A DNA stretch of 24,440 bases, from positions 1 through 24,440 of the forward strand of contig JABCSY010000060.1 in the NCBI GenBank assembly GCA_018238625.1. Reading direction: 5' to 3'. Positions 1-24,440 of the stretch are shown here, one piece after another (positions within the stretch are counted from its first letter, which is position 1; every line of letters begins with the position of its first letter). The notes beneath the pieces are model-generated. The model had not been told where the DNA came from, did no database searches, and saw only the letters and a list, made by a program, of their open reading frames with translations. Origin of the DNA: Promethearchaeota archaeon. GTDB taxonomy: Archaea; Asgardarchaeota; Lokiarchaeia; Sigyniarchaeales; SOKP01. The translations under genes and the position numbers were made by a program.

Positions 1-13
1 TTAAATAATATAT

Positions 14-49
14 TATATTAACATCTATATTAACATCTATTTTAACATT
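14..49. repeat. Short 12-bp-period direct repeat (TATATTAACATC x2 plus a degenerate third copy TATTTTAACATT)
   Basis: Read directly: 14-25 and 26-37 are identical; 38-49 differs at 2 positions; runs into a long T tract. Confidence 0.6.
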
Positions 50-237
50 TTTTTTTTTATAGGAAAAATTAGATTCTAGGATAATAAATAATATTTTTTA
101 AAAATTTGAATTGAAAACATTGCTGAAGAATTAGCAAAACCTTGCGTATGTGGAATTTTTAATACATCAAGAATAATAAATTTACTTGGTGAATTATCTA
201 AAGAGGAGTATAAATAATTTTATATATCTATTAAAAA

Positions 238-2277
238 TTAGAATTTATACACCAAACTTTTGTTTATTTGCTCCACCAATTTCGAATTATCATATAATAA
301 ATTAAATGAATTATTAATTTGATTTAGGTTTTCCTTCAATTCTCCCTTTAAATAAGTAAGGTATTTTGGCAGATCAAAACGATTTTTAAAATTTTTTATT
401 TTTATATCTGGAACCGAATTAGGAAAATTTAATAATTTATTTAATTCATCATAAGGCTCGAATTGTAAATATAATTGAGCAACTAAAGAATTTGTTAGGC
501 TTTGATAAAAATTTAAGAGCTTTTCGATTTCTAATAATCGAATTTCATCGTTTGGTTCTTGGAGAATTTCAAATCTTAATTGCGATAAAAATTGAATTAT
601 TTTACCTAGATAAGAAAGCGATGTGGGAAAACTCTCTGGCATGGGTAGTTTTTTTATAAAGCTTCCGTTAAACCTTAAATAGCCTCCAGACATATGAAGA
701 GTTCCGTATAATGCTTTAAATACCAAATTAATAATATCTGAATTCATTATCGAAAGTAAACAAAAATAGTCGTTTGTTTTAAATGAAGGTACACTTAAAA
801 AGTAAAGCCCCGTTAAATTAGCATAAATACCCGGATCATACACACAAGTAATATCCTTTGCAATTTCCCTAAAAATTATTTTTTCACTATTAAGGTAATC
901 CCAAACTTTTTTTTGCTCTGATTGAAAGCTAAAATATGATATTTCGTGATTTACTTTTGCGATTTTTATGCGTTTTTTGAAATTTATATAATATTTACCA
1001 ACATTTCCAGTTCCTATCAATATTAAATCTTTATTAGAAGTCTTATTTTTACTGATATTTTTGAAGTTTTCTGCCCATTTTATAAAACCAAAAGGACGAT
1101 ATATAATTTTTAAACCCTTTATAACTTGTATCATTGGTTTGAAATTTGTATATAAGAAGTTAACTAAGTTTATATCAGGGGATGTTGGTATTACAGATGA
1201 AGGAAGGTTTTTTATTGAATCCTGGGGTAATTTAGTTATTTTTTCGTTTTGCAAATACTTAAAATCTTTCATGCTCTCAAACTTTTTTATTAGAATCGTA
1301 TTGCTTGTGTTAGTTCTTTTTTTAAAAGAAATTATTATTGGATAAGCCGCTGTTTTTTGAAATATCGGTAATGAAGATATATTAATAATTTCCTTAAGCT
1401 CTGTATCTCGCAATATCATCTCTCTAATTTTCAGACCATAATCGGCTGATAAGAATTTATTAGTAGTTAAAAAAGATAGGCATCCAACTCCATTTTTCAA
1501 CAATTCTATCGATTTTTCAATAAAAATAACACTTAGATCAAACAACCCATAAGCAGATTCAAATTTTTTTTTGATTTTTTTTTTGAATTCAATATCTAAT
1601 ATCTTCTTATTTTCGACATAAGGAGGGTTTCCGATTATGATATCAATACCGGTTGAATCTAATTCAAGAAGATAATCTAAATTAAATATATTAAAATTCA
1701 GGTTGAATTTGTTAATAAAGTTTTCAATTTCGTCTAAATTTGAATTGGTACAAGCAAAACCGTCTAAAAAAGGGGACTCCACATCCGAATAAAGCCATAT
1801 TATTAGTCTTAGTTTTGATATTAAGTATGCTGACTTATCAATTTCGATTCCGTATAAATTGTTTTGAATTATTTTTTTCTTAATATCGTAATCGGAGTAC
1901 CTTAACTCAAATACTTTATTGATATTAAAAAGAACTTCAGCAATGGCAATCAAAAATCTTCCCGTGCCACAAGCTGGGTCTAGAATTTTAATATTTCTTA
2001 TTTTTGTTTCAAATCTATCTTTAAGACTATTATTTTTTGCGAGTAATTGTTTTAGACTGGCGTAATCACAGTTTGTTTGAAAGACATTTCTTAACTCTAA
2101 AAAATCGTCAAAAAAGATTCTAAAAATGTTTAATACCATAAAGTCCGCAATTGGTTGAGGAGTATAAACTACTCCACGATCTCGATTATTCTTCTTTTCG
2201 GTAACTATCTCATTTTCGAATTTATTAATTATATTTTCCAAAATTTGTATCCTATTTTTAGAATATGGCATTTTCAT
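238..2277 (-). CDS. N6-adenine DNA methyltransferase, gamma class (Eco57I/TaqI-like) with a C-terminal target-recognition region and no evident nuclease domain
   Basis: Motif X GVVYTP, motif I ILDPACGTGRFL, YGIEID, motif IV IIGNPPY, and a TaqI_C-like segment (KIIFREIAK...YD...LLSIMNS...IKKLPMP). Only about 30 aa precede motif X. Confidence 0.88.
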   Translation of the reverse strand: MKMPYSKNRIQILENIINKFENEIVTEKKNNRDRGVVYTPQPIADFMVLNIFRIFFDDFLELRNVFQTNCDYASLKQLLAKNNSLKDRFETKIRNIKILDPACGTGRFLIAIAEVLFNINKVFELRYSDYDIKKKIIQNNLYGIEIDKSAYLISKLRLIIWLYSDVESPFLDGFACTNSNLDEIENFINKFNLNFNIFNLDYLLELDSTGIDIIIGNPPYVENKKILDIEFKKKIKKKFESAYGLFDLSVIFIEKSIELLKNGVGCLSFLTTNKFLSADYGLKIREMILRDTELKEIINISSLPIFQKTAAYPIIISFKKRTNTSNTILIKKFESMKDFKYLQNEKITKLPQDSIKNLPSSVIPTSPDINLVNFLYTNFKPMIQVIKGLKIIYRPFGFIKWAENFKNISKNKTSNKDLILIGTGNVGKYYINFKKRIKIAKVNHEISYFSFQSEQKKVWDYLNSEKIIFREIAKDITCVYDPGIYANLTGLYFLSVPSFKTNDYFCLLSIMNSDIINLVFKALYGTLHMSGGYLRFNGSFIKKLPMPESFPTSLSYLGKIIQFLSQLRFEILQEPNDEIRLLEIEKLLNFYQSLTNSLVAQLYLQFEPYDELNKLLNFPNSVPDIKIKNFKNRFDLPKYLTYLKGELKENLNQINNSFNLLYDNSKLVEQINKSLVYKF

Positions 2278-2436
2278 GGAATTTTAACAAAAAAAATCGT
2301 TTCTTTAAGATTTTTTATTAACACTAATTCTAATAATCAAATCCTTTATTTATAAAAATGCAAGATCTTAATTTAAAAGTTAAAGTACAATTAATAGAGA
2401 TAAATTAAAAATTATACTTGCTAATAAGATTAAAAA

Positions 2437-3339
2437 GTGATAGATAAACCGTTTTTAGAGAACTTTATAAAGGAACCATATAAAATCTCTAAATTAGATT
2501 TCCACTATATTTCACAGATTTTACGAGAAGCAGAAGAGATTTTTAAAGAAGAAAAACTGTTATTAGAGTTTAACCTCGATGATTCTAAAAGCGAAGTGTG
2601 GGTTATTGGAGATATTCATGGAAATTTAGAAACTTTACAAAAATTGATTGATATGATAGATGAAAAAAATCCCGAGATTGTAATTTTTCTAGGTGACATC
2701 GTTGATCGGGGTAAAAATCAGTTAGAATGTTTAATTTTGGTTCTCGCGCTAAAAATTAGACATCCAAATAAATACTTTCTATTAAAGGGGAATCACGAAA
2801 CTTTGGAAATGAACAAAGTTTATGGATTCTTCCAAGAATTTAAACGTAGATTTAATGATAACCTAAAATTTGACGAAGTTTTAGCCGTGTACAATGTACT
2901 TCCTTTTTGTGCTTTAGTAAATAAAAGCATATTATGTCTGCATGGTGGGATTCCCGAAGATATCGCGATTTTAAGGAAGTTGAGAGGTTTAAAACCAGGA
3001 GATAGTGTTTCTAAATCCAAAACCATAGCAAAAAGCCTAGTACAAATTATGTGGAATGACCCTAAATCCGACTTAAAAGGATTTTCAGAAAGTTTTAGAG
3101 GCCCTGGAATAAAATCTTTTGGAGAAGATGTTTTTAATGATTTTATGAAAGAGTATAATTTAAAATATTTAATTAGAGCGCACGAAGTATTCCCTGAAGG
3201 TTATAGATGGTTTTTCAACGAACGGTTGTTATCTATATTTTCATCTGCTAATTACCCAGGTAAGTTTTCACCAAATCCAGCGTCCTACGCCGTTATAAAA
3301 AACAATTTGGTAAAACCAAGATTGATCAAAGAATCATAA
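2437..3339 (+). CDS. PPP-family Ser/Thr protein phosphatase (metallophosphoesterase)
   Basis: GDIHG, GDIVDRG, GNHE, HGG, MWNDP, RGPG..FG, IRAHE and SIFSSANY motifs in canonical order. GTG start. Overlaps the convergent downstream gene by 6 bp. Confidence 0.93.
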   Translation: MIDKPFLENFIKEPYKISKLDFHYISQILREAEEIFKEEKLLLEFNLDDSKSEVWVIGDIHGNLETLQKLIDMIDEKNPEIVIFLGDIVDRGKNQLECLILVLALKIRHPNKYFLLKGNHETLEMNKVYGFFQEFKRRFNDNLKFDEVLAVYNVLPFCALVNKSILCLHGGIPEDIAILRKLRGLKPGDSVSKSKTIAKSLVQIMWNDPKSDLKGFSESFRGPGIKSFGEDVFNDFMKEYNLKYLIRAHEVFPEGYRWFFNERLLSIFSSANYPGKFSPNPASYAVIKNNLVKPRLIKES

Positions 3340-3777
3340 CACCAGTTCGGGAAATCTTTCTACAATCTCGAGGTATTTTTTAATTACTTCCTTCCATCGA
3401 TCGGTTTTATCTAATTCCAGAGATAATTTTTGTGAAGCTATTGTCTTTTTTGTAGGTATATAGATATAAGCAGACAATTTTCTATTATTTTTTAAACAAA
3501 CTTCAGTGATTATTCGTTCAAATAAATCATCAAAAACTCCTTCGATTGAGTCTAACAATTCTAATCCTTGTAGGCTCACATCAAATTTTAAAGCCCAAAA
3601 GGAATTCTTTGAACGTAGAGCATAAGGAAACCAACTATTTTTAGGAAAAACTCTTGTAAAATTTTTTACAAGGCACACTTCAACATTGAGTTTATCCTTC
3701 CACAGATTCCGAGTTATGAAAGTTCCATAACCAATAACTGATACGAGACTATAATCTGAGCTTTTATTATCAATCAA
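3334..3777 (-). CDS. Gamma-glutamylcyclotransferase-like (GGCT/AIG2-like) protein
   Basis: N-terminal VIGYGT, LD.IEG with the putative catalytic Glu, then FER..V and AYIY. TTG start is uncertain. Confidence 0.7.
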   Translation of the reverse strand: MIDNKSSDYSLVSVIGYGTFITRNLWKDKLNVEVCLVKNFTRVFPKNSWFPYALRSKNSFWALKFDVSLQGLELLDSIEGVFDDLFERIITEVCLKNNRKLSAYIYIPTKKTIASQKLSLELDKTDRWKEVIKKYLEIVERFPELVL

Positions 3778-3868
3778 TTTAAGCTCTCAATTTACATAAC
3801 TTAAGAATTAAAAATTGAGCATTTGAAACGAGGGAATTAGATTAAATGATATGATGTGCTTCCGATTT

Positions 3869-4126
3869 TTATATTTTTAGCTGATTTGCATCGGGTTTTA
3901 TGAAGAGAAGATTATTCCCACGGATGAAGATCTCGTTGTACTTAGCCACAGGACTACCCTCCATGATTTCAGTCGCATCTTCTAGAATCATGTTCATGTA
4001 AGCATCAATTTCTTTTAAGATCCCCTTATATTCAGTGCCATCTTTTAGTCTGAGCAATATCTCACTGTTCTGGGCATTTTGAAGGATTGCTAAAGGGTTC
4101 TTATTTCTGATATTCTGATTTGACAT
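3869..4126 (-). CDS. Sm-like archaeal protein (LSm/SmAP)
   Basis: Sm1 motif LKDG.EY.G.L..ID.YMN..LEDA.E and Sm2 motif IFIRGNNLLFI; 85 aa. Confidence 0.95.
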   Translation of the reverse strand: MSNQNIRNKNPLAILQNAQNSEILLRLKDGTEYKGILKEIDAYMNMILEDATEIMEGSPVAKYNEIFIRGNNLLFIKPDANQLKI

Positions 4127-4234
4127 ATTTTAACCTTTATAAAAACATTTATAATATAATTATTGAAAAGATAATTTAAAGAAAAACTTTTTTGAATTAA
4201 AACCTTTTTATCGGATATTAATTATTCTTATATT

Positions 4235-4846
4235 TTGTTCTGTTTGGTAATTTTCTTGAAACCTTTAAATAAAGATTTAGATAAGAAAAAAAATGTTATT
4301 GAGAAATACAATTCAACCTCAAGCTTCTATGATAGTAGATATAGCGAAATCCAAAAAGAAAAGTATAAAATTCTTTTTAGAAATTGTAATTTAAATTATA
4401 AAACCATTCTAGATGCTGGTTGTGGTACTGGTCTATCAATTGAATTTTTTTCTAACTTGAATATCAATAATTTAAAGAAGAAGGTCAAATATATTGGAAT
4501 AGATATCTCTTGGAAAATGCTAATGAACTTTTGTGACAAATCTAAAAAAATAAAAGATATAAATCTAATTTTGGGAGATATCGAAAATTTACCTCTAAGA
4601 GAGAATAGCTTTAATGTAATTTTTTCAATCACATCGCTCCAAAATTTACCAGTCATAAAGAAAGGTTTGGGTGAAATTATTCGAGTCGGTCAAAAGGATT
4701 CACTTTTAAAATTATCAGTCTTACGAAAGCAATTGAAAGTAGATGATTTAACAGCATATTTAAAAACACATACAACAGACCTTAAGACTGAATTTTTAGA
4801 TAATATAGAGGACGTGTTCATTCAAGGAAGTCTAAATAAGCATTAA
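4235..4846 (+). CDS. Class I SAM-dependent methyltransferase (Methyltransf_11/25 type, with Bud23/WBSCR22-like features)
   Basis: ILDAGCGTG motif I, GIDIS..ML, GD.ENLP.R..SF and SITSLQ. The true start may be a downstream TTG near 4256. Confidence 0.85.
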   Translation: MFCLVIFLKPLNKDLDKKKNVIEKYNSTSSFYDSRYSEIQKEKYKILFRNCNLNYKTILDAGCGTGLSIEFFSNLNINNLKKKVKYIGIDISWKMLMNFCDKSKKIKDINLILGDIENLPLRENSFNVIFSITSLQNLPVIKKGLGEIIRVGQKDSLLKLSVLRKQLKVDDLTAYLKTHTTDLKTEFLDNIEDVFIQGSLNKH

Positions 4847-4854
4847 CTCTAATA

Positions 4855-5742
4855 TCACTTTTTTTTAAACGATTGAATAATCTCTACAGGGTTGCTTTCT
4901 ATATGGTATTTCTTTTGAAAGAAGTTACACACATTTGTAATATCTTTTTCTAAAATTGATCTTGCGTTTGGATGATCTGATGAAATCCATTGTAGCCAAT
5001 CGATTATTAATATATTTCCTTTATTATCTACTACTATATTGAATTCTCCTAAATCTCCATGGATCATATCCGCTTCTTGATAAATTATTTTAATTTGTTT
5101 AATGATCTTGTTAAAAATCTTACTTGGATTTTTAAGGTTTTGATAATAGGCTAATTCTTTTCCTCTTAAGTATGACATTACAATCATATGTCGATTAAGC
5201 CCTATTGGTTTAGGTGTATCTACTTTAAGATCGTCGAGTTTACCTAAAGCGTCAAATTCTTTTTTAGCGGCAAGTCTATTAACATACAACCAAGATAAAT
5301 GTTTTCGGTTATCAAGAAAACTTCTTAACATCTTAATGTTTTTAAAACTTGTCCTTCCCATCCTAAATATTTTTAAAGCGTAAATATTTTCGTTATCGTC
5401 CATACAACCATAGACATCTGATTCTTTACCTTTACCTATCATAGGTCCTAACTGACTAATTGTCCCTCTCTCAACCAAGGTGTGCAGACCTAGTACGTCG
5501 TATCCAATAGAATTAAGGGTATAGCCTATATCGTTTTTAGAGGAATCTCTTACTATTAATTCTAATTTATGTACCTTTTTAAGACGATATAAGGTTTCTT
5601 CTATTGGATTCCTAGAATAGAATTTTATATTATTTATCGTAACATATTTAGATCTTTTCATTCCGATCTCAATTCCCACTAAAACTCTTAAATCTTCCTT
5701 ACCCAGCTTTTTTTTCTCCAGTAATTTTGCTGCTTCAGCCAT
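4855..5742 (-). CDS. rio2: RIO2 atypical protein kinase/ATPase (small ribosomal subunit maturation)
   Basis: N-terminal winged-helix region (LRVLVGIEIGMKR..YV; GYDVLGL), P-loop IGKGKESDVY, KIFRMGRTSF, catalytic IHGDLGEFNI and IIDWLQ. Confidence 0.93.
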   Translation of the reverse strand: MAEAAKLLEKKKLGKEDLRVLVGIEIGMKRSKYVTINNIKFYSRNPIEETLYRLKKVHKLELIVRDSSKNDIGYTLNSIGYDVLGLHTLVERGTISQLGPMIGKGKESDVYGCMDDNENIYALKIFRMGRTSFKNIKMLRSFLDNRKHLSWLYVNRLAAKKEFDALGKLDDLKVDTPKPIGLNRHMIVMSYLRGKELAYYQNLKNPSKIFNKIIKQIKIIYQEADMIHGDLGEFNIVVDNKGNILIIDWLQWISSDHPNARSILEKDITNVCNFFQKKYHIESNPVEIIQSFKKK

Positions 5743-5838
5743 ATCGATTATTTTATAATTTCTTTTAATTTAAGACACTTATCTAAAAATTATTAAGCTA
5801 ATATTTAAAACATTTCTTAAAAATTGGAACTTAGTAGA

Positions 5839-6624
5839 TCAAAAAATATATTTTCTGTAGGTTGCCATAAATGAGATGAGTTTTTTCGCGTTTGGTAACT
5901 CAAAAATCATAATACCTGTAATAATTACAATTAAAAATATAAAAATATCATTTTGTCTGATATAATAAATTGAAGCGGTTGATCCATCTTGGAATAAAAA
6001 CAAGAAAATTCCTTGCTGTAGATAAAACGCTATTCCACTGCAAATTATCACGCCTAATAAGGAATAAACAATAGCTTGATGTTCGCTCTCAAAGATACCT
6101 ATCGCAGTAATAATAACAAAAGAAATCAAGGAAATTATTATTAATATATACGAAATATAGAGCCAATTACTGTATATATCCGCACTAACTTTAAAATTAT
6201 TGCCAATATTCGTCCAAAACAAAGAAGAACCTAAATTTAGAGCAAATAATATCGGTAAAATTAAAGAAACTATTAGAAAAATTAAATATAACCTTATTGT
6301 AATAAATCTTGTAAACTTCTGGTATTCTCTTTCGTCTTCTTGTTTAATTTCATTTAACATTGATTCCAATTTGTTTTGAATATAATCTGGAACTTCTTTC
6401 TTTAAAATTGATAATTGGAAATGAATGTGAGGATAGCTGGACATTAAATTTTCTAACAATTTATAACCTTTATTAAGCCTTTCTTTAGAACTTTTTGGGC
6501 CGTTCCAGAGGTAGATAATTTTACGCTCTTCATCCAAAATTGCGCATAAATCGTGAAAAAGTAAGCTTGTGTTTTCCTCGACCCAGCTTTTATTAGGTTC
6601 GTTGAAAATGTATGTCTTCAGCAT
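5839..6624 (-). CDS. Membrane protein with an N-terminal gelsolin-like domain and about 4 transmembrane helices
   Basis: SLLFHDLCAILDEERKIIYLWNGPKSSKE resembles the gelsolin repeat core (SL...D..ILD....IY.W.G..SS..E). Four hydrophobic stretches at about aa 110-137, 154-178, 184-203 and 227-243. Confidence 0.65.
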   Translation of the reverse strand: MLKTYIFNEPNKSWVEENTSLLFHDLCAILDEERKIIYLWNGPKSSKERLNKGYKLLENLMSSYPHIHFQLSILKKEVPDYIQNKLESMLNEIKQEDEREYQKFTRFITIRLYLIFLIVSLILPILFALNLGSSLFWTNIGNNFKVSADIYSNWLYISYILIIISLISFVIITAIGIFESEHQAIVYSLLGVIICSGIAFYLQQGIFLFLFQDGSTASIYYIRQNDIFIFLIVIITGIMIFELPNAKKLISFMATYRKYIF

Positions 6625-6743
6625 AGATAATCAATAATTTTTAACTCTAAATAATTTATATTTTTTTCTATATCTTAACTATGTTGTTAAAATATTAAAA
6701 TTAGAAAAAATTAAAATAACTAAAAGAAATCTGTTGAAAATAG

Positions 6744-7640
6744 TTATTCTTTTTCAATTCTCTCCTTAATTTCTTCCCATAGGGCGTTAATATATTGTTT
6801 GTAATCCTCAATTTGACTATCAGAGATTGTTCTAAATCTTTTTTGGACTTTTAAATATTCCTCAATAGGTTTGCGTTTTGTTGGGTCTAAAAATCTTTTG
6901 CTATCTTTGGATAAAACAAACTTACCGTTAATTACTTCGTATAACGGCCAGAAACCCGTTTGAACTGCTAGTCTCCCGATCTCAATTGAATCTTTTGGAT
7001 TATATCCCCATCCCGGAGGGCAAGGAGCAAGAATGTGTATATATTTTGGACCATAAATATTTTGAGCGTTCTTAAATTTATCGTATAGATCAAGTGGATA
7101 CGACGAAATGGCTGTTGCAACGTAAGGGATGCCGTGTGCTTCCATAATTTTAGCCATGTTTTTTTTGTATCCCACTTTACCAGTAGGAGTTGTAGTGCTA
7201 AAAGCACCAGGTGGTGTACTTCCACTTCTTTGAACACCTGTATTCATATACGCCTCGTTGTCATAACAAGCAAAAATAAAGTTGGTTCCTCTCTCAGCCG
7301 CTCCGCTCAAGCTCTGGATTCCAATATCTACGGTCCCACCATCACCCGCAAACGCAACGACGTTAACATCGGTTAATCCTTTGTCTTCAAGAGAAGCTAC
7401 AATTCCAGAAGCAGAAGCACCCGTAGTAGCAAAAGGTGTGTGGAGCACAGAAACCTTAGTGGTACAGAACCCTTGCATTCCGTGTAAAACAGTTAAACAC
7501 GAAGCGGGTACAGTAATAATTGTTCTTGGCCCCAGGGCTTTTAGAGCAATTCTATATAATAACGCCATTGAACATCCTGCGCACGCTCTAGTGCCGGGGT
7601 AAATGAACTCTTCTTCAGGTATATCCATTAATTTAACCAA
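6744..7640 (-). CDS. porB: Pyruvate/2-ketoisovalerate:ferredoxin oxidoreductase beta (TPP-binding) subunit
   Basis: ACAGC, TPP motif GDGG...DIG...YDNEAYMNTG.QRS, and PCPPGW. SD AGGAGG lies upstream in the porA 3' end. Substrate specificity is not resolvable. Confidence 0.93.
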   Translation of the reverse strand: MVKLMDIPEEEFIYPGTRACAGCSMALLYRIALKALGPRTIITVPASCLTVLHGMQGFCTTKVSVLHTPFATTGASASGIVASLEDKGLTDVNVVAFAGDGGTVDIGIQSLSGAAERGTNFIFACYDNEAYMNTGVQRSGSTPPGAFSTTTPTGKVGYKKNMAKIMEAHGIPYVATAISSYPLDLYDKFKNAQNIYGPKYIHILAPCPPGWGYNPKDSIEIGRLAVQTGFWPLYEVINGKFVLSKDSKRFLDPTKRKPIEEYLKVQKRFRTISDSQIEDYKQYINALWEEIKERIEKE

Positions 7641-7646
7641 TATATT

Positions 7647-8942
7647 TTAACCTCCTTTGAAATATTCTGATTCATCATAATCCCCTAACTCTTCCAATCT
7701 TAAGCCAATAAAATCGGTTTCATGTGATATTGTTCCTATTTCGGATTCTTCAATTGCTTTATACACGCCCTTTATAATGTGTTGATCAGTAATATCTCTA
7801 CCCCCTAACCCTACTATAAATCCTTTAATAAAGGGACTATTTTTCAAACCATACAAAGCAGCTTTCAACTCGTACGATAATACGCCTTCGTATCCATAAC
7901 CAATATCCCTATCAAAAACGACTACTTGCTTTTTATTTTTGAAAAACTCTCTTAAATACGAAACGGGAAACGGTCTAAATAGTTTCAAGCTCACTAAACC
8001 AATTTTTAACCCGTCTTTTCGAAGTTTTTTAATCGCATTTCGAGCTTGAGAAGCCACTGAACCCATTGCAAAAATAATAGTATCCGCGTCTTCAGTTAAG
8101 TGCGTTTTATAGATTCCATTTCCGTAAGTTCGCCCAAATTTATCGGCAAATTCGTCATGAACCTCTTTGATCACTTCAATTGAATTTTCAAGAGCTTTTT
8201 GCATCGCATATCTATACTCAAAATACCCGGGAGCGATTCCTTCTTCACCCCGATTTATTAAATTAGGCGTGGTGACAGGATCTATACCTTTCACTTGAGA
8301 CATATCTGATAAATTTATATGATGTTTTAGAGGAGGTAAAAAATCATCGACATCTTCTTGTTTTTCTAGGATTACGGGCATCATGGTATGGGATAATATA
8401 TAACCATCATAAGCTACAACTGTTGGAAGAAAAACTCTTGAGTCTTCCGCAATTCTAAAAGCTTGGAGATTTGTATCGTAAATTTCTTGATTGTCCATAC
8501 AAAACATTTGAATCCAACCAACATCACGCATAGTAATAAAGTCTTGGTGATCCGTCCAAACCGACCAAGGGGCTCCTGTTGCTCTAGTTGCTAAATTTAT
8601 TATTATAGGTAATCTATTGCCCGCAGCCCACGGTAACATTTCATACATTAACATTAATCCGTGAGAGGAGGTTGCAGTACCCACTCTTGACCCTGTAGCT
8701 GAGGCCGCGCAACATACGGCTAACGCAGAGTGTTCTGATTCTACTTTAACAAAACGGGTGTTCATTTTGCCCTTCGAAATAAAATCCGCTATTTTTTCGA
8801 CTACCGGACTTTGAGGGGTTATTGGGTAGGCCGCAACTACGCCTACTTTAGCTTGCCTAAGGGCTTGAGCAGCCGCATGGTTTCCTGTTAAAATCTTAAC
8901 TTTAGAACTAATTTTTTCGGATTTCTTTTCTGTAACTGTCAT
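7647..8942 (-). CDS. porA: Pyruvate/2-ketoisovalerate:ferredoxin oxidoreductase alpha subunit
   Basis: GNHAAA, AYPITPQ, VESEHSA, TATSSHG, LFRPFP and GLGGRD. ATGA overlap with porD. Confidence 0.94.
   Translation of the reverse strand: MTVTEKKSEKISSKVKILTGNHAAAQALRQAKVGVVAAYPITPQSPVVEKIADFISKGKMNTRFVKVESEHSALAVCCAASATGSRVGTATSSHGLMLMYEMLPWAAGNRLPIIINLATRATGAPWSVWTDHQDFITMRDVGWIQMFCMDNQEIYDTNLQAFRIAEDSRVFLPTVVAYDGYILSHTMMPVILEKQEDVDDFLPPLKHHINLSDMSQVKGIDPVTTPNLINRGEEGIAPGYFEYRYAMQKALENSIEVIKEVHDEFADKFGRTYGNGIYKTHLTEDADTIIFAMGSVASQARNAIKKLRKDGLKIGLVSLKLFRPFPVSYLREFFKNKKQVVVFDRDIGYGYEGVLSYELKAALYGLKNSPFIKGFIVGLGGRDITDQHIIKGVYKAIEESEIGTISHETDFIGLRLEELGDYDESEYFKGG
7650..7657 (-). promoter_or_regulatory. 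Shine-Dalgarno motif (AAGGAGGT) for porB within the last codons of porA
   Basis: Minus strand reads AAAGGAGGTTAAAATATA-TTG. Confidence 0.6.
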
Positions 8943-9247
8943 TCAATTTTCACCTCTACCATTTCAATTGCTTTTACAGGACATTCTTCCATACAAATTC
9001 CACATCCTTTACAATACTCCAAATCTATTTTAGGAGGGATGGTCCTAGTTACTACTGCTTCTGGGCAATAAAGCCAACAATTAAAACAGCTAGGTTTTCC
9101 TGATTTTACCGGAATGCATTTTTCTAAATCAATTACGGGTTTTTTAGGGCTCCACGAACCCGTTTTCCCAGCTTCTCCCTTTACGGGTTTTTGAACGGAA
9201 CCTAAGATTTTTTGATAATCCTTTTTCGTATTAGCCATAGGTATCAC
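8939..9247 (-). CDS. porD: 2-oxoacid:ferredoxin oxidoreductase delta subunit (2x[4Fe-4S] ferredoxin-like)
   Basis: KTGSW..KPVID.EKC, CFNCWLYCP and YCKGCGICMEECP. Start is GTG 9247 or ATG 9238. Confidence 0.92.
   Translation of the reverse strand: MIPMANTKKDYQKILGSVQKPVKGEAGKTGSWSPKKPVIDLEKCIPVKSGKPSCFNCWLYCPEAVVTRTIPPKIDLEYCKGCGICMEECPVKAIEMVEVKIE
8950..8956 (-). promoter_or_regulatory. Shine-Dalgarno motif (GAGGTGA) for porA within the porD 3' end
   Basis: Minus strand reads GAGGTGAAAATTGA-ATG, with an ATGA start/stop overlap. Confidence 0.65.
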
Positions 9248-9441
9248 ACAAATTAATGAATAAAAGCCAATATAAAAATTAATAACTATTGAAATAAAAC
9301 TCTTCCGATTAATTAAAATAGGGCTATTTAATAGAACTCAAAGAAATTATCTTAGTCTTTCGAAAAAGAAAGAAATTTAATATCAACAATTTCATTATCT
9401 CTTTAGAAAAAAATATAATTTAAGAATAAATATCAGTTCTT

Positions 9442-12081
9442 TTGGTGATGGATATAGATTATAATAAAGAAGAAGTTAGAGAAAAATTCAAAGATCTATT
9501 TGAACACTCTTTGGATTTAATTTATGTAAATGATTTATACGGTAATTTTCTAGATGCAAATGAATTAACTTTAATTTCTCTCGGCTATGAAAGGAAGGAC
9601 ATTCCTAATTTGACTTTTACTGATTTGCTTGACAGAGATAGTTTAATTAGGGCATATAATTCATTAAAGGAAATAAAAAAAAGGGGGAAACTATCTGCCA
9701 AGAGTGAATACAAGCTTAAAACAAAAACTGGCGATTACATATTTATCGAAACATACAGCATTCCCTTAAAAAAAAATGGTAGATTGTATGGAATATTAGG
9801 AATAGCCAAAAACATCACCAAACGGAAAAAAACAGCACAAAAATTAAAAGAATCGGTAGAAATGTTCAAAGCTTTGTTTAAAGAAGGTCCAATTCCTACT
9901 TATACTTGGAGAAAAATAGGAGAGGATTTTGTTTTCGTTGATTTCAATAACGCCGCAGATAAAATAACTCAAGGGCATGTAGAAACTTTTTTAGGAACTA
10001 ACGCGTCTGAGATGTACAAAGATCGTCCAGATATTTTGAAAGATTTACATCTTTGCATAAAAGAAAAAACTCATATTACGCGAGAAATGAAGTATAAATA
10101 TGATTTCTCAAAGGACGAGAAATATTTACTGGTAAATTACGGTTGTGTAGGTCCTGATTTAATAATTGTGAGCACAGAAGATATAACGGAAAGAAAAGAG
10201 GCAGAAGAGAAATTAAAGGAATCTGAACTTAAGTATCGCAATATGATTAATAATCTAGACGTTGGTTTTTACCAAGTATCTCTAGATGGAACGATGATAA
10301 ACCATAATCCAGCCCATAATACGATTCTAGAATACGATCAATCGGAAAGCCTTATAGGTAAAAAAGTAACAGATTTTTGGCAATTTCCCGAAGATCGAGA
10401 GGAATATTTAAAGCAGATATTAAAAGAAAGTTATGCTAAGAATTACATCTGCCCATCCCTAACGAAAGAAGGTAAAAAAGTTGTTGTTCAATTAAATTCT
10501 CATTTAATGCGGAATAACGAAGGAAAGCCGTTTGGTATCGAAGGAACTTTTATCGATATTACAGAAAAGTATAATTTGGAGCAAGGATTGAGAGAATCTG
10601 AAGAGAAGTTCAGATCTATAGCCGAACAGTCGTTATTGGGCATATGTGTAATACAAGATGATTTGGTTAAATACATTAATAAACAATTTGCTGATTTAAT
10701 AGGATATACGGTCGAAGAAGTAAAAGATTGGGCCCCTGGTTGGTTTGTAAACGTCATTCATCCAGATGATAGAGATTGGGTAGTAAGTCAAGCTACAAAG
10801 AAACAGTTGGGTTCGAACGATGTAAAAAATTATTATCAATATCGTCTAATAAATAAATCTAAAAAAATTATTTGGTTAGATAATTTCTCTAAAACAATTT
10901 TATTTAGAGGACGAAATGCGAACTTAGTTACTGTTGTAAATATTACGGAACGGAAAATTACCGAACAAAAATTAAAAGAATCAGAGAGAAAATATCGTAA
11001 TATCTATGAAAACACTCCTTTTTCAGTAGTATTAATTAATTCACAAGGGGTCGTTGTAGATGCTAATCCAACAACCGAAGTAATGTTTGGTTATAAAATA
11101 GACGAATTGATTGGTAAGAAGTTTAAGGATCTTTCAATAATACATCCAGATTACTTATCAAGAATTTTCACGCTTTTTAAAAAGTTTGTAAAAGGAGAAA
11201 AAATACATCGAATAGATATTCAAATACAAAGAAAGAATGGGACGATTTTTTGGGCAAATCTTCAAGCAGCCCTTATGAAAATTAGGGATGTAACATATGT
11301 TCAAGCTTTATTTACAGATATCACTAAGAAAAAAGAAGCTGAATTCCTTGTTGAGGAGGAATTAAGAAAATTGAAGGAACTTGATCAGCTAAGAAAAAAT
11401 TTAATTTCAAGAGTTTCGCACGAACTAAAAACTCCTCTCGTTTCAGTTAGTGGAGGTTGTGAACTTCTTTTAACTCTGTATGGAGAAAAATTAAGTAAAG
11501 AAGAATTAGAGTTAATAGAACTTATTGAAAAGGGGGGTAAAAGGCTAAAAAAATTAGTCGATAATTTAATTGATATTTCTAGAATTGAATATGGTAAATT
11601 CAAATTACAAAAAGAATCCAACGATCTTAGCGAGCTTATTCGGGATGTCTCGAAAGAATTAAGATATCTATTGAGAGAGAGAAAATTTGATCTAAACCTT
11701 GCGCTTCCCGAGAGCCTTTTTTTAAAAATGGATAAAATTCGGATCGAACAAGTAATCATGAATTTATTATCTAATGCCATAAAAAACACACCTCCAAAAG
11801 GGGACATAAAGATAGTTTTAAAAAAAAAAGAAAATTGGGCTGAAATATCTATTAGCGATACAGGGATAGGGCTTAGTCAAGACGAAATGGATTTGATATT
11901 CACTAGGTTTGGCAAAATAGAACGGTATGGCGAGGGTTATGAATTTATCGACATCCAAGGCACTGGGTTAGGATTATATATCTCAAAAGAGATAGTAGAT
12001 TTGCACGAAGGTGAAATTAGAGCGGAATCAGAAGGAAGAAATAAGGGGAGTACATTTATCGTAAAACTACCAATATCTTAA
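9442..12081 (+). CDS. Soluble sensor histidine kinase with five PAS domains, HisKA and HATPase_c
   Basis: Five PAS repeats joined by (D/N)IT.(R/K)...L(K/R)ES..(K/M)(Y/F) linkers; H box SHELKTPL, N box NLLSNAIK, G1 DTGIG, G2 GTGLGL. No TM segment and no receiver domain. Start may be ATG 9448. Confidence 0.95.
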   Translation: MVMDIDYNKEEVREKFKDLFEHSLDLIYVNDLYGNFLDANELTLISLGYERKDIPNLTFTDLLDRDSLIRAYNSLKEIKKRGKLSAKSEYKLKTKTGDYIFIETYSIPLKKNGRLYGILGIAKNITKRKKTAQKLKESVEMFKALFKEGPIPTYTWRKIGEDFVFVDFNNAADKITQGHVETFLGTNASEMYKDRPDILKDLHLCIKEKTHITREMKYKYDFSKDEKYLLVNYGCVGPDLIIVSTEDITERKEAEEKLKESELKYRNMINNLDVGFYQVSLDGTMINHNPAHNTILEYDQSESLIGKKVTDFWQFPEDREEYLKQILKESYAKNYICPSLTKEGKKVVVQLNSHLMRNNEGKPFGIEGTFIDITEKYNLEQGLRESEEKFRSIAEQSLLGICVIQDDLVKYINKQFADLIGYTVEEVKDWAPGWFVNVIHPDDRDWVVSQATKKQLGSNDVKNYYQYRLINKSKKIIWLDNFSKTILFRGRNANLVTVVNITERKITEQKLKESERKYRNIYENTPFSVVLINSQGVVVDANPTTEVMFGYKIDELIGKKFKDLSIIHPDYLSRIFTLFKKFVKGEKIHRIDIQIQRKNGTIFWANLQAALMKIRDVTYVQALFTDITKKKEAEFLVEEELRKLKELDQLRKNLISRVSHELKTPLVSVSGGCELLLTLYGEKLSKEELELIELIEKGGKRLKKLVDNLIDISRIEYGKFKLQKESNDLSELIRDVSKELRYLLRERKFDLNLALPESLFLKMDKIRIEQVIMNLLSNAIKNTPPKGDIKIVLKKKENWAEISISDTGIGLSQDEMDLIFTRFGKIERYGEGYEFIDIQGTGLGLYISKEIVDLHEGEIRAESEGRNKGSTFIVKLPIS

Positions 12082-12104
12082 AATAAGAATGTTGAAAAAT
12101 GGAG

Positions 12105-12692
12105 CTATAATATTTTAGCCATGTTAAAACCTTGCTCAATTAACTCATAGTTAAGGTTTCCTAATTTTTCGCCCAATTTTTTCAAAACTACATCTTTTAG
12201 GTTTTCCAAGTGCAGGTCTGGTAACGCTTTTGAGAGCAAACCTAAAATTGGTGTATTTATTACAGGGTTTCCGTCTATCGTTAAATTTTTTTCAAGTGCC
12301 AAGTTATTAATATCTGCAACAATCACTTTTATATTGCCACTAAGATGAAACTCTTTAACAAAATATTCGGGATTTTTATTGGAATTTATTATAAAAATTC
12401 CATTTCTTTCCAAAGACGATGCCACTTCTTTAGTTAAAACAGTCTCATCGAATACGATTAAAATATTTGGGTTTTTAATTTGAGCGCGATCGTATACTTT
12501 TTCGGTTCGGGATAATTTTACATATGCTTGAACAGGAGCGCCCCTTCTTTCAGCTCCAAACGAAGGATACGCTTGGACATCAATGAAATTACCACTTAAG
12601 TATGCTGCTTCAGCTATTATCTCACAAGCAGTAACTGCCCCCATACCCCCTCTTCCGTGTAAAACTATTTTTATCAGTTCCAATTCGCTCAT
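12105..12692 (-). CDS. porC: 2-oxoacid:ferredoxin oxidoreductase gamma subunit
   Basis: HGRGGMGAVT, PSFGAERRGAPV and NTPILG motifs of PorC/PorG. Confidence 0.93.
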   Translation of the reverse strand: MSELELIKIVLHGRGGMGAVTACEIIAEAAYLSGNFIDVQAYPSFGAERRGAPVQAYVKLSRTEKVYDRAQIKNPNILIVFDETVLTKEVASSLERNGIFIINSNKNPEYFVKEFHLSGNIKVIVADINNLALEKNLTIDGNPVINTPILGLLSKALPDLHLENLKDVVLKKLGEKLGNLNYELIEQGFNMAKIL

Positions 12693-12893
12693 ATTAAACG
12701 CCTAATATGGTTAAACATTATATTTATGAATTAATCTTACTATTTAAAGAGTTTATCAAAATTAAAAACTTTTGTCAATTTTAGTTTTAAGGCTATCAGA
12801 CATATTAAATGACTTCAAATATGATAAAAAGTTAAAAGATTATAAATCATAATAAGAGTATTCATTTCAAATTTATTTAACGAGCAAGTATTT

Positions 12894-13745
12894 ATGATCA
12901 ATAAAAAAGGTTATTTTGAAGGTAGAGAGACTAAAAGATTGTTTTATCAGTACTGGCTACCAGATTCGAATAATATTAAGGCTTATATAATAGCTTTGCA
13001 TGGTTGGGGGACTCATTCAGATAGAATGGAAGTACCCGCAGAGTTTTTAACGGAAAACGGATATGCTGTGTATGCGTTTGATATTAGAGGACATTGGAGG
13101 AATGCCGACAACCTCGGACATATCGATAGCATGGATCATGTCCAAAAAGACATCATTTTATTTATGGATTTAGTAAAAAAAACCTCTGGAGATAAAAAAA
13201 TCTTTTTAATGGGGCATTCGTTCGGTGCATTAATTGCCTTAATCTTTGCGGTTAATCATCCAGCATTACCTGGCGTATTAGTATCGTCCCCTTTATTAAG
13301 ATTAGCTGTAAACTTGTCTTTTAGTAAAAAATTGGGTAAAAAAATTGCCGGACCGATTTCTAAAATTTCTCCAACTAAAACTATAGATATGGTGATCGAA
13401 CAAAACCTTTTAACTAGTGACCTCAAAATTTTACGCAAGCACATTTCAGATGATAAAAAATTAGACAAAATCTCCTTGAGATCTGCTGCCGAAATGGAAA
13501 GAGCTATGAAATGGGCGATGGAAAACGCTTCTAAATTACTATGTCCTATATTGGTTATGCAAGCTGGAAAAGATAAAATGGTAGAAAAGGGAACGACTAA
13601 AAAATTCTTTGAAAAAATAAAAAATAAAGACAAGACATATAGGGAATACGATGGGTTTCTTCATGAGCTGTGGAATGAAAAAGGAAGAGCGCAAGTTTTT
13701 CGAGATATGTATATTTGGTTAGAAAAACACATTAAAAAAAAATAA
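12894..13745 (+). CDS. Alpha/beta hydrolase, monoacylglycerol lipase/lysophospholipase family
   Basis: Oxyanion HGWG, D.RGH, nucleophile GHSFG, acid G.DKMV and His in LHEL..E. Confidence 0.9.
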   Translation: MINKKGYFEGRETKRLFYQYWLPDSNNIKAYIIALHGWGTHSDRMEVPAEFLTENGYAVYAFDIRGHWRNADNLGHIDSMDHVQKDIILFMDLVKKTSGDKKIFLMGHSFGALIALIFAVNHPALPGVLVSSPLLRLAVNLSFSKKLGKKIAGPISKISPTKTIDMVIEQNLLTSDLKILRKHISDDKKLDKISLRSAAEMERAMKWAMENASKLLCPILVMQAGKDKMVEKGTTKKFFEKIKNKDKTYREYDGFLHELWNEKGRAQVFRDMYIWLEKHIKKK

Positions 13746-13763
13746 CAAAAATATAAAATAGAG

Positions 13764-14549
13764 TTATAGATATTTTTTGTATAATTCTTCTATAATTTCA
13801 TCCAATTCTTTCATTGTCTTCTTTTCATCGGTAATTTTTCCACATTCATCTTCTAAATCGAAACACGATTTAATATATGCCTTATTCATGATGTTTAACA
13901 TCATTTTTGGAAAGAGTAAAAATTCTGTTTGATATTTAGTTAATTGTTTTACAAATGAACGGGTTTCAGCTTCCAAGGTTTCACGCGGAAATATTCGCGT
14001 TGGAAAATTGATGTTTTTCAATTCTTCAATCCCGACTTTATCAGCAGAATAAAGCAGATACTTAGCGTAACTTAATCCAAAGGCCAATAAAGGCAAGAGT
14101 GTTGCTCCAGTCTGAGGAAATGCGGAAATAGCTAGTTCTGGAAGCCTTATATACAGCTCTTCTTTTGGCCTATCGGCAAAAATTCTAAGGTCAGAGGCTA
14201 GAATCATTAAAACACCAAAACCGATTGCAATTCCTTGTACTTGAGTAATAATGGTTTTTTTCATGAAAAGTATCGTAGAGGTGACCTTTCTACCCCATGT
14301 TTTTATTTTTTCTATGTTTTCGGGAGATCCTTGTATCTCCTTAAGGTCATAACCCGCGGAAAAAAATCTCTCCCCCGTGCTCTTTATAATAATGCATTTA
14401 ACTTTCTCATCCTTATCAGCTTGTAGTAAGTTCGTATGCATTAGTTGCAACATTTCGACATTGAAAGAGTGTGCTTTATCTGGGCGATTAATCGTTATTG
14501 TAGCAATATGTCCTTCTACTTCGTATAAAATTATATCTTGACTATTCAT
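13764..14549 (-). CDS. Enoyl-CoA hydratase/isomerase (crotonase) family protein, paralog A (single catalytic Glu)
   Basis: IATITINRP, FSAGYDL, AIGFG, SDLRI and LPE. Confidence 0.9.
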   Translation of the reverse strand: MNSQDIILYEVEGHIATITINRPDKAHSFNVEMLQLMHTNLLQADKDEKVKCIIIKSTGERFFSAGYDLKEIQGSPENIEKIKTWGRKVTSTILFMKKTIITQVQGIAIGFGVLMILASDLRIFADRPKEELYIRLPELAISAFPQTGATLLPLLAFGLSYAKYLLYSADKVGIEELKNINFPTRIFPRETLEAETRSFVKQLTKYQTEFLLFPKMMLNIMNKAYIKSCFDLEDECGKITDEKKTMKELDEIIEELYKKYL

Positions 14550-14587
14550 GGTTTAAAAAAAAGATATGTTTAATATAAATTTTCTTA
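14547..14587 (-). promoter_or_regulatory. Copy 1 of an exact 41-bp element: putative BRE-TATA promoter plus ATG of crotonase A
   Basis: Minus strand TAAGAAAA-TTTATATT-AAACATATCTTTTTTTTAAACC-ATG, with the TATA-like box at -30..-23 from ATG. Identical to 15404-15444. Confidence 0.8.
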
Positions 14588-14608
14588 CCTTATTCAAAAA
14601 TATTTAAT

Positions 14609-15406
14609 TTATGGATACTTTTTGTATAAATCTTTTATAAAATCATCCAATTCTTTCATAGTTTTCTTATCGTAGGCGATATTTCCGCATTCATCTTCTA
14701 AATCGAACCAAGCTTCAATAAATTTGTTATTCATTATCGCTAGCGTTGATTTTATCAAAAACATGAATGAGTCCATCCTTTTACTAAAAGTTTTTACAAA
14801 TTTTTTAGTTTCAAGCTCTAACTTCTCAAGAGGGAAGACTCTAACTGGAAAGTTCAACCTTTTTAAATCTTCCAAACCAAATTCGTCAGCCGTAAATAAA
14901 ATATTCTTAGCAAAAGTTAAACCAAACGCTAACAAAGGTAAAATCGTCGCTCCAGTTTGCGGGTATATAGATATAGCAATTTCTGGCATTCTAAAGAACA
15001 TCTCTTCTTTAGGCCTATCAGCAAATATTCTTAAATCGCACGCCATTATCAACTCCAAACCGTACCCAATTGCGGTACCTTGGACTTGAACAATGATAGG
15101 TTTTTTCATTATAAGCATTTTTTGCGTGTTTTTTCTTCCATAATCCTTCACTTCCTCGAAATATTCTTTGTTATCGTCGAAAGATTTGGATTTAATGTCG
15201 ATACCTGCGCTAAAAACCCTATTACCTGTGCTCTTTAACAAGATACACTTAACTCTCTCGTCGTTGTCAGCTTCTACGAGTTTCTCGTACAATCCTTTCA
15301 TTAATGCTAAGTTAAAAGAATGGGCTGCTTTCGGTCTATTTAAAGTAATTGTTGCAACTCTACCCTTAACTTCGTATAAAATTACATCTTCTTCTTGACT
15401 GTCCAT
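14609..15406 (-). CDS. Enoyl-CoA hydratase/isomerase (crotonase) family protein, paralog B (two catalytic Glu)
   Basis: VATITLNRP, FSAGID, AIGYGLEL, CDLRI and MPE. Collinear with paralog A. Confidence 0.9.
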   Translation of the reverse strand: MDSQEEDVILYEVKGRVATITLNRPKAAHSFNLALMKGLYEKLVEADNDERVKCILLKSTGNRVFSAGIDIKSKSFDDNKEYFEEVKDYGRKNTQKMLIMKKPIIVQVQGTAIGYGLELIMACDLRIFADRPKEEMFFRMPEIAISIYPQTGATILPLLAFGLTFAKNILFTADEFGLEDLKRLNFPVRVFPLEKLELETKKFVKTFSKRMDSFMFLIKSTLAIMNNKFIEAWFDLEDECGNIAYDKKTMKELDDFIKDLYKKYP

Positions 15407-15444
15407 GGTTTAAAAAAAAGATATGTTTAATATAAATTTTCTTA
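15404..15444 (-). promoter_or_regulatory. Copy 2 of the exact 41-bp putative promoter plus ATG (crotonase B)
   Basis: Base-for-base identical to 14547-14587. Confidence 0.8.
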
Positions 15445-15621
15445 GCGGATTTAAAAATTAATTTAAGTGCGCCTTCAGTTTAGACGAAAAGGAAATATCA
15501 ATCGCATCGTAAAAAATAATTACTGTGCTTATAAATTCCAATTGCTTTTACAAAAGTTAATAAGCACAAACAGTAAATTAATCATTATTAATTTAATCTA
15601 AAAAAAAAATTTTGATTAATT

Positions 15622-18390
15622 ATGGTAAAAACTAATAAAAAAGTCTCAAAAATTATGGTAATAAGTATTATTGCTTTAATTACTAGCGGAGCATTGCTGT
15701 TTCTTTTAATGATACCCGCACATGGACAAGCTGCAAATCAAAAAAATATTTTAGTTATTAGTAAAGGAAATGATAAAACTATTATTCAAAGATTAAGAAT
15801 TGATACGGACAATTTTAACATTTCAGTTGTTGCGGATACAGAGCCCCTTAATTCTATTGGTTCATGGATTGACAGCGTAATAATCATTGATGCTTTATTA
15901 GACTCTACGAAGCAAAATCTTCTTTCAAATTTTGTGGATGGGGGTGGTTCAGTTGTTATATTAATGGGCCAGAATTTGTTTAACAATGCAACCCTTTTAG
16001 GAAAATTGGAATTAATTAACAATACTTTATTTGAAGCAGAAAAAAAGATAAACCAAGAACAAAGCCTTTTTGTCATAGCAAACACCAATCATCCAATAAG
16101 TAAAAATATGGATTGGAATTCTGCGCCTAGTATGAAAATCGATAATATGACCTATATACCCATTGAAAGTTTAAATGCGTCAGTTGAGAGAATTATTGAT
16201 ACGTATCCTATTTCAAAAAATTTAGAGATTAACGCTAATCGGCGACCAGTTTTATTAGAAAAAGCAAAGGGAAGCGGAAATATTATCTTATTTACTGGTT
16301 GGTTGGAAGAAGGAGCAAATCTAGATTTCAAACTGTGGCCATACTTTAATTATCTTTTATACACGATGATTTTTGAAAGTTTAAACCTAACTTTTCAAAC
16401 ATATTCAGCTTGGCCCTACTCTCCAGTACCTCACCTAATAGAGCAAATTATACTACTTATAGTCGTTATTGTATTGGCTATTCTAGCTGTAGCGTTATTT
16501 GTTGTAATGAAAAGAAAATCATCAACAGAAATGGATCGAGCTACAATAGAAGCATTAAAACAACAAGCAGAAGAAGAAGAACGAAAAAGGTTGAAAGAAG
16601 TAGAAGATCTCCAAAAAAAATTAGATGAACATGTTGACTTAAAAGACGATTGGGAAGTTATTGGAATTCACAGACAATTAGGAGGTTTTCTCTTTACGCT
16701 CTTTATGGCTTTATTGTTGATCATTCCACAGTTATTAATTTCAAATTTTATAATGCCTCAAATAATTCAGCCATATCCACAAGCAGCAGGATGGTACTAC
16801 TATGCATACAATATTTTCCAAGTAGCGTGGTTAATCTTTGATTTTGGCACATCTTTCGCATTAGCAAAGTTTTTTTCTCAATATAGGGGAGATAATCCAG
16901 AAAAAGCAATTCATTACATTCAGATTTTCGTGTGGTGGCAATTGTTTACAGGATTAGCACAAATTACGATTTTCGCATTTATTGGATCAATCGTCTTCCC
17001 ACAGATTCAATTTGCAGCGCATATGAGTTGGATTTTTATCACTTTTTCTTTAGTACAATATCCTGGTTTCTTCTTAGTATTTATGTTCACATTCCAGGGA
17101 TTGCAGAGAACAGATTTACATCTTATTACTTATGTTTTATGGGAAGTATTTTGGTTGCTTATTGGACAAATGGTTTTTTGTTATTTGGGACGTATGTGGG
17201 GTGCTGCAAATCCCATATTTGGTGAAGCACTCGGTGCGGGGATAGGATATGCATTAGCTAGATACTTTGATTATTGGATGACATTTCTCTTTTCTATGTA
17301 TTTATTTAAAAAACAAGGCTATTCACCTAAGACAGTATTTAGAACTGATTTTTCCAAGGAAGAATTTAAAGAATCTATAACATTTGGATCGAAATTAGCC
17401 TTTGGATCCTCATTTGTTCAAATTGGATGGTTCATACAAATAGTAATAACGAGTATGTTTATTGCTAACTATTCAAATGAACTTGGGTATTTTAACTTAG
17501 CATGGAATGTTGGTCTAATTGTTATGATCGTTGCATTATATGGCAATTCTTTATTAGGGGCATTTAGTGAGTCTTATTCCCATGGAAAAACTTCTTTAAC
17601 AAAATTATATATTTACCAAGGGTTTAGGTGGGGTAATTACTTTGCTTTTTTTCTAATATCAGTTATATTTGCAATTGGAGCTAAATTTATTGTGGGTGCT
17701 GCTGGTCCAGAATACGGAACTCCAGCTGTGAGATTCTTAATTCCACTATTAATATTTAATGGATTTGGAGTCTATTCATGGATAGGAGATGCTATATTTA
17801 CGGGAACAGGAAAAACAACTCTATTAGCGCTTATTTGGATACTAGAATTCGTAATAAGAGCAGTTTTACTAATAGTTTTAGTAATGTGGCTTAAAGACAT
17901 GATAGCAGTGATATATGCTTATATTCCTGCCGTATTTGCTAAGGGAGTTGTCCTCTGGGTTGTTGTTAAGTATAAGATTACAGATTATAAGCTATATCCA
18001 TTTAAATCGTTTTTAACACCTTTTCTTGCCGCTATTGGAAATTATTTAGTATTATCATTCTTTGGAGACCTTATCTGGACTATTGAATTAGGGGATAAAA
18101 TCTTAAACACAGCAATAATATTTGTGATTGGAATTTTTCTGTTCATGTATTTCTTTGCATTTTTAGATGGTTTATTCGGAGGATACGACGATAATTCTTT
18201 GAAAGAATTTGAAAGAGCAGCAAATCTTACTAAAGGGCGTTTTGGAGTCTTTCCAAAAACATTATATAAGGCAGCTAAAGTTGGAAGTAAAATTAGCCCG
18301 TTTCATAACAAATTTAAAATTGATATTTATGAAGAGGCTATGCAAGAAGCTTACGAGTTAACGCTAGAGAAAAAAGTTTTAAAAATCTAA
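15622..18390 (+). CDS. Large membrane protein: signal peptide, alpha/beta ectodomain, TM, charged coil and a polytopic MOP/Wzx-like (oligosaccharide flippase) domain
   Basis: Basic N-terminus and hydrophobic helix ending AHG-QA; soluble domain with L.NFV.GGG.V and GNIILF; TM at about aa 275-296; E/K-rich stretch; then about 12-14 hydrophobic helices including FDFGTS.AL.KF, which resembles Wzx/MATE-type flippases. Confidence 0.6.
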   Translation: MVKTNKKVSKIMVISIIALITSGALLFLLMIPAHGQAANQKNILVISKGNDKTIIQRLRIDTDNFNISVVADTEPLNSIGSWIDSVIIIDALLDSTKQNLLSNFVDGGGSVVILMGQNLFNNATLLGKLELINNTLFEAEKKINQEQSLFVIANTNHPISKNMDWNSAPSMKIDNMTYIPIESLNASVERIIDTYPISKNLEINANRRPVLLEKAKGSGNIILFTGWLEEGANLDFKLWPYFNYLLYTMIFESLNLTFQTYSAWPYSPVPHLIEQIILLIVVIVLAILAVALFVVMKRKSSTEMDRATIEALKQQAEEEERKRLKEVEDLQKKLDEHVDLKDDWEVIGIHRQLGGFLFTLFMALLLIIPQLLISNFIMPQIIQPYPQAAGWYYYAYNIFQVAWLIFDFGTSFALAKFFSQYRGDNPEKAIHYIQIFVWWQLFTGLAQITIFAFIGSIVFPQIQFAAHMSWIFITFSLVQYPGFFLVFMFTFQGLQRTDLHLITYVLWEVFWLLIGQMVFCYLGRMWGAANPIFGEALGAGIGYALARYFDYWMTFLFSMYLFKKQGYSPKTVFRTDFSKEEFKESITFGSKLAFGSSFVQIGWFIQIVITSMFIANYSNELGYFNLAWNVGLIVMIVALYGNSLLGAFSESYSHGKTSLTKLYIYQGFRWGNYFAFFLISVIFAIGAKFIVGAAGPEYGTPAVRFLIPLLIFNGFGVYSWIGDAIFTGTGKTTLLALIWILEFVIRAVLLIVLVMWLKDMIAVIYAYIPAVFAKGVVLWVVVKYKITDYKLYPFKSFLTPFLAAIGNYLVLSFFGDLIWTIELGDKILNTAIIFVIGIFLFMYFFAFLDGLFGGYDDNSLKEFERAANLTKGRFGVFPKTLYKAAKVGSKISPFHNKFKIDIYEEAMQEAYELTLEKKVLKI

Positions 18391-18505
18391 TATCTCTTCT
18401 TTTTTTTATTTATTAAAAAACTAATAAATAGAATTTATTCCAATTAAAAACTAATAATTTTAAATTAAGTTATTTGTTAGTTATAGGAAAGTAATAAAAT
18501 TTTTC

Positions 18506-21418
18506 ATGCCTTTTGAAGATATTAAATTTAAAGATCTCACTCCAATGATGCAACATTGGTATTCCGTTAAAAAGAAATACCCCGATACAATATTGGCTTA
18601 TCGCATGGGAGATTTTTACGAGTTTTTCTACGACGATGCCGTTCGAGTTTCAAATCTTTTAGGAATAACTTTGACAAAAAGAAAGATTGGATCGGATTCG
18701 TATCCCTTAGCAGGAATACCACATCACGCTGGCTCCTATTTAAATAATTTAATTAACTTAGGAGAAACGGTAGTAATTGTCGAACAATTAGAGGATCCCG
18801 CAACAGTAAAGGGAAGAATAGTTAAACGAGGTGTCGTTAGAATATTATCCCCGGGCACTGTTATCGAGCCAGATATGCTTAAATCAAACGAAAACAACTA
18901 TATTTGTTCTATTGTTAAAGAAAGAAAGGGATTCGGAATCGCTTTCGCCGATCTCTCAACGGGCGAATTCGTTACAACTGAATTTTTTAAGAGCGAACAA
19001 GATCCTCTAGAAAAAATACTAAGCATTTTCTCTCAATACAACCCAGTTGAAGTTATTGTACCTTCGGAACTCAAAAAGGACGAACATCTATTTCTATTAT
19101 TAACCGATTTAAACGATGCTCTAATTAAATCTTACGAAGATTACGTGTTTAATTACGACGAAGCTCAAGATTTAATTAAACGACATTTCAACATTTCCAA
19201 TCTAAATAGTTTTGATTTAGAAAATTGTGAAATGGCGGTTCAAGCTTCTGGTGGTTTATTAGCTTTTTTAAAAGAAACTCAAAGGGATGTAATTCCTAAT
19301 CTTTTTAAAATAAATCTCATTCGTGAAGAAAAAGTTTTACACTTAGATTATATTACTCAAAGAAATTTAGAACTAGTTAACTCACTTTGGGAAAAGGGGA
19401 AGGATACAACGTTGTATTCAATTTTTAATCAGACTCATACACCTATGGGTGCTCGCTTATTAAAAAAAATTATCCTTCAACCTTTAACAGACATAAATGA
19501 GATAAATCAAAGAATTAATATAGTTCAAAAGTTTAAAGACGATGTTTTCTTAAGGTCTGAATTAAGGGAAGAATTAAAGGTTATTGGTGATCTTGAAAGG
19601 TATGTAAACCGAATTAATTACTCTCGAAATTCCAACGCTCGCGACTTAATTAACTTAAAAAATTCTTTGGAAAAAATTCCTAAAATTAAAAAAATCTTAG
19701 AAAAATCTAAAATTCAGGAAGTCTCAAAATTCATTGATAAAATTAATGATTTTAAAGAAGCTCGAAGCGTAATAGAAGTCTCTATAAAAGACGACGCGCC
19801 ACTCACAGTCAAAGAGGGCCACTTGATTAAGACAGGATTTAACGAAAAGATTGATAAATTGAGAGATATCCTCCAAAATGGTAAAAATTACGTTCTTGAT
19901 TACGAAAAACAGCAGAGAGATAGATGGAAAGTAAATTCAGGTTTTAAAGTTGGACATAATAACATTCTTGGATATTACATACAAATTACTTTAAAAACGC
20001 TAAGATCTATCACAAAAATACCAGATGAATACATTGAACGCCAAACTCTCAAAAACGCGAAAAGGTACACCACAAAAGAACTAAAAGAGCTAGAAGAAAA
20101 GATTGTTCAAGCGGAAGAACAGATAAACGATTTGGAATACGAAGTATTTTGTATAATTAGAGAAAAGATTGTAAAAGAAACATTAAAAATCCTAGAAACT
20201 GCTAAAAAAATAGCATACATTGATGTTCTTGCTTGTTTTGCAGAAGTTGCAGAAAAATACGACTACTGTCGACCAAAAATCAATAACGAAGGTAAAATTG
20301 TGATTAAGGAGGGAAGACATCCCGTTGTTGAGCAATTAAGATTGTCTGAAAAGTTTATTCCTAACGATTGTTATTTAGATACTGATAAAGAGCAAATTTT
20401 AATGATTACTGGGCCGAATATGGCCGGAAAATCTACATATTTACGACAAGTTGCCTTAATTTGTATTATTGCTCAAATGGGGTGCTTTGTCCCGGCCAAA
20501 TCTGCTACTATAGGTGTTATTGATCAGATTTTCACTCGTATAGGCGCATCTGATGATTTAGCGAGGAAATTAAGCACATTTATGATAGAAATGACTGAAA
20601 CGGCGAAGATATTAAATTTTGTGACGAAGAAAAGCCTAGTTATAATAGACGAGCTTGGAAGAGGCACGAGCACTAGTGACGGTCAAAGTATCGCTTTAGC
20701 AACTCTCGAAAAATTACACGAATTGAAGGCAAAGACGCTATTTAGTACTCACTATCACCAATTAACTGAGATAAATCTACCAAGAATAAAAAACTATCAT
20801 TTAGACATTATCGAAAATGACGATGGAAGCATTAATTTCATTCGAAAATTGCAACCAGGAAGCACTGATAAATCCTATGGAATTCACATTGCGAAACTAG
20901 CAGGAATCCCAGACGACGTTATTATTAGAGCGTTTGAAATTTTAGACCAAATCGAGGAAAAAGATCCATTTAAAGCTACAGTAGAAGAAAACGGCAATGG
21001 AAGATTAGCTAATAAATATTACGACAAATTTATTCAAGAGAAAAAGAAAGCGCTAGAACGTTTGGATTTAGACTTAGATGTAAAACAGCGCGAGATGAAC
21101 GAGTGCGAAGCCGAACTAATTAAAAAGGAAAGAGAATTAGGACAAAAAAAATTTGAGGTTGAGAAAACGAAAGAACAGCTAACAACCCTTAAGGATAAGT
21201 CAGAGATCACTAACAAACAAGAAATTAGTCTTAAAAAGGAAAAAAAAATTGTGCAAACTACCTTTTTTAAACCAATTGTATTGAAAGAAAGAGCGGATAA
21301 CGAAAACTTTAAAGCGCTAATTAGAAAAATCGAAGACATCGATATTAACTCTATGACTCCAATCGACGCCATGAAAAAGCTAATAGAGCTTAAAGAGAAG
21401 ACTCGGAATATTAGTTAA
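18506..21418 (+). CDS. mutS: DNA mismatch repair protein MutS (MutS1 type)
   Basis: LTPMMQ, mismatch-recognition GDFYEFF, Walker A TGPNMAGKST, STFM.EM, Walker B IIDELGRGTST, THYH, SYGIHIA.LAG and C-terminal D.N.MTP.DA. Confidence 0.97.
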   Translation: MPFEDIKFKDLTPMMQHWYSVKKKYPDTILAYRMGDFYEFFYDDAVRVSNLLGITLTKRKIGSDSYPLAGIPHHAGSYLNNLINLGETVVIVEQLEDPATVKGRIVKRGVVRILSPGTVIEPDMLKSNENNYICSIVKERKGFGIAFADLSTGEFVTTEFFKSEQDPLEKILSIFSQYNPVEVIVPSELKKDEHLFLLLTDLNDALIKSYEDYVFNYDEAQDLIKRHFNISNLNSFDLENCEMAVQASGGLLAFLKETQRDVIPNLFKINLIREEKVLHLDYITQRNLELVNSLWEKGKDTTLYSIFNQTHTPMGARLLKKIILQPLTDINEINQRINIVQKFKDDVFLRSELREELKVIGDLERYVNRINYSRNSNARDLINLKNSLEKIPKIKKILEKSKIQEVSKFIDKINDFKEARSVIEVSIKDDAPLTVKEGHLIKTGFNEKIDKLRDILQNGKNYVLDYEKQQRDRWKVNSGFKVGHNNILGYYIQITLKTLRSITKIPDEYIERQTLKNAKRYTTKELKELEEKIVQAEEQINDLEYEVFCIIREKIVKETLKILETAKKIAYIDVLACFAEVAEKYDYCRPKINNEGKIVIKEGRHPVVEQLRLSEKFIPNDCYLDTDKEQILMITGPNMAGKSTYLRQVALICIIAQMGCFVPAKSATIGVIDQIFTRIGASDDLARKLSTFMIEMTETAKILNFVTKKSLVIIDELGRGTSTSDGQSIALATLEKLHELKAKTLFSTHYHQLTEINLPRIKNYHLDIIENDDGSINFIRKLQPGSTDKSYGIHIAKLAGIPDDVIIRAFEILDQIEEKDPFKATVEENGNGRLANKYYDKFIQEKKKALERLDLDLDVKQREMNECEAELIKKERELGQKKFEVEKTKEQLTTLKDKSEITNKQEISLKKEKKIVQTTFFKPIVLKERADNENFKALIRKIEDIDINSMTPIDAMKKLIELKEKTRNIS

Positions 21419-22332
21419 GGTAAAAGGATAGGAAATACCCAAACAACTAACGAATTATATATGTAATAAGCAGTAAAAAGAATTATAATTATTATTCTAA
21501 TCTGCTTTTTTCTTTTTCCTTCTGTTAAGCTTTCGAAAAAAATGATATATAAGAAACTAATAAACATTAAATGGGAAGGTTGTAAAGCTTTCCAAAGAAT
21601 GGAGTCTATAATTGTTAAACCTTGAATGTTTGTATCACTACTCAACCAATTGTTCAACATCTGTGAAAGGAAATCTGGAAATATAAGATAAGGCAAACAG
21701 ATAATAAAGAATGGAATAAGATAATATAGCAAATCCCTAAATTTAATTTTCCTTGAAGCTATAATTACCGGAATGTACAAAATTGAATTGATCTTAAATG
21801 TAGCAAGAGTAAAAAAAATTCCAGCAAGTAATTTTTCATCGTCATTCACAAAAGAATAAGACAGAAACAGAAAAAAAAGTATTACAAAATTGACATTATT
21901 AAACCACCCATCAATTAAATAACCTATCGTTAATAATCCGTAAAAAATAAAAAGATCCTTGCGATTTCCAAATATTTTATAAGATTTTAATATAATATAA
22001 CTCACAGAAATTAATCTTAAAGCGTCCCATACATAAACTCCTATCTCAAAAGGAATTAGCCCCATAGGTAAAAACAAAAAGTACCAAAAATATAGATAGT
22101 ATGGCGGCCAATCAGGAATTCCAGGGGGCATCTCCGCGACTTTATAAAAGTCTATTAAGCCATTATGGAACCCTCTTAATAAAATGTTAAAATCGACATC
22201 GCGAGAGATTTCTAATAATAGCGGAAAATCATATAAATTGATAAGAATCCTTAATGCAATAAATAAAACTGTGATAAAAGCTAAAAAACATATGAAATAT
22301 TTATGAAAAGGGTATTCTCTTTCGATTCTCAT
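21415..22332 (-). CDS. GT-C fold membrane glycosyltransferase, GT87/DUF2029-like
   Basis: Polytopic; DF after TM1, PPY.Y....LFLP, W..L, NNVN and AG....LA.FK pattern typical of GT87-like proteins. Shares a TTAA stop overlap with mutS. Confidence 0.7.
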   Translation of the reverse strand: MRIEREYPFHKYFICFLAFITVLFIALRILINLYDFPLLLEISRDVDFNILLRGFHNGLIDFYKVAEMPPGIPDWPPYYLYFWYFLFLPMGLIPFEIGVYVWDALRLISVSYIILKSYKIFGNRKDLFIFYGLLTIGYLIDGWFNNVNFVILFFLFLSYSFVNDDEKLLAGIFFTLATFKINSILYIPVIIASRKIKFRDLLYYLIPFFIICLPYLIFPDFLSQMLNNWLSSDTNIQGLTIIDSILWKALQPSHLMFISFLYIIFFESLTEGKRKKQIRIIIIILFTAYYIYNSLVVWVFPILLP

Positions 22333-22541
22333 TTTATTAAAATATTAATGGTAACATTATTAAAATGAATATTCTAAAGTATTTATAACGATTTAAAAGA
22401 CTTACTTTAGATTTTTAACTTCATTAGAAATGATTAAAAAATCGAATTTATTTAAACTTTAATAGAGTATTGTTTTAAATTTGATTAAAATTTGAAAGAT
22501 ATTAGCTTCAAAAAATTAAAATAATTGAAATTCTCAAAAAA

Positions 22542-24386
22542 TTGAAAAGAAACAAAATTAAGAAAATAGAGGACGCTGAAAAGATAGCAGCTGGAGAAGT
22601 AGTGGAAAGACCTGCGAATGTCGTTAAGGAATTAATTGAAAATAGTATAGATGCTGGAGCGAAAGAAATTCGAATTATAGTTAAAAAAGCTGGAAAAAGC
22701 CTAATCCATGTTATAGACGACGGCATTGGTATCCCTCCCGATGAGATTATAATAGCATTTGAGCGCCATACAAGTAGTAAAATTAACAGATTTGAGGATT
22801 TAGAGGTTTTATCTACTTTAGGATTTAGGGGGGAGGCGTTAGCTAGTATTGCAGCCGTTAGTCAAGTTGAAATAACTTCAAGGATTAAGGAAAAAGAACG
22901 AGGAGTAAAATTAGTAATAGAAGATGGAAAAATTGTCGATAAAAAAGAAATTTTTTGTCCCATTGGAACAGACATTAAGGTTAAAAGTTTATTCTACAAC
23001 ATTCCAGCTAGATTAAAGTTTTTAAAGAAAGACCCTACTGAGTTGGGCCAAATCACTGATATCATACAGCGGTATGCTTTAGCCTATCCCCATATTCATT
23101 TCATTTATATGCATAACGATTTAAATATTCTTAATTGTCCCGCTTTAAACGATTTAAAAACGACTATTTTTCATATTTATGGGAAAAATGTTGCAAAATT
23201 TATGGAGCCTATCAATTTCAAGGAAGGAAATTTAAAACTCCATGGGTTACTTGGTCATAGTGAAGTTTCAAAAAAGAAAAGAACGCATTCAAGTATAATC
23301 TTAAATAAGCGGTATGTCATAAGCGACCTTTTGTTTAGAGCTATACAAGAAGCGTATAAAGGGACGTTAATGAAAGGAAAGTATCCGTTTTTCATCTTGC
23401 ATTTAGAAATAGATCCCTCTGTAATTGATTTTAACGTACACCCTAAAAAGTTAAACATAAGGTTTGAAAACGAAGATTACATATATAACAAGGTTTACAA
23501 CATCGTTCGCAAAGTTGTTGAAGAAAAGTTTATTGAAAAAGAGGTTACTTACGATTTTCAAGAAATTAGTAAATTTACTTCGCCTCAAGCAGAAGCTGAT
23601 GAAGAAGAACCGAATGATAAGTCTGAAGTTTCAGTAGAAGAGTCTGAGAAAAGTTCAAAACACCAAATAGATAAATCTATTCAATTAAGTTTGACTGATC
23701 ACGATGTCGATAAAGGATTGGTAGGAGCCACTTCAACAGAAACTTTTCTGAGAGAAAAGTATGTAGTAGCGAAAAATTTTCCTAAACTACGATTAATATC
23801 TCACACTGGCCAATTAAGCAATAAAACTTACGTTATTTTAGAAGGAATTAATGAAAATGATGAGGGTGGTGTATATATCCTGGATCAACACGCAGCATCT
23901 GAGCGAGTAAATAAAGAGATATTTTACGATCTTTATAAAAAATCAGTGAAAAGTAAGCAAAAATTAATTTCGCCGCTTAAAATTGAGCTAAGTCCGAGCG
24001 AGAAATTTTTTTTACAGAACAATTTAAAAGAAATTAATCGACTTGGATTTGATTTCGAACATTTTGGAGGTAACACTTTCATTTTAAGATCAATCCCAAT
24101 AATAATGGGAAAAAACCCGAGTATGCAAATTATTAAAGAAATTATTAGCGATATGACAGAAATAGGGAAAGATAAAAGTTTCTCGGAAAAATTAGAAGAA
24201 ATTATTAATTATTTAGCGTGTCACAAAAGCATTCGAGGGGGCGACGATTTGTCTTTAAAAAATGTTAGATCGTTAATTGTAGATTTAGCAAATTGTAAGG
24301 ACTCGTTTCATTGCGCTCATGGAAGACCGACATTGAAATTTATCTCATATAAAGAACTAGATAAGCTTTTTAAAAGAGTAGTTTAA
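22542..24386 (+). CDS. mutL: DNA mismatch repair endonuclease MutL
   Basis: IAAGEVVERP..VVKELIENSIDAGA, DDG.GI, GFRGEALASI, NVHP.K, endonuclease motif DQHAASERVNKE, ACH and CAHGRP. TTG start. Confidence 0.97.
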   Translation: MKRNKIKKIEDAEKIAAGEVVERPANVVKELIENSIDAGAKEIRIIVKKAGKSLIHVIDDGIGIPPDEIIIAFERHTSSKINRFEDLEVLSTLGFRGEALASIAAVSQVEITSRIKEKERGVKLVIEDGKIVDKKEIFCPIGTDIKVKSLFYNIPARLKFLKKDPTELGQITDIIQRYALAYPHIHFIYMHNDLNILNCPALNDLKTTIFHIYGKNVAKFMEPINFKEGNLKLHGLLGHSEVSKKKRTHSSIILNKRYVISDLLFRAIQEAYKGTLMKGKYPFFILHLEIDPSVIDFNVHPKKLNIRFENEDYIYNKVYNIVRKVVEEKFIEKEVTYDFQEISKFTSPQAEADEEEPNDKSEVSVEESEKSSKHQIDKSIQLSLTDHDVDKGLVGATSTETFLREKYVVAKNFPKLRLISHTGQLSNKTYVILEGINENDEGGVYILDQHAASERVNKEIFYDLYKKSVKSKQKLISPLKIELSPSEKFFLQNNLKEINRLGFDFEHFGGNTFILRSIPIIMGKNPSMQIIKEIISDMTEIGKDKSFSEKLEEIINYLACHKSIRGGDDLSLKNVRSLIVDLANCKDSFHCAHGRPTLKFISYKELDKLFKRVV

Positions 24387-24440
24387 TTGGTTTTTTTACT
24401 CATTACGTAATTCTTCAAATAATTAAGATATAAATAGCAC

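Follow-up and report, generated by a model that had tools for sequence, protein, structure and literature searches.

How is an actin filament held to the membrane of an Asgard archaeon? Cultured Asgard archaea carry actin-filled protrusions and crawl, as described in the accessible parts of two reports (PMC9834061, PMC13716822), and in the first of these Lokiactin filaments are placed at the cell periphery and along the protrusions. As regulators of Asgard actin these available texts name only the soluble profilins and gelsolins, and they add BAR-domain proteins and an Arf GTPase as candidates that co-purify; the portions of the Asgard actin literature covered by our search give no account of how filaments are attached to the membrane. 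A single gene in the window, by which we mean the whole stretch of 24,440 nucleotides of Promethearchaeota DNA that was analysed, puts this question in a concrete form: a sequence-only reading had proposed that its product joins a gelsolin-like domain to a four-helix membrane module.

A conserved gene and its surroundings

The ORF listing and the translation of the window agree on one reading frame at 5839..6624 of the minus strand, which starts with ATG and encodes 261 amino acids. A protein homology search found 164 relatives of this protein at E<=0.01, nearly all of 259-262 amino acids, and its genomic relatives come from 89 species-level genomes, among which the lone bacterial label looks like mis-binning. 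Over seven close copies, residues 1-95 have a dN/dS of 0.13 and residues 96-261 one of 0.37. The 261-residue frame is a genuine, constrained gene, beyond chance, and is probably single-copy. Its parts, with the upstream block discussed below, are listed here together with the evidence that defines each of them.

6632..6672, minus strand: conserved block rich in A/T, 8-48 nt before the ATG (74 upstream regions compared, anchored by position)
5839..6624, minus strand: whole gene, 261 amino acids plus stop codon at 5839-5841 (ORF listing, translation, family, purifying selection)
6349..6624, minus strand: residues 1-92, gelsolin-homology (ProGel-like) domain with D25, D31, W40-x-G42-P43 and P79 (Pfam, profiles, hhalign)
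6292..6348, minus strand: residues 93-111, charged linker with a basic juxtamembrane end, K103, R106 and R111 (sequence, K+R)
6232..6291, minus strand: residues 112-131, hydrophobic segment 1, predicted to run from inside to outside (hydropathy)
6163..6231, minus strand: residues 132-154, loop 1, predicted extracellular, with conserved W137 and W154 at its flanks (alignment, K+R)
6094..6162, minus strand: residues 155-177, hydrophobic segment 2 (hydropathy)
6076..6093, minus strand: residues 178-183, short acidic turn E179-x-E181, predicted cytoplasmic (alignment, hydropathy)
5992..6075, minus strand: residues 184-211, hydrophobic segment 3, holding most of the conserved motif (hydropathy, identity)
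5977..6024, minus strand: residues 201-216, conserved motif Y-L-Q-Q-G-I-F-L-F-L-F-Q-x-G-S-T, at the predicted outer end of segment 3 (pairwise identity)
5947..5991, minus strand: residues 212-226, loop 3, predicted extracellular, with D226 at its end (alignment, K+R, identity)
5902..5946, minus strand: residues 227-241, hydrophobic segment 4 (hydropathy)
5842..5901, minus strand: residues 242-261, basic C-tail E-x-P-N-x2-K-L-x2-F-x3-Y-x-K-x-I-F, predicted cytoplasmic (identity, K+R)

The gene lies between genes for a pyruvate/2-ketoisovalerate-type ferredoxin oxidoreductase (OFOR) upstream and a Rio2-type kinase immediately downstream, and the order OFOR delta-alpha-beta, 261-residue gene, Rio2 is kept on one strand; of 80 loci, 77 have OFOR-beta and 79 have Rio2. 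This constancy, together with an estimated gap to Rio2 of no more than 12 bp in 34 of 79 loci, is what would be expected if the protein were a partner of its conserved neighbours, for example a membrane dock for the kinase or for OFOR. We find such a partnership very improbable, however, because the whole neighbourhood of ~15 kb is syntenic throughout the compared loci, unrelated genes included, so that adjacency by itself says little; moreover, Rio2 and OFOR are housekeeping enzymes throughout the archaea, and 96 bp separate this gene from Rio2 in the window. The A/T-rich block upstream of the start codon resembles an archaeal BRE/TATA element, and the gene therefore probably has its own promoter. 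A scan for bacterial-type promoters and terminators, models that are inapplicable to archaea, gave sites no commoner than in shuffled sequence; the window has no tRNA or Rfam match, and tblastn against phage and plasmid collections found no match to the gene. The repeats near the gene are A/T-rich chance pairs only.

A single gelsolin-homology domain

The N-terminal pattern quoted from the letters alone is present letter for letter in the translation, as S20-L-L-x2-D25-x3-I-L-D31-x4-I-I-Y-L-W40-N-G42-P-K-S-S-K-E48, and the later E.P and charged linker mentioned with it can be read there as E77-V-P79 and as the acidic and basic stretch N91...K103. Across 47 sequences D31, W40 and G42 are invariant and form a D...WxG signature; D25 is invariant as well. 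In the accessible text of two papers, DWG or WxG is the signature motif of gelsolins (PMC7444086, PMC9433394).

The Pfam check proposed at the outset gave a divided answer. The window protein stays below the PF00626 gathering score of 21 bits, its full length scoring 15.8 bits (E 0.012) and residues 1-95 taken alone 17.9 bits (E 0.0028), while at the level of family profiles the homology is significant. PF00626 is matched at E<=1 by 29 of 47 family members, and the runner-up Pfam family by 3. When 34 matches from the large search described below were scanned against Pfam, the full-length relative P0129 reached 20.7 bits, still under the cut-off, and only P0193, a protein of 103 amino acids, rose above it (26.1 bits). 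Against the PDB, the window protein alone found ProGel first at a non-significant E of 0.075. The core-family profile also placed ProGel first (7c2f_B, E 5.9e-4), with villin in second place (9jus_v, E 6.4e-4) and gelsolin-family chains filling the whole top 20 and 28 of the 32 places at E<=10; a profile of distant relatives matched villin at 4.4e-13, ProGel at 6.1e-7 and Lokiarchaeota 2DGel at 7.8e-4, and 33 of its 40 matches were of the gelsolin family. The significant PDB affinities of both profiles all point to the actin-binding branch, represented by ProGel, 2DGel, villin, gelsolin, CapG and adseverin, and no Sec23/24 or cofilin chain appeared among their PDB matches.

An exhaustive search of 1.84e9 representative proteins with the family profile returned 122 matches at E<=1e-3, which include nine proteins of 669-834 amino acids (E 1.9e-6 to 6.2e-4) and one of 318. 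Pfam confirmed all ten as gelsolins or villins with 2-6 Gelsolin repeats each, and seven of them have a villin headpiece. Aligned to villins by hhalign, the family reached probabilities of 81.6% (E 1.1e-5, residues 18-65) and 84.4% (E 7.1e-6, residues 18-70), and the profile alignments to gelsolins span only residues ~18-70, less than the whole domain. There is one gelsolin-matched stretch per protein, collinear with the 94-residue chain 7c2f_B. The early impression that the first ~90 residues resemble a gelsolin/villin repeat is thus borne out by profile matches to villin, gelsolin and ProGel, by hhalign values of 82-84% and by the invariance of D31, W40 and G42. One may object that single-sequence scores are sub-threshold and that those hhalign values, just 82-84%, cover ~50 residues, as they might if the likeness were a matter of chance or composition and the N-terminal part an unrelated small alpha/beta domain. 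To this we give next to no credence: the core-family, distant-relative and Pfam profiles agree on both family and register, E values go down to 4.4e-13 in the PDB and 1.9e-6 among the 1.84e9 proteins, and the gelsolin signature residues do not vary. Judged by these comparisons, residues 1 to ~92 are homologous to a gelsolin repeat and would be expected to adopt the gelsolin/cofilin fold, in which a long helix packs on a central mixed beta-sheet. A hydrophobic-periodicity map, which is crude and not decisive, has a helix signal at ~53-63 and a strand signal at 65-73.

With the eukaryotic gelsolin and villin repeats of PF00626 the domain shares a core of strand, WxG hairpin and long helix, and the E-P-x2-F-x3-F of the window family parallels the later P-x2-hydrophobic-x3-hydrophobic of those repeats. 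The eukaryotic proteins differ in having three to six repeats and in being soluble and calcium-regulated, and their known attachment to membranes is only peripheral, through PIP2. A type II calcium site marks calcium-regulated gelsolins, though not every member of the family, and of the residues considered for such a site D25 is invariant here. E48 aligns with a villin helix glutamate that is presumably a gelsolin calcium ligand, and its position varies in the family among E, D, K, A, T and V; because it is not conserved, the domain would probably not be under calcium control.

The closest solved relative, ProGel, is a Thorarchaeota protein with one gelsolin/cofilin domain (PDB 7C2F chain B), described in the available text of Akil et al. 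2020 (PMC7444086). It ranks first among solved structures whether the query is the window domain or the family profile, with family positions 24-69 collinear with ProGel 28-73. Identity is low, at ~35% when the 43 aligned residues are counted by eye. Both have a single gelsolin-homology domain of ~90-95 residues in which D...WxG is present and calcium-ligand positions are apparently unconserved. Unlike ProGel, which is a free, soluble protein of 94 residues, the window protein continues beyond the domain with a linker, then four hydrophobic segments, and ends in a conserved tail.

The membrane module and its conservation

Hydropathy was calculated on the Kyte-Doolittle scale, averaged over the 47-sequence family alignment over stretches of 19 residues, and this 19-residue mean is at most 0.6 across the first 100 residues and rises to 2.7 in the C-terminal part. 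The four membrane helices proposed earlier correspond to four hydrophobic segments at about 112-131, 155-177, 184-211 and 227-241, all of them kept in 39 of 39 near-full-length aligned relatives; in representative clusters the peak of the first lies near residue 120. The proposal had also specified that there is no signal peptide, which agrees with the lack of hydrophobicity in residues 1-100, and that the N-terminal domain faces the cytoplasm. On the latter point the positive charges are informative: K+R averages 2.9 per sequence in residues 101-111 and 3.4 in the C-tail, whereas each long loop has a mean of 0.87, a distribution that puts both termini inside. With both termini predicted to face the cytoplasm, the gelsolin-like domain would be cytoplasmic too.

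This design is not peculiar to one gene. The survey of the architecture that had been suggested revealed a whole Asgard superfamily that shares it, with 77 representative clusters at 50% identity carrying the full architecture and with at least three hydrophobic peaks in 77 of 78 representatives of 225-449 amino acids. An hhalign comparison of the family with its distant relatives gave 100% probability (E 2.8e-40) over 242 columns, covering the full-length architecture, and the four named matches among the distant relatives are all labelled as Asgard. A search with the divergent copy L077 gave nine matches, none from a named cultured organism, and in the ESM Atlas the homologue P0007 found its own archaeal cluster alone and no named cluster. 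Across the superfamily the domain is conserved and the membrane module diverges, save for an F/Y-L-F-x-F core that the distant relatives keep. The earlier remark that no characterised integral-membrane gelsolin is known holds for the literature searched, in which no transmembrane gelsolin-domain protein was described. Judged by that literature, the architecture is a new variant; the gelsolin domain family itself was already known. The family may correspond to an asCOG that PMC9834061 labels 'Gelsolin domain', such as cog.006527, which is listed there with no Pfam match.

The membrane module matched no family in Pfam, NCBIfam, PADLOC or the PDB, no Pfam family being matched in this part by more than two of 47 members, and profiles gave no significant match to described four-helix families (tetraspanin, MARVEL, claudin, K2P, SLATT and others). 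Kinship with K2P channels was rejected: the K2P matches of the distant-relative profile (E 0.007-0.009, with TREK-2 at 0.007), weak and the only ones in the PDB to this part, were judged to be probably compositional, and inspection by eye of the membrane part showed no T-x-G-Y/F-G, which is the filter motif of these channels. A defence effector was rejected as well, with SLATT and PspC-TM Pfam matches in single members only and nothing from PADLOC in six of seven proteins; the seventh, P0213, has one weak match, PD-T4-6 (E 0.0013), inside a low-complexity C-terminal tail. An internal duplication of segments 1-2 as 3-4 received an hhalign probability of 0.5% and was likewise rejected.

What sets the module apart is its conservation. 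Among 79 sequences, residues 203-212 have a mean pairwise identity of 82%, against 39-61% in every other region, including 50% for the gelsolin-like domain and 61% for the C-tail. Polar residues are conserved in or near the hydrophobic segments (E179, Q204, Q212, D226 and E242), and E179 is at least 90% conserved in family alignment A2, though the divergent copies L075, L077 and L080 lack it. Because the module has a highly conserved motif of its own, YLQQGIFLFLFQ-x-GST, at the predicted outer end of segment 3, it is probably more than a bare anchor, and it may contact itself, a partner or lipid. Mean-field direct-coupling analysis of 283 sequences (effective number 152) gave top pairs that are scattered and uninterpretable.

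That conservation is strongest in the membrane module, and not in the domain, fits a membrane-centred function and counts against an actin tether. Gelsolin-like domains without known actin binding do exist, as the legend of Fig. 4H in the available text of PMC7444086 indicates for Sec23a. By analogy with Sec23/24, the domain could have been recruited for docking or regulation that does not involve actin, with the four-helix module as the functional core, perhaps an oligomer that resembles a channel or handles lipid, or else a receptor that recognises some part of the envelope; the 82% identity of residues 203-212 beside 50% for the domain, and the five conserved polar residues in or beside hydrophobic segments, speak for this. 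We nevertheless consider a non-actin role rather unlikely. The significant affinities of the domain are all to the actin-binding branch and none to Sec23/24, purifying selection is stronger on the domain than on the membrane part (dN/dS 0.13 against 0.37), and superfamily-wide it is the domain that is conserved while the module diverges outside F/Y-L-F-x-F. E179, moreover, is lost in the three divergent copies, and the module resembles no Pfam, NCBIfam, PADLOC or PDB family.

A candidate link between Lokiactin and the membrane

On the reading that we prefer, the protein is anchored in the membrane, binds Lokiactin through its ProGel-like domain and so keeps filaments against the membrane's inner face; the sequence comparisons lend this about an even chance of being right. 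The gene product would be a small integral membrane protein that begins with a single ProGel-type gelsolin/cofilin-homology domain and continues with a charged linker of ~20 residues and four segments that span the membrane, before it ends in a short basic tail. Since it is homologous to ProGel, the cytoplasmic domain would most likely bind Lokiactin, the Asgard actin. As the available text of PMC7444086 describes it, ProGel has no calcium sites and needs no calcium to act, binds actin between subdomains 1 and 3, and decorates and bundles filaments from their sides; its binding of G-actin is weak, bundling occurs only at very high concentration, and it neither severs filaments nor changes the viscosity of F-actin. 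Fixing such a domain in the membrane would alter what weak binding can achieve, because even weak side-binding would then suffice to retain filaments, or to concentrate monomers, at the inner face, and the actin bundles of the cortex and of protrusions would thereby be coupled to the lipid bilayer. The expected activity, argued from this analogy, would be tethering rather than capping or severing.

An active regulator at the membrane, which caps, severs, sequesters or nucleates actin and so localises turnover to the cortex or to protrusion tips, has to be weighed against the tether. According to the accessible text of PMC7444086, Asgard gelsolins of one or two domains sever, cap, bundle or sequester actin in vitro, and 1DGelX, which also consists of a single gelsolin domain and an extension, severs without calcium. 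The window protein resembles 1DGelX and GelX in having an N-terminal gelsolin domain and a C-terminal extension, and in those proteins the extension adds function; by the available description, however, domain X is disordered or a predicted coiled coil and the protein was handled as soluble, and here the extension consists of four hydrophobic segments. The nearest solved relative is ProGel, reported there as non-severing, and not 1DGelX or domain 1 of 2DGel, and inspection by eye of the stretch that joins the domain to the membrane showed neither a WH2-like motif nor any second element for actin binding. We hold active regulation to be improbable.

Returning to the membrane-anchored tether, the accessible text of the L. 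ossiferum preprint bears on it in two ways: Lokiactin co-immunoprecipitation named five gelsolin homologues, none of them described there as a membrane protein, and the preprint states that the method under-represents membrane proteins. An Asgard membrane protein labelled as longin/sybindin shows the same design, likened here by description, in which a eukaryote-type cytoplasmic domain is joined to a membrane module; its soluble domain differs from the gelsolin-like one. In eukaryotes, actin is linked to membranes by ERM proteins, talin-integrin and supervillin. These share the job proposed here, but there it is divided among separate partners, and here one small polypeptide would do both parts; to our knowledge no sequence relationship is to be expected, and the eukaryotic linkers rely on FERM, talin or other domains with separate transmembrane partners.

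A broader proposal, which we put forward tentatively and with some doubt, is that this superfamily is old and Asgard-wide and provides, for the first time in any organism, gelsolin-domain proteins that span the membrane; they would link Lokiactin directly to it and respond to the surface through the outward aromatic motif. If it is true, surface events such as adhesion, envelope change or membrane curvature would act on actin attachment through that motif, and the link would work both in the cortex and in dynamic, crawling protrusions, as a one-polypeptide forerunner of the adhesion-cytoskeleton coupling of eukaryotes. Should the domain not bind actin, the family would still be of interest as the second case, with Sec23/24 as the first, in which a gelsolin fold serves something other than actin. 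Because it is conserved, probably single-copy, placed in the membrane and equipped with a ProGel-like domain that would be exposed to the cytoplasm, the window protein is a concrete candidate, testable at the bench, for the missing link between Lokiactin and the membrane. The fusion of a gelsolin domain with an anchor in the membrane would then be a design that eukaryotes apparently did not keep, and it would bear on the pre-eukaryotic origin of actin-membrane coupling.

The gene, its relatives and its neighbourhood

The minus-strand sequence at 5839..6624 translates as a single ATG-started ORF of 261 amino acids, and the gelsolin-like residue pattern described in the sequence-only reading is present in it exactly: S20-L-L-F-H-D25-L-C-A-I-L-D31-E-E-R-K-I-I-Y-L-W40-N-G42-P-K-S-S-K-E48, followed by E77-V-P79 and a charged stretch, N91...K103. 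The sole overlapping ORF, a 59-aa opposite-strand frame at 6200..6379, is unsupported. A word-indexed search of 5.8e9 proteins returned 164 relatives at E ≤ 0.01; among the 120 matches listed, nearly all are 259-262 aa long, and all 19 that carry an organism label are a 'hypothetical protein' of Asgard archaea (Lokiarchaeota, Promethearchaeota, Hodarchaeota, Hermodarchaeota, Odinarchaeota or Thorarchaeota). Scanning GTDB r232, one genome per species, gave 89 genomic relatives, from which 80 loci were kept; 69 have Asgard phylum names in their titles, 10 are titled 'uncultured archaeon', and one (L012, DATKTW010000096.1) is titled Candidatus Nanopelagicaceae bacterium (Actinomycetota). That contig is syntenic gene for gene with the Asgard loci over its whole neighbourhood, its proteins being 53-87% identical to those of the window, and because the Asgard-type gene order is kept throughout, the likeliest reading is that archaeal DNA was binned in error into a bacterial MAG. 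No match was found in the phage and plasmid collections searched. When the window protein and its six nearest relatives are all compared with one another (21 pairs), residues 1-95 give a dN/dS of 0.13 and residues 96-261 one of 0.37. The ORF is a genuine conserved gene, and its family is confined to Asgard archaea.

Upstream of the start codon, a conserved block spans -48 to -8 (window 6632..6672, minus strand) in 74 position-anchored upstream regions, with a consensus of roughly TATAGAAAAAAATA[T/A]AAA.TA..T.AG.GTTAAAA, and it persists at this fixed distance even where the proteins share only ~50% identity. It looks like an archaeal BRE/TATA-like element with a very short leader, and would be the promoter of the 261-aa gene.

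Other features of the window
238..2277, minus: Eco57I/MmeI-like (type IIG, PglX-like) adenine DNA methyltransferase, 679 aa
4855..5742, minus: Rio2-type kinase, downstream of the 261-aa gene
6744..9247, minus: 2-oxoacid:ferredoxin oxidoreductase (OFOR) delta, alpha and beta, pyruvate/2-ketoisovalerate-type, upstream of the 261-aa gene
9442..12081, plus: multi-PAS histidine kinase, 879 aa, between OFOR delta/alpha/beta and gamma
12105..12692, minus: OFOR gamma
15622..18390, plus: 922-aa ORF whose residues 390-639 match a polysaccharide-biosynthesis (flippase-type) family
18506..21418, plus: bacterial-type MutS, 970 aa
21415..22332, minus: GT87-like membrane glycosyltransferase, 305 aa
22542..24386, plus: bacterial-type MutL, 614 aa

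The four-subunit OFOR is thus split by an opposite-strand histidine kinase, an arrangement that recurs in most related loci. OFOR-beta keeps its place in 77 of the 80 loci and Rio2 in 79, the others being truncated by contig ends. On the upstream side, the median estimated gap is 115 bp. Rio2 lies 3' of the gene on the same strand, at an estimated median of 38 bp (≤12 bp in 34 of 79 loci, 96 bp in the window), and because this gap is short in many loci, co-transcription is plausible in many genomes. Synteny extends over the entire ~15 kb and takes in a methyltransferase, a phosphoesterase and the type IIG/PglX-like DNA methylase, so adjacency carries little functional weight. That the protein works with Rio2 or with the oxidoreductase, a reading which would have the kept gene order on its side and this region-wide synteny against it, is very unlikely, and no functional link between Rio2 and the 261-aa gene is evident.

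Some further observations concern the rest of the window. The methyltransferase at 238..2277 has a TaqI-like specificity domain and keeps its place in almost every related locus at 38-93% identity, whereas restriction-modification and defence genes are not usually so fixed. In the 922-aa ORF, neither the first ~390 nor the last ~280 residues match any Pfam or NCBIfam family. The glycosyltransferase gene sits between MutS and MutL, its end overlapping the MutS stop by 4 nt, and the window opens, at 14..48, with 2.9 copies of a 12-nt unit, TATATTAACATC, that has no apparent meaning.

The gelsolin-like N-terminal domain

Taken alone, the protein falls short of the Pfam gathering score of 21 bits for Gelsolin (PF00626), at 15.8 bits for the whole chain and 17.9 for residues 1-95; phmmer against the PDB ranks ProGel, the single-domain Asgard gelsolin (7c2f_B), first, at an E of only 0.075. 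Across the family the signal is consistent and significant: of 47 members, 29 hit PF00626 at E ≤ 1 (best E 1.3e-4), and every other Pfam family is hit by three members at most. Against the PDB, the family profile finds ProGel 7c2f_B first (E 5.9e-4) and villin 9jus_v next (6.4e-4); gelsolin-family chains make up the best 20 matches and 28 of the 32 at E ≤ 10, the remaining four being RbcX (3) and nucleoside diphosphate kinase (1). With distant relatives alone, the profile reaches villin at 4.4e-13, ProGel at 6.1e-7 and Lokiarchaeota 2DGel at 7.8e-4, and neither profile matches Sec23/24 or cofilin chains in the PDB.

An exhaustive HMMER search of 1.84e9 representatives with the family profile gave 122 matches at E ≤ 1e-3. 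Nine of them, proteins of 669-834 aa (E 1.9e-6 to 6.2e-4), are by Pfam villin/gelsolins with 5-6 Gelsolin repeats, seven with a villin headpiece; a tenth match, 318 aa long, is a soluble gelsolin with two repeats. Aligned with hhalign, the family and the nine villins match over residues 18-65 (81.6% probability, E 1.1e-5), in the register 'LLFHDLCAILD...KIIYLWNG' against the villin repeat 'LLNHDDCYILD...KIYVWKG', and over residues 18-70 once distant relatives are added (84.4%, E 7.1e-6). D31, W40 and G42, invariant in the family alignment, correspond to the 'DWG' / 'WxG' gelsolin signature named by Akil et al. (PMC7444086, PMC9433394), and P79, also invariant and with hydrophobic residues at +3 and +7, parallels by eye the villin consensus E-P-x2-F-x3-F. 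A chance resemblance to gelsolin would suit the sub-threshold scores of the single protein, but, set against significant family-level homology to both villin and ProGel, it is extremely improbable. We conclude that residues 1 to ~92, collinear with the 94-residue ProGel chain, are a gelsolin-homology domain nearest to the single-domain ProGel type, with a putative gelsolin fold; the resemblance to gelsolin repeats first noticed from the sequence alone is thus borne out.

Among the shorter matches, P0206 (92 aa) is a free-standing single gelsolin-like domain (family profile E 9.1e-8; PDB villin E 2.8e-6) and seems to be a soluble relative, of ProGel type, of the membrane-bound one, while P0207, P0221 and P0238 look like truncated fragments of membrane-bound members.

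The membrane module and the wider superfamily

Family-averaged hydropathy recovers the four transmembrane helices proposed from the sequence as four hydrophobic segments (~112-131, 155-177, 184-211 and 227-241), and since the N-terminus is hydrophilic, the protein indeed lacks a signal peptide. The 11 residues preceding segment 1 carry on average 2.9 K+R per sequence and the 20 residues of the C-tail 3.4, against 0.87 in each of the long loops (132-154 and 212-226). By the positive-inside rule, an established generalisation, this skew would place both termini in the cytoplasm, as would, for the N-terminus, a domain of ~110 residues preceding segment 1 without a signal peptide; the cytoplasm-facing domain of the sequence-only reading is therefore the likely orientation.

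In 79 sequences, mean pairwise identity is 82% over residues 203-212 (Q-Q-G-I-F-L-F-L-F-Q) and 61% in the C-tail, compared with 50% in the gelsolin-like domain and 39-54% in other membrane parts. Because these two stretches are so strongly conserved, the membrane module is more than a featureless anchor. It matched no Pfam, NCBIfam, PADLOC or PDB family, an internal duplication was looked for and not found, and a coupling analysis was too noisy to yield contacts.

A survey of this architecture revealed a wider superfamily. In the exhaustive search, the core family (23 full-length representatives, 240-388 bits) is followed, past a score gap, by a second tier of 250-395-aa proteins at 35-148 bits, spanning nearly the whole profile. 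At least three hydrophobic peaks occur in 77 of the 78 matches of 225-449 aa, and exactly four in 53, at very similar positions (about 115, 165, 192 and 235); the sole exception is the soluble two-repeat gelsolin. Since the tiers align over 242 columns (hhalign, 100% probability, E 2.8e-40), the domain and membrane module were already fused in their common ancestor. The four named distant relatives are labelled Promethearchaeota, Lokiarchaeota or Thorarchaeota. Superfamily-wide, the gelsolin-like domain is the conserved part, with D25 invariant and G42 at least 90% conserved, and the membrane part keeps an F/Y-L-F-x-F core.

Long K/E- or K/P/T-rich C-terminal tails occur in many distant members and a few core ones (P0122, 384 aa; P0129, 310 aa). 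Beyond the window, such low-complexity, presumably cytoplasmic tails are seen in P0122 (~120 residues, K/E-rich, coiled-coil-like), P0129, P0198 (K-P-S-T-T-K-K-P-A-T repeats), P0164 and P0213, and could provide another surface for interactions, one absent from the window protein.

Known gelsolins and a candidate link between actin and membrane

Akil et al. 2020 (PMC7444086) distinguish three Asgard gelsolin architectures (ProGel, 1DGelX and 2DGel); the word 'transmembrane' is absent from the main text and likewise from Akil et al. 2022 (PMC9433394). Work on Asgard crawling (a 2025 preprint and a 2026 Nature paper) reports nine gelsolin-homology proteins in L. ossiferum, five of them in a Lokiactin co-immunoprecipitation, and describes none as a membrane protein; 'transmembrane', 'membrane anchor' and 'tether' are all absent from the Nature text. 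Among the asCOG labels seen in the supplement of PMC9834061, gelsolin figures only as 'Gelsolin domain' or 'Gelsolin family protein', and none reads 'fused to gelsolin'. The family may already lie inside an asCOG labelled 'Gelsolin domain'; a candidate, cog.006527, has no Pfam match in that supplement's table. A full-text search of the non-subscription literature turned up no account of a gelsolin that spans the membrane or is anchored in it, the one match apparently concerning PIP2-bound gelsolin. The membrane-fused gelsolin domain would thus be a new architecture within a known domain family, not a categorically new one.

According to PMC7444086, ProGel sits on actin much as cofilin does, at the subdomain 1/3 site, and both decorates and bundles filaments; it has no calcium sites, and its binding to G-actin is weak. 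Lokiactin filaments, according to PMC9834061, lie at the cell periphery and along protrusions. The main rival to an actin-binding role is that the gelsolin fold was re-used for a non-actin partner, with the conserved membrane motif as the functional centre; the identity of residues 203-212 speaks for it and the nearness to actin-binding ProGel against it, and we hold it possible, if on the unlikely side. That the protein caps, severs or nucleates filaments locally is another form of the actin reading and seems doubtful. The original interpretation is upheld in part, for homology and topology, with the fold and actin binding as candidate properties. On the tethering reading, to which we give roughly an even chance, the gelsolin-like domain, on its ~20-residue linker, would face the cytoplasm and bind Lokiactin, and because even weak side-binding would be effective in a domain held at the membrane, the protein would tether filaments to the bilayer.
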